Source: Thermoanaerobaculia bacterium (lineage in GTDB: Bacteria > Acidobacteriota > Thermoanaerobaculia > Multivoradales > Multivoraceae). Taken from it: 64,000 nucleotides of DNA. Positions 1-64,000 of the stretch are shown piece after piece (the first letter of the stretch is position 1; each line of letters starts with the position of its first letter). Where the stretch lies: assembly GCA_963666565.1 (NCBI GenBank), contig OY762911.1, positions 1,120,001 through 1,184,000 of the forward strand, written 5' to 3'. The position numbers and the translations under genes were made by a program. The notes under the pieces were generated by a model. That model did not search any database, was not told the origin of the DNA, and saw only the letters and a list, made by a program, of their open reading frames with translations.

Positions 1-2
1 TC

Positions 3-779
3 CTGTTCCTGGCGGGCGCGGCGGGGCTCGTGCTGCTGTGTCTCGCATGGAACGTGCCGTCGACGACGCCGGCCTTCCGCTGGGTGCGCGGGTCTTCTGA
101 CCCGCCCGCGGGCGGCGCCGCGGAGCGGCGCAGCCGGGACGACATGGCCGCCGGCCGGAGGCCGGCGACCGAGCCAACCGAGGCGCCGGGCGGCCGGCAG
201 GGAGGCGTGCTGCCGGGGCTCCTCCTGATCGCCGCCATCCTGTTCCTCTACGTGGGCATCGAGAACTCGGTCGGCGGCTGGCTGGTCAGCCTCGCCGACG
301 AGTTCCAGCCGGAGCGTTCGGCAACCTCGCTCTGGATCGGATCGGGCTTCTGGGCCGCGCTCCTGGCCAGCCGGGCGGCGGCGCCCCTGCTGCTGCGGCG
401 CATCTCCGAGCCGGCGCTCTACGGCGCCGGAGTCGCGCTGGCGGCGCTGGGCCTCCTCGGCCTCCTGTCGAGCAGTTCCCAGGCCGGCGTGGCGGCCTCG
501 GCCATCGCGGCCGGCGCCGGGCTGGCGCCCCTCTTCCCGCTGACCATCTCGTTCCTGGCCGAACTGACGGCGGCCACCCGTTCCCGCAACACCGGCTGGG
601 TGTTCGCGCTCGCCGGCTCTGGCGGTGCCGCGCTGCCCTGGCTTACCGGGCGCCTGGCCGGCGGCGCCGACGGCCTGGCGGCCGGTTTCGTCGCGCCGAT
701 CGGTGGACTCGTTCTCCTGGCCGCGCTCTTCGGCTGGCTGCGCCGCCTGCCGGCGCCGGCCCGACCACAAACTGCCTGA
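3..779 (+). CDS. MFS transporter (FucP/TsgA-like), 5' truncated by window edge; carries an in-frame repeat insertion at 80-169
   Basis: Successive hydrophobic helices; 'FLYVGIENSVGGW' is typical of the start of the C-terminal MFS half; frame is open from base 3. Confidence 0.8.
   Translation: MFLAGAAGLVLLCLAWNVPSTTPAFRWVRGSSDPPAGGAAERRSRDDMAAGRRPATEPTEAPGGRQGGVLPGLLLIAAILFLYVGIENSVGGWLVSLADEFQPERSATSLWIGSGFWAALLASRAAAPLLLRRISEPALYGAGVALAALGLLGLLSSSSQAGVAASAIAAGAGLAPLFPLTISFLAELTAATRSRNTGWVFALAGSGGAALPWLTGRLAGGADGLAAGFVAPIGGLVLLAALFGWLRRLPAPARPQTA
80..169 (+). repeat. REP-like element, left-arm form, inside the MFS coding sequence
   Basis: CTGGGTGCGCGGGTCTTCTGACCCGC followed by the CCGCGGAGCGG and GCCGGCC-GGA-GGCCGGC modules also seen at 23720, 55421 and 56774. 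Confidence 0.85.
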
Positions 780-800
780 CGGCGAAAGTAGACTGACGCG

Positions 801-2609
801 ATGACCTCCACGAACCGGCGCCTTCCCGCGCTGCCGCGGCCCGGCCGCTTCGACCGCCACGTTCCCGCGCTGGCGGCCGGACTCGCGGCCCTGTCGCTGT
901 CCCTGGTGCCCGTGTTCGCCCGGGCGCAGCCGCAGGACGCGCTTCCCCCCGCGTTCAGCGAGGTGGTCGACGTCCAGCTCGTCAACGTCGAGGTCTGGGT
1001 CAGCGACAACCGGGGCCGGCCCGTCACCGGCCTGAGCCTGGACGACTTCGAGGTCCGGGAGGACGGAGAGCCGGTCAGCGTGGAGTTCTTCAGCGAAGTG
1101 ACCGGCGCCGCGCCCGCCGGGACGCCCGCCCGCCCGGCCGCCGAGCCGGGCGACCGGACGCCGGCGCCGCCGCGGGAGGAGGCGCCGGGCGCGGGCCCGG
1201 CGGAACCGGCGCATCTCGTCCTCTACTTCGACGATCTCCATCTCGGCCCGGCCAGCCGCAAGCAGGCGATCGCGGATCTGCGGGCGTTCCTCGACGAGGA
1301 GAAGTTCCCGGCGGAGCGGGTCCTCATCTTCCGGCAGGACCGCGACCTGGTCACCGAGGCCTACTTCGGTTCCAGCCGCGAGGAACTGGACCGCACGCTC
1401 GAACGGATTGGCGCTTCGCCGGGCATGGGCGGCCAGTCGCAGCAGGCGAAGCGGCTCGCGGTGCAGAGGTTGAACCAGCTCTGGCAGGACGCGAAGGTGC
1501 TCGCCTCCTCGGGCAGCAGCCGGCGGAACTCGGCGCCGGCCCCCTGCGAGTGGTTCATGCGCCGCGCGCTGACCGAGGTCGAGAACTCGGCCCGCATCGG
1601 GCGCGACCGGATCGCCTCCACGCTGGATCACCTGACCACGGCCGCGCGCTTCCTGGCCGCGCTGCCCGGCGTCAAGACGCTGATCTACGTGAGCGACGCG
1701 CTCGAACGAACTCCGGGCACGGACCTGCAGGACTTCATCACCGGCCTGTGCCCCGCCGGCGATCGTTTCCGCTCCCAGGCGCCGGTCGAGGAACTGTCCA
1801 CGGGCTTTCACGAGCTGACGCGCCACGCCAACGCGAACCGCGTGACGATCTACTCGCTCCAGACGAGCGGCCTTCGCTCCTCGTTCCTGAGCGCCGCCGA
1901 GCAATCGTCCATCGACTTCCTGGGGGCGAATCCGTTCAACAGTTCGGTGCGCGAGGCCGAACGCGACGGCATGGCCGTGCTCGCCGACGAGACCGGCGGC
2001 CGCGCCATCTTCAACCGCAACCAGTTCGGCGACGAACTCGGCCGGATCGCGGGCGAGATGGCGAGCTACTACTCGCTCGCGTACCGCCCGCCCCATGGCG
2101 GCGACGGCGGCGAGCACCAGATCCGCGTTCGCGTCCAGGGCCGGAACCTGCAGGTTCGCCACCGCCGCGGCTACCGCGACAAGAGCGCCGACCAGCGGAT
2201 GGTCGAGCAGCTCGACGGCGCGCTCTATCTCGGCCTGGTCGAGAACCCGCTCGGCGTGCGGCTGGGCGCGGGCCGCGTTCGCGCCGCCGCCGGCGGCAAG
2301 CGGCGGCTGCCGCTCCACGTGATGGTGCCGGCGGCGCGGGTCGCCTTCCTGCCGGTCGAGGACAAGGAGATGGCGCAGATCAGGGTGCAGGTCGCCAGCC
2401 GCCACGCGGCGACTTCGCGGATCGTCCGGGACGACAAGACGTTCCTCGTCGAGGCGCCGCCGGACCGGGAGACGCGCCTTCTCGATCTCGTCTTCAACGT
2501 CGACATCCCGGAGGGCCTGAACATGGTCGCGGTAGGCGTCCGCGACGACGCCACGCGCGAGACCGCGTTCGTCTCGACCACGCTGTCCGTGGGCGAGGAC
2601 GAACGCTGA
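801..2609 (+). CDS. VWA-domain protein (Acidobacterial VWFA-related type), secreted
   Basis: Signal peptide; 'FSEVVDVQLVNVEVWVSD..G.PV.GL...DF...EDG', 'LADETGGRA', 'YYSLAY', 'VRHRRGY'. Confidence 0.85.
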   Translation: MTSTNRRLPALPRPGRFDRHVPALAAGLAALSLSLVPVFARAQPQDALPPAFSEVVDVQLVNVEVWVSDNRGRPVTGLSLDDFEVREDGEPVSVEFFSEVTGAAPAGTPARPAAEPGDRTPAPPREEAPGAGPAEPAHLVLYFDDLHLGPASRKQAIADLRAFLDEEKFPAERVLIFRQDRDLVTEAYFGSSREELDRTLERIGASPGMGGQSQQAKRLAVQRLNQLWQDAKVLASSGSSRRNSAPAPCEWFMRRALTEVENSARIGRDRIASTLDHLTTAARFLAALPGVKTLIYVSDALERTPGTDLQDFITGLCPAGDRFRSQAPVEELSTGFHELTRHANANRVTIYSLQTSGLRSSFLSAAEQSSIDFLGANPFNSSVREAERDGMAVLADETGGRAIFNRNQFGDELGRIAGEMASYYSLAYRPPHGGDGGEHQIRVRVQGRNLQVRHRRGYRDKSADQRMVEQLDGALYLGLVENPLGVRLGAGRVRAAAGGKRRLPLHVMVPAARVAFLPVEDKEMAQIRVQVASRHAATSRIVRDDKTFLVEAPPDRETRLLDLVFNVDIPEGLNMVAVGVRDDATRETAFVSTTLSVGEDER

Positions 2610-2620
2610 GGGCCGGCCCT

Positions 2621-4954
2621 GTGTCCGCGGGACTGTCGGTGCGCGGGTCGTCCGACCCGCTGCCGCTGGAGGCTGCCGCTGGGTGCGCGGGTCTTCTGAC
2701 CCGCTGCCGGCGGAGCCGGCCGGGAAGCGTGCCGGCCCGAGGCCGGCGCCAAGCAGGTGCCCTGGTCCTGCTCCTGGCCATCGGCCTGCCGGCGGCGATC
2801 CGGCCGCAGGAAGAACCGCCGCCCGACGCCGCCATGCAGCGGGCCCTGACCGAGGCCGAAGCCATGCTCCGCCGGGACGAACCGCAGGCCGCGGAGAGCT
2901 GGTACCGCGAGGCGCTGCTCGAGGGCTGGCTCCTGCTCGGCGACCTGCACCGCGCCGGCGGCGCCCCGGCCGAGGCCCGGACGGCCTACGAGCGGGCGCT
3001 CGTCTCGGCCCTCGAAGCCCGGCGCCCGCTGCTCGCCCTCGCCGAACTCGCGCTGGAACGCGGCGATCCCGAAGGCGCCGTCGAGCACCTGCTGCGCCTG
3101 CTCGCGCGAAGCTCGGGCGACGGCCGCGCCGTGCGCCTGCTCGCCCGGGCCTTCAACGCGACCGGCAGGCCGGAACTGGCGGTGCAGCAACTGGAGGGGG
3201 CCGTGGCGTCGATGCCCGAGGACGTCGAAACCCGGTTCGCGCTCGCCAGCGGCTACCTCCGCCTGGAGCGCCCGGAGGCCGCCGGGAAGCTCTTCCGGGA
3301 AGTGGCCGAGGAGCGCCCGATTCCGCAGACCTGGATTCTGATCGGCAGGACCTGGCGCGACTACGGGGAGTACGCCAGAGCCCGCGAGGCGCTCCAACGG
3401 GCCATCGAACAGGACCCGCGCGTGCCGCGCGCCCGCTTCTACCTCGGCACCGTGGAGCTCCTGGACCGGGGCCGGGGCGCCGTCGAAGAGGCCATCGAAC
3501 GCTTCAGGGAGGAGAGCCGCATCGCGCCCGAGGATCCGGTGAACTCCCTCTACCTGGGCATGGTGCAGGTCGATGCCCGGCGCTTCGAGGAGGCGCTGCC
3601 CTCGCTGGAACTCGCGGTGGAGTCGGAGTCCACCCGGCCCAACGCGCTGCATCACCTGGGCCGGGCGCTGCTCGGACTCGACCGGCCGCGGGAAGCGGCT
3701 GCCGCGCTCGAACGCGCCATCGGCCTGGCGGAAGGCGGCTACGCCGGCTCGTTCAACGCCAACCAGATGGAGAGCCTTCACTACCAGCTCGCCCTGGCGC
3801 TGCGCCGCGCCGGCGACGAGACGGGGGCGAAGCCCCACTTCGAGGCCGCCGAGCGGTTCTCGGTGGCCCTGGCCGAGAGTTCGCGGGACCGGATGTCGAA
3901 CTACCTGGACGGGCACGGCAAGGAACCGTCGGCCGGGGTCGTCGGCCTGTCCGTCTTCAGCGAGACGCCGGTGTCGGGCCTCGCTTCGGAGATTCGCGAG
4001 CAGCTTGAGCGAACGGTGCGAACGACGCTGGCCCGCGCCTCGTTCAATCTCGGCGTGATGGCGACCCAGACCCGGCGCTTCGTCCGGGCGGCCGACCACT
4101 TCGAGCAGGCGGCGACCCTCCATCCCGGCTTCCCCAGGGTCCACTACTCGCTGGGCGTGGCCCGCTTCAACGCGGGTCGGTTCGACCGGGCGACGGCGCC
4201 GCTGTCGAAGGCGCTGGAGGAGACGCCCGGCGACCCGGCGCTGCGGCGGATGCTCGCGCTGGCCTGGCTCAACGCCGAGGTCTACGACCGGGCGGCGGAA
4301 CTTCTGGCCGCCGACCCGGCCCGCGCCGGCGACCGTTCGCTCCAGTACGCCTACGGCCTCGCCCTGGTTCGCGGCGGCCGGACCGCCGAGGCGCAGCCGA
4401 TCTTCGACCGGCTGCTCGCCGAGCACGCCGACTGGCCCGAACTGAACGTGCTGCTCGGCCAGGCGGCGGCGCAGGAAGGCGACTTCGACGCGGCGGTGGA
4501 GCACCTGGAGCGGGCCATCGAGCTGCGCCCCGGCGTCGCCGAGGCGCAGGCCACGCTCGGCAACATCTATCTCCGCCAGGGGCGCCTTGCGGAGGCCGGC
4601 GCCGCGCTGCGCGCCGAACTGGCCGCGCATCCCGCCGACCACCGGTCGCGCTACGTCCTGGCGACGGTGCTCGAACTGGACAACCAGCCCCGGGAAGCGC
4701 TGCGCGAGGTGGAGCTGGTGCTCGCCGCGGAGCCCGACTTCGCCGACGCCCGCTACCTCCGCGGCAAGATCCTGCTCGAGGACGGCCGCGTCGAGGAGGC
4801 CGCCGCGCAGTTGCTGGCGGCCGCCGAACTGGCGCCGGAGGACCCGAACATCCGCAACCAGCTCGGTCAGGCCTACCAGAAGCTCGGCGACCGCGAGAAG
4901 GCGCGGGAGCAGTTCGAGATCTTCCAGAGACTCAAGGGGAGGTCGGACCGGTGA
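2621..4954 (+). CDS. Secreted TPR-repeat protein (start uncertain: GTG 2621 or GTG 2729)
   Basis: C-terminal part of the 1550..4954 ORF; h-region 'ALVLLLAIGLPAA' followed by many TPR motifs; the upstream part of that ORF is a shadow frame over the VWA gene. Confidence 0.8.
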   Translation: MSAGLSVRGSSDPLPLEAAAGCAGLLTRCRRSRPGSVPARGRRQAGALVLLLAIGLPAAIRPQEEPPPDAAMQRALTEAEAMLRRDEPQAAESWYREALLEGWLLLGDLHRAGGAPAEARTAYERALVSALEARRPLLALAELALERGDPEGAVEHLLRLLARSSGDGRAVRLLARAFNATGRPELAVQQLEGAVASMPEDVETRFALASGYLRLERPEAAGKLFREVAEERPIPQTWILIGRTWRDYGEYARAREALQRAIEQDPRVPRARFYLGTVELLDRGRGAVEEAIERFREESRIAPEDPVNSLYLGMVQVDARRFEEALPSLELAVESESTRPNALHHLGRALLGLDRPREAAAALERAIGLAEGGYAGSFNANQMESLHYQLALALRRAGDETGAKPHFEAAERFSVALAESSRDRMSNYLDGHGKEPSAGVVGLSVFSETPVSGLASEIREQLERTVRTTLARASFNLGVMATQTRRFVRAADHFEQAATLHPGFPRVHYSLGVARFNAGRFDRATAPLSKALEETPGDPALRRMLALAWLNAEVYDRAAELLAADPARAGDRSLQYAYGLALVRGGRTAEAQPIFDRLLAEHADWPELNVLLGQAAAQEGDFDAAVEHLERAIELRPGVAEAQATLGNIYLRQGRLAEAGAALRAELAAHPADHRSRYVLATVLELDNQPREALREVELVLAAEPDFADARYLRGKILLEDGRVEEAAAQLLAAAELAPEDPNIRNQLGQAYQKLGDREKAREQFEIFQRLKGRSDR
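2637..2720 (+). repeat. Two tandem REP-like copies (44-bp period)
   Basis: GGTGCGCGGGTC..GACCCGCTGCCG at 2638 and 2682. Confidence 0.85.
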
Positions 4955-5952
4955 ATAGCTGGGTGCGCGGGTCTGACATCCGACCGCCCGAAGACGGGCG
5001 CTCGGACTGTGACGCGGCTGGCGCGGGGACGCGCCACCCGGGTTCTGACCCGCTGCCGCCGAAGGCGGCCGGAAGACGCGCCGGCCGCAGGCCGGCTCCT
5101 CTTGCGGCGGCGCTGTTCTCCCTGCTGCTCCTGCCGGCCGCCCTCGTCGCCCAGCCCGCACCCGCAGCCGCGGAGTCGGTCCGCGGTTTGCTCGACCAGG
5201 CCCGCACGCTCGCCTCGCGCAACGAAGCCGCTGCGGCCGCCGAAGCGCTCGGTCGGGCCATCGCCCTGGCGCCCAACTCCGAGGACGTCCTGAACGCCTA
5301 CGCTCGCTTCTCGCTCGCCCAAGGCAACCCGATCCAGGCGACTCTGGCGCTCGAGCCGCTGGCGCGGATGCACCCCGGCGAGGCGGAGTACGCCTACCTG
5401 CTCGGCGTGGCCCGGATGCAGGTCGGCGAGATGGCAGAGGCCGCCGAGGCGCTCCACGAGGCGGCAGCCCTGGATCCGGGCCGCGCCCTTACCCACGTCG
5501 CCCTCGGCCTGGCCCTCAACCGGGTGGACCGCTTCGACGAGGCCCGCGAAGCACTTGCCGCCGCGCTGCGGCTGGCGCCCGATAACGTGGAGGCGCTCGC
5601 CGCAATGTCGGAGGCCGCCGAGGGCCTCGGCATGCTCGCCGAAGCCACCCGTCTGGCGGAGCGTGCCCTGGCGGTCAATCCCGATCACCCGACGGCGCTG
5701 GTCACGATCGGGACGGCCCGGTTGAAGGAGGGCCGCTTCGAGGAGGCCCGGGACGCGCTCGCGCGCGCGGTCGCCGCCGAAGCGGACTCGATCAAGGGCC
5801 ACTACCAGCTCAGCCTCGCCCTGGCCCGCCTCGGCGACCGCGAGGGGGCCGAGCGCCACCTGCAGCTTTCGCGGGAAGCTCAGGCCGCGATCGAAGAGCA
5901 CATCGAGCGCCTGCGCGCCCAGCCGCCACTCGGCTCGAGGGCCGAGCGATGA
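4951..5952 (+). CDS. Secreted TPR-repeat protein
   Basis: GTGA overlap with the upstream stop; h-region 'LAAALFSLLLLPAALVA'; TPR motifs. Confidence 0.8.
   Translation: MNSWVRGSDIRPPEDGRSDCDAAGAGTRHPGSDPLPPKAAGRRAGRRPAPLAAALFSLLLLPAALVAQPAPAAAESVRGLLDQARTLASRNEAAAAAEALGRAIALAPNSEDVLNAYARFSLAQGNPIQATLALEPLARMHPGEAEYAYLLGVARMQVGEMAEAAEALHEAAALDPGRALTHVALGLALNRVDRFDEAREALAAALRLAPDNVEALAAMSEAAEGLGMLAEATRLAERALAVNPDHPTALVTIGTARLKEGRFEEARDALARAVAAEADSIKGHYQLSLALARLGDREGAERHLQLSREAQAAIEEHIERLRAQPPLGSRAER
4959..5096 (+). repeat. REP-like element interrupted by a 69-bp double-hairpin insert (4974-5042)
   Basis: CTGGGTGCGCGGGTC | insert | TTCTGACCCGCTGCCGCCGAAGGCGGCC. Confidence 0.75.
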
Positions 5953-7685
5953 GCGGAGCCGCCTTGTCGGTGCGCCGGCCCTCTGGCCGGCTTCTGGGGA
6001 CCAGCGCCAGCGTCCCCGCCGCCGCAGCGGTCGCGGCCCTCCTCGTCTGCCCCGCGTTGACGCATGCCCAGGGCGCCGGCAACGCGCCGCTCTTCCGCGA
6101 CATCACCGAGTCCACCGGCATCATCTTCCGCCACAACTCTGCTCCCGAGAAGAAGTACATCGTCGAGTCGATGAGCGGCGGCGTCGGCCTCTTCGACTAC
6201 GACCGCGACGGCCTGCTCGACATCTACTTCGTCAACTCCCTCACGGTCGACACTGCGAACGAGCCGGAATCGTCGGCGAGCGCCCTCTATCGCAACCTCG
6301 GCGACGGCACCTTCCGCGACGTCGCCGCCGAGGCCGGCGTCGCCCACCCCGGCTGGGGAATGGGCCTGTGCATCGCCGACGTCGACGGCGACGGCTGGCA
6401 GGACCTCTACGTCACCGGCATCGGCCGGAACCGCCTCTATCGCAACTCGGGCGAGAACACGTTCACCGACGTGGCCGCCGAACTCGGCGTCGCCGCCTCG
6501 GGCTGGTCGACCGGCTGCGGCTTCGCCGACTACGACCGCGACGGCGATCTCGACCTGTTCGTGAGCCGCTACGTGGAGTTCGATCTCGACAACCTGCCGG
6601 AGTTCGGCAGCGACAAGACCTGCCAGTACCGCGGCGTGTCCGTCCAGTGCGGACCGCGCGGCCTGCCGGGCACCTCCGACCTCCTGTTCCGACAGGAGGC
6701 GAACGGCGCCTTCACCGAGATCGGCGAGGAGGCGGGGGTTCGCGATCCCGACGGCTACTTCGGCCTCGGCATCGCCTGGGTCGACATGGACGCCGACGGC
6801 TGGCTCGACCTCTACGTGGCCAACGACTCGACGCCCAACTACCTCTACATGAACCGGAAGGACGGCACGTTCGAGGAGTCGGGCTTCTTCATGGGCGTCG
6901 CGGTGAGCGAGGACGGCGGCGAGCAGGGAGGAATGGGCGTCGCGGTCGGCGACTACGACGGCAGCGGCCGGCTGAGCCTGTTCGTCAGCAACTTCGCCGA
7001 GGAGTACAACGCGCTCTACCGCAACGAGGGCGACTACTCGAGCGACGCCTCCTTCCGGTCGAGGACGGGCGCGTCGAGCCTGCCCTACGTCGGCTGGGGA
7101 ACCGCGTTCTTCGACTATGACAACGACAGCTGGGAGGACCTCGTCGTGGTGAACGGCCACGTCTATCCCCAGCTCGACGGCGCCCGGCTCGGCGCCTCGG
7201 CCGGCTACCGCCAGCGCAAGCTGCTCTATCGGAACCTGGGCGACGGCACCTTCGAAGAGATAGCCGAGCAAGGGGGGCCAGCCTTCCTCGAACAGACGGT
7301 CAGCCGCGGCCTGGCGATGGGCGACCTGGACAACGACGGCCGGGTGGACCTGGTGATCAGTGACCTCGACGGCTCGCCCGTATTGCTGCGCAACGAGGCC
7401 GGCGGCGGCCGCTGGCTGCAGGTGCGGCTGGTCGGCGCCGGCAGGAACACCGACGCGATCGGCGCGGTGATCCAGGTCAAGGCGGGCGGCCGCAGCCAGA
7501 TCCGCAACATCCGCAGCGGTACCAGCTACCTGTCGCAGGACGACTTCCGGCAGCACTTCGGCCTGGGCGACGCCGCCACGGTCGACTCGGTCGTCGTGAC
7601 CTGGCCGGACGGCTCGACGACGGAACGAGAGAACGTCGTCGCCGACCAGGTGCTGGTGGTGGAGCAGGGCGTCGGACAGGAGTAG
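5949..7685 (+). CDS. CRTAC1-family protein (FG-GAP/VCBS repeats plus ASPIC/UnbV domain)
   Basis: Repeated DxDxDGxxD motifs, 'LYRNLGDGTF', C-terminal 'GTSYLSQDDFRQHFGLG...VVVTWPDG'. Confidence 0.9.
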   Translation: MSGAALSVRRPSGRLLGTSASVPAAAAVAALLVCPALTHAQGAGNAPLFRDITESTGIIFRHNSAPEKKYIVESMSGGVGLFDYDRDGLLDIYFVNSLTVDTANEPESSASALYRNLGDGTFRDVAAEAGVAHPGWGMGLCIADVDGDGWQDLYVTGIGRNRLYRNSGENTFTDVAAELGVAASGWSTGCGFADYDRDGDLDLFVSRYVEFDLDNLPEFGSDKTCQYRGVSVQCGPRGLPGTSDLLFRQEANGAFTEIGEEAGVRDPDGYFGLGIAWVDMDADGWLDLYVANDSTPNYLYMNRKDGTFEESGFFMGVAVSEDGGEQGGMGVAVGDYDGSGRLSLFVSNFAEEYNALYRNEGDYSSDASFRSRTGASSLPYVGWGTAFFDYDNDSWEDLVVVNGHVYPQLDGARLGASAGYRQRKLLYRNLGDGTFEEIAEQGGPAFLEQTVSRGLAMGDLDNDGRVDLVISDLDGSPVLLRNEAGGGRWLQVRLVGAGRNTDAIGAVIQVKAGGRSQIRNIRSGTSYLSQDDFRQHFGLGDAATVDSVVVTWPDGSTTERENVVADQVLVVEQGVGQE

Positions 7686-7706
7686 GCCTTGGCTCGGCGC
7701 TGTCGG

Positions 7707-7735
7707 TTGACCGTCTCTGGCACGTGAAGTACCAT
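7707..7735 (+). promoter_or_regulatory. sigma70-type promoter of the abrB-vapC pair (leaderless)
   Basis: TTGACC-17 nt-TACCAT, then 6 nt to ATG 7742. Confidence 0.65.
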
Positions 7736-7741
7736 CCCGGC

Positions 7742-8008
7742 ATGCTCGTTACCATTGACGGCGCTGGAAGGTTGGTCGTGCCGAAGGCCCTCCGGGAGCA
7801 GTTCAACCTGACTCCCGGGTGCGAACTCGAGATCGAAGCCGGCGCGAATGGGATCACCCTTCGCCGCGCCGAAGTCGAGCCGGCTCTCGTTCGGAAGCAG
7901 GGCATTCTCGTCCATCATGGGTCCACGCGCGCCTCGGTCGACATCGGCGAGTTCGTCCGCGCCGAACGCAAGGCGCGAAGCGCCCGCATCGCCCGCGACA
8001 TCGGCTGA
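7742..8008 (+). CDS. AbrB/MazE-family antitoxin
   Basis: 'VTIDGAGRLVVPKALREQFNLTPG' swapped-hairpin motif; directly upstream of a PIN gene. Confidence 0.88.
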   Translation: MLVTIDGAGRLVVPKALREQFNLTPGCELEIEAGANGITLRRAEVEPALVRKQGILVHHGSTRASVDIGEFVRAERKARSARIARDIG

Positions 8009-8440
8009 GTGCGCACGCTTTTCGACACATCGGTGGTCGTCGCGGCTCTGGTTGACCAACTCGGTACCCACCGAGCCGCCTTCCGCGAGTTCCGGCGTTG
8101 TTCGCACGGCGAGAACAGCGGCTACTGCTCGACGCACGCATTGGCCGAGATCTACGCGACGCTGACAGCCCTGCCGCTGAAGCGGCGGATCTCGCCGGAC
8201 GAGGCACGACGGCTCATCGAAGAAGCCGTGCTCGGACGCTTGGCCGTCATCTCGCTTGGCGCTGCCGACTACCGCGCCGTTCTCCGCCAGGTCGCGAATC
8301 GGGGCCTGGGCAGCGGGGCGATCTACGATGCCCTCCACGCACAATGTGCGCGCAAGGAACGCGTCGACCAGATCCTCACCTACAACCTGTCCGACTTCGA
8401 TCGGTTCGATCTCGAAGGCATCGTGGTGGCGGCACCGTGA
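8009..8440 (+). CDS. PIN-domain (VapC-like) toxin
   Basis: 'FDTSVVVA', 'LAEIY', 'IYDALH', 'TYNLSDF'. Confidence 0.88.
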   Translation: MRTLFDTSVVVAALVDQLGTHRAAFREFRRCSHGENSGYCSTHALAEIYATLTALPLKRRISPDEARRLIEEAVLGRLAVISLGAADYRAVLRQVANRGLGSGAIYDALHAQCARKERVDQILTYNLSDFDRFDLEGIVVAAP

Positions 8441-8522
8441 ACTCGGCGGAGAACCCCGCGAACACGATGGAGTAGACCGCGCCGACCCGCGCGCAGGCGA
8501 GCACAACGAGGGCTCATGACAG

Positions 8523-9695
8523 TCACTCGTGACGCGTCATCCAACGCTTGCCCGAGCTGTGCGGCGCGCTCTTCGGGCCGCGATTGAAGCCTTCCGCCGC
8601 GTGCGGGTAGTCCGGCCCGACGAGACCACCGGTGCATTCGCCGGCCGGCGGGATCACCCAGTCGCAGCCGGGCGTGTTCTCCGGGCCGTCGGCCCAGCAC
8701 TGCTCCAACGCCTCAAGATCCGCGGCCAGTGACCCCGGATCGTGCGGCGGCATGTGCTCGTTCGGGTCCCAGAAGTCGCCGGTGAACTCCGCCAGCGTTT
8801 CCATGGCCATCCGGTGACAGCCGAGGCAGCCGTTGCCTTCGATGTGGATGGTGCGCATGTCCCAGGTCGGCGCGCCCACAACGTAGTAGGGCGGGTTCGG
8901 GCCGGGCAGGACCGGGACGACGGGCTGGCGCGGGTTCTCGGGCAGCCGCGCCGACTTGATCCACGGATTGTGGATGAACGGGTCCGCCTGGTGGCAGCGG
9001 ACGCACTGGATGTCCCCGGCGGGCATGTACGCGTCGTCGAACTCAGGGTCGTCGGGGCCGGGCAGCACGCCGAGCAACCGGTTGTTCTCGCCGATGTGGG
9101 TCCAGCGGCTGTTGTCTGCCGACTCGAAGAAGCAGGTGGCGCCGGTCTCCTGGTTGTAGCCGATCATCTGGACCGAGTCCGGGATGTCGACGTTGAAGAC
9201 GTCGTCCCGTCCGTCGTGGCGGCAGAAACTCACCCAGACGACCTCGGGACGCGGCGTGCCGTCGGCGTTCCTGCCCTCGTAGCGCTGGAGGCTCGAGCCC
9301 GGCATGCAGTCGCCGATCTGGAGACTGCCGTCGTCGCAAGCGTGGAGGCCCGGATCCTCGAAGATCTCCCGGCCGTCCTGCCGGATGCGGATGCGCGCGC
9401 CCTGGCCGCAGTCGACCGTCGGCGCCACGCCCAGGTGCGGCTCGCACATCGCGGCATAGGCGCTGGCGCTCTTCGGCATCGGCGGGTTCGCACCCCCGGG
9501 CGTGCACTGTCCGGCAGGCGCGGATTGCCCCTGCACCAAACCCGGTCCGAGCACAACGGCAAGAAGGAGCGTCACAAACCGGGTGCGCGGATCCTCTGAC
9601 CGCCGGGTGCGCGGGTCTTCCGACCCGCTCGCCGCCGAAGGCGGCCCGAAATCGCGCCGGCCGGCAGGCCGGCGTCCGCTTTGGCGCGCGACCAT
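8523..9695 (-). CDS. Secreted Cys-rich putative di-heme c protein of unknown function
   Basis: Strong SD (GGGGGAG) before ATG 9695; signal peptide; two CxxCH motifs (CVRCH, CLGCH). Confidence 0.65.
   Translation of the reverse strand: MVARQSGRRPAGRRDFGPPSAASGSEDPRTRRSEDPRTRFVTLLLAVVLGPGLVQGQSAPAGQCTPGGANPPMPKSASAYAAMCEPHLGVAPTVDCGQGARIRIRQDGREIFEDPGLHACDDGSLQIGDCMPGSSLQRYEGRNADGTPRPEVVWVSFCRHDGRDDVFNVDIPDSVQMIGYNQETGATCFFESADNSRWTHIGENNRLLGVLPGPDDPEFDDAYMPAGDIQCVRCHQADPFIHNPWIKSARLPENPRQPVVPVLPGPNPPYYVVGAPTWDMRTIHIEGNGCLGCHRMAMETLAEFTGDFWDPNEHMPPHDPGSLAADLEALEQCWADGPENTPGCDWVIPPAGECTGGLVGPDYPHAAEGFNRGPKSAPHSSGKRWMTRHE
9579..9673 (+). repeat. REP-like copies (24-bp duplication plus hairpin tail) in the 5' end of the di-heme gene
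   Basis: CCGGGTGCGCGG at 9579 and 9603, then GCCGCCGAAGGCGGC. Confidence 0.8.
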
Positions 9696-9705
9696 ACGGC
9701 TCCCC

Positions 9706-10620
9706 CTACATCTCCAGCACAACTTCCTTCTTCGCGTTCGACTCGAGCGACTGGACCTTGCGCTTCAGGTACTTGTTCAACTGCCGGTCGTAGCGGCTCG
9801 TCGCGCCGGCGTGCCGCGCCCGCACGTACGGCTCCCAGCGGGCCTCTCCGGCCGCCTCCACCCGGTCGCCCATCACCGTGACCCGCTGGATGATCCGCTC
9901 CTCGTCGAAGTCGTTCAGCACGAAGTGCTGCGTGCACCGGTTGTCCCACATGGCGAGCGTGCCCTGCCGCCAGCGGTAGCGAACCGTGAAGCGCGTGTTC
10001 GTCGCCCAGCGCGTCAGGTAACCGAGCAGGTGTTCGCTCTCCTCGTGGCTGAGTTCGACGATGCGCCGCGTGAAGTGCTCGTTGACGAACAGCGACTTCC
10101 GGCCGGTCTCCGGATGGACGCGGACGACCGGGTGGATCGTCATCTTCTTCGGCTTGCCGTGCGGCGTCGCGTCGTGGAGCGCGGTCAGGCCCTCGCAGAG
10201 ATCCTGCAGCGGCGGCGAGAGTTCCTCGTAGGCCCTGTACATGTTGGCCCACATCGTGTCGCCGCCGACCTCCGGGCACTTGACCATGTTCAGGATGGCC
10301 ATCACCGAGGGGCTCTCCTGGAAGCTGATGTCGCTGTGCCACTCGTCCGCGACGCCGCCGCGAGTCGCCACCAGCTCGAAGACCTCGGGGTGCTCGAGGA
10401 ACGGGTTGTTCAGGTGCGGGTGCCCTTCCAGCTCGCCGAAGTGGCGGCCGAAGGCGACGTGCTGCGCCACGTCCAGATGCTGGTCGGGAAAGAAGAGCAC
10501 CTGATGGTCCAGCAGCAGGCCGCGGATCGTTGCGGCCTCGTCCGGGCCGGCCTCGGCCAGCGGCAGATCGTGGATCTCCGCGCCCAGGGATCCGGAGAGG
10601 CGTACGACTCGATGACTCAT
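9706..10620 (-). CDS. TauD/TfdA-family alpha-ketoglutarate-dependent dioxygenase
   Basis: 'WHSDIS' (HxD), 'GGDT', 'HPVVRVHPETGRKSLFVN', 'WDNRCTQH'. Confidence 0.92.
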   Translation of the reverse strand: MSHRVVRLSGSLGAEIHDLPLAEAGPDEAATIRGLLLDHQVLFFPDQHLDVAQHVAFGRHFGELEGHPHLNNPFLEHPEVFELVATRGGVADEWHSDISFQESPSVMAILNMVKCPEVGGDTMWANMYRAYEELSPPLQDLCEGLTALHDATPHGKPKKMTIHPVVRVHPETGRKSLFVNEHFTRRIVELSHEESEHLLGYLTRWATNTRFTVRYRWRQGTLAMWDNRCTQHFVLNDFDEERIIQRVTVMGDRVEAAGEARWEPYVRARHAGATSRYDRQLNKYLKRKVQSLESNAKKEVVLEM

Positions 10621-10676
10621 GGAGTTCTCCTGCGGTTGGAAGGGCGAGGCTATCCCGTGTCGCGTCGCGGGCGGCG

Positions 10677-11642
10677 ATGAAGCACTTCCGCGAGGTCTAC
10701 GGACCGGAGTTCGGCACCTTCTCCCAGGGCTGCGCGAACCTGAACGACGTCGCCGACGACCCCGAGGCGATTCGGGCCGCGCGCCAGTGCGTGGCCGACG
10801 GCTACTACAAGACGGCCATCTACCGGGACACAGTCTCCAAGCACCCGGTGAAGATCACCGCGGAGACGATCGCCGGCGTCTACACCGAGGTGTTCGTCCC
10901 TGAACGGGGAGTCGCCGAGGAGAAGGAAGACCGGCTGCTGATCAGCATTCACGGCGGCGGCTTCCGCGTTGGCGCCCGCTACTTCAGCCAGACGGAGGCG
11001 ATGCAGGTCGCCGACATGGGCGGCTACAGGGTGATCAGCCCCGACTACCGGATGGCGCCGGAGGCCACCCATCCGGCGGGCGTCGAGGACGTCATCGCCG
11101 TCTACAAGGCGATGCTCGAGGACTACGAGGCGTCGAAGATCGGCATCTACGGCTGCTCGGCCGGCGCCATGCTCACGGCACAGACGGTCGCCTACATCCT
11201 GGAGAACGACCTGCCGCTGCCGGGCGCGATCGGTCTCTTCTGCGCCGGGATACCGACCACCGACGGCGACACCCCGGGCGTCTTCAAGATGGGCCGCAGC
11301 GAGAGCGCTTTCCTGGTGTCCGCGATCAACGGCTTCCCACGCCCGGTCGAGCCGGCGGAGCCGCCCCAGCCGAGCGGCTACTTCCGCGGCGTGGCAGCCG
11401 GCGACCACGACGACCTGCTCGCCCGCTTCCCGCCGCCGCTACTCATCAGCGGCACGCGCGACTTCGCCCTCGGCGGCGTCCTGGCCAGCCACAACAAGCT
11501 GGTCAGCCTCGGCGTCGAGGCGGACCTGCACGTCTGGGAAGGTCTCAGGCACGCGACGTTCGCGTTCAACCCGCGTCTCCCCGAGTCGGACGAAGTGCAT
11601 AACGTGATCGTGCGCTTCTTCGACCGGCACCTGTCCCGGTAG
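10677..11642 (+). CDS. Alpha/beta hydrolase, HSL family esterase
   Basis: 'HGGGF', 'DYRMAPE', nucleophile 'GCSAG', 'GTRD', 'EGLRH'. Confidence 0.85.
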   Translation: MKHFREVYGPEFGTFSQGCANLNDVADDPEAIRAARQCVADGYYKTAIYRDTVSKHPVKITAETIAGVYTEVFVPERGVAEEKEDRLLISIHGGGFRVGARYFSQTEAMQVADMGGYRVISPDYRMAPEATHPAGVEDVIAVYKAMLEDYEASKIGIYGCSAGAMLTAQTVAYILENDLPLPGAIGLFCAGIPTTDGDTPGVFKMGRSESAFLVSAINGFPRPVEPAEPPQPSGYFRGVAAGDHDDLLARFPPPLLISGTRDFALGGVLASHNKLVSLGVEADLHVWEGLRHATFAFNPRLPESDEVHNVIVRFFDRHLSR

Positions 11643-11648
11643 TAGACG

Positions 11649-13289
11649 TCAGTTGTACCAGTAGATGTGCTCGTCGTCCGGAGCGTCCGGCTCGAGCAGC
11701 GTCTTGTCGATGTTGACCGGGCTTCGGGTGGCCCAGGGCCAGATCGGCGGCGCCTGCTCCTCGTTGTGTGCGGCGAGGAGCTTCTTCAGGGCCGCGACCC
11801 GCTCCGGCTCGGAGTCGGCGAGGTTGTGCTGCTCGGTGGGGTCCTTCTTCATGTTGAAGAGCCATACGCCCCCGGGGGGTTCGCTGATCTGGAGCTTCCA
11901 GCCGTCGGCGAGGACGACCTGATAGTCGCCGGTGCGCCAGAACAGACGCTCGTGGGGCGCGCCCTCGACCTCGCCCAGGACGTGCGGCACCAGGTCGACG
12001 CCGTCGATCTTCCGGTCGTCCGGCAGATCGACTCCCGCCGCGGCCGCCGCGGTCGAGAAGATGTCGAAGCCGTGCACCGGGGCTTCGTAGACTTGGCCTG
12101 CGCCGAGGCGAGCGGGCCACTTCAGGAGGAACGGCACGTGGATGCCGCCCTCGAAGAAACTGATCTTCCAGCCGCGGAACGGCTCGTTGACGCGCGGCAG
12201 ACCGATGTAGGCGGGCGCCCCGTTGTCGGAGGTGAAGAAGACAAGCGTGTTCTCTTCGAGGCCGTTCTCGCGCAGCGCCTCGAGCACCCGGCCGACGCTG
12301 CGGTCTAGCGAGCGGACCATCGCGGCGTAGACCCGCAGGCGATGCTCCTCGATATGGGACAGCGCCTCGTAGTCGGCGCGCAGCGCCTGGAGCGGCGTAT
12401 GCACCGCCCAGTGCGCCAGGTAGAGAAGGAACGGCCGGTCCTTGTTCGCCTCGATGACCTGGACCGCCTGGTCGGTGTAGTAGTCGGTCAGGTACCCGCC
12501 GGGCTCGAAGGGGGGACTGTCGTTGAACGACGCCTCGTAGCGCATGAAGCGCCACAGGAAACGGTCGATCCCGTCGAACTCCTGCTTCGAGTTGACGACG
12601 TTCGGGTCGTCCTCGGGCAGGTACAGGCCGCTCCTCATCAGCAGGCTCTCGTCGAAGCCCTGCTCGTGGGCTCGCATGCCGTCGCCCCTGCCGAGGTGCC
12701 ACTTGCCGATGTGCACGGTGTGGTAGCCGGCCGGCTTGAGCAGTTCGGCGAGCGTGATCTCGGACGGCGGCACGCCCTTCTCGTCGATGGGAACCGAAGC
12801 CCCTTCCGTGTTGCCGGTCGTCTGCCGGAGCCTGCCTTCCGTGCTTGAGAGCCGGGGCACCATCGTGGCGAACCCCGGCGGCGTCGGCGTGAACTCGAAA
12901 CCGAAGCGGGTGCCGTAGCGGCCGGTCATGAGCGCGGCCCGCGACGGGGCGCAGGTGCCGTTGGCCGAGTAGCCGTTGGCGAAGTGGACGCCGTCGCGTG
13001 CCAGGGAGTCGATGTGGGGGGTCGGCACCGTGCCGCCCGCGACGCCGCCCCCGAGCCAGCTCAGGTCGTTCCAGCCCAGGTCGTCGGCGAGGATGACGAC
13101 GATGTTGGGCGGCCTCTCCCCGGCGGGCCGTCCCTGGGGATCGGCGCCGGACTGCCAGTCGATCGGTTGGGTCGGACCGATCTCGGCGGGCTGAAACTGT
13201 GCAGCCGCGCCCGCGGCGCCGGCCGCGAGGGCGGCCGCGAGTCCGAGAGCGACCATGTGGCGTCGAGTCGTATCCGGGCGTCGTCTCAT
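11649..13289 (-). CDS. Formylglycine-dependent sulfatase, secreted
   Basis: 'PNIVVILADDLG', 'CAPSRAALMTGR', 'GKWHLG', 'SDNG'. Confidence 0.93.
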   Translation of the reverse strand: MRRRPDTTRRHMVALGLAAALAAGAAGAAAQFQPAEIGPTQPIDWQSGADPQGRPAGERPPNIVVILADDLGWNDLSWLGGGVAGGTVPTPHIDSLARDGVHFANGYSANGTCAPSRAALMTGRYGTRFGFEFTPTPPGFATMVPRLSSTEGRLRQTTGNTEGASVPIDEKGVPPSEITLAELLKPAGYHTVHIGKWHLGRGDGMRAHEQGFDESLLMRSGLYLPEDDPNVVNSKQEFDGIDRFLWRFMRYEASFNDSPPFEPGGYLTDYYTDQAVQVIEANKDRPFLLYLAHWAVHTPLQALRADYEALSHIEEHRLRVYAAMVRSLDRSVGRVLEALRENGLEENTLVFFTSDNGAPAYIGLPRVNEPFRGWKISFFEGGIHVPFLLKWPARLGAGQVYEAPVHGFDIFSTAAAAAGVDLPDDRKIDGVDLVPHVLGEVEGAPHERLFWRTGDYQVVLADGWKLQISEPPGGVWLFNMKKDPTEQHNLADSEPERVAALKKLLAAHNEEQAPPIWPWATRSPVNIDKTLLEPDAPDDEHIYWYN

Positions 13290-13363
13290 GGGTGCTGTCC
13301 CTTCAGTTGTTACGGAGGGCGAGCCTAGCGCGGCGGAAGGTCCAGAAGCCGGCGCGTCTCCCT

Positions 13364-13405
13364 GGCCGCCTTCGGCGGCAGCGGGTCAGAAGACCCGCGC
13401 ACCCA
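13364..13405 (-). repeat. REP-like element, right-arm form
   Basis: GGCCGCCTTCGGCGGCAGCGGGTCAGAAGACCCGCGCACCCA. Confidence 0.85.
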
Positions 13406-13566
13406 ACAGACGGTCAGTTCGCTGCGCGACAGCGCAGCCGGACGGCTGCGAGTACTCCTGGCGCTTGAGGTTGAGCGCCTGTGCCGGTTGATGACGCGGA
13501 GCACGGCTGGTACGGTCTGCCACCGCGACTCCGGTACGCGAATCACCGACAGAGGGAGCCTCGACC

Positions 13567-14784
13567 ATGAAGACAGGCCGACTTCGATTCGCCCTGCTCG
13601 CGCTCGTTCCGATGTTTCTGGCCGTCCCGGCGTTTTCCCAGGACGTCGACGGGAACGAGAACGAGAGAGTGAAGGGCGCGCACGAGAACCAGTCGCCGGA
13701 GGCGCGGCAGGACGATCTCGGCATCACCGTGCCCGTGCCGACGAGCCACCCGGGCCGCCGCTACCCGGCGGAACACGAGTTCCCGACCGGCCCGGCCATC
13801 GGCGAGCGACTGCCCGAGTTCGAGCTGCCCAACCAGGACGGCGAGCTGATCGACTTCCATGCGGACCGGGGCGACTCGAAGGCGGTCGTCGTCTTCTACC
13901 GCTCCGCCGTCTGGTGACCGTACTGCCGCACGCAGCTGGTCGAGCTGCAAGACAACCTGGACCTCTTCGACGCCGAGGACATCAAGGTCTACGGCATCAG
14001 CTACGACACGCAGGAGCAGTTGAAGGCCTTTGCGGAGGATCGCGACGTCACCTACGACCTGCTCTCCGATGCCGACTCGGCGGTCATCAAGCGCTTCGGC
14101 ATCCTGAACACGACGATCGACCCCGACGCGGACGTGCTCAACCGTGCGACGCAGAAGGGGTTCTACGGCATTCCCTTCCCGGGCGTCTACGTCGCTGACC
14201 GCGACGGCCGGGTGACCGAGAAGTTCTTCCACCGCCACTACGCGACGCGCACGTCGGCGGGGACGATTCGCGACAGCGCGATCGGCCGCATCCTCGCCAA
14301 GCACGAGGTTCCCGCCGCCGAACTGGGAGACGAGCACGTCGAGGTCTCCGTCTTCCTCGCCGACGAGGCGCTCAAGTTCGAGTACACGAGCACCCTCCAC
14401 GTGCGGTTCGAGGTCGCCGACGGCTACCACATCTACGCGGAACCGCTGCCCGACGGCTTCATCGCCTCCACGGCGACCGTCGTGCCGACCAAGGGGGTGA
14501 GGCTCGGCGAGCCGGTCTATCCGCCGACGTCCGAGCGCGAGTTTCCTGAACTCGGCGTGACGCTCAACGTCTACGAGGAAGGCACGACCGACATCGCCAT
14601 CCCGATCGCGCTGAACGCCGAGATTCTCAACTGGCCGATTCAGGACAAGCCGACCGAGATCGAGATCCCGGTCGACGTCGTCTACCAGGCCTGCAGCGAG
14701 ACGGTCTGCTACGTGCCGAAGGAAGAGACGGTCGTGCTCAAGGCGCCGATCGAGCCGCTGGTGATGCCGGGTCGGCGCAGATAG
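13567..14784 (+). CDS. Secreted AhpC/TSA (Prx-like) protein with C-terminal DsbD-N-like domain; putative selenoprotein (TGA 13915-13917, UxxC)
   Basis: ORFs 13567..13917 and 14020..14784 are in the same frame; read-through gives 'VVVFYRSAVW-U-PYCRTQLVELQ'; SECIS-like hairpin follows. Confidence 0.85.
13918..13948 (+). promoter_or_regulatory. Putative bacterial SECIS element
   Basis: 14 nt after TGA: stem GCAGCT, loop GGTCG, stem AGCTGC. Confidence 0.65.
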
Positions 14785-14996
14785 CGCCGTCAGCCGTCGC
14801 CTGGTCTGCCGCCTAGGCCGGTCGGATCGAAGGGAGGGGGATCCGGCGGTCGCTCGCGCTTGATTGGTGGACGGGAAGTCAGCGCTCGCTTCGGTCGGCT
14901 GCGCTACGGGAGGTCGTGGTTCAGGGCGACGATCTCGGGAGTGCATGGGGACTAGAATCTCCTTGGCTCAAGCACGGCGAGAGGGATTGTTGACCC

Positions 14997-16336
14997 ATGA
15001 CGGAGCGCCACATCGTCCAGGCCGAAACCCCCTGCGGGACGACACCGGGCTACATGCCCGGGTACGGCAACGACTTCGAGACCGAAGCGCTGCCGGGAGC
15101 GCTGCCGCAGGGAACAGCCCGCAGCGCTGCGCGTACGGCCTCTACGCTGAACAGCTCTCGGGGACGCCGTTCACTGCGCCCCAGGGTGAGAACGAGCGGA
15201 CCTGGTGCTACCGCATCCGCCCCTCGGTCAGGCATTCGTCGCGCTTTCGGAGCATCGACCTGCCGTACTGGCGTTCGGCGCCCCACATCGTCGACGACGT
15301 CGTCTCGCTCGGTCAGTACCGCTGGGACCCGGTGCCCCACACGGCGGAGGCGCTGACCTTCCTGACCGGCATGCGCACGATGACGACCGCCGGCGACGTG
15401 AACACCCAGGTCGGGATGGCCGCCCACATCTATCTCGCCACCGAGAGCATGGTCGACGAGTACTTCTACTCGGCCGACTCGGAGATGCTGGTCGTGCCGC
15501 AGGAGGGCCGGCTCGTCTTCTGGACGGAACTCGGACGGATCGACCTGGAGCCGCGCGAGATCGCGATCCTGCCGCGCGGCATGGTCTTTCGCGTCGAGGT
15601 CGCGGACGGCCCGGCCCGGGGCTTCGTGTGCGAGAACTACGGAGCGAAGTTCCGCCTGCCCGACCGCGGACCGATCGGCGCCAACTGCCTCGCCAACCCC
15701 CGCGACTTCAAGACGCCCGTCGCGGCGTTCGAGGATCGCGAGGTCCCGTCACGGCTGGCGGTCAAGTGGTGCGGCCGCTTTCATGCGTCGGACATCGAGC
15801 AGTCGCCGCTCGACATCGTCGCCTGGCACGGCAACTACGCGCCTTCGAAGTACGGCCTGGGGGCCTTCGCGCCGGTCGGCGCGATCCTCTTCGACCACCC
15901 CGACCCGTCCATCTTCACGGTCCTGACCGCGCCGTCGGGCGTGCCCGGCACCGCCAACATCGACTTCGTGCTCTTTCGCGATCGCTGGAGCGTCGCGGAG
16001 CACACCTTCCGGCCGCCCTGGTACCATAAGAACGTCATGTCGGAGCTGATGGGCAACATCTACGGCATCTACGACGCCAAGCCGGAGGGCTTCGTGCCGG
16101 GCGGCCTGTCGCTGCACAACATGATGCTGCCCCACGGCCCCGACGCCGACGCCTTCGAGGCCGCGACGTCCGCCGAACTGGCGCCGAGGAAGCTCGAGAA
16201 CACGATGAGCTTCATGTTCGAGACCCGCTTCCCGCAGCACCTGACCGAGTTCGCGGCCCGCGAGGCGCCGCTCCAGGACGACTACACGGACTGCTGGACG
16301 GGGCTCGAGAAGCGCTTCGACCCGGGCGACTGCTGA
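14997..16336 (+). pseudogene. hmgA: Homogentisate 1,2-dioxygenase, frameshifted near 15111-15113 (pseudogene or assembly error)
   Basis: '[21 protein letters not shown]' in one frame, '[18 protein letters not shown]...[15 protein letters not shown]...[11 protein letters not shown]' in the -1 frame. Confidence 0.8.
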
Positions 16337-17181
16337 TGGCGATGAGGACGTTTCTCTACTTTGTCGCAGGGAGCCTGGCGGCGATGATGCCTGTCGCGCA
16401 GGCTGCCCACGGCGAAACGGCGCGCCCGCTGTCGGCCTTCTTCGGGTTGGACAACGCCCTGCCGGCCGGGGCGAATTTCCTCTGCCAGGGCGCATCCGGG
16501 CAGGACGGCATGCCGATCGTGCTGTCCCATACCGTGGACGCGGAAACCTTGCAGCCCGAGGACTTCCGGATCGTCACGCGGTCCGGGTCCGAACGCACTC
16601 CCCTCTGCTCGACCCTCCGGCCGGCCGGCGATCCAGGCGAACTCAGGACCGTGCTCCTCATCGGTGAGTTCGGCGACGCGGCCGGCGACCCGCCGGCGAG
16701 AGCGCTCGTTGTCGGCGACCTGTTCTCGGATGGAGCGGCGGGCGATCCGGTGAACTTCCGCGGAACGGAGACTGGCGTCACGCCGCTGGATGCCGGGCCC
16801 TCTCTCGTACTCGCGGAGGTGGTACCGGAGGACCGATGGGCGACGGAGAGCCGGGGGTCGGCGTGTCCGGAGGGCATCCAACAGGTGGTCCGGGCGACCT
16901 GGGCCGGCGGCGTGCGACTGCCGGATGGCGCCGACGCTGGCGATGCCGAGCGCGCCCTCTATCGCGTGACCGTGAAGCGCCCGGACGGCTCGACCGACGA
17001 GATCGTTCCGGCGGCGCTCGCGGATCTGGGGGACAACGACAACAACCACCTTCTGTGCCTCGATACGGCCGCCCCGGCGGTCTCGGTCAGCTTCCCGGGC
17101 GGTCATCTGGTAGACCCCAATCGGGATCTGAATCCGGATACGCGCGTTGCGGTCGGCGGTGCTGCTGGTGAGGCGCCCTGA
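16336..17181 (+). CDS. Secreted hypothetical protein
   Basis: Start overlaps the hmgA stop; signal peptide 'AAMMPVAQA'; no family recognised. Confidence 0.7.
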   Translation: MAMRTFLYFVAGSLAAMMPVAQAAHGETARPLSAFFGLDNALPAGANFLCQGASGQDGMPIVLSHTVDAETLQPEDFRIVTRSGSERTPLCSTLRPAGDPGELRTVLLIGEFGDAAGDPPARALVVGDLFSDGAAGDPVNFRGTETGVTPLDAGPSLVLAEVVPEDRWATESRGSACPEGIQQVVRATWAGGVRLPDGADAGDAERALYRVTVKRPDGSTDEIVPAALADLGDNDNNHLLCLDTAAPAVSVSFPGGHLVDPNRDLNPDTRVAVGGAAGEAP

Positions 17182-17246
17182 CCGTTTCCGCCGACGTGCC
17201 GCCGGTGTCTTGACGGGCTCGCCGCTTCGCGGCATCGCGCTTGGTT

Positions 17247-17268
17247 CGGGTCGGAAGACCCGCGCACC
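17247..17268 (-). repeat. REP-like core copy
   Basis: CGGGTCGGAAGACCCGCGCACC. Confidence 0.8.
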
Positions 17269-17296
17269 GACAGGCGCCTTGGAAGTGTGTGAGCAC

Positions 17297-17479
17297 TCGT
17301 ACGGGATTCGTTCGCCTCATTGGCGCTTTGCGCCGATGTGCCGCCGAGATCCCGCACGGGCTCCCTCGTGCGCCGGGGCGCTGGTAGGCGTTCGCGGGAT
17401 TCGTTCGCCTCATTGGCGCTTTGCGCCAATGAGCCGCCGAGATCACGTACGGGCTGTCAGCGCGCGCCGCGGCGCGCGC
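17297..17479 (-). repeat. Two ~95-bp tandem units downstream of tRNA-Glu, each ending in a copy of the tRNA 3' end
   Basis: CGGGATTCG at 17302, 17395 and 17492 (the last inside the tRNA); shared CTCATTGGCGCTTTGCGCC(A/G)ATG palindrome. Confidence 0.8.
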
Positions 17480-17555
17480 TGGTAGCCCGTACGGGATTCG
17501 AACCCGTGTTACTGGCGTGAGAGGCCAGCGTCCTAGACCCCTAGACGAACGGGCC
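17480..17555 (-). tRNA. tRNA-Glu(CTC)
   Basis: GGCCCGT...CTGGC-CT-CTC-AC-GCCAG...GGTTCGAATCC...ACGGGCT-A-CCA, 76 nt. Confidence 0.96.
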
Positions 17556-17656
17556 ACGCGTGCGCAGGGCCGCACAACTTAGCACAGTCGGCCCGTCTCC
17601 GGCGCGGGCGGCGGGCCCGGAATCACGCCTTCCCGCGGTGGTGTTAGGTTGCCGTA

Positions 17657-19540
17657 GTGTCTCTCCCACCCGGCATCTCCCGCTGCGCCGCCGGCCTGCT
17701 GGCGGCTGCCCTGGGGCTCCTGCCGTTTGCCCCGGCGTTGGCGCAGAGAGACGACGAGCCGGAGACGGAGATCCTCTCCCACGAACAGGGCACGATCGTC
17801 GTCGACCGCGACGCCGCGCCCCTGCCCTGGGCAGTCTCGTCGTCCGGTCCGCTCGTCGCGCTGGGCCCCGTGGTCGAGACGCTGGGAGGCGATCTGGAGA
17901 GGGGGCCGCTCGGCGAGGCGCACACGCTGCGGGTAGCGGGCCGGGAGGTCGTGCTCGGTCCCCTGAGCCGGACGGTCACGGTCGACGGCGAGATCCACAA
18001 CCTGTCGATCCGCCCGTGGATCGAACCGGAGCCCGTGTACCCGGACGAGGAGGAGGACGAAGACGACGCCGCGGACACCGGGGCGGGCGGGGAACCGGAA
18101 GGAGCGCCTTCCGGACCGGCCAGCGATCGGACCGAGCCGGCGGCCGGCAGAGCGGAGGAAGAGGCCAGGCCGGGCGACGACGGGGAAGACGACGGGGCCG
18201 GGCTTGGGAACGATCGGGCCGACCCGGAGCGGCCGGACGGCGAGGACGAACCCGAACGGCTCGAGCCGCGCCGCCTGTACGTTCCCATCGACGCCCTCGC
18301 GCGGGCCTACCCGGAGACGCTCGGTTACCGCTTCGACTTCGACCGGCGGCGCGGCCTGCTCCGGGTCGGCCGCGCCGGCGAACCCCGCCTCGACGTCGAG
18401 GTGCAGCGCGTCCACGACCTCGGCGCCACGACGCTGGTCGTGACCTTCTCCAGCCGGCCCCGCTTCCAGGTCGATCGCTACCCTGCGGGCCTGCGGCTGC
18501 GGCTCCTGAGCGGCGTCATGGGCCCGCGCCGCCGGGCGACGCTGAACGATCCCCTCGTCCGCTGGGTCGAGGTGCGGGAGCGCTCGGTCGACATCGGTCT
18601 GACGCCGGGGGCCGAAGCGTCCGAGCCGTATCTCCTCGGTCGTCCGCCGCGGGTCCAGGTCGTTCTCGACATCACGCGGGGCCGGCCGGGTCCGCGGCCG
18701 CGCGCCACGTCGCGGCCGGCCGAGGAGGCGCGGCGCGAGTTCCGGATCGTCCTCGATCCGGGTCACGGCGGCACGGACAACGGCGTGCGGGCGCCGGCCG
18801 GCCAGAGCGAGAAGGACCTCGCGCTCGGGATCGCCCAGGCGCTCGGGTCCTACCTGGAGCGCGACCTGGGTGCGCGCGTGGTGCTCAGCCGCGGCGGCGA
18901 CAGCGCCGTGACGCTGGAGAACCGGACCGCCCTGGCCAACCAGTACGAGGCCGACATCTTCCTCTCGCTGCACGTTCACGCCGGCGGGCCGCACACGCGG
19001 GGAAGCGCGTTCCAGACGTGGATTCTCGATCCGCCGCCCGCCTCGTTCGAGGAGGAAGAAGCGGCGGCCGCCGAGCCGGAGACCAAGGCAGCGGAGGACG
19101 AACCGGCTGCCGAGACGCCCGGCTTCGGACGACCCGGCGCCGCGGACGACGATGTCGGTGCGCCGGCCTTGGGAGCGGACGAACCGGCGGAAGAAGAGCC
19201 GCCCATCGCCATCCCGCCGCTCGAACCCTGGGACCGCGTACACGACGCCGCGCTCGAGCGGAGCGCCCTGCTGGCTCGGCTGATCCAGACGCAGGTGAGC
19301 GACGTCCTCGACCGCCGGAACCGCAGCGTCCGGCGCGCGCCCCTGCGGGTGCTGACCGGAGCGTCGATGCCGGCGGTGCTGATCGAGTTCGGGTACGAGG
19401 AGAGTGCGCGAGGCGAGACCCCGATCTTCCGGGGATCGCGCGGCCGCGAAGTGTTCGAGGCGATCGGCCGGGCGATCCGGATCTACCGCGGCGCCGCGAC
19501 CGCCGCTGCGCAGACGGCCGCGGGCGAGGAGCGCTCGTGA
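17657..19540 (+). CDS. N-acetylmuramoyl-L-alanine amidase (Amidase_3) with acidic low-complexity inserts
   Basis: 'IVLDPGHGG', 'EKDLAL', 'FLSLH', 'MPAVLIEFGY'; typical amidase-GerMN-murI-rph synteny. Confidence 0.88.
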   Translation: MSLPPGISRCAAGLLAAALGLLPFAPALAQRDDEPETEILSHEQGTIVVDRDAAPLPWAVSSSGPLVALGPVVETLGGDLERGPLGEAHTLRVAGREVVLGPLSRTVTVDGEIHNLSIRPWIEPEPVYPDEEEDEDDAADTGAGGEPEGAPSGPASDRTEPAAGRAEEEARPGDDGEDDGAGLGNDRADPERPDGEDEPERLEPRRLYVPIDALARAYPETLGYRFDFDRRRGLLRVGRAGEPRLDVEVQRVHDLGATTLVVTFSSRPRFQVDRYPAGLRLRLLSGVMGPRRRATLNDPLVRWVEVRERSVDIGLTPGAEASEPYLLGRPPRVQVVLDITRGRPGPRPRATSRPAEEARREFRIVLDPGHGGTDNGVRAPAGQSEKDLALGIAQALGSYLERDLGARVVLSRGGDSAVTLENRTALANQYEADIFLSLHVHAGGPHTRGSAFQTWILDPPPASFEEEEAAAAEPETKAAEDEPAAETPGFGRPGAADDDVGAPALGADEPAEEEPPIAIPPLEPWDRVHDAALERSALLARLIQTQVSDVLDRRNRSVRRAPLRVLTGASMPAVLIEFGYEESARGETPIFRGSRGREVFEAIGRAIRIYRGAATAAAQTAAGEERS

Positions 19541-20478
19541 AGCGGCGAGCCCTCGCCGTCGTCCTTCCGGTCTTCGTCATGCTCTCTGCCTGCGGCGACG
19601 GCGGCGCGAACGGCGACGCCGAAGCCGCCGTGGAACTCGTCCCCGAGGGCGAGGACTTCCTCGCGACCCTGTGCTTTCCGGCGGCCGACGACCTGCTCCG
19701 TTGCGAGCCACGGGCGATCCCTGCCGCCGGCAGCGTCGAGGAGACGGCGGCGGCGATCGTTCAGGCCCTGATCGACGGCCCCGGCGTGGCCGCGCCGGCA
19801 GACCGGGCGCCGGCCGACGACGGCGCGCCGGAAGACGCGGTCCCGGTCCGGAACGATGGATCGCCGAACGTGTCCCGGGCCGGCGGCGCCGCGCCGCCAC
19901 CTGGCGAGGATCTCTTCCCGGCCCTGCCGCCCGGCGTCGAGCTGCAGGCGTTCGACCTGGTCGACGGTGTCGCCTGGGTCGACCTGACGGTCGCGCGGTC
20001 CGGCGCCGCGGCGGCGCGCTTCGAGCAGCCGGCGATGGGGCTGGGCGAGGAACTCCTCGCCGTCTACAGCCTGGTGAACAGCCTGACCGCGAGCGATCTG
20101 GGCATCGAGCGCGTCGTGCTGATGTGGAACGGCGAGCAGCGCCTGACCTTCGCCGGCCACGTCGACACGACCCGGCCTCTGCCGCCCGACCCCGACCGGA
20201 ACGCGGCGCCTTCCGCCGACCGGGTGCGCGGGTCTTCCGCCGACCGGGTGCGCGGGTCTTCCGCCGACCGGGTGCGCGGGTCTTCCGCCGACCGGGAGCG
20301 CGAGCCTTCCGCCGACTGGGTGCGCGGGCCTTCCGCCGACTGGGTGCGCGGGCCTTCGGCCGACTGGGTGCGCGGGCCTTCGGCCGACTGGGTGCGCGGG
20401 CCTTCGGCCGACTGGGTGCGCGGGTCTTCTGACCCGCTCCGAAGAAACCCCGCCGGCGAAACCGGCGCGGACCTCTGA
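19537..20478 (+). CDS. GerMN-domain lipoprotein with repeat-derived C-terminal tail
   Basis: GTGA overlap; lipobox 'MLSAC'; 'ALIDGP', '[12 protein letters not shown]', 'TFAGHVD'. Confidence 0.82.
20212..20437 (+). repeat. 24-bp minisatellite x9 derived from the REP-like left end, in frame ([16 protein letters not shown])
   Basis: Nine units TC(C/G)GCCGAC(C/T)GGGTGCGCGGG(T/C)CT, ending in an intact GACCCGC hairpin. Confidence 0.95.
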
Positions 20479-20481
20479 GCG

Positions 20482-21471
20482 ATGCGCGGCACCCAGCCTC
20501 TGATCGGCGTCTTCGACTCGGGCGTCGGCGGCCTGACCGTGGTCGCCGCGCTGCGGCGCCGCCTTCCCGGCGCCTCCATCCTCTACCTCGGCGACACCGC
20601 CCGCCTGCCCTACGGCACGAAGTCGCGGCGCACCGTGCTGCGCTACTCGCAGGCGAACGTCGACTTCCTGGAGCGCCGCGGCGTCGACGCCCTGGTGGTG
20701 GCCTGCAACACGGCCTCCGCGATGGCGCTCGACGACCTCGTCGTGCGGGCGCCGCACTGGGGGGTACTGGCGCCCGGCGCCTCGGCCGCGGTGGCGGCGG
20801 CGCGCCGGCACGTAGGCGTTATCGCCACCGAGTCGACGGTGCGGTCGAGAGCCTACGAAGAGGCGATCCGCCGCCTCGACCCGCGCCTCCGCGTCAGTCA
20901 GCGGGCCTGTCCGCTGCTCGTGCCGCTGGTCGAGGAAGGCTGGGAGGAGGACGAGATCACCGGGCGCATCGTCGCCCGGTACCTCGAACCGCTGCTGGCC
21001 GAGGGAATCGACACGCTGCTGCTCGGCTGCACCCACTACCCGATGCTGCGCGGCGCGCTGGAGCGTGTGTGCGGCCCGGACGTGACCCTCGTCGACTCCG
21101 CCGAATCGACCGGCGCGCTGGTCGCGCGGGAACTGCGCGCCGCGGACTGGACGGACAATGCGGCAGGCCGCCTTCGGCGGCGTGCGGGTCGAGAGACCCG
21201 CGGACCCGGTTCTGCCGGCGCCGCGGGCTGGACGGACGATGCGGCAGGCCGCCTTCGGCGGCGTGCGGGTCGGAAGACCCGCGCACCGGGTTCTGCGGAC
21301 GCCGCGGCGGGATCGGCGAGTGTGAGACTCTTCGCCACCGACGCCGGGTCGCGGTTTGCCAGACTTGCCGAGCGGATCCTTGGCGAGCCGGCGCCGCTCG
21401 AGTGGGTCGACGTGGACGAGCCGGAAGACGAGCCGGAACAGACGGAAGAAGGGGAGGAGGGGAGAACGTGA
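20482..21471 (+). CDS. murI: Glutamate racemase with a 54-aa repeat insertion
   Basis: '[10 protein letters not shown]', 'PYG.KS', 'VACNTA', 'LGCTHYP'. Confidence 0.95.
21137..21298 (-). repeat. Two 81-bp tandem units, each with a REP-like right arm, in frame in murI
   Basis: GCGCCGCGG..CTGGACGGAC at 21137 and 21218; each contains GGCCGCCTTCGGCGGC.TGCGGGTCG..AGACCCGCG. Confidence 0.92.
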
Positions 21472-22304
21472 CGAATCGACGCGGCGGTTTCGCCCGGAGC
21501 GGAGGCAGGTCGCCGTCGGCCCTGCGCCCGGCGACGATCGAACTGGACGCGATGAAGTTCGCCGAGGGTTCGGCGCTTGTTGAATGCGGCGACACCCGGG
21601 TGCTCTGCTCGGCCAGCGTTGAGCGGCGGGTCCCGCCTTTCCTGGTCGGCAAGGGCCAGGGCTGGCTCACCGCCGAGTACTCGATGCTGCCGCGGGCAAC
21701 GCTGACCCGTTCCCGGCGGGAAGTCTCGCGCGGGCGGCCCTCGGGGCGGACGGCGGAGATCCAGCGACTGATCGGCCGTTCGCTCCGGTCGGCGGTCAAC
21801 CTGAGGAAGCTCCCGGAAGTCACGATCGCGGTCGACTGCGACGTCATCCAGGCCGACGGCGGCACCCGCACCGCCTCGATCACCGGCGCCTACGTGGCGA
21901 CCGTCGCGGCGCTGTCCAGGATGCTGCTGGAGGGCGGCCTGAAGAAGTGGCCCGTCGTCCATTCCGTGGCCGCGGTCTCGGTCGGCATCTGCCGGGACGA
22001 GTTGCTGCTCGACCTGGAGTACGTCGAGGACCGGGACGCCCAGGTCGACCTGAACGTGGTGGCGACCGGCGAGGGCGATCTGATCGAGGTCCAGGGCACG
22101 GCCGAGGGCCGCGTGTTCACGCGGCCCGAGTTCGACGGCCTCCTCGACCTGGCGCTCGCCGGCATCGCGGAACTGGCCGAGATGCAGCAGCGCTGCCTGG
22201 CGCCGCGCCTGGCGGAGATGGAAGAAGCGGTCGAGCGCCGCCGCAGAGGTCCCGCCAAGGCGAAGGACGAGGCCAGCGTCTGGGGTCGTCCGCCGCGCTC
22301 GTAG
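21468..22304 (+). CDS. rph: Ribonuclease PH
   Basis: '[14 protein letters not shown]', '[11 protein letters not shown]', '[18 protein letters not shown]', 'IEVQGTAEG'. Confidence 0.96.
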
Positions 22305-22311
22305 CGGTTCC

Positions 22312-23697
22312 GTGGACATCCACCTGATCGCCATCGGCGGCACCGGCATGGCGCCGCTGGCCTGCCTGCTCCGAGAACTCGGCCACCGGGTCCGCGGCTC
22401 GGACGGGCCGCTCTACCCGCCCACCAGCGACCTGCTCGCCGGCGCGGGCATCGAGCCCCTGGTCGGCCACGACCCGGCGCACCTCGAACCGCGGCCGGAC
22501 CTCGTGATCGTCGGCAACGCGGTGCCGCGCACCAACCCCGAGGCCGCGGCGACGGAAGAGCTCGGCCTGCCGCGGCTGTCGATGCCCGAAGCGCTCGATC
22601 GCTTCGTCCTCCGGGACCGCCGGCCGCTGGTCGTCGCCGGCAGCCACGGCAAGACGACGACGACCGCGATGGCCGCCTGGGTCTACTCCCGCGTCGGCGC
22701 CGACCCCGGCTATCTCATCGGCGGCGCGCCGATCGGTCTGCCGTCGGGCTTCGCTCTCGGCGCCGGTTCGCGCTTCGTCATCGAGGGCGACGAGTACAAC
22801 GCCTCCTACTTCGACCGCGGCCCGAAGTTCTGGCACTACCGGCCGGAGACCGTGATCCTGACCAGCCTGGAGCACGATCACGTCGATCTCTATCCCGACT
22901 TGGAGGGCCTGGAGCGCGCCTTCCTCGGTCTCGTCGAGCGCCTGCCGCCGACCGGCCTGCTGGTCGCCTGCGCCGACTACCCGGCGGTGGAGCGGCTGCT
23001 GCCGGCGAGCCCGTGCCGCGTCGTGACCTACGGCGCCGGGGCGGGCGACGTTCGGCTGGTCGGCCCGGTCGGGAGTGGCGAGCATGGGATCTCGTTCGAT
23101 CTGGAGGAAGAGGGCGGGCGACAGCGGGTCGACCTCGGCCTCTGGGGCGAGCACAACGCGCTGAACGCGATGGCCGTGTGGGCGGCGGCTCGCGCCGACG
23201 GGCTCGAGCGGGACGCCGTCCTGGAGGCGCTCGCCACGTTCCGTGGCGTCAGGCGTCGGCTCGAAGTCGTCGGCGAGGCGGCGGGAGTGGTCGTCGTCGA
23301 CGACTTCGCCCACCATGCCTCGGAAGTCGCGGCGTCGCTCGCGGCGCTCCGGCAGCGCTTCCCCGGCCGCCGGCTGGTCGTCCTGTTCGAGCCGAGGAGC
23401 CTGAGCGCTGGCCGCCGGCAGTTCGCGGCCGACCTGGCGGCGTCCCTGGCCGCGGCCGACCGGGTCTTCCTGGCCCCCGTGTTCCACCGCGAGCGCCTGG
23501 GCGAGGAGGGCCTCGATCCGGAACAGGTCGCGGCGGACATCGAGCGGCTCGGCCCGGCGGCTACCGCTTGCGGAGCCAACGACGAACTGGCCGAGCGGGC
23601 GCTCGCCGAAGCCCGCGCCGGCGATGTCCTGGTCACCATGTCCTCGGGCGCATTCGACGCCATGCCCCGGCGCTTGGCTGCCGGCCTGGCGGGCTAG
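22312..23697 (+). CDS. mpl: Murein peptide ligase (Mpl/MurC family)
   Basis: 'IHLIAIGGTGM', 'GSHGKTTT', 'IEGDEY..SYFDRGPKF.HY', 'DDFAHH', 'FEPRS'. Confidence 0.85.
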   Translation: MDIHLIAIGGTGMAPLACLLRELGHRVRGSDGPLYPPTSDLLAGAGIEPLVGHDPAHLEPRPDLVIVGNAVPRTNPEAAATEELGLPRLSMPEALDRFVLRDRRPLVVAGSHGKTTTTAMAAWVYSRVGADPGYLIGGAPIGLPSGFALGAGSRFVIEGDEYNASYFDRGPKFWHYRPETVILTSLEHDHVDLYPDLEGLERAFLGLVERLPPTGLLVACADYPAVERLLPASPCRVVTYGAGAGDVRLVGPVGSGEHGISFDLEEEGGRQRVDLGLWGEHNALNAMAVWAAARADGLERDAVLEALATFRGVRRRLEVVGEAAGVVVVDDFAHHASEVAASLAALRQRFPGRRLVVLFEPRSLSAGRRQFAADLAASLAAADRVFLAPVFHRERLGEEGLDPEQVAADIERLGPAATACGANDELAERALAEARAGDVLVTMSSGAFDAMPRRLAAGLAG

Positions 23698-23719
23698 ACA
23701 TCCCCCACTGGGTGCAGCA

Positions 23720-23861
23720 CTGGGTGCGCGGGTCTTCTGACCCGCATCGGGCGGTGCCGCGGAGCGGCGCAGCTCGGACAACGGGGCCGCCGGCCAAAGG
23801 CCGGCTACGATGTTTGATCGCCGCCTGCGGCGGCAGCGGGTCGGGAGACCCGCGCACCCGG
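23720..23861. mobile_element. ~142-bp composite REP doublet (REPIN/BIME/MITE-like) between convergent genes
   Basis: Inverted 26-bp ends and three internal hairpin modules; homologous to 52448, 55421 and 56774. Confidence 0.8.
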
Positions 23862-23875
23862 CGGTCGGCTGGGCG

Positions 23876-24757
23876 CTACAGGTGCGTCTCCAGGATCTGC
23901 CGATCCGACATCCCAGGCAGCCGCAGCGCCTCGGCGCCGCCCGGCGGCAACACGCGCCGCGGCGCCAGCCCGACGAGTTCCGTCTCGACCACGCGCACGC
24001 CGGCGCCACGCGCCAGTTCGTCGGCGCGCCCGACCACATCGAGCAGCGACGTCCGGTCGCAATCGGTCAGGTTCACGCTGACCTGTGCCTGGCCCCGGCC
24101 CTCCAGGAAGAACCCGAGCGCACGCACGCCTGGCGGCCCGCCGCCGGACTCGCGCAGCGAAGCCGCGATTCGCTTTGCCTCGCCGACCCGGTCCGTGTCG
24201 AGCAGCAGGTTGAAGGCGACCAGCGGCCGCCGCGCGCCAACGCACACAACGCCGCCAGTCGGGTGCGGCCGGTTCGGACCGCGGTCCGGCAGCCATTCGC
24301 CGGACGCCATCCGCTCGCCAAGCCGCGCGAGACCGCCGCGGCGATGGTCGGCGAGCGCCGCGCGCCCGGGCTCGGAAGCGGCTTCGCCGTAGAAGAACAC
24401 CGGCAGACCGAGCCCGGCGAGCGCGTCCGCCGCGCGGCGCACGGCGTCGACGGCCGCGGGCATCTGGCCCGCCTCCAGGGGCACGAAGGGCGCGACGTCG
24501 AGGCCGCCGAGAAAGGGGTGGATCCCCGAGTGCGTGGCCACGTCGATCCGCTCGACCGCCACAGCCGCCAGGCGCCGGACCGCCTCGACCAGGTCGCCGG
24601 CCTCGCCCAACAGCGTCAGCACCGTCCGGTTGTGGTCCTGGTCCGAGGACACGTCGAGCACCTTCACGCCCGGAGTCGAAGCCGCCTCCGCGCAGGCGTC
24701 GACGACGTCCCGGCGCCGCCCCTCGCTGACGTTCGGAACGCACTCCAGCCGGACCAT
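23876..24757 (-). CDS. ftcD: Glutamate formimidoyltransferase
   Basis: 'LECVPNVSEGR', 'DQDHNRTV', 'HSGIHP', 'HPTGG..CVGAR..LVAFN', 'QVSVNL'. Confidence 0.9.
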   Translation of the reverse strand: MVRLECVPNVSEGRRRDVVDACAEAASTPGVKVLDVSSDQDHNRTVLTLLGEAGDLVEAVRRLAAVAVERIDVATHSGIHPFLGGLDVAPFVPLEAGQMPAAVDAVRRAADALAGLGLPVFFYGEAASEPGRAALADHRRGGLARLGERMASGEWLPDRGPNRPHPTGGVVCVGARRPLVAFNLLLDTDRVGEAKRIAASLRESGGGPPGVRALGFFLEGRGQAQVSVNLTDCDRTSLLDVVGRADELARGAGVRVVETELVGLAPRRVLPPGGAEALRLPGMSDRQILETHL

Positions 24758-24768
24758 CGGGCCAGTGT

Positions 24769-24809
24769 AGACCCGCGCACCCAGCGGTTCAGAGGACCCG
24801 CGCGCCCAG
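24769..24809 (-). repeat. Two partial REP-like copies abutting the ftcD -10 box
   Basis: AGACCCGCGCACCCAG and AGGACCCGCGCGCCCAG. Confidence 0.7.
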
Positions 24810-24826
24810 CGAGCCCTTGGCGGCTC

Positions 24827-25051
24827 CTACGGCGGAGGCCACAGCCGCAACGCGGCCACGATCAGGCCTCCTACGGTCACTGAAGTCGTCAGCGAGGTCA
24901 GGAGCATCCAGACCTTGAGGTGCGCGAGGTCTTCCTTGGTTGCGACATGGCGCAGCGTCTCGTCCACACGGGCGCGCCAAGCTACCCAGTCTTCACTGAA
25001 CGTCGGCTGATCGGAGGGCGTCTCTGCGGCCCCCGTCGTTGCTGCGGTCAT
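24827..25051 (-). CDS. Small coiled-coil protein with C-terminal TM helix (DUF1640-like 'ATKEDL')
   Basis: SD GGAAGG before ATG; 'VATKEDLAHLKVWML' followed by a hydrophobic tail. Confidence 0.55.
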   Translation of the reverse strand: MTAATTGAAETPSDQPTFSEDWVAWRARVDETLRHVATKEDLAHLKVWMLLTSLTTSVTVGGLIVAALRLWPPP

Positions 25052-25205
25052 CGGAACGTCCTTCCCAGGGACGGAGGGGCTTCGTCGAGTCTTCCGCACT
25101 CTCGGAGATCATGCAAGCGGCCCGGCGACGAGGCGCCGACCAGGGTCGCATCCCCCGGCGATCCCGGCGTACGGAAGCCCCGGTTTCTCCCCTCCGCGCC
25201 CTGCG

Positions 25206-25234
25206 TTGACCGACCCCGGTAGCCGTGTTACGTT
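25206..25234 (+). promoter_or_regulatory. Probable promoter of the atp operon
   Basis: TTGACC-17 nt-TACGTT with extended TG. Confidence 0.55.
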
Positions 25235-25317
25235 ACCGCCGCTTTCGGGACCGGGAGAGAGGTTGACAAGGCCTTGACGGATGAACGTGCGCCCGGACGA
25301 CCGCGGGACGAGTAGCT

Positions 25318-25740
25318 GTGGACTTCGACGGAAGCCTCCTGGTCATCATGGCCATCTTCTGGGCCACGTACTTCGTGGTCCGGTTCTACTTGGTGCGGCC
25401 GATCATGCGGATGCTCCAGGAGCGCGACAGCGAGGTCGAAACCGCGCAGGAGACCTTCGACCGGGCCCAGGCCGAGGTCGAGGCGAGAGTCGAGGCGCAG
25501 CGCGAGAAGCTGAAGGAAGCGCGCGCCGAGGCCGCCGCGCACCGCGACCGGATGCGCAAGGAGGCCCAGCAGGCCCGCGAGACCCTCGTCGCCGAAGCCC
25601 GCCAGGAGGCGGACGCCGAACTCAGGCAGGCGATCGCCGCGCTCGACGCCGAGACCGCGGAACAGCGCCGTTCGCTCGAAGCCCGCGCCGAGCGGCTCGC
25701 GGCCGAGATGACTGCCAAGCTGATGGGCGCCCCGTCATGA
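25318..25740 (+). CDS. ATP synthase F0 subunit b'
   Basis: N-terminal TM, 'LVRPIMRMLQER', long coiled coil; first gene of the operon. Confidence 0.85.
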   Translation: MDFDGSLLVIMAIFWATYFVVRFYLVRPIMRMLQERDSEVETAQETFDRAQAEVEARVEAQREKLKEARAEAAAHRDRMRKEAQQARETLVAEARQEADAELRQAIAALDAETAEQRRSLEARAERLAAEMTAKLMGAPS

Positions 25741-26438
25741 GGCGTGGCGCTTCCCGGGGCCGGCTCTCCTGGCTGTCGCGACGGACCGTCGACGGCACGC
25801 CTCTTCCGGGGCGCCGCTTCGCCAGGCGTTCGGTCGCGCTCGGGACCGCCTCGCTGGCGCTCTTCTGGACGCTGTTCGCCGGCGCCGCCGCCGCGTTCGG
25901 CGCGGAAGTCGGCGAGTCGACGACCTTCCTCGGCCTGCCGCGCTGGGTCTTCTCCTGGTTCAACATGCTCGTCTTCTTCGGCGGTCTCGGCTACCTGGTC
26001 GGGCCGATGGCGATGAGTGCGCTCGAGAATCGCCGGGTCCGGATCCTGGACAGCCTGATGACCGCGCGGCGCCAGCGCGCGGACGCGGAAGAGCTGCACG
26101 CCGGCCTCGACGATCAGCTTGCCGCCTTGGAGGCGGAGGTCACGCAGGCGGCCGAGCGCGCCCGCCAGGAGGGCGAACGGGACGCGCGGGAAATCGCGGC
26201 CCTCGCCGAGCGGGAGCGCGAGCGGATGCTGGATCAGGCCCGCGCCGAGATCCGGAACCGCACCGCCCGCGCCCGGGTCGAACTGGCGCAGCACGCGGCC
26301 CGGCTCGCCACCTCGCTCGCCGCCGAGCGGCTGGAGCGTGAAGTCGATTCCGCCGCCCGCCGCCGGATCCTCGACCGCGGGCTGGTCAGCCTGGAGAGCC
26401 GGGCCGACGACGCCTCGGCCGGAGCCGACGCGCGATGA
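25737..26438 (+). CDS. atpF: ATP synthase F0 subunit b
   Basis: 'WFNMLVFFGGLGYL...LENRR' plus coiled coil; ATGA overlaps on both sides. Confidence 0.85.
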   Translation: MRRGASRGRLSWLSRRTVDGTPLPGRRFARRSVALGTASLALFWTLFAGAAAAFGAEVGESTTFLGLPRWVFSWFNMLVFFGGLGYLVGPMAMSALENRRVRILDSLMTARRQRADAEELHAGLDDQLAALEAEVTQAAERARQEGERDAREIAALAERERERMLDQARAEIRNRTARARVELAQHAARLATSLAAERLEREVDSAARRRILDRGLVSLESRADDASAGADAR

Positions 26439-26995
26439 TCTACCGCTACGCCAGACCCTACGCCCAGGCCCTGATGGGCGCGGCCGGCTCGCTCGAGGCG
26501 GCGCAGGCGACGCGCGATGAACTCACCGCCTTCGCGGAGGCCATGCGGGCCGTCCCGCGGCTGAGCCGCATGGCCTCGAATCCCGGCGTGCCGCCGGCGA
26601 CGAAGCGCGCCGTCGTCGACGAGATCGCCGGCATGCAGGGCGCGGGCGAGTTGGCCCAGCGGATGCTCCGGCTCCTGCTCGACAACTACCGGCTGGTCCA
26701 CCTGCCGGCGATCCTGGAGGCGATCGACGAACTGCTCGACCGGGCCCACGGCGTCGTCAGCGCCACGGTGACCGCCGCCGAGGAGCTCGACGAGCAGCAG
26801 CGCGCGCGGTTGGAGAAGGCGCTCGAGCAACTGTCCGGCGCCGAGGTCCGGCTGGAAAGCCGGGTCGACCCGAGCCTGATCGGCGGCTTCGTGGCCCAGT
26901 TCGGGAGTACCCGCTACGACGCGAGCGTTCGCGGCCAGTTGGCCGTACTGGAATCCAGATTGACCGCCCAGTCGGCGACGGCGGCGGAAGCCTAG
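26435..26995 (+). CDS. atpH: ATP synthase F1 subunit delta
   Basis: 'YARPYAQAL', 'VDPSLIGG', 'YDASVRGQL'. Confidence 0.93.
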
Positions 26996-27059
26996 GCACT
27001 TCACGATTTCGAGACGCTCCGGAGGCACCGGGGCGCCACCTTGGGGGAGTAGAACGAAC

Positions 27060-28598
<1,539 letters not shown>

Positions 28599-28636
28599 AA
28601 CGAGACGAGCGGAAGGTTCCGAGGTAGGCCCGAACG

Positions 28637-29554
28637 ATGGCGAGCCTGATCGATCTTCGCCGGCGCATCCGGTCGGTGAAGAACACGCAGCAGATCACCA
28701 AGGCGATGAAGATGGTCGCCGCGGCGAAGCTGCGCCGGGCACAGGACCAGATCCTCGCCACGCGGCCCTACGCCCTGGAACTGCGGAAGGTGACGGAGCA
28801 CCTGGCCGCCGTGGCGGCCGGCGAAGTGGAGCACCCGCTGCTGACTCCGGCGGCCGGCGGCGCCGAAGGGGAGGCCGGGCAGGCCGCGGCGGCCGGCTCC
28901 GGCAAGACCCTGGTCCTGGTGGTCACGGGCGACAAGGGCCTCTGCGGCGCCTTCAACGCCCACGTCCAGCGCCGGACCGAGCAGGAGATGGCGCAGCTCG
29001 ACGGCGGCGGCGAGATCCTCGCGCTCGGCAACCGCGGCGCGGACTTCTTCACCCACCGCGGCGCGCCGATGCGCGGCGCCCGCCGGGGCCTGTTCAAGGA
29101 CCTGAGCTACGCGACGGCCCAGGATCTGGCGGCCGAGATCTCCGGGGCGTACGCGGACGGCGAGTACGACGCGGTGTACGCCGTCTACAACGAGTTCATC
29201 TCGGTGCTCAGCCAGCGGGTGAACTGGGAGCGCCTGCTGCCGATCGCCCGCGAAGACGTGCTGGGCGACGAGAGTGCGTCGGCGAACGGCCACCGCCCGT
29301 ACCTGTACGAGCCGTCCGAGGCCGAGATCCTGAACGAGCTGCTGCCGCGCTTCGTCACCTTCCAGATCTACCGGGTGCTGCTCGAGTCGCAGGCGGCCGA
29401 GCACGCGGCCCGGATGACGGCGATGGACAGCGCGACGAAGAACGCCGGCGAACTGATCGACGCACTGACCCTGCAATACAACCGCTCGCGCCAGGCCGAG
29501 ATCACGACCGAACTGATCGAGGTCGTGTCCGGCGCGAACGCCCTCGAGGGATAG
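28637..29554 (+). CDS. atpG: ATP synthase F1 subunit gamma
   Basis: 'ITKAMKMVAAAKL', 'DKGLCGAFN', 'RQAEITTELIEV'. Confidence 0.97.
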   Translation: MASLIDLRRRIRSVKNTQQITKAMKMVAAAKLRRAQDQILATRPYALELRKVTEHLAAVAAGEVEHPLLTPAAGGAEGEAGQAAAAGSGKTLVLVVTGDKGLCGAFNAHVQRRTEQEMAQLDGGGEILALGNRGADFFTHRGAPMRGARRGLFKDLSYATAQDLAAEISGAYADGEYDAVYAVYNEFISVLSQRVNWERLLPIAREDVLGDESASANGHRPYLYEPSEAEILNELLPRFVTFQIYRVLLESQAAEHAARMTAMDSATKNAGELIDALTLQYNRSRQAEITTELIEVVSGANALEG

Positions 29555-29618
29555 AGAAGAGAGACGCACACATCCCCGGGGCGCGGGCATCGCCGCCCGC
29601 ATCCGGGGCCAGCCCTGA

Positions 29619-31145
<1,527 letters not shown>

Positions 31146-31197
31146 CGCCGCGGACGCGGAACCGACGGAGCAACGAGAGCACGGAGACCGAACGAAC

Positions 31198-31602
31198 GTG
31201 GCCGGCCTGAATCTCATCCTGGTGACCCATGCCCGGAAGCTGCTCGAAGTCGAGTGCAGCGACGTCGGCCTGCCCGGCCGGCAGGGCGACATGGGCATCC
31301 TGCCGGGCCACGCGGCGCTGATCGGCACGCTGCGGCCCGGCGAACTCAGCTACCGGCCGGCCGACGGCGGAGCGCGCCGCTTCGTCGCCGTGGCGCCGGG
31401 CTTCTGCGAAGTCGCGGACGACACGGTGACCGTGCTGACCGAGACCGCGGAGCCGGCGGAGGACATCGACGCGGCGGCGGCCACGACCGAGCGCGACGAA
31501 CTGGCCGCGGAGTACGCCCGCGCGAGCTTCGAGGACCAGGCGGGACTGAAGGACCGCGTGGAGACGGCGCAGGCGCGGGTCGACGTAGCGGCGCGGGCGT
31601 AG
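31198..31602 (+). CDS. atpC: ATP synthase F1 subunit epsilon
   Basis: 'LPG..GDMGILPGHA', 'GFCEV'; last gene of the operon. Confidence 0.93.
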   Translation: MAGLNLILVTHARKLLEVECSDVGLPGRQGDMGILPGHAALIGTLRPGELSYRPADGGARRFVAVAPGFCEVADDTVTVLTETAEPAEDIDAAAATTERDELAAEYARASFEDQAGLKDRVETAQARVDVAARA

Positions 31603-31609
31603 CGCGGCG

Positions 31610-31829
31610 GCAAAGGTCGCCGGCCTCTGGCCGGCGGCGGCGTCTTTTCGGGCTGCGCCGCTCCGCGGCTTCGCCCGGGAGCGGGTCGGAAGACCCGCGC
31701 ACCCACGGCGCCACTGGGTGCAAAGGTCGCCGGCCTCTGGCCGGCGGCGGCGTTTCTTCGGGCTGCGCCGCTCCGCGGCTTCGCCCGGGAGCGGGTCAGA
31801 AGACCCGCGCACCCACGGCGCCACTGGGT
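31610..31829 (-). repeat. 110-bp tandem duplication of the REP-like left arm after atpC
   Basis: GCAAAGGTCGCCGGCCTCTGGCCGGC... at 31610 and 31720. Confidence 0.92.
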
Positions 31830-31856
31830 GCGCCGTTCTCGGCACGGCGCCCGCAC

Positions 31857-31952
31857 ACTGGGTGCGCGGGTCTTCCGACCCGCATGCCGCCGCAGGCGGC
31901 CAGCAAACCGCGCCGCGCAGCGGCGACCGTACTCCCTCCCCGCTGCTACACT
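31857..31952 (+). repeat. Left 96-bp direct repeat (REP plus extended -10 TGCTACACT) before the RND cassette
   Basis: 7 mismatches against 39632-39727 by manual alignment. Confidence 0.88.
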
Positions 31953-32021
31953 TCCGTCCGAGCGAGTCGCGGCGCGGGGAGTCGGCCAGCGCGGAGCCCG
32001 TCGCGGAGGGGGTGGCGGCAG

Positions 32022-33179
32022 ATGATCGAAGGGCGGACGGGCGATCGGCGAGAAGCTCCGAAGTGGCGCGGAATCCTGCAGATCGTCGTCATTGCCGCGG
32101 TCATCCTGGCGGCGATCCTCCTGGCCCGGGCGCCGCGCCAGGAGTTTCTCGAACTCGATTCGGAAGCGGGTCGACGGGGCGTCGAACCGACGGCCGCGGT
32201 GTTGCAGCCTCGAACGACCAGCGCGTCGCACAGCGTGGCGCTGACGGGCACCGTGACCACGCTTGGCAACGTGACCGTGATCCCGGAAGCGTCCGGTGAC
32301 GTCGTCTTCGTTTCGGAGAAGTTCCGCACCGGCGGCGCCTTCGCCGCCGACGAGACGCTTGCCCGCATCGATACGACCGATTACGACATCCGCCTTGCAA
32401 TGGCGAAGCTGGATCTCAAGTACGCCCAGGCGCACCTCAAGGAAGTGAAGGACCGGTACGGCCGGAGTTCCGAGTACTACGCCACGGCGCCGAACGGAAC
32501 GGTGCACCCCTGGCCCGCGCTCGATGGCGAAATCGAGAAGGCCGAGTCCCTGGTCGAAACCGCCAGGCACCGTGTCGCGCTGGCGGAAATCCAGTTGGAC
32601 CGGACCCGCATCCGCATGCCGTTCGCCGGCTACGTGCGAGCGACCTCCCTGTCCGTCGGACAGGTGGTCAGTGCGCGGACGTCCAGGCTCGGCGAGGTCT
32701 TCGCCAGGAACCGACTGCGGGTACGGGCTCAGATCTCCACGCTCGACCTGGACTCCCTGCGGCCGGCCATCGGACGGACCGCCTCGGTGGTGGCGGACGG
32801 ACGCACGTACCGGACCGAGGTCGAGCGGGTCTCCCGGGTCGTGGATCTCGAGACGCGTCTCGCCAGCCTCTACCTGCGGGTTCTCGATCAGACCGGGCAG
32901 GCGGTCCTTCCGCGGCCCGGCACGTTCGTCGATGTGACGGTCGAGGGCCCACTTCGCGACGACGTCTTCGTACTGCCGGAGTCGGCCATGCAGCTCAATG
33001 CCAGCGTCTGGCTGGTCGACGACGGCACGCTGGTCTCCTTCGTTCCCGTCTCCCGCGGCTACGCGGACGACGGCTGGATCGTGGACGCCTTCGATGCGAA
33101 GGGCGGCGTGGTGGTCGGAAGCGTCGCGGGCGCGCGAGAGGGTTTGGCGGTCAATCCCGTCCCGGTCGACGTCCCGTGA
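32022..33179 (+). CDS. RND efflux periplasmic adaptor (membrane fusion protein)
   Basis: N-terminal TM; lipoyl halves 'PEASGDVV' and 'IRMPFAG'; 'RPGTFV'. Confidence 0.88.
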   Translation: MIEGRTGDRREAPKWRGILQIVVIAAVILAAILLARAPRQEFLELDSEAGRRGVEPTAAVLQPRTTSASHSVALTGTVTTLGNVTVIPEASGDVVFVSEKFRTGGAFAADETLARIDTTDYDIRLAMAKLDLKYAQAHLKEVKDRYGRSSEYYATAPNGTVHPWPALDGEIEKAESLVETARHRVALAEIQLDRTRIRMPFAGYVRATSLSVGQVVSARTSRLGEVFARNRLRVRAQISTLDLDSLRPAIGRTASVVADGRTYRTEVERVSRVVDLETRLASLYLRVLDQTGQAVLPRPGTFVDVTVEGPLRDDVFVLPESAMQLNASVWLVDDGTLVSFVPVSRGYADDGWIVDAFDAKGGVVVGSVAGAREGLAVNPVPVDVP

Positions 33180-33227
33180 GGCGCACCCCGGCGGCAGGGC
33201 AGGCGTCGGGCGAGCGATATCGCGCTC

Positions 33228-36200
33228 ATGGCTGAACCCGGCGAGGTCGGCGACGCCGCGCAAACGCGCCGGGGCCCGGTCGCCTGGTTTGGCCGCAATC
33301 CGGTCGCCGCCTACGTCCTCCTTTTCCTGGTGTTCGTGAGCGGACTCCTGGCGTTCAACCTGGTACCCGTCGAGACGTTTCCGAAGTACGACCCGGGGGT
33401 GATCCGCGTCGTCGTGCCCTATCCGGGCGCGACGCCGACCGAGGTCGAAGAGGACATCGTCAAGCGCATCGAAGAGAGCCTGGTCGGAGAGATCGGCATC
33501 TCCCGCTTCGTCTCGTCGTCGCGGCACGCGCTCGCCGTCGTCGACGCCGAAATCGACGACTACGCCGATCCGGTAGACGTGATCAACAACGTGCGTACCG
33601 CCGTCGAGCGAATCGAGGATTTCCCGCCGGGAAACGCCGACCAGCCCGAGGTCACCCGGGTCGAAGTCACCCGGAACCTGCTGACCCTCGCCGTCAGTTC
33701 CGACGTCCTTGGCGCGTACGACCTGCGCCGGGCGGCGGAGTCCCTGCGGGACAGCCTGCTGCTGCTGCCCGGAGTCGCGATCGTCGAACTGTTCGGCACG
33801 ATCGACCAGGAGATAAAGGTCGAGGTCAGCGAGGAGACGCTGCGCCGCTACGGGCTGACGTTCCAGGATCTGGTCCAGGTCATCCGCACGACCTCGGTGA
33901 ACATCACGGGCGGCGAACTGCACACCGATACCGGTGAGATCGTCATGAGCACGCTGGCCAAACGGGGTCGTGCGGACGAGTTCGCCGACGTCGTGGTGAT
34001 CGCGAGGCCCGACGGATCGCTGGTGCGCCTGGGCGAGATCGCGGAGCTCCGGGACGGCCTGCTGGAACAGGACGTCCGGACGACCCTGGACGGCAGTCCG
34101 GCCGTGCTGGTGCAGGTGAAGGCGGCGCCCGGACTCTCGCCCCGGGAGGCGAGCGGCCAGGTGCGCGGATTTCTCGAAGGCTGGCAGCCCCCGGAAGGCA
34201 CACGGCTCCAGGTGTGGGAAGACGAGTCGTGGGCCGTGGCGGACAGCCTCAATCTCGTCGTCCAGAACGGCGTCTACGGTCTCGTGCTCGTCTTTCTGAC
34301 GCTGATGCTGGTCTTCGACGTGCGGACCGCCGCCTGGGTGACGGTCGGCGTTCCGGTGGTGTTCGTCGGCGCCCTGATCTTCTTCCCCGTCTTCGGACTC
34401 TCCATCAACGTCATCACCCTGTTCGCCTTCTTCATCCTGATCGCGCTCGTGGTCGACGACTCGATCGTCGCCGCGGAGAGCATGGCGGCGGCCCGCACCC
34501 AGGGGCTCGGCCATGTCGAAGCGTCGATCGTCGGTACCCGGCGGGTGCTCGGCCCCCTCGCGGTCGCGGCGCTGACGACCGTGGCGGCGTTCGCCGCGCT
34601 GCTGCCCCTTGGCGGCGTCATCGGGCAGATGTTCGCTCCGATTCCCATCGTGGTGGGCGTCGTCATGCTGCTGTCCCTGCTCGACACGGCCCTGGTGCTG
34701 CCCGGGCATCTGGCGAAGGGCTCGGGCCCGAAGACCTGGCCCCTGTCGGTGATTCAGGACAGGCTCCGCGCGTCGATGGACGGTTCGATCGAGTCGAGCA
34801 TCGTGCCGTTGATCACCTGGTCGGTGCGGCGACCCTTCTGGCCGCCCGTCATTGTCGCGGCGGCTCTCGTCCTTGCGGCGTGCGCGCTGCTGGTCGGATG
34901 GGTGCCGTGGAGCCCCAGTCTCAGCATCGCGGACGATCAGCACATCCAGGCGGACCTCGTGCTGCCGGTCGGTGCGCCCCTCGACGACGTGGTGGCGGCA
35001 ACCGATCGCATGGTCGATGCCGCAATGCAGCTCGACGAGGAACTCGGCGGCACCGTCATCAGCGGCAGGGTGGCGGTCGTCGGCCGGCGCCTGCCGCTGG
35101 CGACCTATGCCGGCGGCGACCCCGGGCGCTATCGGCCCAACGTCGCCTCGGTTCAGTTGAAGCTGCATCGGGACTCGGACCGCACGGTCACCAAGGACGA
35201 GTTCCGATTCGGCTGGCAGCGCAGGCTGGCCGACCTTCCGGTGACCTTCCCGACCCGCCGCAGCCGTCCGACGGGAGCGGTCTCGTACGCGCTGATGCAC
35301 CCGGAGGACCGCGTGCTGCGCGAGGCGGCGGGTTCGCTGCGCGACGACTGGTCGCGCACGGCCGGCGTTGCGTCCGTGGACGATACGCTGGACAAGGGCA
35401 ACCGCCGGCTCGAGGTGACCCTGAACGCGGCCGGCCATGCGGCGGGTCTCACGCCGGCGATCGTCGCCACCCAACTGCGGGATGCGTTCTACGGCGCGGA
35501 GGCGCAACGGATCCAGCGGGGCCGCGAGGAAGTGCTGGTGATGGTGCGCTATCCGAGCGATCGCCGCAGCAGCTACGCCGAACTGCTGAACGAGCGCATC
35601 CGTCTCCCGGGCAGCCGTGCTCAGGCGCCGCTTTACACGGTGGCCCGGATAGGCGAAACCGAGAGCCAGGCCAACCGGCTCCGCATCGACGGCCGCGCCG
35701 CGGCCGTCGTGACGGCGAATCTCGACATCGACGCGGCGCTCTCCGGCGACGTCGCCGAACGCGCGGAGAACGAGCTGGTTCCACAGCTCAAGGCGCGCTA
35801 CGAGGGCCTGGAGGTACGCAAGCATGGCGGGTCGCGGGACGTCGAACGCCTCGGCGACACGCTGCTGGTCTCGGCGCTGATCGCCCTGTTGGCGATCTAC
35901 TGTCTGGTCGCGTCGTTCCTGCGCAGCTTCATCCAGCCGGCGCTGGTGCTTGCCGGCATCCCCGTCGCGTTCGTCGGCGCCGCGGCCGGCCACTGGTTGC
36001 TGGGTTACGAGTTCACGATCACGTCCCTGTTCGGCCTGATCGCCGTGTCCGGCGTGGTGGTCAACGACACGATCCTGCTGATGCACCGATACAACGCCAT
36101 CCGGGCCGAACTCCCCGACGTGCCCGAGATCGCGGCGATCTCGGCGGCTGCCCGGCAGCGCGCCCGGGCGATTCTCCTGACGTCCTTCACGACGGTGATC

Positions 36201-36392
36201 GGCCTGCTTCCGATCCTGTTCAGCCGCGCCGAAGCGATCCAGTTCCTGATTCCGCTCGTGGTCAGCCTGACCTTCGGCCTGGTGTTCGCCGGCGTCGGCC
36301 TGCTGTTCCTGCTGCCGTCGGTCCTCATGATCGTCGAGCTGGCCAAGGTCCGACTGCACGCGACGCGGGCCGCGCTGGGGATGCGCGCATGA
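33228..36392 (+). CDS. RND efflux permease (AcrB/D/F family)
   Basis: 'YPGATPTEVEEDI', TM4 'VVDDSIV', 'RARAILLTSFTT'; 1054 aa. Confidence 0.93.
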   Translation: MAEPGEVGDAAQTRRGPVAWFGRNPVAAYVLLFLVFVSGLLAFNLVPVETFPKYDPGVIRVVVPYPGATPTEVEEDIVKRIEESLVGEIGISRFVSSSRHALAVVDAEIDDYADPVDVINNVRTAVERIEDFPPGNADQPEVTRVEVTRNLLTLAVSSDVLGAYDLRRAAESLRDSLLLLPGVAIVELFGTIDQEIKVEVSEETLRRYGLTFQDLVQVIRTTSVNITGGELHTDTGEIVMSTLAKRGRADEFADVVVIARPDGSLVRLGEIAELRDGLLEQDVRTTLDGSPAVLVQVKAAPGLSPREASGQVRGFLEGWQPPEGTRLQVWEDESWAVADSLNLVVQNGVYGLVLVFLTLMLVFDVRTAAWVTVGVPVVFVGALIFFPVFGLSINVITLFAFFILIALVVDDSIVAAESMAAARTQGLGHVEASIVGTRRVLGPLAVAALTTVAAFAALLPLGGVIGQMFAPIPIVVGVVMLLSLLDTALVLPGHLAKGSGPKTWPLSVIQDRLRASMDGSIESSIVPLITWSVRRPFWPPVIVAAALVLAACALLVGWVPWSPSLSIADDQHIQADLVLPVGAPLDDVVAATDRMVDAAMQLDEELGGTVISGRVAVVGRRLPLATYAGGDPGRYRPNVASVQLKLHRDSDRTVTKDEFRFGWQRRLADLPVTFPTRRSRPTGAVSYALMHPEDRVLREAAGSLRDDWSRTAGVASVDDTLDKGNRRLEVTLNAAGHAAGLTPAIVATQLRDAFYGAEAQRIQRGREEVLVMVRYPSDRRSSYAELLNERIRLPGSRAQAPLYTVARIGETESQANRLRIDGRAAAVVTANLDIDAALSGDVAERAENELVPQLKARYEGLEVRKHGGSRDVERLGDTLLVSALIALLAIYCLVASFLRSFIQPALVLAGIPVAFVGAAAGHWLLGYEFTITSLFGLIAVSGVVVNDTILLMHRYNAIRAELPDVPEIAAISAAARQRARAILLTSFTTVIGLLPILFSRAEAIQFLIPLVVSLTFGLVFAGVGLLFLLPSVLMIVELAKVRLHATRAALGMRA

Positions 36393-36413
36393 AAGTCGCG
36401 GCGCCGGCCGCCC

Positions 36414-39400
36414 ATGGGGTTGGACATGCCTGACGGCGCGCGGCCGCGATCCGTCTTCGAGTACATGGCGAACAACCGCATCGCCGTCATGCTCGGGACG
36501 GCCGGGCTCCTCGCGCTCGGCCTGATCGCACTCGCCAACACGACGGTGGAGCGCTATCCCGCAATGGATCTGCGCAGGATCACGATCACGGTGCCGTACG
36601 ACGGCGCGACGCCCCGGGAAGTGGAGGAGGACATCCTCCGGCGCATCGAAGAGAGCCTCGCTTCGCTCGACGGCGTGGACCGGATCACCGCCAACGCCTG
36701 GGAAGGCAAGGGGGAGGTGATCGTCGAGTTCAAGCAGTGGCAGGACACGGTCGCCAAGCTTGACGTCGTGAGGACCGCGGTGGAGGGAATCGAGGACTTC
36801 CCGCCGCCGGGAGCGGATGAACCCGAGATCGTCCGCCACGAGATTCTCCGCGGCGCCCTGTCTCTCGTGCTGACGTCCGCCACGGCCAGCGAGCACGAAC
36901 TCACGCTGGCGGCGGAGGAGCTGCGCGAGCAGCTCCTCTTCCTGCCGAAGGTGGCGGTCGTCGACCTGTACGGCGCACGCGAGCGCCAGATCCAGATCGA
37001 CCTCGACGAGACCCGGTTGCAAAGCCATCGCCTGACAGTCGATGACGTGATCGGCCGCATCCGGAACTCGTCGATCAACCTGTCCGGCGGAGAACTGGAC
37101 GCCGGGGCCGGCCCGCTGGTGTTGAGCGTGCTGCAGAAGCGCAACAGCGGACCCGAGTTCGCCGACATCGTCATCCTGAGCAAGCCCGACGGATCGATCG
37201 TGCGGCTCGGCGACATCGGCGCCATCCGCGACGGCTTCGTCGACGATCCCCTCGTCAACACCGTCGATGGCGTGCCGGCGGTCTTCGTCGAGATCAGCGC
37301 GCCCAAGGGCGTGGATCCGCAAGAAGTTCGCGACGAAGTCGACGCCTACCTGTCCGCCAACGATCCGCCCGCCGGCATGAAGCTGGACCGCTGGATGGAC
37401 CGGGTGTTTTCCGTCAAGAAGCCGCTCCTGTCCGTCGCCGACAGCGCGCTCGTGGGCGCGGCGCTGGTGTTCGTCGTCCTCGTGCTGCTCCTCGACCTGC
37501 GATTCGGCCTCTGGGTGGCCGTCGGGGTCCCGACCGCCATCGTGGGTTCCTTCGCCGCCCTCCATCTCCTGGACGCAACCTTGAACATCATGGCCGTCAT
37601 CGGTTTCGCCGTGGTGGTGGGCATCGTGGTGGACGATGCGCTCGTGGTCGCCGAGAACATCGAGCGCCACCGCAAGGCGGGGGCGCCGCCGCTCGAGGCA
37701 TCGGTGCGGGGCGCGCGCGAGGTCATGGCGCCCGTCACGGTCGGCGTGCTGACCACCCTGTTCATGTTTGCCGCGCTGCTTCCCCTGGACGGCGTCCTCG
37801 GCATGATGTTCAGTTCGATGGCCGTCGTGGTCATCGTCGTGCTGCTCTTCTCGCTCCTGGACGCCTTCTTCCTGCTCCCGGCGCACGTCTCCGGCACGGG
37901 AGAGATCGGTGGCTGGCCCCTGCGCGTCTGGCAGCGAGCGGCGAGACGCCGATTCGAGGGGTTCATCGACCGCCGCGTGGGGGCGACGATCCGGTTCTCG
38001 CTCCGGTATCCGTGGACGTCGACCGTCGCCTTCGCGGCGCTCGTCGGCATGGCCGTCTGGCTGCTGGCCGTCGATGTCATCCGCTTCAACACCACCGGCA
38101 ATCGACTCGACGAGCAACAGCTTCAGATCGACCTGACCATGGCGGCCGGGTCGACGTTCCCCGAGACCGTACGGGCGGTGGAAGGCATCGCGGCGGCCGC
38201 CGCCGCGGCCAACACCGCCACGGGCGGCACGGCCGTCAACGCCGTCAACGTCCTCGTTGGCCAGCACAAGTCGATGGAGACGGCGGCTGGCGCGAATCAG
38301 GTCGAGCCGGGGCCGCAACTCGCCTCCGTCCAGTTGCGGCTGAACACCTATCCGGAGCGCGAAGTGTCGGTGGCCGAGCTCCGCAAGGTCTGGGTGGAGA
38401 CGATCGGCACGGTGCAGGGCGCGGAGACGATCGCGTTCCCGCAGGCGACCGGCTACACCTCGGCCGGCGTCGGCTTCGTCCTCCTGCATCCGGACGAGGA
38501 CGCCCTGATGGCGGCCGCGACGGAACTCAAGCGCAGGATGGCCGCTCATCGACCGATCTACCAGGTCGACGACACGCTTGAGCTCGGCAGCCGGCGCTAC
38601 GAAGTCGAACTGACGGACGCGGCACGCGCTTCGGGGCTCACCGCCGCATCCGTCGCGGCGCAGCTGCGCAACCGGTTCTATGGCGCCGAGGCCCATCGCG
38701 TCGTCAGGAACCAGGAGGAACTGGAAGTCGTGGTGCGCTATCCGATGGAACGGCGCAGGCGGCGGGCGGACCTGGACGACGAACTGATCCGCCTGCCCAA
38801 CGGCGAACTCGGTTCCTTCGCCAGTCAGGCGCGCCTCGTCGAGAGCCAGGAGCTGGCCCAGCGCCAGCGCATCGACGGCCTGCCCGCGGTGACGATGAAC
38901 GCTCTCTACAACGTGACGGCGACGAGTTCCAGAGAGCTCCGGGCTCTCGTGCTGGGCGAGTGGATCGCCGACCTGTCGGTCCGGTATCCCGGACTTCGCT
39001 ACCTGCCGGACGGATCGTCCCGCGACACGGCGAAGATCGCCCGCATGCTCGGCATCAGCTTCCCCGCGGCGCTCCTGGCCATGTTCGTCCTCATGGCCAT
39101 TCAGCTCCGGAGCATCGTCCAGCCGCTCTACGTGCTGGTGGGACTCCCGTTGACGGTGGCGGGCGCTCTCTATCTTCATCTCGCTCTCGGCTACGACGTC
39201 GGTCTGGCGTCGGTCTTCGGGATGGTCGCGGCGACAGGCGTCGTGGTCAACGACGCACTGGTGCTGCTCGACATGCACAACCGAATCCGGCTGGACGAAC
39301 CGGGCGTGACGGTCAGGAAGGCCGTGACGCGAGCCGCCCTCCTCCGCGCGCGACCGATCGTCCTGACGACCGTCACCACCGTCGTCGGACTCATGCCGCT

Positions 39401-39620
39401 CCTGTACAACAGGGCCGAATCCGTCGAACCGTTCCTGACCGTGATCGTGAGCCTGGTCGGCGGCCTCTCGCTGGCCGGCGTTGGGCTGCTGGTGTTCCTG
39501 CCGGCCATCATGGTGTTGGTCGAACGCGGCGCCGGCGTCGCCTCGCGGTGGCGTAGGGCCTTGGCGGAACGCTCCGGCGCGCTCCCGGCGGGGACCGGCC
39601 GGGAAAAGCTCGAGGCGTAG
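36414..39620 (+). CDS. RND efflux permease (AcrB/D/F family), second paralog
   Basis: 'YDGATPREVEEDI', 'IVVDDALVVAENI', 'RARPIVLTTVTT'. Confidence 0.93.
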   Translation: MGLDMPDGARPRSVFEYMANNRIAVMLGTAGLLALGLIALANTTVERYPAMDLRRITITVPYDGATPREVEEDILRRIEESLASLDGVDRITANAWEGKGEVIVEFKQWQDTVAKLDVVRTAVEGIEDFPPPGADEPEIVRHEILRGALSLVLTSATASEHELTLAAEELREQLLFLPKVAVVDLYGARERQIQIDLDETRLQSHRLTVDDVIGRIRNSSINLSGGELDAGAGPLVLSVLQKRNSGPEFADIVILSKPDGSIVRLGDIGAIRDGFVDDPLVNTVDGVPAVFVEISAPKGVDPQEVRDEVDAYLSANDPPAGMKLDRWMDRVFSVKKPLLSVADSALVGAALVFVVLVLLLDLRFGLWVAVGVPTAIVGSFAALHLLDATLNIMAVIGFAVVVGIVVDDALVVAENIERHRKAGAPPLEASVRGAREVMAPVTVGVLTTLFMFAALLPLDGVLGMMFSSMAVVVIVVLLFSLLDAFFLLPAHVSGTGEIGGWPLRVWQRAARRRFEGFIDRRVGATIRFSLRYPWTSTVAFAALVGMAVWLLAVDVIRFNTTGNRLDEQQLQIDLTMAAGSTFPETVRAVEGIAAAAAAANTATGGTAVNAVNVLVGQHKSMETAAGANQVEPGPQLASVQLRLNTYPEREVSVAELRKVWVETIGTVQGAETIAFPQATGYTSAGVGFVLLHPDEDALMAAATELKRRMAAHRPIYQVDDTLELGSRRYEVELTDAARASGLTAASVAAQLRNRFYGAEAHRVVRNQEELEVVVRYPMERRRRRADLDDELIRLPNGELGSFASQARLVESQELAQRQRIDGLPAVTMNALYNVTATSSRELRALVLGEWIADLSVRYPGLRYLPDGSSRDTAKIARMLGISFPAALLAMFVLMAIQLRSIVQPLYVLVGLPLTVAGALYLHLALGYDVGLASVFGMVAATGVVVNDALVLLDMHNRIRLDEPGVTVRKAVTRAALLRARPIVLTTVTTVVGLMPLLYNRAESVEPFLTVIVSLVGGLSLAGVGLLVFLPAIMVLVERGAGVASRWRRALAERSGALPAGTGREKLEA

Positions 39621-39631
39621 CGGGACTGAGA

Positions 39632-39727
39632 ACTGGGTGCGCGGGTCTTCCGACCCGCTTGCCGCCGAAGGCGGCCAGACAGACGCGCCGCGCAGCGGCG
39701 ACCATACTCCCTCCCCGCTGCTACACT
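39632..39727 (+). repeat. Right 96-bp direct repeat, containing the tRNA-Ser promoter -10
   Basis: Copy of 31857-31952; TACACT at 39722-39727 lies 10 nt before the tRNA. Confidence 0.88.
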
Positions 39728-39737
39728 CCCGCGTCCG

Positions 39738-39829
<92 letters not shown>

Positions 39830-39867
39830 CGAGACACGTCGCCGCTACCCGTCAGGATGCCCAAACG

Positions 39868-40755
39868 ATGAAACCGCGGTGGTTGTGGGCCCTGTTGCTG
39901 GTTGCCGTTCCGGCGGCGGCGCAAGACTCGGACCGGGGCTTCTACCTGGGCTTCGGCGCCGGCGTTTCGCGGGCGGACGCCCTCGACGTGCCCGGCTGGG
40001 GCGTCGACCAGGGTACGCGCTGCGACGTTCAGCAGGAGCAGGGGGTGGTGGATCCGACCTGTTCGGACGGCACGCCGAGCATCATCGGCGTGACCGCCTT
40101 CGACGCGGCTTCGGGAACCGCGGCCGGCCTGCGGCTGGGCTACGACTTCGGACGCTACCGGCTGGAACTCGAGCGGCAGCTTCGTCACGGCGCCGAGCGG
40201 TCGGGCGACCCGCTCGGCGTGTCGCAGGACGCCGGGCTGGCGAGCAAGGCTTCGGAATGGAGCGCCTCGATGCCGCCGGCGGCGCTGTCCGGATTCCGCG
40301 GCGAGGAGTACTTCCTGACCGTGTTGCGGGAGTGGCGCGCGGGCGAACGCTGGACGCCGTACGTGGGCCTGGGCGCGGGCTGGGCCCGCGTCCGTGTCCG
40401 CTACGCGATGACGTTCATCCGCAAGACGCTGGCGGAGGGCTACCAGGACGTGGAGCCGCCCCTGACGCTGGAGGACCGCCCGGCCGAGGCGGCGGGCACC
40501 GTCAGCGTCTTCGACCAGACGTTCCGCGGCGACGTGTTCGGCTGGCAGGCGGTCGTGGGCGCCGAGTACGCGCTGACGGAACGGACCGGACTGCGCTTCG
40601 GCCTGCGCCGGGCGGACTTCCGGGATCTCGCCCGCACCGGGCAGTGGGCGTCGGTCCGCAGCCTGAAGCCGGTCGGCGACGCTGGCGACATGCCGGTGGA
40701 GTTTCGCGGCCTCGGCTACGCGGCGCTGGAAGTCGGCCTGACGCACCGCTTCTGA
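39868..40755 (+). CDS. Outer-membrane beta-barrel protein (8-stranded OmpA/P44-Msp2-like), copy 1
   Basis: Signal peptide; 'GFYLG', 'LGYDFGRYRLELE', 'WTPYVGLGAG', 'FGWQ'; C-terminal Phe. Confidence 0.8.
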   Translation: MKPRWLWALLLVAVPAAAQDSDRGFYLGFGAGVSRADALDVPGWGVDQGTRCDVQQEQGVVDPTCSDGTPSIIGVTAFDAASGTAAGLRLGYDFGRYRLELERQLRHGAERSGDPLGVSQDAGLASKASEWSASMPPAALSGFRGEEYFLTVLREWRAGERWTPYVGLGAGWARVRVRYAMTFIRKTLAEGYQDVEPPLTLEDRPAEAAGTVSVFDQTFRGDVFGWQAVVGAEYALTERTGLRFGLRRADFRDLARTGQWASVRSLKPVGDAGDMPVEFRGLGYAALEVGLTHRF

Positions 40756-40984
40756 GGCAGCGCCGCGCCTGCACGGCCCTGTCGCGCAGGGAACCGAGCC
40801 GCACACCGGGTGGTTCCCCCAGGCTTGCCGCGCCGACTGAAGCGGGTGTTTCCGCGGCCAGGCCGGCACGAACGCGTTCCAGGTCTGGGAGCCTGCGCCG
40901 CGGAATGCAGCGAAGCGAGTCCAGCGCCGCCGGGTCGGCCGCCGCCAACGGGTATCGTGGGGCCCTGGAAGGCGAGGGCGGCAG

Positions 40985-42565
40985 TTGACGAACGACAGAC
41001 CAGGCGCCGCCGCGCGACCGTCCGCGCCCAGCGGGAAGTACGACGTGTTGATCGTCGGCTGCGGGCCCACGGGCGCCACGCTGGCGAACCTGCTGCGCGC
41101 GCACGGCCGTTCGGTGGCCATCTTCGACCGCGAGCCGGACGTCTATCCCACCCCCCGGGCGATGGTCCTCGATCCGGAAAGCTGCCGTGTCTACACTTCG
41201 ATGGGGATTCTCCAGCGGCTCGTCCCGGACGACGCCTCGCCCTACGCGCGAAACGTGTTCGTCGATGGGAAACGACGGGTACTGATGACTCTGGACTTCC
41301 TGCGCGCTCCGGCCCGGCTCGGGTTCCCGATGGGCGGCCTGATCTTCCACCAGCCCGCGCTCGACCGGCTGCTCCGCGAGGACTTCGCTGAGGGTGTCGG
41401 CGTCGACGCGTTCCTCGGCTACGAGGTGAGCGAGGTCGACGGTTCGGGCGAGGCCGCGAGAGTGGTGGCGACTGACCGCAAGACCGGCGAGCGCCGCGAA
41501 TTCGCGGGGCGCTACATCGTCGGAGCGGACGGCGGCGGCAGTTTCTGCCGCGCCGCGGTCGGGTCGGAGCGTGTCGACTTCGGCTACCGGCGCCAGTGGA
41601 TCGTCGTCGACCTGGTCGTACACGACCGGCAGCTCTTCGACTCCCTCCCGGACGGCTCCGAGATCCGGTGCCGGCCGAACCGCTCCGTGGTGTACTTCAA
41701 GGGGCACCACGGCCATGTCCGTTTCGACTTCGAAGCCGGGGAGGAGCTCGCTCGGAGCTTCAGCCACGAGGAGGCGCTCCAGGCCGTCTCCGAGTACTTC
41801 GACCCTTCCTCGTGCGAGATCCTCCGCCTTCAGCCGTTCCTGTTCCACGGCTCGATGCCGAAGGAGTGGCGGGCCGGCCGGCTGCTGCTGGCCGGAGACG
41901 CCGCCCACCAGTCGCCGCCGTTCTCCGGCCAGGGTCTGAACATGGGCATCCGCGACGCCGTCAACCTGGCCTTCAAGTTCGAACTCCTGTTCCGGGGCCT
42001 CGCCGGACCGTCGCTTCTCGACACGTACCGGGAAGAGCGCTGGGACCACTGCGCGCGCCTGACCGAAGGCGCGTCCGAGCGGGGCAGGATGATCAGCGCC
42101 TCGACTCCGCTCGCGATCGCCCGCCGCAACTACTCTTTCTTCCTGGGCCGCAGGAAGAGAAGGACCGGCTTCGCCCGGATGCGGCGCATGACCAACCGGC
42201 AGCCCTACCAGCGGGGGTTGCTCGGAGGTTCGGAGGCCGCGGGAGCGCGCATGATCAGGCCGCGCGTGACGACCGCTGCCGGCGAGGCCTGGCTCGACGA
42301 CCTGCTGGGTTCCGGGTTCTCCCTCGTCGCGGACTCGCCGACGGCCGGCGCCGACATCGACTGGTTCACGGACACCCTCGGCGGCGTCGTCCTCGAGATC
42401 GGCCGCGACCTGTCGGACGCGAACGGCGAACTCGCCCGCTGGCTCGGCCGCGACGAGGCGTCCAGCGTCCTGATCCGGCCCGACCGCTACGTCTTCGCTA
42501 CCGGCGACGACGGTGCCAGTCTTTGCCGGTCGCTCAGGGAGAAGCTCGAGGCGTTCCAGGACTGA
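40985..42565 (+). CDS. FAD-dependent aromatic monooxygenase (MhpA-like)
   Basis: 'GCGPTG', 'GADGG', 'LLAGDAAHQSPPFSGQGLNMGIRDA', 'LIRPDRY'. Confidence 0.9.
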   Translation: MTNDRPGAAARPSAPSGKYDVLIVGCGPTGATLANLLRAHGRSVAIFDREPDVYPTPRAMVLDPESCRVYTSMGILQRLVPDDASPYARNVFVDGKRRVLMTLDFLRAPARLGFPMGGLIFHQPALDRLLREDFAEGVGVDAFLGYEVSEVDGSGEAARVVATDRKTGERREFAGRYIVGADGGGSFCRAAVGSERVDFGYRRQWIVVDLVVHDRQLFDSLPDGSEIRCRPNRSVVYFKGHHGHVRFDFEAGEELARSFSHEEALQAVSEYFDPSSCEILRLQPFLFHGSMPKEWRAGRLLLAGDAAHQSPPFSGQGLNMGIRDAVNLAFKFELLFRGLAGPSLLDTYREERWDHCARLTEGASERGRMISASTPLAIARRNYSFFLGRRKRRTGFARMRRMTNRQPYQRGLLGGSEAAGARMIRPRVTTAAGEAWLDDLLGSGFSLVADSPTAGADIDWFTDTLGGVVLEIGRDLSDANGELARWLGRDEASSVLIRPDRYVFATGDDGASLCRSLREKLEAFQD

Positions 42566-42669
42566 GACCCGAGCGGCCGGCGCCCAGGGACTCGCGCCGG
42601 CCGGCAGGTCGGCTCCGCTCTGGCGGCCCCTCCAGTGGTCAGCCGCGCCGCGGAAGACCGCGCAGCGAA

Positions 42670-42966
42670 TCAGCCGGGCCGGCCGGTCAGCCAGTTCAAC
42701 GGGCGGATCTGACTCTCCGCGATGATCCCCGCCTGGGCGTAGGGACTGCCGGCGACGAAGGCGCTTGCGGCCTCGAGCGAGGGCGCTTCGAGCAGCAGGA
42801 GCAGGCCGTTGGGGCCGCCGCTCTCGCCCATCGTCTGTCCTCCGTGATGAAGCGTGATGTCGGGGTGACTGGCGGAGTCGTGCAGATAGGCGGTGAAGTC
42901 GCTCTGCAGACCGGCCCGTTCCTCCTCCGTTCCGGCCTTGTGGGTGGCGACGACTACGAGGTACAT
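42670..42966 (-). CDS. YciI-family protein
   Basis: 98 aa; 'GLLLLLEAPSLEAASAFVAGSPYAQAG'. Confidence 0.7.
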   Translation of the reverse strand: MYLVVVATHKAGTEEERAGLQSDFTAYLHDSASHPDITLHHGGQTMGESGGPNGLLLLLEAPSLEAASAFVAGSPYAQAGIIAESQIRPLNWLTGRPG

Positions 42967-43227
42967 GAAACTCCTCTCTTTCCGGTTCGGCGAACCTGAG
43001 TTTGGGTCGATTCGGACCAGCAGGCCCTCAGTGGCGGTCGTGTGGCCACCATCTGTAGCCTACAGGACCGGCGCCCAGACGGGCTCATGCGGCGGAGCCT
43101 CGGCCGTGCGGCATGGGCGGATCCTAGCCACGGCCGGGACGCTTACCCTGGTCGCGGCGGGTTGCGGACTGGCGAGTCAGTGCCCAGCGGCTTGACAGCC
43201 TGGTCGTGAGGTCGCCAGAGTCGAGCG

Positions 43228-43467
43228 ATGAGAGCGCTTCCAATGGCCGAGTTGAAGGCCAGGTTCTCGAAAGTCCTCGCCGAGGTGCGTCGGGGCGAGC
43301 GCATCGGCACCCTGGACGGGAGATCGAAGACCCCGGTCGCCATGATGGTTCCGTACAAGCCGGAGCCCGCCGGCCGGCGTGAGCTCGGTTTCCTCGACGG
43401 GGAGGTCGCGATCGAGTTCACCGATGGCTTCGACATGACCGAGGTGGAGTTCTTCGGCGGTGCGTGA
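43228..43467 (+). CDS. Phd/YefM-like antitoxin (orphan)
   Basis: 'MAELKARFSKVLAEVRRGE...PVA...RRELG'; TTGACA upstream at 43192. Confidence 0.8.
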   Translation: MRALPMAELKARFSKVLAEVRRGERIGTLDGRSKTPVAMMVPYKPEPAGRRELGFLDGEVAIEFTDGFDMTEVEFFGGA

Positions 43468-43499
43468 GGGATTTGCTGGATAGGGTTAGGGTCTGGTAG
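43464..43499 (+). pseudogene. Probable stub of the cognate PIN toxin
   Basis: GTGA-coupled 'MRDLLD' resembles the VapC start MxxLLDT; stops after 11 codons. Confidence 0.4.
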
Positions 43500-43545
43500 T
43501 CGCGGGTTCGAGCGCGAGTAGAGTCGTGGCCGGGACTTCGGGGCC

Positions 43546-44916
43546 GTGCTGGTTTCGCTCTTCATCAGGAACTTCAAGAGCATTCGCGAAGCGCATGTTC
43601 GCTTCGGCTCATTCACGTGCTTCGTCGGCCACAATGGGGTCGGGAAGAGCAACCTCTTCGACGCGATCCAGTTTCTCAGCGCCTTGGCGGATCGTCAGGT
43701 TTCGGTCGCCGCCACAGGCGGGAGGCCGGCGAGCCATGGCGGCCATTCGCCTCTCGACCTCGTGTTCGGTCGGGACCCGCGACGTTCGATCGAGTTGCGC
43801 GCGAACATGGTGACGCCGCCCGAGATCGAAGACGACTTCGGTGAAACGGCGAAGCCCAGCACGACGCTCCTCACCTACGACATCAAGCTGGGCTACGACG
43901 GGGACTCGGACCGGCTGCTCGTGGAGCGGGAGAGGCTGACGTACGCGAAGCTCGGAGACTTCAAGCGCTTCACCCGTTTCAAGTCGGCGGGCGAGTTCCG
44001 TGAATCGGTGGCTTCGGGAGTTCGAAGAGGCGGGTCCCTGATCTCGACGAAGGGCGACAGGATTCGACTCCACGGCGACAGGGGGAGCCGCTGTCGTTCG
44101 GTGCCCGTGGGCAAGTCGCCGCTCACCGTCGTCGGGGGAACGAAGACATCCGATTACCCAACGGTTCTTGCCGCCAAGCGGGAGATGTCGTCATGGCGGG
44201 TCCTTCAACTCGATCCGAGCGCCATGAGGGCGCCAGACGCGCGCAGCGCGCCGACCCACGTGTCGGCTTCCGGCGCCCACATGCCCTCTACGCTCCGCGC
44301 GCTTGTCGCAAGAGAGCCGGATGTCAAGGCCGAGATCCTCTGCCGGCTCCGACAACTGAACTCCGACATTGCCGACCTGGCGGTCTACGAGGACGACGTG
44401 CGCGGTCAACTTGCGCTGCGGGCTCGCGTGTCCGGAGTCGACGAGTGGCTCTACGCGCGGTCGCTCTCGGACGGCACGTTGCGGTACCTCGCTCTCGTTC
44501 TCATGCTGGTCGACGTGTGGGATCGCGCCGTGCTCTGCTTGGAGGAGCCGGAGAACGGCATTCACCCTTCGAGAGTGCCGAATCTGGCAGAGCTACTGCG
44601 GGACTACGCCGTCGACGTCGATGGCCCGGTTGCCCAGGACAACCCGCTCCGCCAGGTCGTGGTCAACTCGCATTCCCCGGAGATTGCTAGGCAACTCTCC
44701 TTCGGCGACATCGTCTTCGTCGAACGGGCGGCGACCAAGGACGAGGGTTCCGTCAGCGTGTTCAGGCCCGTTGCCGGGGAGTGGCGGTCGAAGCCAGGAA
44801 ACGGCGACATCGCGTCTCTTCCGGTTGATCGGCAGGCGGTTGTGGACTTCATCGGGGGCTCTCCCCTGAGCCGCGAGTTCCGGCGGTTCGAACCGACGTT
44901 CGGATCGGCGACGTGA
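43546..44916 (+). CDS. ABC-type (AAA_21/AAA_15-like) ATPase
   Basis: Walker A 'GHNGVGKSN', signature 'LSDGTLR', Walker B 'LEEPENGIHP', 'NSHSP'. Confidence 0.88.
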   Translation: MLVSLFIRNFKSIREAHVRFGSFTCFVGHNGVGKSNLFDAIQFLSALADRQVSVAATGGRPASHGGHSPLDLVFGRDPRRSIELRANMVTPPEIEDDFGETAKPSTTLLTYDIKLGYDGDSDRLLVERERLTYAKLGDFKRFTRFKSAGEFRESVASGVRRGGSLISTKGDRIRLHGDRGSRCRSVPVGKSPLTVVGGTKTSDYPTVLAAKREMSSWRVLQLDPSAMRAPDARSAPTHVSASGAHMPSTLRALVAREPDVKAEILCRLRQLNSDIADLAVYEDDVRGQLALRARVSGVDEWLYARSLSDGTLRYLALVLMLVDVWDRAVLCLEEPENGIHPSRVPNLAELLRDYAVDVDGPVAQDNPLRQVVVNSHSPEIARQLSFGDIVFVERAATKDEGSVSVFRPVAGEWRSKPGNGDIASLPVDRQAVVDFIGGSPLSREFRRFEPTFGSAT

Positions 44917-44978
44917 GGTTGTCTGTCATGCACGCCTTGATCGAGTCCCACCGAGCCGAAGTCCGCGCCAGCGCTCGC

Positions 44979-45560
44979 CTATTGTCCCCGCTGCAACACC
45001 GGATAGAACTGCGTGAACACATTGTCCGTCGCCGCATGCTCCGCGTGGCAGTCGTAGCACCGTTCCTTCGGGAACGCTGACGCCGACTCTCTCAGCCCGC
45101 CGGACCGGTCGCGGAAGCTGAGGTAGGCCCAGCCTTCGGGGTACCGCTCGCTGTCCTTGACGGCCGCTTCCATGCCTAGGAAGTCCTTCTCGAAGAAGCC
45201 TGCCTGGTTGATGGACTCGCGGGAGCCGGGGCGGAAGACGTCCATGGGAAGCATGGTTCCCTCTGGGAACTCGCCGGTCGCCATGAAGTAGCGGTACGCC
45301 TCCGGCTGGATGTAGACGTTGGTGAAGGCGCCGGGGCCTTCGCGCTCGGCGGCGTCTTCGTCGTAGCTGAGGCCGAGGGATGCTCCGACGAAGACCCAGG
45401 TGCGGTAGCCGTCGGGGCGGATGAGGTCGCCGTCGGCGGTGTAGGTGGGCATGGCCATGCCGTCGAGCGGTGGCCGGGCGTCGGCAGGTGGCTCCTGCGC
45501 GACCATGACGATGGCGGCGACCAGCGCGATGACTGCGGCCCCGATGACGATCTTGCGCAC
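44979..45560 (-). CDS. Cytochrome P460/c'-beta family protein
   Basis: Signal peptide; 'RPDGYRTWVFVG', 'FTNVYI', 'FPEGT', 'VKDSER', 'WAY', C-terminal CYDCH and 'FTQFYPVL'. Confidence 0.85.
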   Translation of the reverse strand: MRKIVIGAAVIALVAAIVMVAQEPPADARPPLDGMAMPTYTADGDLIRPDGYRTWVFVGASLGLSYDEDAAEREGPGAFTNVYIQPEAYRYFMATGEFPEGTMLPMDVFRPGSRESINQAGFFEKDFLGMEAAVKDSERYPEGWAYLSFRDRSGGLRESASAFPKERCYDCHAEHAATDNVFTQFYPVLQRGQ

Positions 45561-45612
45561 TGTAGATCCCCTCAGAGTTTCGGATGACCTTGATGTCGAG
45601 CGGTCTGCTCGG

Positions 45613-46197
45613 CTACGAAGCGTCGGCGCCGTTCTTGAGCGCGTCCACGAACCCACTGAAGCTCGGGCTTCGTTGCTCGATGGTACGCCCGTCGAGTCGC
45701 TTCGCAATCTCCTCGGAGGTCCGGGCCGTGTAGACGCGTCCTCCCAGGAGGTTGATCAGATGCCGTTTCGGGTCGTGAATCGTGTCCGGACTTGATGGTT
45801 CCGCGCTGCCCAATGAGCGGTCCAGGTACTGGCGAAGGTTCTCGCTGTCGGCGAAGAACCAGGCCTCCAGGTGTTGTTGCGCGTAGGCGAAGAGGACGTC
45901 CGCCGCCACGGTTTGTTCGACTCGCTGCGGCAGTTGTTCCTGGAGGGGGGCGAGGACGTCGTCGGGCGCCGCCTGATCGACGTCCACGAGCACCACGAAC
46001 TTCGTCGGTTGGACGGGGTAAGACTCGTACCAGGCCGACTTGATGATGCCCTCCACCACGTTGGCGCGGAGTTGGCGGTGCCGAGGTGGGATGCGAACGT
46101 CCAGCGTCATTCCGCTCTTGGTGAGGAACGAGACCAGATGCGGAAGAGCTCGTCGCTCGGTGTCCCCGGACGCCACAACGACCACATGCTTGTTCAT
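45613..46197 (-). CDS. DUF4276/RloB-like (TOPRIM-like) protein
   Basis: 'VLVDVD', 'LEAWFFAD', 'DPK', 'SPSF..F'; ATGA-coupled to the ATPase. Confidence 0.75.
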   Translation of the reverse strand: MNKHVVVVASGDTERRALPHLVSFLTKSGMTLDVRIPPRHRQLRANVVEGIIKSAWYESYPVQPTKFVVLVDVDQAAPDDVLAPLQEQLPQRVEQTVAADVLFAYAQQHLEAWFFADSENLRQYLDRSLGSAEPSSPDTIHDPKRHLINLLGGRVYTARTSEEIAKRLDGRTIEQRSPSFSGFVDALKNGADAS

Positions 46198-47330
46198 TCC
46201 GCGCCGAAACCCTTCGTCTCGTAGAACTCGCCGAGACCGAAGCCGGAGGCGTCGAGCGCACGCCGCACGCTTTCGGGATCTTCCTTGGCGAGGACCATTG
46301 TCGCGCCGTCTGTGCCGCGTTGGACGACGCGAACTGCCGCCGGGTCGTCCAGGGCGTCAAGCAACATGGGCGAGTGGGTCGTGACGACGAACTGCACGCG
46401 ATCCCTGGCGCGCATCAGATGTTCCGCGAAAGCGCTCAGCGCCGTCGGATGGACGTAGTTCTCGGGCTCTTCGATGCCGATGAGGTTCGTTTCCGGCTCG
46501 GCGAGAAGAGCGGTCATCAGAGCCAGCATGCGCAGCGTGCCACTCGACACGCCCATCTGATGGACCCGAAAGTCGAGCCCCGGTTCCTGCTGGACGAAGT
46601 AGGTGCGGTCGTCGGACTCTCGCAATTCGATGCTGGAAGGCAGGCCTAGGACCGACTGCGTAGCGTCGACGATTCCCTCGAAGATCTCGGGCGACGAGCG
46701 CTGCAAGGCGTGGAGGGTCTCGGCTAGGTTCCTGCCGTACGGATCCAGCTTCGAGGAGTTGAGGCTGGACCAGTCCCGGCGTAGCAGGAAGGGACTCGGG
46801 TCGAAGAACCCCCAGCGCCGGACGAACTGGGCGACTTCGCGCGCTTCGAACGAGACGTGATCTGCGGCCGCCGCGAGGGCACAGGCTGTGGGCTCCTGTT
46901 TGAGATAGACCTTCTCTTCCCGTTCGGGGGACCACCACCAGCCGTCACCGCCTTGGGCCTCGAGCAGCGTTGCCGGTGGTTCCTTGGACGACCGCTGGGA
47001 AGTCAGGCGCTCTTCGACGCGGAAGTCGTACCCGTGTCTGACGAGGTTCACTTCCCACTCGTAGGTCGCGTCGCCGTCGACCACGGTTGCGGTCAGGTCG
47101 GTCCGTCGCGCCTCTTCACCCTTCCACGCCAAGTGGATGATCCCGCCTCGCGCGTACATCGGCTGGCGAAAGTCGCGGCTGGCGGCGCCCTCGTGGAGAA
47201 AGCGGAGCGCGTCCAGCACGTTGCTCTTGCCTGCGGCGTTGGCGCCGATGAGCAGGTTCAGAGGCCCGATGTCTATGGCGTCTCTGCGAACGCTTCGGTA
47301 GCGACGTGCGGAGAGCCGGGTGAGTTTCAT
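46194..47330 (-). CDS. ABC-type (AAA_21-like) ATPase
   Basis: 'GANAAGKSN', 'VSSGTLR', 'IEEPENYVHP', 'TTHSP'. Confidence 0.88.
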   Translation of the reverse strand: MKLTRLSARRYRSVRRDAIDIGPLNLLIGANAAGKSNVLDALRFLHEGAASRDFRQPMYARGGIIHLAWKGEEARRTDLTATVVDGDATYEWEVNLVRHGYDFRVEERLTSQRSSKEPPATLLEAQGGDGWWWSPEREEKVYLKQEPTACALAAAADHVSFEAREVAQFVRRWGFFDPSPFLLRRDWSSLNSSKLDPYGRNLAETLHALQRSSPEIFEGIVDATQSVLGLPSSIELRESDDRTYFVQQEPGLDFRVHQMGVSSGTLRMLALMTALLAEPETNLIGIEEPENYVHPTALSAFAEHLMRARDRVQFVVTTHSPMLLDALDDPAAVRVVQRGTDGATMVLAKEDPESVRRALDASGFGLGEFYETKGFGAE

Positions 47331-47400
47331 GGGCGGAACTCCGTTGGGTGGTGGTCGCCAGGAACCATGAGCCTAGCCTGTATCGAGGGCTACCGGGGGC

Positions 47401-47455
47401 CGCCGCTTCGCGGCGCGGTCTTCTCGGAAGCGGGTCGGAAGACCCGCGCACCCAG
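47401..47455 (-). repeat. REP-like element
   Basis: GCGGGTCGGAAGACCCGCGCACCCAG plus CGCCGCTTCGCGGCG module. Confidence 0.8.
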
Positions 47456-47474
47456 TGCCCGAGCACACAGTGGG

Positions 47475-49811
47475 TCAGGTCCAGGTCAGGTCGTGCCTTG
47501 AGATCGGCAGGGAGCGGATCCGCTTGCCGGTCACGGCGAAGATCGCGTTGCACAGGGCCGGCGGGACCGGCGGCAGCGCGGGTTCACCCAGGCCGGTCGG
47601 CTGGTTGTCGCTCATGACCCAGTGGACTTCCACGGGCGGCGCCTGGTCGATGCGGAGCAGCTTGAAGTTGTGGAAGTTGCTCTCGTTCGTGCGGCCGCCG
47701 TCGAAGGTGATCTCCTGGTCGAGCGCCTGGCCGAGGCCGTCGAGGGCGGCGCCCTGGACCTGGTTGACGGCGTTGCTCGGGTTGACGAGCTGCCTGCCGA
47801 CGTCGCCGGCGACCCAGATCCTGTCGACGCCGAGTTCGCCCTCCTTGCTGACGGTGGCCTGGACGACTTCGGCGAAGTAGCCGCGGTGGCTGAAGTGGAA
47901 CGCGACGCCCTGGGCGGTGCCCTCGGGCAAGTCCGCCTTGCCCCAACCCGACTTGTCGCGCACGAGTTCGAGCACGGCCTTCATTCGCTTGGGGTCGAAC
48001 GCGGTCCTGGTCCCGGCGGGAGCCGAGTCGAGCAGGTCGAGCCGGAACTGGAGCGGGTCCTTGCCGGCTTCGGCCGCGAGTTCGTCGATGAATGACTGGA
48101 CGACGAAGGAGATCGCGTTGCTGGTCGGAGCACGCAGCGCCCCGGTCGGGATGCCGAGCGGCATCTTCGAAGCCTGGAGCGCGAAGTTCGGCACGAAGCC
48201 CTGCGGGAACTCGTTCGGCATCATCTCGGCGCTCGGGGCGAACCGCCGGCCCTTGCCGAAGCTGACGAAGTGGTCGCGCCACGCCGTCAGTTTGCCGGCC
48301 TCGTCGAGACCGCCCTCCAGGTAGTGGTAACCGCCGGGGCGGAAGTAGTCGAAACGCGTGTCGTCCTCGCGGTTCCACACCAGCTTGACCGGGACTCCCG
48401 CCTGCCGCGCGATCAGCGCCGCCTCGAGCATGTAGTCCCAGTACAAGCGCCTCCCGAAGCCCCCTCCCATCCGGGTCAGATGGATCGTGATCCGGTCCTC
48501 GGGAATGCCGAGCGCCTTGGCAAGGTCTCCGCGTGCGAACTGTGGAGTCTGGATCGGTGCCCACATCTCGAGCCCGTCATCGTGGAAGTGTGCGGTCGTG
48601 TTCTGCGGCTCGAGCGGCGCGTGGGCGAGGAAGGGGTACTGGTAGGCGGCGTCGATCGTCTTCGCCGCCGAGGCCAGGGCCCCGGCCGCGTCGCCGTCGT
48701 TCCTGAGATCCTGTTCCGGTGCCTGCTTCGACAGCTCTTCGGCCTGCCGGTCGAAGGCTGCGCTGCTCTGGGACGTGGTCGGCCCCTCGTCCCATGTGAC
48801 TTCCAGCTTGCTGCGTGCTTCGTTGACCAGCCACCAGGAGTCGCCGACGATGGCGATGCCGTTTGGCAGCCCGACCTGGAACATCGAGGGCGCGGGCGCG
48901 GCGCTTCCCGCCTGAGCGGTCGAGTCGACGACGAAGGCGTCGGTGACGCCGGGCGACGCCTTGACCGCGTCGAGGTTGGCGCTCTTTACCTTGCCGCCGT
49001 GGACCCGGCACTTCTCGAACACGGCGTACTTCATGCCGGGCACGGTGACGTCGATGCCGAAGAGCGGCTTGCCGGTGACGATCTGCGGGTTGTCGACGCC
49101 GGGAATCTCCTGGCCGACGATCGTGAAGTCCGCGGGCGTCTTGAGCGGTACCGTCCGCGGATTCGGCGGCTCGACCTCGGCCGCGGCGCTCGCCAGCTCG
49201 CCGTAGGACAGCGACTTGTTCTTGAAGTGGACGGCGCCGGCTTCGGTGGTGCACTTCTCGGGCTTGGTCTTCCACTCCTTCGCCGCGGCTTCGACGAGCA
49301 TGGCGCGGGCGGCGGCGCCCACGCGGCGCATCGACTCGTAGTGCATCGGCGTGGCCATGCTGCCGCCGGCCATCTGGCCGCGGTACTTCGTCGAGTCGAA
49401 GTCCGCCTGCTCGACGCGCACCTGGCTCCAGGGGATGTCGAGTTCCTCGGCGATCAGCATCGGCAGCATCGTCTTGACGCCCTGACCGATCTCGGGGTTC
49501 TGGGCCATGATCGTCGCGATGCCGTCCGGCGTCAGGCGGATGAAGGCGTTGAGCGCCGTCTCGGTATCGGCGGTGGCGGCGACCGCGCCGCGTGCGCCGT
49601 CGAGCGAGAAGCGCGCTCCGAGGAGCATGCCGCCGCCGGCCAGGGCCGTGACGTGAAGGAAGCCGCGCCGGGAGAGGTTGCCTGCGTCGTTCGTGGCAGT
49701 CGTGCTTGGCTGCTTCCCGTGCCGGGAGAGGCCGCCTGCCTCGTTCGCGCCTGTCATGCCGCGGTTCCGCTCGCGCAGGGAGAGGTTGCCTGCCTTGTTC
49801 GTGCCAGTCAT
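47475..49811 (-). CDS. Xanthine dehydrogenase-family molybdopterin subunit (IorB-like), Tat-exported
   Basis: 'SRRGFL', 'EIGQG', 'MGGGFGRR', '[16 protein letters not shown]'; ATG 49811 overlaps the small-subunit stop. Confidence 0.9.
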
Positions 49812-50320
49812 GCCTCGCTCCCTCCCGCGCCGGTCGCCGTTTCGTGGCCGCCCGCCGGCGGCGCCTGCGCGATGTCGGCGGCGCGGTGAATCGCCGTCCG
49901 GATGCGCGTGTAGGTCGCGCAGCGGCAGATGTTGCCGCTCATCGCCTCGTCGATGTCGCCGTCCGTGGGCTGCGGGTTGCTCGCGAGGAGCGCCGAGGCC
50001 GACATGATCTGGCCGGCCTGGCAGTAGCCGCACTGCGGTACGTCGATCTCCTGCCAAGCGAGCTGCACGGGATGGGCGCCGTCCTCCGACAGGCCCTCGA
50101 TCGTCGTGATCTCCTTGCCCTCGGCGCGCGAGACCGGCATGCGGCAACTGCGCTCGGGCTCGCCGTCGACGTGTACGGTGCAGGCCCCACAGAAGGACCG
50201 GCCGCAGCCGAATTTGGTGCCCTTGAGATCGAGTTCGTCGCGGAGGACCCAGAGCAGGGGCATCTCCGGCGGCGCGTCGACCGTCGTCGACTTGCCGTTC
50301 AGGGTGAAGGCGATCGCCAT
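49808..50320 (-). CDS. (2Fe-2S)-binding small subunit (IorA-like)
   Basis: 'GTKFGCG..FCGACTV', '[11 protein letters not shown]', 'NICRC'. Confidence 0.93.
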
Positions 50321-50463
50321 GTTCGTTCTCCTCGAGGGCCGTTGCGGGGCGGCGACTTGCTGGCCGATCATACAGTTGGCGAAACGCGGCGCGCGCTTCC
50401 TCGAGCGGGAAGCTCTCGAAGCCGGGAACCGGTAGCGGCGTTTAGGCCGGCGGTGATTCTCTC

Positions 50464-50506
50464 GCCGCCTTCGGCGGCAAGCGGGTCGGAAGACTCGCGC
50501 GCCCGG
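50464..50506 (-). repeat. REP-like element, right-arm form
   Basis: GCCGCCTTCGGCGGCAAGCGGGTCGGAAGACTCGCGCGCCCGG. Confidence 0.8.
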
Positions 50507-50511
50507 CGGTC

Positions 50512-50916
50512 CTACTGGCGAGACGCCAGCAGAGCGACGTCCGGCAGCCGCGCCGCCTGCCGGTCGAAGGTGTAGAGCGGCACGGCGCCGGCCCGGCTCG
50601 CCGCGGCCGCGATCATCCGGTCGGCGAAGTCGGCGCCGCCGCGCCGGTAGCCACCAGTGGCCTCCGCTACGTCGCTCGCGCACTCGATCTCGACCGCCGC
50701 GACATGGAGGAGTTGATCGAGGAGGGTGGCGATCCGTTCTCGCCCAAGGCGGAAGGTGTACTCCAGTGCCCAGACCAACTCGACCAGGACCTCTCGACTG
50801 ATGAAGCCCGGTTCGTCGAGCGTCAACTGCAGCATCAGCCTCTCGGCCGCCCCCGCCTGCTCCTCGTCGTCCCGAAGCAGAAACCGGAGGAGGACGTTCG
50901 TGTCGAGAGCGATCAT
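50512..50916 (-). CDS. PIN-domain (VapC-like) toxin
   Basis: '[11 protein letters not shown]', 'VELVWAL', 'DFAD', 'YTFD'. Confidence 0.9.
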
Positions 50917-51245
50917 CCGCGACCGGCGCCCCGGGCGACTGCTCGCTCCGCCTCCTCAAGCGTCTCCGGCGACCAGTCGTCCCCCAGGGCGCTACGGCAC
51001 GCTCCTTCGATGATGCCGCGCTCCATGTCTTCCAGGGTCAGGGGAGGACCGTCGTACTTCAGGATGCCGAACAGGCGGCTGAGCGGAAGCACCGGCGCGA
51101 TGCGCACTTCCCCATCGTGGACGAAGTAGCGCACCTTGTCCCCTGCCTTCAGGTCGAGCGCGTCGCGCACCTCCTTGGGCAGGGTCGTCTGTCCCCGGGA
51201 GGTAACGGTCGATTCCGGCAAGCGGGATGGGAGTCGTGCGTTCAT
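50913..51245 (-). CDS. AbrB/MazE-family antitoxin
   Basis: '[25 protein letters not shown]'; ATGA overlap with the PIN gene. Confidence 0.9.
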
Positions 51246-51552
51246 TCCTCAAGTCTGCATTACTCTGTGATCCGATGCAAGGCTGCTCGGCGCGCCGCCA
51301 CCCGGACGACGGGGCTGCCGGCACAGCCGCCGGCCTGCCTCGCTGCGGCCGCGATCAACCGCGACCGGCGCTGCCGGCGGCTCCCCGCTCCGCCTCGTCG
51401 AGCGTCTCCGCCGGTCAGGCGCATCCGGGGGTTCGTTGCGTTTCCGCGGCCCAGGGTCCTAGACTTCGCCGGCCGAAGGAGTACGGCGACGGACAGCGTC
51501 GTCACGGGCAGGGCGATCCATGTCCTGCGCAACCGTCTGTGGGAGCGGGAAG

Positions 51553-52440
51553 ATGAGGTCGTGGTTGCTGATCGTGTCGTTGCTGGTCGCCGCGCCAGCG
51601 TCGGCGGAGGAATCCGGCCGGGGCTTCTACCTGGGCTTCGGCTTGGGCGCGACGCGCGCCGACGCGCTGGACATTCCCGGATGGGGCGTCAACCAGGGGA
51701 CGAGGTGCGACGTCCAGCAGGAAGAGGGGGCGACGGACCCGACCTGCTCCGACGGCACGCCCAGCATCATCGGCGTCACGGCGTTCGACGCCGCGTCGGG
51801 CGACGCCTCGGGGTTGCGCTTCGGCTACGACTTCGGCCGCTACCGGCTGGAGCTCGAGAGCGTGCTCCGCCACGGCGGCGAGCGCTCGGCGGCCCCGCTG
51901 GGCGTGGGGCAGGACGAGGGGCTGGCGAGCAAGGGCTCGGAGTGGAGCGACTCGATGCCGCCGGCGGCGCTGTCGGGCTTCCGCGGGCAGGAGCTGTTCC
52001 TCACGGTCCTGCGCGAGTGGCGTGCCGGGGAGCGCTGGACGCCGTTCGTCGGCGTCGGGGCGGGCTGGTCGCGCATCCGGGCGCGCTACGCGATGACCTT
52101 CATCCGCAAGACGCTGGAGGAGGGCTACCAGGACGTCGAGCCGCCCCTGACGGTGGACGACCGACCGGCGGAGGCGGCGGGGACGGTGAGTGTGTTCGAC
52201 CAGACGTTCCGCGGCGACGTGTTCGGCTGGCAGGTCGTGCTGGGCGCCGAGTACGCGGCGACGGAGCGGACCGCGCTGCGCTTCGGCCTGCGCCGGGCGG
52301 ACTTCCGGGACCTGGCCCGCACGGGAACCTGGGCTTCCGTTCGGAGCAAGACGCCGCCCGGCGACACCGGCGACATGCCGGTCGAGTTCCGCGGCCTGGG
52401 CTACGCGGCGGTGGACGTCGGCCTGACCCATCGCTTCTGA
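51553..52440 (+). CDS. Outer-membrane beta-barrel protein, copy 2 (paralog of 39868..40755)
   Basis: Same length (888 nt) and long identical peptide blocks. Confidence 0.8.
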   Translation: MRSWLLIVSLLVAAPASAEESGRGFYLGFGLGATRADALDIPGWGVNQGTRCDVQQEEGATDPTCSDGTPSIIGVTAFDAASGDASGLRFGYDFGRYRLELESVLRHGGERSAAPLGVGQDEGLASKGSEWSDSMPPAALSGFRGQELFLTVLREWRAGERWTPFVGVGAGWSRIRARYAMTFIRKTLEEGYQDVEPPLTVDDRPAEAAGTVSVFDQTFRGDVFGWQVVLGAEYAATERTALRFGLRRADFRDLARTGTWASVRSKTPPGDTGDMPVEFRGLGYAAVDVGLTHRF

Positions 52441-52447
52441 CCCTCCG

Positions 52448-52590
52448 CTGGGTACGCGGGTCTTCTGACCCGCTTCTGGAGCGAAGCCGCGAAGCGGCGC
52501 AGCGCGGACAGAGGGCCGCCGCCCAGGTGCCGGCGACGATGCTGTCCGCCGCCTTCGGCGGCAAGCGGGTCAGAAGACCCGCGCACCCGG
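52448..52590. mobile_element. ~143-bp composite REP doublet
   Basis: Inverted ends and internal modules as at 23720. Confidence 0.8.
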
Positions 52591-52622
52591 TGCTGGGTGG
52601 TAGCTTCGCCGACACGTACGGC

Positions 52623-53423
52623 ATGAGCAGCTTCCAGCAGATCGCCGACTTCCGGGCCGAGTGCGACTGCCTCGCCGAGGTCCTGGACCCCCTCGCGGAC
52701 GCCGATTTCGAGCGGGCCACTCTGTTCAAGGGATGGACGCTCCACGACGTCGTCGCCCACCTCCACATCTTCAACTACGCCGCCGACGCCTCGTACCACG
52801 ACCTGGCCGCGTTCGACGGCTTCAGGCAGTTCATGGCCGAACGCCGCGGCCGGCTCAACCTCCGCGAGCTGACCGACGAGTGGTTCGAGGGCAAGCGCAA
52901 CCGCGCCGTCTACGACGTGTGGCGCGCGTACTACCCGCGGATGTGCGACCGGCTGGACGGCGTCGATCCCAGGAAGCGGGTGGAGTGGTTCGGCCCGCCG
53001 ATGAGCGTTCGCAGCTCGGTCACCGCGCGGCAGATGGAGACCTGGGCGCACGGCCAGGAGGTCTTCGACGTGCTCGGCCTCGACCGCGACGAGACGGACC
53101 GGATCAGGAACATCGTCTTCCTCGGGCTGAACACCTTCGGCTGGACTTACGCGGTGCGTGGCCTCGAAGTCCCGGGCGTCGTTCCGGCGCTCGAGCTGAC
53201 GGCGCCGTCCGGCGAGGTCTGGACCTGGAACGAGGACGAGACGGCCAACCGTATCACCGGCGCCGCGGTCGAGTTCGCCCAGGTGGTCACCCAGGTCCGC
53301 AACGTCGCCGACACGTCGCTGGAGATCGTGGGGCCGGTCGCCACCGAGTGGATGAGCATCGCGCAGTGCTTCGCCGGCGGGCCCGAGACGCCGCCGGCGC
53401 CGGGGACGCGACACAAGGCGTAG
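52623..53423 (+). CDS. TIGR03084-like (MDMPI/DinB-fold plus wyosine_form) metal-binding protein
   Basis: 'GWTLHDVVAHL', 'WFGPPMS..S..TARQMETWAHGQ', 'QCFAG'. Confidence 0.82.
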   Translation: MSSFQQIADFRAECDCLAEVLDPLADADFERATLFKGWTLHDVVAHLHIFNYAADASYHDLAAFDGFRQFMAERRGRLNLRELTDEWFEGKRNRAVYDVWRAYYPRMCDRLDGVDPRKRVEWFGPPMSVRSSVTARQMETWAHGQEVFDVLGLDRDETDRIRNIVFLGLNTFGWTYAVRGLEVPGVVPALELTAPSGEVWTWNEDETANRITGAAVEFAQVVTQVRNVADTSLEIVGPVATEWMSIAQCFAGGPETPPAPGTRHKA

Positions 53424-53473
53424 CCAGCGGAGGCCGTCGGTCGCTGCTAGACTCCCGCGCTTGCCGCTACCGC

Positions 53474-53547
53474 TGGGAGGTCGTCTAACGGTAGGACATG
53501 CGGCTCTGGACCGTAGAATCGGGGTTCGAATCCCTGCCTCCCAGCCA
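53474..53547 (+). tRNA. tRNA-Gln(CTG)
   Basis: TGGGAGG...TGCGG-CT-CTG-GA-CCGTA...GGTTCGAATCC...CCTCCCA-G-CCA. Confidence 0.95.
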
Positions 53548-53609
53548 CTTCGTCCCGCGGGTGCCGGACGCGCGTCCCCCCGTCGATTCAGACCCCGGAG
53601 CGTCGGCGT

Positions 53610-55388
53610 TCAGGGCAGCGCGAAGACGAACAGGTTGTTGCCCGAACTGGGCCGCAGCTCCGGCGTGAGGCCGGAGAGGAGCGCCGCCGACCGGCTGCCG
53701 GTGCTGGCGGCGACGTACTGCCGTCCGTCCACCGCGTAGGTGATCGGGAAGCCGGTCACCGGCGAGCCGAGGTTGATCTCCCAGAGGCCCTCGCCGGTCT
53801 CGTCGTCGAGTGCGCGGAACCGGCCGTTGCCGTCGCCGACGAAGACCAGGCCGCCGCCGGTGACGAACAGCGACATGAGGCCGGCCCGCTGCTCGTAGGT
53901 CCAGAGCGACTTGCCCGTTTCGGCGGACACGGCGTGGATGGATCCGCTCAGGTCGGTGCCGGGCGCGATCTGGTGCTCGGCGTCCAGGGCGTAGATCGGG
54001 AGCCGGCCGGCGCGGGTCGCCGTCATCAGGGCGCAGGAGTTGCGCATCGGCACGTACATCGCGTTCGTCAGCGGGCTGTAGGCGCCCGCCTGCCAGTCCT
54101 TGCCGCCGATGTAGGTGGGGCAGACGTAAGCCTCCTGGCCGAGTTCCCGGAACACCACTTCCGAGTTCTCGGTGACCGCGCCGGTGGCGCCGTCGATCGT
54201 GCTGATCACGTTCTGCCGGATCGTGGGCCGTGCCCAGAGGAACTCGCCGGTCTCGCGGTCCAGCGTGTAGACGACGCCCGTCTTGCCGGGAACGCCGGTC
54301 ACCACCTTGCGCGTCTCGCCCGGTTCGAGGCGCGGATTGATCCAGGCGACTTCGCCGGCGTCGGGGGCCACCGCGGTATCGACCAGGAGCCGCTCGAAGG
54401 GGTGGTCGAGGTCCCAGTGGTCGTTCAGATGCTGGTAGTGCCAGGCGATCTCGCCGCTGTTCGCGTCCAGCGCGAGCGTGGAGTTGTGGTAGAGGTGCCG
54501 CAGTTCCCTGCCGCCGAGCAGGAACTTCGGCGCAGGCGAGGTCACCGAAGTGCCGATGTAGATGAGTTCCAACGCCGGGTCGTAGCTCGGCACCATCCAG
54601 GTGCCGACGTGGGTCCGGTCCTCGAACGGCGTGTCGCCCCAGGTTTCGTCGCCGGGCTCGCCGGGCGCCGGAATCGTGCGGGTTCGCCAGAGCTCGGCGC
54701 CGGTCTCCGCGTCGTGGGCGACGATGACGCAGGCGTCCGGGCCGCCGCGCGGCAGGCAGCTTCGGCCCGAGATCACCTTGCCGTCGGCGACGATGGGGCC
54801 GGAGCTCTGCATCGCCGGGTGGGTCTTGTAGTCGAGGATCATCGTCTCCCAGACCAGCTCGCCGGTCGCGGCGTCCAGGGCGAAGACGAACTCGTCGACG
54901 CTGGTGTCGATGATCAGGCCGCCGTGGATGGCGATGTTCCGGTTGTTGGCGGCGAGCCCGCCGACCTGCTGGAGGATGTTCTCCGGGTGCTCGCGCCGGT
55001 ATTCCCAGATGAGGTCTCCGGTCACGGCGTCGATGGCCTGGATGACGTCGATGGGGTTCGGCATGTACAACACGCCGTCGTAGGCGAGCGGAGTGCCCTG
55101 CTGGCGGCCCTCGCTCAGGCCGCGGGACCAGACCAGCCGCAGATTGCCGACGTTCTCGGCCGTGACCTGGTCGAGCGGGCTGTAGCCCCAGCCGTCGAGC
55201 GTGCGGCGCCACATCAGCCAGTCGCCGTCGCTCGGATCCTGGAGCATGGCGTCCGTGACGGGGACGATGTCGCGGCGGTCCGGCGTGGGCGCCTGCGTCG
55301 GCTGGGCTTCGGCGACCCGAGCGTTCGGGGCCGCGATGAGAATGGTGGCGAGTAATGCCGCCCGCCGGAAGAGATCGCGTTGAGTCAC
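53610..55388 (-). CDS. PQQ-dependent dehydrogenase (alcohol/PVA-like beta-propeller), secreted
   Basis: 'W.YSPLDQVT.ENV..L...W', PQQ repeats, 'DHWDLD', 'PITYAVDGRQYVA'. Confidence 0.9.
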   Translation of the reverse strand: MTQRDLFRRAALLATILIAAPNARVAEAQPTQAPTPDRRDIVPVTDAMLQDPSDGDWLMWRRTLDGWGYSPLDQVTAENVGNLRLVWSRGLSEGRQQGTPLAYDGVLYMPNPIDVIQAIDAVTGDLIWEYRREHPENILQQVGGLAANNRNIAIHGGLIIDTSVDEFVFALDAATGELVWETMILDYKTHPAMQSSGPIVADGKVISGRSCLPRGGPDACVIVAHDAETGAELWRTRTIPAPGEPGDETWGDTPFEDRTHVGTWMVPSYDPALELIYIGTSVTSPAPKFLLGGRELRHLYHNSTLALDANSGEIAWHYQHLNDHWDLDHPFERLLVDTAVAPDAGEVAWINPRLEPGETRKVVTGVPGKTGVVYTLDRETGEFLWARPTIRQNVISTIDGATGAVTENSEVVFRELGQEAYVCPTYIGGKDWQAGAYSPLTNAMYVPMRNSCALMTATRAGRLPIYALDAEHQIAPGTDLSGSIHAVSAETGKSLWTYEQRAGLMSLFVTGGGLVFVGDGNGRFRALDDETGEGLWEINLGSPVTGFPITYAVDGRQYVAASTGSRSAALLSGLTPELRPSSGNNLFVFALP

Positions 55389-55420
55389 GGAAGGCGCGAC
55401 TCTAGCGCGACGGTGCCGGA

Positions 55421-55565
55421 CTGGGTGCGCGGGTCTTCCGACCCGCCTTCGGGCGAAGCCGCGGAGCGGCGCAGCCCGAGAACCGAATCAGCCGCCGGCC
55501 CGAGGCCGGCGACGTTCTGTTTGGCCGCCTGCGGCGGCAGCGGCTCAGAAGACCCGCGCACCCAG
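55421..55565. mobile_element. ~145-bp composite REP doublet
   Basis: Inverted ends CTGGGTGCGCGGGTC...GACCCGCGCACCCAG. Confidence 0.8.
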
Positions 55566-55587
55566 CGGAAGGGCCGCCTTCGCCGCG

Positions 55588-56724
55588 CTAGGGAGGCGCC
55601 GAGAGCCGCACCTCCGCCTCGGTCTCCTCTTCGCCGCGCAGCAGGGTGACGGTCACGGTGTCCCCCGGCTGCTGCCGCTCGAGCACCGCGCGGATGTCGG
55701 GCACCGACCGGACCGGCTGACCCTCGATCGCGACGATCACGTCGCCGAGGACGAAGTTGCCGCGCCGCGCTTCGCGAATGCCCCGGAGCCCGGCGCGGTC
55801 CGCGCCCGAGTTCCGAACGACGTCCCAGACGACCACGCCGTCGACCGGCGGCCGTACCCGCGTGCCTTCGACGAGGCTGACCCCGAGTTGCGGGCGGTTC
55901 ACCTGCCCGTGGGCGATCAGCTCCGGAACGACCCAGTTCACGGTGTCCACCGGGATGGCGAAGCCGATGCCGGCCCAGGCGCCGCCGGACGCGACGATCT
56001 GCGTGTTGACGCCGATCAACCGGCCGCTCGAGTCGAGGAGCGGCCCCCCGGAGTTGCCGGGGTTGATCGCGGCGTCCGTCTGAATGACGCCCTCCAGTTC
56101 CCGGCCCGTGATCGACTGCACTTCCCGGTCGAGGGCGCTGATCACGCCGGTCGTCAGGGTGTAGTCGAGGCCGAAGGGGTTGCCGATCGCCAGCACCGAC
56201 TGGCCGACCTGCAGGTCGTTCGACGACCCGACGGGGATCGGCCGCAACTTCTCCGGAGGCGCTTCGATCCGGAGAACGGCGAGGTCCATGTCCGGGTCGG
56301 TGCCCACCAGGGAAGCCGGCCAGGTCGTCTGGTCGTGGAGGGTGACCTCGGCGGCCTGGGCGTTCTGGATGACGTGGAAGTTCGTGACGATGTGGCCCCT
56401 GTCGTCCCACAGGAAGCCGCTGCCGGTGCCGTCCTGAACGCGGTCGATGCGCCGTCCCAGGAAGCTGACGCGCCGTTCGCGCAGGGTCGTGATGTAGACG
56501 ACCGACGGCTGGGTCTCGCGGAAGAGATTGACCGTGGCGCGCTCCTCGGGGAGGAGCCCCGAACTCGGGGTAACCGGCCGCGGCTCGCCCTGACTCTCCG
56601 CCTGGAGCACGTTGCCCTGCCAGCGCGAGCCCACCAGGAAGGCGAGCCCGGCGAGCACGAGGAGGCCCGCCGCCGTGGCGATCCGCGGCCGTTCGGTGGG
56701 GCCGCGTTGGACTCCGTCGGGCAT
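55588..56724 (-). CDS. HtrA/DegP-family serine protease with one PDZ domain
   Basis: 'GSGF', 'TNFHV', 'IQTDAAINPGNSGGPL'. Confidence 0.93.
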   Translation of the reverse strand: MPDGVQRGPTERPRIATAAGLLVLAGLAFLVGSRWQGNVLQAESQGEPRPVTPSSGLLPEERATVNLFRETQPSVVYITTLRERRVSFLGRRIDRVQDGTGSGFLWDDRGHIVTNFHVIQNAQAAEVTLHDQTTWPASLVGTDPDMDLAVLRIEAPPEKLRPIPVGSSNDLQVGQSVLAIGNPFGLDYTLTTGVISALDREVQSITGRELEGVIQTDAAINPGNSGGPLLDSSGRLIGVNTQIVASGGAWAGIGFAIPVDTVNWVVPELIAHGQVNRPQLGVSLVEGTRVRPPVDGVVVWDVVRNSGADRAGLRGIREARRGNFVLGDVIVAIEGQPVRSVPDIRAVLERQQPGDTVTVTLLRGEEETEAEVRLSAPP

Positions 56725-56773
56725 CGGCCAAAACTAACAGGCGGTTGAGCGGGTTTGTTCCAGCGTGGGTCGG

Positions 56774-56914
56774 CTGGGTGCGCGGGTCTTCCGACCCGCC
56801 CAGGCCAGCGCCGCGGAGCGGCGGAGGCCGCAGAACAAGGCCGCCGGCCAAAGGCCGGCGACGATGCTGGACGCCGCCTGCGGCGGCAGCGGGTCGGAAG
56901 ACCCGCGCACCCAG
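56774..56914. mobile_element. ~141-bp composite REP doublet
   Basis: Perfect 26-bp-class inverted ends and internal hairpin modules. Confidence 0.8.
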
Positions 56915-57050
56915 TCTGGAACGCCGACCGTGGAGCGCTGGCGCCCAGCAAGTCACCGACGGTACACACCGGGTGTGCCGGCGTCCCCGCCGGCTTCCGA
57001 AGAGAACGCGCCGCGAAGCGGCGACCATCCCGGCGGCGTAGACTCCGCGC

Positions 57051-58154
57051 ATGATCCTCACAGGCAAGACAGTCTCCAGGACCGACTTCGAGGCCGGCAC
57101 CGGCTGGCAACTCAAACCGGAGGGCGCCTGCAAGGGCACGGCGTGCATCCCGCTGTTCGGCCGCGCGCCGGCGTCGTCGGGCGAGGTCGACGCGCTGTCC
57201 CTCGCCGAGGCAATCGGCCTGCCGGTCGCGCACGACCCTAAGCACGGCGTCTGGGCCTTGGGCCCGGAGTCGATCGGTTCGCGGGCGCTCGTGTCCGCCG
57301 AGGACGCCGACTTCGAACTGCCGGATCTGGACGGAAAGCCGTTTCGACTGTCCAGTCTGCGCGGGCGGAAGGTCGTCGTCTACGCCTGGGCGCCCTACTG
57401 AGGCTGCTCGGCCCACCTGCCCGGGTGGCAGGCGTTGCGCGACGAGCTTCATCCGCGGGGGTTCGAACTGGTCACGGTCGGTCTCGACACGCTGGGGGCC
57501 GAAGGCTGCCGCCGCTTCATCGAGGCCGCGAAGCCGAAGCACCCTTCGCTGGTCGACGAGCGCCACCTGCTGGCGCGGCTCTTCGGCGTCGTCAACATCC
57601 CCAGTTCGGTGTGGATCGACGAAGCGGGCACGATCGTCCGGCCCGCCGAGGCCGCGCCGGCGCCGCCCGCCGGCGGCGGTCCGAGCTTGAGAACCGGTTC
57701 GGGGATTCCGGGCCGTTTCGGAGAGATGCTGGAGGAGGCGGCGAAGATCCCGGCCGACACGGACGACTACCACCGGGCGCTGCGCAACTGGGTCCAGAAG
57801 GGTGCCGCGAGCCGGTTCGCGCTCTCGCCGGAGGAAGTCGTCGAGCGGTCGCGCCCGCGCAACGCCGACGTGTCGCTCGGCCACGCCCACTTCGAGCTCG
57901 CCTCGCACCTGGAGAGGGAAGGCCATCACGAAGCCGCGGTCCGCCATTTCCGCGAGGCGCACCGGCTGGTGCCCGAGAGCTGGAGCTTCCGCCGCCAAGC
58001 CTGGTCGCTCGAAGGCGGCGCCGAGGGACCGCTCGCACGCTTCTGGCAGGGGCCGAGCGAGGACGATCCCGAGGCGTGGCCCTACGAAGGCGACTGGCTG
58101 AGCGACATCCGCGCCGAGGGCCCGGAGAACTACGCGGAGCGCTTCGAACCGTAG
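57051..58154 (+). CDS. Prx-like/TlpA redoxin, putative UGC-type selenoprotein (TGA 57399-57401)
   Basis: ORFs 57051..57401 and 57435..58154 are in frame; 'DFELPDLDG...LSSLRGRKVVVYAWAPY-U-GCSAHLPGWQ'; SECIS-like hairpin follows. Confidence 0.82.
57402..57432 (+). promoter_or_regulatory. Putative bacterial SECIS element
   Basis: 14 nt after TGA: stem CCTGCC, loop CGGGT, stem GGCAGG. Confidence 0.62.
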
Positions 58155-58160
58155 TTTCTG

Positions 58161-58230
58161 CTGGATGCGCGGGTCCTCTGACCCGCTGCCGCCGCAGGCG
58201 GCCAGGAACGCCGCCGGCCGAAGGCCGGCT
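58161..58230 (+). repeat. REP-like element, right-arm form
   Basis: CTGGATGCGCGGGTCCTCTGACCCGCTGCCGCCGCAGGCGGCCAGGAACGC. Confidence 0.8.
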
Positions 58231-58243
58231 CCGGTCTCTGGCA

Positions 58244-58873
58244 CTACCAGAAAGCTGGACGATAGTCCCGCGGATCGAGGCAGTTATCGTAGAGGTCGCG
58301 GTCCAGAACGATCCAGTCCGTCCGGTCGATGCTCTTGCGCGATGTGGCTGTTGAACTGACCGGGTAAGCGCAGGCGATCTTCAGCCAGCGGCCAGCGGTG
58401 CGCGCAATGTCCCGAATCTCGGATGCCACCTCGGCGAGATCCTGGTCCTGGCTGAAGACGATGGCGACATCCAACTCGCCGTTCCGCGCCATTCGGACAA
58501 CGTCGAGTCCGAGGCGGAGGTCGATGCCTTTCTCTCGAGGAACAAGAACCTCCTTGGAGGAGCCGCCGGGCAGACGGATAGCCTCGCGACGGTAGCGCAG
58601 GGGCCGTGAGGTTACGTGGATGCCTGCACGCCTCATGGCCACTAGACGGCGGGACCAGTAGCCATGCCATCGCGGATCATGCCGGCGGCTGGGAACTCCC
58701 GTGTAGAAGCGGACCTGCTGGCTGAACCACCCCCGTCGCGCGGACACTGCCTCGGCAAGCAGCGACGGATCGTAGTTGGGGTGGTAGTGGCCGAACGCAT
58801 CCTTGGCATGGCGGAACAGGTTCTGGCCATCGACGAACGAGACGGCGCGCTTGGTCGGGGGTTCGGGCGGCAT
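58244..58873 (-). CDS. NYN-domain (LabA/DUF88, PIN-like) predicted RNase
   Basis: 'FVDGQNL', 'VRFYT', 'EKGIDL', 'FSQDQDL'; acidic active-site residues intact. Confidence 0.9.
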   Translation of the reverse strand: MPPEPPTKRAVSFVDGQNLFRHAKDAFGHYHPNYDPSLLAEAVSARRGWFSQQVRFYTGVPSRRHDPRWHGYWSRRLVAMRRAGIHVTSRPLRYRREAIRLPGGSSKEVLVPREKGIDLRLGLDVVRMARNGELDVAIVFSQDQDLAEVASEIRDIARTAGRWLKIACAYPVSSTATSRKSIDRTDWIVLDRDLYDNCLDPRDYRPAFW

Positions 58874-58882
58874 TCGATTGTC

Positions 58883-58931
58883 AAAAAAATAACCCTACCG
58901 GGGCCTCGGAAATGAGGCTAGTCCGGTAGGG
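58883..58931 (-). terminator. Intrinsic terminator in the 5' leader of the NYN gene
   Basis: Minus strand CCCUACCGG-ACUA-GCCUC-AUUUCC-GAGGC-C-CCGGUAGGG-UUAUUUUUUU. Confidence 0.75.
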
Positions 58932-58938
58932 AGCAAGT
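58883..58938 (-). ncRNA. Candidate ~55-nt leader/antitoxin RNA upstream of the NYN nuclease
   Basis: Inferred from the promoter (TSS near 58938) and the terminator; no family recognised. Confidence 0.45.
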
Positions 58939-58944
58939 GACGGA

Positions 58945-58973
58945 AGGCTAGAGGCCGGCTGGCTACATGTCAA
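58945..58973 (-). promoter_or_regulatory. sigma70-type promoter of the leader RNA/NYN unit
   Basis: Minus strand TTGACA (58973-58968), 17 nt, TAGCCT (58950-58945). Confidence 0.72.
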
Positions 58974-58978
58974 GGTGT

Positions 58979-59058
58979 CCCGGGTGCAGCGGGTCTTTGG
59001 GCGCTCGCCGCTGCCGCCTCGGGCGGCCAGGAACGCGCCGCTTGGCGAAGCCCGGCGT
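58979..59058 (+). repeat. Degenerate REP-like element
   Basis: CCGGGTGCAGCGGGTCTT...CCGCTGCCGCCTCGGGCGGCCAGGAACGC, sharing its tail with 58161. Confidence 0.55.
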
Positions 59059-59083
59059 CCTTCCCCGGCTACGATTCGCGCCG

Positions 59084-60745
59084 ATGCGCCTCAGCGACGC
59101 CGACGCTCGCCTCGCGGCAGCCCTGGAGGAACGCCGCCGGCAGTGGCGTGAAATCGACGGCACGGCTCGAGTCTGGTCCCGCGACGGCTCGCTCTGGACC
59201 GATTCCGGGGAGGAGGAGTGGCTCGGCTGGCTCGATGTCGAACGCCTGGGCTGGCTGACCCTCCTTGACGCCGACGGCAGGCGCGTCGATACGGAGGCCG
59301 CCAAGCTCGCCCGGCATCTCTCGGGTCCGCCGTTCGAGCGCTGCCTGCTGCTCGGCATGGGCGGTTCGGCCCTCGGCGCCGACCTCCTCTGGCGCTCGCT
59401 GCCGCGGCGGGCCAGCGCCGACTTCATCGTCCTCGACACGACGGACCCGCGCGAGATCGCCGCCGCGGTCGACGGAGTGGACCCGGCGGCGCTGCGGGTC
59501 GTCGCGGCGTCGAAGTCGGGCGGGACGCTGGAGACGCGGCTGGCGTTCGAGTTGCTGCTCGACCGGCTGGACGATGCGGCGCCCGCGGCCGCGCTGGCGA
59601 TCACCGACCCCGGGTCGGCCCTGGAGGCGCGAGCGAGGTCCGCCGGCGTGCCGGTCGCGTTCGGCCGTCCGGACATCGGCGGCCGGTTCTCCGTGCTCTC
59701 CGCCTTCGGCCTGGTGCCGGCGGCGGTCGCCGGAACAGATCCCGAACCCCTGCTGGCGAGCGCGGCGTCGATGGCCGCGGCGTGCCGCCTCGACGCCGGT
59801 GCAGGCGCTGATACCGACGTCGACGCCGGCGCCAGCGAGGCGCCCGCCAATCCCGGCGTCGAACTGGGCCTGCTGCTCGCCGCGGCGCACGACTGCGGCC
59901 GCGACAAGCTGTACCTCCACGCGCCGGACGGTTGCGCGACGATGGTCGCCTGGGTGGAGCAGCTACTCGCCGAGTCCCTTGGCAAGGGCGACGTGCTGCT
60001 GCTGCCGGTCGCGGCGGCCGGTTTGTCTGAGGCGCCGGGGCCCGATCGACTCGACATCGTGCTGGGAAGCGGCGCTAGTACCGGTGTGCCCGCGGGCGCG
60101 CCACTGGCGCACATCGAAGCAGACCTCCCGGCCGATCTCGGCGGCGAGTTCTTTCGCTGGCAGTTCGCCACGTCGGTGGCCGGCGCGTTGCTCGGTGTCA
60201 ACCCGTTCGACCAGCCGGACGTGGAGTCATCCAAGGTCGTCACGCGGCGGTACGTCGAGCGGATGAAGGCCGGCGATGCACCGCCGCCGGGCGGCGTGGT
60301 GCGGCTGAGCGAAGTCAGCGCGCTCGGCCTCGCCGAACTCCTGGGCACGCACCTGGCGACGCTCCCGGAGCGCGGCTACGCCGTCGTGTCGGCCTACCTG
60401 GACCGCAGCCGGCGCAACCGCGAGTTGCTGGAGACCCTGCGTCGGCGCATCGCCGGCGCGACGGGCGGCGCGTCCGTGCTCGGCTTCGGGCCCAGCTTCC
60501 TGCACTCGACCGGCCAAGCCCACAAGGGCGGACCGAACCGGGGGCTCTTCCTCCAGATCACGGCCGATCCGCCGGCCGCCGACGTCGCGGTTCCCGGCGA
60601 AGACCTGACTCTCGGAAAGGTCCAGCTCGCCCAGGCCTGGGGCGACTACGAGGTGCTGGCGGAACGTGGCCGGCGGATCCTCGCCATCCATATCGACGGC
60701 GACGTGGAGGCGGGGCTCCGGCGGTTGACCGAGGCCATCGCCTAG
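59084..60745 (+). CDS. pgi: Glucose-6-phosphate isomerase (PGI moiety of the Tal-Pgi type)
   Basis: 'WLGWL', 'GMGGSALG', 'SKSGGTLET', 'DIGGRFSVLS', 'NPFDQPDVESSK', 'HSTGQAHKGG'. Confidence 0.85.
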   Translation: MRLSDADARLAAALEERRRQWREIDGTARVWSRDGSLWTDSGEEEWLGWLDVERLGWLTLLDADGRRVDTEAAKLARHLSGPPFERCLLLGMGGSALGADLLWRSLPRRASADFIVLDTTDPREIAAAVDGVDPAALRVVAASKSGGTLETRLAFELLLDRLDDAAPAAALAITDPGSALEARARSAGVPVAFGRPDIGGRFSVLSAFGLVPAAVAGTDPEPLLASAASMAAACRLDAGAGADTDVDAGASEAPANPGVELGLLLAAAHDCGRDKLYLHAPDGCATMVAWVEQLLAESLGKGDVLLLPVAAAGLSEAPGPDRLDIVLGSGASTGVPAGAPLAHIEADLPADLGGEFFRWQFATSVAGALLGVNPFDQPDVESSKVVTRRYVERMKAGDAPPPGGVVRLSEVSALGLAELLGTHLATLPERGYAVVSAYLDRSRRNRELLETLRRRIAGATGGASVLGFGPSFLHSTGQAHKGGPNRGLFLQITADPPAADVAVPGEDLTLGKVQLAQAWGDYEVLAERGRRILAIHIDGDVEAGLRRLTEAIA

Positions 60746-60756
60746 CGAGGCAGAAA

Positions 60757-60782
60757 CCGGGTGCGCGGGTCTTCCGACCCGC
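60757..60782 (+). repeat. REP-like core copy
   Basis: CCGGGTGCGCGGGTCTTCCGACCCGC. Confidence 0.85.
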
Positions 60783-60863
60783 ATCCGGCGCGAAGCGCCG
60801 GTTTCTGGACCTTCTGCCGCGCCGGGCCGAGGGGCGCTCTCCCGGCGCGAGTCGCCCCTGGCG

Positions 60864-61148
60864 CTACCGGCGGCCGCGCCGCCGGCCCCGCCCTCCAGCC
60901 GGCTTGCCCGTCAACTCGTCGAGGCCGACGTTGAACTCGGCCACGATGCGGATCAGCACGTCGAGGCTTACCCGCAGTTCGTCGCGCTCGATGCGCGAGA
61001 GATCCGACGCCGGGATGCCGACCCGCTCCGCCAGCGCCGGCTGCGTCAGCTTGTTCTTCCGTCGCAGGCGCCGGATCCGGTGGCCCATGAGCTGGACCTG
61101 CCGGACGGGGGCTTGCTGCGCTGGAGCTTCCTGGTTCATCGCCGTCAT
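60864..61148 (-). CDS. XRE-family HTH regulator
   Basis: 'GHRIRRLRRKNKLTQPALAERVGIPASDLSRIER'. Confidence 0.85.
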   Translation of the reverse strand: MTAMNQEAPAQQAPVRQVQLMGHRIRRLRRKNKLTQPALAERVGIPASDLSRIERDELRVSLDVLIRIVAEFNVGLDELTGKPAGGRGRRRGRR

Positions 61149-61192
61149 CGCCCGAGAGACGGGCAATCCTAGCGGCGCAGGCCACATCGGTG

Positions 61193-61315
61193 CCGGCCTT
61201 CGGCCGGCGCGTCCTTTCGGCCGCCTTCGGCGGTAGCGGATCAGAGGACCCGCGCACCCGGCGCGTCCTTTCGGCCGGCTTCGGCGGCAGCGGGTCGGAG
61301 GACCCGCGCACCCAG
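61193..61315 (-). repeat. Tandem pair of REP-like right arms (54-bp period)
   Basis: GCGCGTCCTTTCGGCCG...GACCCGCGCACCC twice. Confidence 0.85.
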
Positions 61316-61322
61316 CGGCCGA

Positions 61323-62054
61323 TCAGACCGACGTGCGGAGATTCTCGTTGGCGGTGATCGTCGCTCCGCTCGCTTTGTAGCGCTCCCGGCGCTCCTTGCT
61401 GAAGCTGTCGACCTCGTCCTTCGGCACGCCGTAGGCCACTCCCCTGTCCACGCCGGGGCGCGCGCGAACGCGCTTCATCCAGTCCACGACGGCGGGCTGG
61501 GTCGTGATGTCGACCTTGGCCCACTTGTACGCCCGGATCCACGGGAACGCGGCGATGTCGGCAACGGTGAAGTCGTCCCCGCAGATGTAGGGGTGCTTCT
61601 CGAACCGGCGGCCGAGAATCGCCACCAGCCGGAGCGACTCCCTCCCGAACCGTTCCAGCGGGTGCGCCTTCTCCTCGTCGGGCACGTCGATGTAGCGCGT
61701 GTAGCTCACCATGTTGCCGAACGCCGGTCCCAGGTTGGCGGCCTGCCAGTAGAGCCACGGGAGCACGTTCCAGCGCCGCTCGTCCGTCGGCAAGAGCGAA
61801 GTCGGGTACCTCTCCCCGAGGTACTGCAGGATGGCGCAGCTCTCCATGACGGCGCGGCCGTCGTCCACCAGGGCCGGTTGCTTCTGGTTCGGGTTGACGG
61901 CGGTGAACTCGGGCGTGAACTGCTCGCCGGCCGAGAGGTCGACCATGTGGATGCGCGTCTCGGGCAGTTCGACTCCCGCTTCGCGTAGCTCCTCCAGCAT
62001 GATCGAGATCTTCCAGCCGTTGGGCGTCGCGCCCATGTAGACGTCAAGAGCCAT
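61323..62054 (-). CDS. Glutathione S-transferase (YfcG/YghU, Nu-class-like)
   Basis: 'TPNGWKISIMLEEL', 'NPNQKQPAL', 'ESCAILQYL', 'FTVADIAAFPW'. Confidence 0.9.
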   Translation of the reverse strand: MALDVYMGATPNGWKISIMLEELREAGVELPETRIHMVDLSAGEQFTPEFTAVNPNQKQPALVDDGRAVMESCAILQYLGERYPTSLLPTDERRWNVLPWLYWQAANLGPAFGNMVSYTRYIDVPDEEKAHPLERFGRESLRLVAILGRRFEKHPYICGDDFTVADIAAFPWIRAYKWAKVDITTQPAVVDWMKRVRARPGVDRGVAYGVPKDEVDSFSKERRERYKASGATITANENLRTSV

Positions 62055-62085
62055 GCCGCGTTTCCTCCTCCTCGATGCCGGCGAC

Positions 62086-62177
62086 GATCATCGGCGGTCC
62101 GATGACGTTGGCCTTGCCGTCGTCCAGGGTGACGAGCGCCACGTCGCCGACCTGTTAGTAGTGGTCCGTTCCGTCAT
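62086..62177 (-). pseudogene. Decayed 5' stub of an enoyl-CoA hydratase/crotonase
   Basis: ATG 'MTERT', frameshift and TAA, then 'QVGDVALVTLDDGKANVIGPPMI'. Confidence 0.55.
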
Positions 62178-62215
62178 GAGCCTCGGTTCCTTCGTCGTTT
62201 CGCTCGATTGGGTGC

Positions 62216-63412
62216 TCAGATCGTGCGCCCGACGATCCACGCGCCGGCGACGAAGGTAGCCAGCACGCTGCCCAGGTTGCACAGGACGACGACCAGGAGG
62301 ATGCGGGTGAGGCGATTGCTCCAGAAGCCGCGGACGGAACCGAGGCTGTCGGCGAGGTTCTCCATGTCCGCAACCAGGGGCTTCCGGAGCAGAGCCTGGA
62401 TGAGGCCCGCGACCCAGCCGGCCGCCATCAACGGGTTCAGGCTGGTCAGGGGCGCGGCGGCGAAGGCGGTGAGGATCGTGACCGGATGGGCGAGGGCGAT
62501 GGCGGCGCCGAGGGCGGCGAGGCCGCCGTTCAGCGCGACCCAGATGTACACCGATTCGACGGTGCGCTCCCGGTCGCCCCAGACGAGACCGTAGGCGAAG
62601 AGGGCGACGATGAGGATCGGCGCCAGCCAGGCGACGACGCGCGGCCACACGGGCGGGTCCGGCACCTGTTCGAGTTCCTTGAGGTTGCACGAGGAGTCGG
62701 CGAGGCCGGAGATGCCCGGCAGGTGCCCGGCGCCGACCACGGCGACCGTCCGCGGGCCGGCGGACTGGCGCAGCTTCTCGGCCATGTAGGCGTCGCGCTC
62801 GTCGATCAGCGTGCCCTTGACGGTGGGCAGCGCCTCGGCCAGGGCGCTCATCAGGTCGCTCAGGTTGCCGCTGTCGCGCAGCTTCTCGATGTCCTCTTCG
62901 TCGAGGTCGTCGCCGACGAAGACGCTGCCGGTCAACTGGGTCATCACCTTCATCCGCTGCCAGAAGCCGAGCGACGACCAGGTCCGCTTGAGCGAGATCT
63001 GGATGTCGCGGTCGATCAGCTCCAGCCGGGCGCCGCGGTCCCTCGCCTGGGCGATGGCCGCCCGCATCTCGGCGCCGGGTTCGATGCCGAAGCGCTGCGC
63101 GATGCGGCGCTGGAAGGAGTGCATGAGGAAGGAGCTCAGCAGGAGCGCCGCCTTGCCCTCGCGCAGGACCTGGAAGATGTCGAGATTGCGCCAGGACTCC
63201 TGGTTCTCCAGGTTCTGGTAGCGCGCCTCGCAGAGCTCGACGCAGACGGTGTCGGGCTCGACCGCTTCGATCGTCTCGTTCGTGTCGCGGACGCTCTGGG
63301 GCGAGACGTGGGCGGTGCCGACCAGGAAGACCTCGCGGTCGTCGAGGGCGATCTGCCGCACGGAGGCGGGCAGGTCTGGACGCGGCGGCTGGCTCGCGGT
63401 TTCGACGGTCAT
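62216..63412 (-). CDS. TraB/GumN (pheromone-shutdown-like) family protein
   Basis: 'LVGTAHVS', 'VCVELC..RY', 'PGAEM', 'LIDERD', 'VVGAGH'; C-terminal TMs. Confidence 0.9.
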   Translation of the reverse strand: MTVETASQPPRPDLPASVRQIALDDREVFLVGTAHVSPQSVRDTNETIEAVEPDTVCVELCEARYQNLENQESWRNLDIFQVLREGKAALLLSSFLMHSFQRRIAQRFGIEPGAEMRAAIAQARDRGARLELIDRDIQISLKRTWSSLGFWQRMKVMTQLTGSVFVGDDLDEEDIEKLRDSGNLSDLMSALAEALPTVKGTLIDERDAYMAEKLRQSAGPRTVAVVGAGHLPGISGLADSSCNLKELEQVPDPPVWPRVVAWLAPILIVALFAYGLVWGDRERTVESVYIWVALNGGLAALGAAIALAHPVTILTAFAAAPLTSLNPLMAAGWVAGLIQALLRKPLVADMENLADSLGSVRGFWSNRLTRILLVVVLCNLGSVLATFVAGAWIVGRTI

Positions 63413-63474
63413 GGCAGCGCGGAAGCGTAGCCCACGCGGCAGCCGTTAGGGACGGCCTTCGGTACGCTCTCGGC

Positions 63475-64000
63475 GTGCGCGGTGGATGGAGGCAAGGCGG
63501 GAGATGGTCGCAGGTCTGGAACGGTAGCCTCCTGGCCGCCTTCGGCGGCAGCGGGTCAGAGGACCCGCGCACCCGGCGGAACGGTGGCCGCGCTCGGCGC
63601 CGTCCGCGAACCGGGCGGAACGTTCGTCGCCGGCCACTCGCGGCCCTGGCGGCGGCCGCGGCGTTCGCACTGGCCTGCGGAGCGCCCGACCCCGGACCGC
63701 CGAACGTCGTCCTGATCCTCGCGGACGATCTGGGCTACGGCGACGTCGGCGTCTACGGCAGCGAGATCATCTCGACGCCGCACATCGACGCGCTGGCGGC
63801 GAGCGGCGTGCTCTTCACCGCCGGCTACGTCAGCCACCCGGTGTGCAGCCCGTCGCGGGCCGGCCTGATCACCGGCCGCTACCAGCAGCGCCACGGCTGG
63901 GAGTTCAACCCGGCAGGCCGCGACGTGGCGGCCGGCATGAGCGTCGACGAGACGACGATCGCCGACCGGATGAAGGCGCTCGGCTACCGCACCGGCATGG
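63475..64000 (+). CDS. Sulfatase lipoprotein, 3' truncated by window edge (absent from the ORF track)
   Basis: GTG 63475 lies 6 nt after TACGCT; lipobox 'ALAC'; 'PNVVLILADDLGYGD', 'CSPSRAGLITGRY'. Confidence 0.85.
   Translation, partial: MRGGWRQGGRWSQVWNGSLLAAFGGSGSEDPRTRRNGGRARRRPRTGRNVRRRPLAALAAAAAFALACGAPDPGPPNVVLILADDLGYGDVGVYGSEIISTPHIDALAASGVLFTAGYVSHPVCSPSRAGLITGRYQQRHGWEFNPAGRDVAAGMSVDETTIADRMKALGYRTGM
63534..63576 (-). repeat. REP-like right arm inside the sulfatase signal-peptide n-region
   Basis: GGCCGCCTTCGGCGGCAGCGGGTCAGAGGACCCGCGCACCCGG, read as [14 protein letters not shown]. Confidence 0.85.

What the first reader, a model, noticed from the sequence alone, without database searches (positions are those of the whole stretch)
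58244..58973. Promoter, small hairpin RNA, terminator, NYN nuclease: candidate type III-like RNA antitoxin or attenuation system
Seen in sequence (minus strand): consensus -35 TTGACA, 17 nt, -10 TAGCCT; a short leader folding into a 9-bp plus 5-bp stem with an asymmetric internal loop; a U-tract (UUAUUUUUUU, very unusual in this GC-rich window) ending 9 nt before the ATG of a stand-alone NYN gene with no SD and no protein antitoxin. The catalytic motifs DGQN, EKGID and SQDQD are intact. Established: in type III TA systems (ToxIN, AbiQ, CptIN, TenpIN) a strong promoter makes abundant structured RNA and a terminator limits read-through into the RNase toxin; AbiF HEPN genes also have an upstream RNA. 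Inference: the ~55-nt RNA is an antitoxin or autoregulatory substrate of a PIN-fold NYN RNase, possibly anti-phage. I know of no described NYN/RNA pair of this kind. Unlike classical type III loci there is no repeat array.
Basis: partly seen in the sequence, partly recalled or inferred. Interest (0 to 1): 0.85.

Follow-up and report, generated by a model that had tools for sequence, protein, structure and literature searches.

The report
Conserved hairpin RNA guarding NYN nuclease
A small mobile gene for an RNA-cutting enzyme always travels with its own promoter and a short, highly conserved hairpin RNA that stops most transcripts before the gene, and the same hairpin turns up alone in phage genomes, so this looks like an undescribed RNA-protein toxin or defence module.

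Summary
On the minus strand lie TTGACA-17 nt-TAGCCT, a 9+5-bp hairpin (-28.1 kcal/mol, z -4.9), the only T7 run in the 64-kb window, then a 209-aa NYN gene with intact acidic motifs.

A covariance model finds the same hairpin, same strand, upstream of 87 of 87 homologous NYN genes from over a dozen phyla, including 14 of 14 loci left out of the model. There are compensatory changes, a sigma-70-like promoter that places the start at a conserved A, and a U-rich tail. No Rfam family matches and four literature searches found no description.

NYN has no conserved protein neighbour. The roughly 720-bp cassette is an insertion here and is often deleted in relatives while the RNA stays.

Unexpectedly, the hairpin also occurs without NYN, promoter or U-tract on phage-like contigs, just after phage genes.

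Best reading (about 0.45): the hairpin throttles NYN by early termination and is the nuclease's specific RNA partner. [quoted passage not shown] Binding, toxicity and the short transcript are untested. Earlier scan notes report NYN leader hairpins on other DNA.

The parts
58968..58973 (-). -35 hexamer TTGACA
   Evidence: Read. TTGACN was the best -35 in 61 of 86 homologous loci.
58945..58950 (-). -10 hexamer TAGCCT, 17 nt after the -35 (weak, 3 of 6 to TATAAT)
   Evidence: The strict scan did not call it.
58938..58938 (-). Conserved A, the predicted transcription start
   Evidence: It is A in 83 of 86 loci. The -10 ends 6-9 nt upstream in 57 of 86 loci. This is inferred, with no RNA data.
58883..58941 (-). 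Conserved RNA motif: 5' tail AYUUGCU, hairpin, and UUAU plus U-run
   Evidence: Covariance model R1 scores it 63.8 bits, E 2.2e-12, and it is the only strong hit in the 4.79-Mb genome. Fold. Covariation.
58923..58931 (-). P1 5' arm CCCUACCGG
58893..58901 (-). P1 3' arm CCGGUAGGG
58903..58918 (-). Apical part: P2 (GCCUC/GAGGC) and loop AUUUCC. This part varies among homologues (GNRA or UUCG loops, long insertions).
58883..58892 (-). U-rich tail UUAUUUUUUU, which with the hairpin forms an intrinsic-terminator-like site
   Evidence: At least 7 T in the 10 nt after the hairpin in 70 of 87 homologous loci.
58244..58873 (-). NYN (PIN-like) nuclease gene, 209 aa, with no SD-like word before the ATG
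   Evidence: AlphaFold2 model with pLDDT 93.8. Best folds are 2qip and the MARF1 NYN domain 5yaa.
58242..58959 (-). Span shared at DNA level with NYN loci at other sites of two same-genus genomes. This is the horizontally shared cassette, running from inside the promoter spacer to the stop codon.
   Evidence: G019:C42 aligns to query 943-1660 at 86% identity and G034 to 945-1641 at 81%. The flanks are adjacent in relatives, for example 47 nt apart in G027.
58160..58211 (.). REP-like GC-rich palindromic element on the stop-codon side of the cassette
59008..59036 (.). Second, degenerate copy of the same REP-like element on the promoter side (29-nt direct repeat, 93% identical)
   Evidence: family D4. 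In G004, G005 and G013 one stretch of the empty site aligns to both of these REP regions of the query.

Best explanation
This is a self-contained, horizontally mobile cassette of about 720 bp. A sigma-70-type promoter starts transcription at a conserved A. The first 50-55 nt fold into a sequence-conserved hairpin: a 5' tail AYUUGCU, a 9-bp stem with four invariant C-G pairs, an asymmetric internal loop with a conserved GAC, and a variable apical stem.

Together with the following U-run, the hairpin acts as an intrinsic terminator. Most transcripts therefore end as a short RNA, and only read-through reaches the NYN ribonuclease gene, which starts about 20 nt further on and often lacks an SD.

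I commit to the reading that the hairpin is the specific RNA partner of the NYN protein. The abundant short RNA binds the nuclease and holds it inactive, like an antitoxin. The same hairpin on the read-through mRNA gives feedback on NYN synthesis. When transcription of the cassette falls, for example during phage infection, the RNA decays and NYN is freed to cut RNA. Copies of the bare hairpin on phage-like contigs would then be decoys.

Shown: the anatomy, its conservation, covariation, one hairpin per NYN gene, mobility and decay pattern.
Inferred: termination in vivo, NYN-RNA binding, inhibition, toxicity and any anti-phage role.
For: 1. Co-occurrence. Model R1 finds the motif upstream and on the NYN strand in 87 of 87 loci chosen by the protein alone. 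That makes 88 hits in 629,568 bases searched on both strands, and the only extra hit also lies in front of a gene. All 14 of 14 loci left out of the seed were found.
2. NYN paralogues at 29-34% identity in G026 and G035 have no motif anywhere in their genomes, and in G032 the only motif hit lies on a different contig from the paralogue.
3. Structure. 92.8% of cells are paired, 9 of 13 pairs change on both sides, and 0 of 500 shuffles reach the observed score. The slid-partner controls are far lower. In the second sample one pair reads CG:41, GC:41 and GU:7.
4. Sequence is conserved beyond what a fold needs. There are invariant CCCC/GGGG pairs, a near-invariant A in the internal loop and a conserved 5' tail, while the proteins drop to 50% identity.
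5. Promoter. 60 of 86 loci match the consensus at 9 of 12 or better, against 14 of 2000 random 60-mers. The -10 ends 6-9 nt before the conserved A in 57 of 86.
6. Terminator. At least 7 T of 10 follow the hairpin in 70 of 87 loci. Median stem energy is -24.3 kcal/mol. The start codon lies 10-30 nt after the hairpin in 75 of 87, and an SD-like word is present in only 28 of 87.
7. No conserved protein partner. 82 upstream neighbours fall into 70 clusters and 85 downstream neighbours into 76.
8. The motif is not a general host signal. There are 1-2 copies per carrier genome, and 45 of 61 related genomes have none.
9. Asymmetric decay. Among 61 related genomes there are 9 intact loci and 8 with NYN deleted, truncated or broken while promoter and RNA still score 45-72 bits. 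Among pattern-sampled loci there are 56 intact and 15 partial or remnant.
10. On phage-like contigs the conserved unit begins exactly at the A that is the predicted start in NYN cassettes. It keeps the 5' tail and hairpin but not the promoter (1 of 35) and often not the U-tail (14 of 35). What is kept is the RNA, not the terminator function.
11. Five viral records of 33-79 kb hold one copy each and no NYN. In one of them the hairpin lies upstream of an orphan DNA methylase.
12. Precedents. The type III operon layout, and the sufficiency of one antitoxin repeat, are described in PMC13682666 (passages). Phage RNA mimicry of ToxI is reported in PMC3475682 (listing and start of abstract). Regnase-1, a NYN RNase, degrades its own mRNA through a stem-loop (PMC12982082, passages).
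Against: - There is no direct evidence of a short transcript, of binding, of inhibition or of toxicity. No RNA run was listed.
- The window's own -10 is weak, and the tool's promoter scan called nothing.
- The motif is not exclusive to NYN. 35 of 107 true pattern hits lie in other contexts. A few copies with a U-rich tail, and weaker promoter matches (4-9 of 12), precede MNT-HepT, SocA/Panacea, an Xre_MbcA_ParS_C antitoxin, ORF6N and DUF6088/AbiEi genes. That fits a portable leader as well as an NYN-specific ligand.
- A leader that carries the promoter would also be found upstream of every intact NYN gene, so the 87 of 87 does not separate a cis-acting from a trans-acting role.
- Orphan RNAs were found by searching for the RNA, so loci that lost both parts are invisible.
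- The nearest defence-library model, HEC-09, matches only weakly (E 2.4e-6). Its tested representative protected against none of the phages tried (preprint 10.1101/2024.01.29.577857, passages).
- No match was found in 50,697 cultured-phage records.
Confidence: 0.45

Rival explanations
1. Pure cis-acting attenuator and insulator. The promoter-proximal terminator only sets a very low, context-independent level of a harmful nuclease and blocks read-in transcription wherever the cassette lands. NYN does not recognise the RNA, and the short RNA is a by-product.
For: - The site has canonical terminator anatomy, and the start codon follows closely.
- The cassette moves between genomes and sites.
- The same leader sits in front of other toxin-antitoxin-type genes.
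- Short terminated transcripts as by-products of regulation are known for PR'-tR' (PMC7547250, abstract).
Against: - A terminator needs a fold and a U-run, not an invariant sequence. Here the stem bases, internal loop and 5' tail are conserved across phyla while the protein diverges to 50% identity.
- Phage-side copies keep the tail and hairpin but often lose the U-run and have no promoter. Something other than termination is under selection there.
Confidence: 0.25
2. Phage-sprung trap. The hairpin copies a cis-element of phage transcripts that a phage RNA-binding or antitermination factor recognises. During infection that factor suppresses the leader terminator and switches on NYN or the other toxic cargo.
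For: - The same hairpin lies in phage-like contigs next to a major head gene, a terminase gene, a scaffolding gene and a tRNA.
- A poised arrangement of promoter plus terminator in front of toxic genes fits this idea.
- Antitermination control of PR'-tR' is a precedent (PMC7547250, abstract).
Against: - No phage protein is shared among the hairpin-bearing contigs. Their neighbours differ.
- Placement within phage genomes is variable, unlike a fixed regulatory site.
- The leader has only 6-7 nt before the hairpin, which leaves no room for an alternative antiterminator fold.
Confidence: 0.08
3. A trans-acting small RNA, or RNA processing or stability element, whose partner is a host factor such as an RNase or an RNA chaperone rather than NYN. 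NYN merely rides behind it.
For: - The hairpin-only unit is kept on phage-like contigs that lack NYN.
- The hairpin usually points the same way as the gene upstream of it: 20 same strand, 5 opposite, 6 without a called neighbour.
- StxS shows that promoter-proximal terminated RNAs can become Hfq-dependent sRNAs (PMC7547250, abstract).
Against: - A universal host partner predicts copies at host genes. Instead 45 of 61 related genomes have none, and carriers have only the NYN-linked copies.
- 71 of 106 pattern-sampled copies with room to judge are linked to NYN or its remnant.
Confidence: 0.07
4. A DNA-level element: a small mobile or recombination hairpin, like REP, PATE or attC, beside which cassettes insert. 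The RNA is incidental.
For: - Hairpin-only copies sit at varied intergenic sites, 0-20 nt after stop codons.
- Different cargo genes lie behind the same hairpin.
- Earlier scan notes e1-866637 and e1-808366 read hairpins next to NYN genes of CPR bacteria as mobile DNA (AI notes, not checked on their DNA).
Against: - There is one copy per genome or viral record, not many.
- There is no second, matching end at the other side of the cassette: one model hit per locus.
- Homology between cassettes at different sites starts in the promoter, not at the hairpin.
- Deletion end-points differ between loci.
- The promoter sits at a fixed distance, and the motif points the same way as transcription.
Confidence: 0.07
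5. A chance hairpin, or the leftover terminator of a lost upstream gene.
For: GC-rich genomes hold many stable hairpins. In the 6-kb scan 7 terminator-like sites were found against 2.6 expected.
Against: - The motif is present at 87 of 87 homologous loci with covariation.
- A promoter lies upstream.
- The upstream gene in the window is on the other strand.
Confidence: 0.01

Closest known systems
Type III toxin-antitoxin systems (ToxIN, CptIN, TenpIN)
   Same: - One promoter, then a non-coding RNA, then a Rho-independent terminator, then an endoribonuclease gene (layout as described in PMC13682666, passages).
- No protein antitoxin.
- Patchy distribution linked to mobile elements.
- A phage-borne RNA mimic is a known counter-move (PMC3475682, listing and start of abstract).
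   Different: - The nuclease has an NYN/PIN-like fold, not a ToxN/AbiQ fold.
- The RNA is a single hairpin, not a tandem array.
- The terminator hairpin is itself the conserved RNA.
- Processing by the toxin and a cyclic ribonucleoprotein complex are unknown.
Autoregulatory stem-loops of ribonuclease mRNAs: the rne 5' UTR in E. coli and the Regnase-1 3' UTR in mammals
   Same: A ribonuclease gene carries a conserved stem-loop in its own transcript through which the enzyme limits its own synthesis (PMC13692253, abstract seen in the listing; PMC12982082, passages). Regnase-1 has an NYN/PIN-like catalytic domain.
   Different: Those elements are not terminators, do not yield an abundant separate short RNA, are not mobile with the gene across phyla, and are not found alone in phages.
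Lambda-type PR'-tR' unit and its short RNA (6S RNA, StxS)
   Same: A constitutive promoter is followed at once by an intrinsic terminator in front of harmful genes. The terminated transcript can act as a small RNA (PMC7547250, abstract).
   Different: That unit is opened by a Q antiterminator loaded at the promoter. No such factor or conserved promoter-proximal site is seen here. The transcript here is much shorter and is conserved in sequence across phyla.
PADLOC candidate HEC-09 (an NYN protein embedded in Hma systems)
   Same: It is a predicted NYN RNase found by its place inside defence loci. Here 4 of the 87 loci have a type I restriction-modification gene beside NYN (L010, L022, L074, L095).
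   Different: - The match is weak (E 2.4e-6, 25.4 bits).
- HEC-09 has an N-terminal helix-turn-helix-like part and no reported RNA.
- Its tested representative gave no protection against the phages tried (preprint 10.1101/2024.01.29.577857, passages).
LabA-like / DUF88 NYN proteins (PDB 2qip, VPA0982 of Vibrio parahaemolyticus)
   Same: This is the best structural match (Foldseek E 6.8e-7, TM 0.70 on the target), and it belongs to the same Pfam family.
   Different: - Identity is 21% and its function is unknown.
- The subfamily here has extra strands at residues 86-113 and a conserved C-terminal tail.
- No leader RNA is reported for the LabA group. This is from recall; I made no specific search for it.

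Membership tests
Type III toxin-antitoxin (ToxIN/CptIN/TenpIN) | The toxin is a ToxN/AbiQ-type endoribonuclease. | tested here: not met
   Pfam gives only NYN PF01936. The best folds are the LabA-like protein 2qip and the MARF1 NYN domain.
Type III toxin-antitoxin (ToxIN/CptIN/TenpIN) | The antitoxin is an array of direct RNA repeats between promoter and terminator. | tested here: not met
   No tandem repeat lies in the leader. There is one model hit per NYN gene. Only 6-7 nt lie between the predicted start and the hairpin.
Type III toxin-antitoxin (ToxIN/CptIN/TenpIN) | A Rho-independent terminator lies between the RNA gene and the toxin gene under one promoter. | tested here: met
   Hairpin plus U-run. 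U-rich tail in 70 of 87 loci. Promoter statistics. This is by sequence only.
Type III toxin-antitoxin (ToxIN/CptIN/TenpIN) | The RNA binds and inhibits the toxin, the toxin processes the RNA, and there is an abortive-infection phenotype. | not testable with these tools
   No tool for RNA-protein complexes was available, and no RNA run was listed.
NYN domain (PF01936, PIN-like nucleases) | A profile match above the curated cut-off. | tested here: met
   33 bits against 24.2, residues 13-154.
NYN domain (PF01936, PIN-like nucleases) | Conserved acidic residues of the metal site. | tested here: met
   D15, E114, D118, D143 and D145 are invariant in 25 sequences down to 49% identity. Which of them bind metal is inferred from the family.
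NYN domain (PF01936, PIN-like nucleases) | A PIN-like alpha/beta fold. | tested here: met
   AlphaFold2 model with pLDDT 93.8. Foldseek matches 2qip at E 6.8e-7 and the MARF1 NYN domain 5yaa_D at E 1.4e-3.
Intrinsic-terminator attenuator with alternative folds (classical attenuation, riboswitch expression platforms) | A terminator hairpin plus U-run lies between promoter and start codon. | tested here: met
Intrinsic-terminator attenuator with alternative folds (classical attenuation, riboswitch expression platforms) | A competing antiterminator or sensor structure lies upstream. | tested here: not met
   The predicted transcript has only a 6-7-nt tail before the hairpin. The minimum-energy fold shows nothing else conserved.
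Any described RNA family (Rfam 15) | A covariance-model match. | tested here: not met
   No match over the leader at E up to 10 in the window. None over the motif at E up to 1 in 18 viral loci.
REP / PATE / MITE-like mobile hairpin DNA | Many dispersed copies per genome. | tested here: not met
   One strong hit in the own genome. 0-2 hits in each of 60 relatives. One hit in each of 5 viral records.
PADLOC HEC-09 | A strong match to the model and its two-part architecture (N-terminal helix-turn-helix-like part plus NYN). | tested here: not met
   E 2.4e-6, 25.4 bits. Here NYN starts at residue 9 with no N-terminal domain. The architecture of HEC-09 is taken from the preprint passages.

The most novel reading that the evidence does not exclude
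This is a new class of RNA-protein toxin-antitoxin or abortive-infection module. An NYN ribonuclease is held in check by a single about 50-nt hairpin RNA that is also its own terminator. Phages have captured the bare hairpin, cut exactly to the transcribed RNA, as a decoy antitoxin, so an arms race is visible in the sequence data. The hairpin would then be a compact, portable, sequence-specific ligand for an NYN nuclease.
Probability: 0.3. Interest if true: 0.9.

Novelty: new variant of a known kind. Interest (0 to 1): 0.72.

Why it matters
NYN/PIN-like nucleases are abundant in bacteria, yet for most neither target nor control is known.

This subfamily is large: 4583 proteins at E up to 0.001, and relatives in at least 548 of the stretches found in species-representative genomes. 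Each gene carries a built-in, sequence-conserved RNA that is not in Rfam.

If the RNA is the nuclease's partner, three things follow:
- The RNA-antitoxin principle extends beyond the ToxN fold and beyond repeat arrays.
- There would be a minimal two-part system of about 720 bp, suitable for studying how a PIN-like RNase recognises a hairpin.
- The orphan hairpins on phage-like contigs would be explained as counter-defence.

Even under the plainest reading, this is a widespread new leader motif. It shows how a harmful gene can carry its own expression valve through horizontal transfer.

Tried and rejected
- RNA evidence. The look-up of sequencing runs listed no RNA holder.
- Rfam. Nothing over the motif. 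The only nearby match is a weak tRNA-like hit in L146 (mascRNA model, E 0.0049), and ARAGORN calls that stretch tRNA-Arg.
- NCBIfam. No meaningful family.
- PDB by sequence. Nothing at E below 0.05.
- Cultured phages. A blastn of the 45-nt motif gave only partial matches with E from 0.2 to 0.8, read as chance.
- Plasmids. One record, a 2.8-Mb Methylobacterium bullatum replicon.
- I tested whether the 175-aa protein that follows the hairpin on 7 viral contigs is a hidden NYN. Profile comparison gave probability 0.2, so I rejected it.
- I considered a pseudoknot between the 5' tail UUGC and GCAA loops. Loci with GAAA or UUCG loops keep the same tail, so I rejected it by eye. This was not counted formally.
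- attC-like site. The tail and the 3' flank do not fit the R''/R' consensus as I recall it, so I rejected it. No tool test was run.
- Leader peptide. Some gene callers extend the ORF through the hairpin, but no conserved start codon was seen (not counted formally).
- Earlier scan notes looked up by sequence gave nothing relevant.
- Literature. Searches found no paper describing a bacterial NYN gene with a conserved leader RNA. One search failed on a syntax error and was re-sent with other words.
- The downstream neighbours were clustered but not scanned against Pfam.
Full report
**1. The observation**

Read on the minus strand, the stretch holds these parts.
- TTGACA at 58973-58968, a 17-nt spacer, and TAGCCT at 58950-58945.
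- A hairpin whose 9-bp outer stem pairs 58931-58923 with 58901-58893, and whose 5-bp inner stem pairs 58918-58914 with 58907-58903. The two stems are separated by an asymmetric internal loop.
- UUAUUUUUUU at 58892-58883, then nine bases, then the ATG of a 209-aa ORF at 58873-58244.

The supporting measures are these.
- The leader folds at -28.1 kcal/mol with z -4.93, and none of 200 shuffles folds as well.
- The T7 run is the only one on either strand of the 64-kb window.
- The terminator scan lists the site.
- The protein matches Pfam NYN above its cut-off.
- An AlphaFold2 model reaches pLDDT 93.8. Its best solved relatives are the LabA-like protein 2qip and the NYN domain of MARF1.
- The acidic motifs are invariant among 25 relatives down to 49% identity.

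One caveat applies. The strict promoter scan called nothing, because the -10 matches the consensus at only 3 of 6 positions. There are no tandem repeats in the leader.

**2.

The protein family is large: 4583 proteins at E up to 0.001, the top 120 of them at 61-100% identity and 204-249 aa. Their record titles span Acidobacteriota, Alpha-, Beta- and Gammaproteobacteria, Actinobacteriota, Chloroflexota, Planctomycetota, Verrucomicrobiota, Gemmatimonadota, Nitrospirota, Myxococcota, Bipolaricaulota, Spirochaetia and others.

With the window's own locus and six loci from related genomes, I had 87 loci chosen by the protein alone. A simple scanner found the hairpin in 76 of them. I aligned 73 of these, leaving out three with long apical insertions, and built covariance model R1.

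R1 then found the motif in all 87 loci. Every hit is upstream of NYN and on its strand. The 14 loci absent from the seed were all recovered. There was only one further hit in 629,568 bases searched on both strands.

On that alignment 92.8% of cells pair, 9 of 13 pairs show changes on both sides, no shuffle of 500 reaches the observed values, and sliding the partners collapses pairing. The alignment was fitted to the model, so the counts lean towards the structure. The raw sequences show the same compensatory series: CCCUACCGG/CCGGUAGGG, CCCCACCGG/CCGGUGGGG and CCCCGCUCG/CGGGCGGGG.

**3. Anatomy of the transcription unit**

- In 60 of 86 loci with enough upstream sequence, a promoter matches the sigma-70 consensus at 9 of 12 or better, against 14 of 2000 random 60-mers.
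- The -10 ends 6-9 nt before a position that is A in 83 of 86 loci. The transcript should therefore begin with AYUUGCU, directly followed by the hairpin.
- The ten bases after the hairpin hold at least seven T in 70 of 87 loci.
- The start codon lies 10-30 nt after the hairpin in 75 of 87 loci, and an SD-like word is present in only 28 of 87.

The conserved features go beyond a fold. They include four invariant C-G pairs at the stem base, a near-invariant A in the 5' side of the internal loop, and the 5' tail. The apical stem is free to vary, with GNRA or UUCG loops and insertions of 20-35 nt. No Rfam family matches.

**4. A solitary, mobile, often-decaying gene**

*No fixed partner.* NYN has no conserved neighbour. 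82 upstream neighbours fall into 70 sequence clusters and 85 downstream neighbours into 76. I scanned 77 of the 82 upstream neighbours against Pfam. Four near-duplicates were left out, and L042 was scanned separately. Thirteen of the 77 are mobile-element or defence genes: integrases, a TrwC relaxase, ParB, HsdM/HsdS, DruA, Uma2, DUF1016, DUF6088/AbiEi and a second NYN with an OST-HTH domain. Forty had no family, and many of those may be spurious ORFs. The rest are housekeeping genes.

*An insertion in this genome.*
- In most of 40 same-genus genomes the two flanking genes are adjacent, for example 47 nt apart in G027.
- DNA-level similarity to the NYN loci of G019 and G034, which lie elsewhere in their genomes, spans only window 58242-58959. 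That runs from within the promoter spacer to the stop codon.
- GC content drops to 0.60-0.67 inside the cassette, against 0.70-0.78 outside.
- The own genome holds one copy of both the gene and the RNA.

*Decay in relatives.* Among 61 related genomes, 16 have the RNA and 9 have an intact NYN. In eight loci the promoter and RNA remain, at 45-72 bits, while NYN is damaged or gone.
- G016, G027, a second locus of G019, and G032 have NYN deleted.
- G017 has it truncated.
- G013 has a stop codon in it.
- In G003 and G008, homology to the intact locus ends right after the U-run.

Deletion end-points differ between loci. Because these loci were found through the RNA, loci that lost both parts are invisible.

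**5. The hairpin outside NYN loci**

I scanned IMG/VR with an exact degenerate pattern of the hairpin core and got 31 loci. I ran R1 over 100 of these 111 loci, leaving out L221-L231 because of the source limit. Four failed R1 and were dropped as chance matches. That left 107 loci treated as true copies, 11 of them not re-checked with R1.

Of the 107, 56 precede an NYN gene, 15 precede a partial NYN or just its first codons, 35 lie elsewhere (20 viral, 15 metagenomic), and one had no room to judge.

The 'elsewhere' class differs.
- A promoter of 9 of 12 or better is present in 1 of 35, against 32 of 56 for the NYN class.
- A U-rich tail is present in 14 of 35, against 52 of 56.
- The unit starts with the same AYUUGCU tail, typically 0-20 nt after the stop codon of a gene. 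The upstream neighbour is on the same strand in 20 cases, on the opposite strand in 5, and was not called in 6.

*Upstream of the hairpin* on these contigs lie:
- a major head protein gene;
- an RNase_T exonuclease gene;
- a thioredoxin gene;
- a recurrent unknown family.

*Downstream* lie:
- a terminase large subunit gene;
- a scaffolding protein gene;
- a tRNA-Arg three bases after the hairpin;
- a recurrent unknown 175-aa family, which is not NYN-like.

Five viral records of 33-79 kb hold one copy each and no NYN. In one of them the order is unknown gene, hairpin, 175-aa gene, orphan DNA methylase.

A minority of non-NYN copies keep a U-rich tail, though only weaker promoter matches (4-9 of 12). 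They precede MNT-HepT, SocA/Panacea, an Xre_MbcA_ParS_C antitoxin, ORF6N, or HigB after a remnant of the NYN start. In L008 a DUF6088/AbiEi gene lies directly upstream of a normal RNA-NYN unit. In L042 a 125-aa ORF of no known family lies between the RNA and NYN.

**6. What it most likely is**

Several things are firmly shown.
- This is a new, widespread RNA motif.
- It is the first transcribed part of a compact NYN cassette.
- It has the anatomy of a strong promoter-proximal intrinsic terminator.
- It is under selection for sequence, not only for fold.

Its partner is unlikely to be a general host factor. Carrier genomes hold only the NYN-linked copies, and 45 of 61 relatives hold none. The only protein that always accompanies the motif is NYN. 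On phage-like contigs what is kept is precisely the predicted RNA, from its first base to the end of the hairpin, without promoter and often without the U-run. That is what one expects if the RNA itself is the functional object.

I therefore commit, at about 0.45, to the following reading. The hairpin both throttles NYN by early termination and is the nuclease's specific ligand. The abundant short RNA acts as an inhibitor, and the same structure on the read-through mRNA gives feedback. The lone hairpins on phage-like contigs are then best read as decoys, as with pseudo-ToxI (PMC3475682; listing and start of abstract only).

The main rival, at 0.25, is a plain attenuator and insulator with no NYN-RNA recognition. 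It explains the layout and the occasional other cargo genes, but not the sequence conservation or the phage copies without a U-run. Smaller rivals are:
- a trap sprung by a phage factor;
- a host-factor-dependent small RNA;
- a DNA-level mobile hairpin, disfavoured by the single copy number, the absence of a second matching end, and cassette homology that starts in the promoter.

**7. Comparison with what is known**

It works like a type III toxin-antitoxin operon, with promoter, RNA, Rho-independent terminator and RNase (PMC13682666, passages). It fails two defining features of that family: the toxin fold and the repeat array.

It also resembles the self-regulatory stem-loops of RNase genes. 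Examples are rne (abstract seen in the listing) and Regnase-1, itself a NYN enzyme (passages). It further resembles the PR'-tR' unit, whose terminated transcript became the sRNA StxS (abstract).

The PADLOC model HEC-09 matches only weakly. Its tested representative gave no protection against the phages tried (preprint passages).

Four literature searches found no description of a bacterial NYN gene with a conserved leader RNA. Papers outside the held library could exist.

Earlier notes of this scan report NYN genes with leader hairpins on other DNA: a prophage in e1-146658, and Saccharibacteria in e1-1278124 and e1-2057568. They also report hairpins beside NYN genes of CPR bacteria that were read as mobile DNA (e1-866637, e1-808366). 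A look-up with this motif's sequence found none of them. Whether they are the same RNA family is open. I tested the mobile-DNA idea on this family only.

**8. Verdict**

I class it as a new variant of a known kind, an RNase gene controlled by its own upstream RNA and terminator. Interest is 0.72.

Noticed in passing
window 55420-55570, 56773-56914, 58160-58211, 59008-59036, 60756-60791, 61204-61316: A GC-rich, REP-like palindromic element of about 50 nt (core GCGGCAGCGGGTCRGARGACCCGCGCACCC) sits in almost every intergenic gap of this stretch. It recurs many times in the own and same-genus genomes: dozens of 70-85-nt matches are listed and 193 more are unlisted. The NYN cassette lies between two copies. 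In G004, G005 and G013 one stretch of the empty site aligns to both.
   Followed up: partly
window 57051-58154 (+): The two ORFs 57051-57401 and 57435-58154 are one frame joined by an in-frame TGA. Read as selenocysteine, it gives ...VVVYAWAPYUGCS... (U117), a thioredoxin-like WAxxUGC motif. An earlier scan note (e1-1201744) describes a catalogued family of this kind. I did not scan this protein against NCBIfam or look for a SECIS element.
   Followed up: partly
L146:1501-1611 (viral contig): ARAGORN calls a tRNA-Arg(CCG) that begins three bases after the hairpin motif. Here the hairpin would be the 5' leader of a phage tRNA precursor.
   Followed up: no
L124, L128, L132, L146, L147, L182, L210: A recurrent trio on viral and metagenome contigs. 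An unknown protein ends ...VKDNGVERA...GRAR, then comes the hairpin, then an unknown 175-aa protein (alignment A4). Neither protein has a Pfam or PHROG family. In record G065 an N6/N4 DNA methylase follows.
   Followed up: partly
L042:3499-4627: In this one locus a 125-aa ORF with no Pfam family lies between the hairpin RNA and the NYN gene, 459 nt apart. A ParB-like ORF lies upstream, judged by eye only. The extra ORF could be an accessory gene or an insertion.
   Followed up: no
L008:1504-3046 (G044): Two copies of the hairpin lie about 860 nt apart. The first precedes a DUF6088/AbiEi_4 gene and the second precedes NYN. A NERD-like helicase-type ORF follows, judged by eye only.
   Followed up: partly
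L115 (G008) and L117 (G003), compared with L005: In both genomes, homology to the intact NYN locus stops at the same base, directly after the U-run of the leader. Foreign DNA follows. In G003, NYN fragments reappear about 2.3 kb further on. This may be one shared insertion, or an insertion hot spot at the terminator.
   Followed up: no
L037:2797-3771: A different, longer NYN protein with an OST-HTH/LOTUS domain is encoded directly upstream of the hairpin-NYN cassette in this locus.
   Followed up: no
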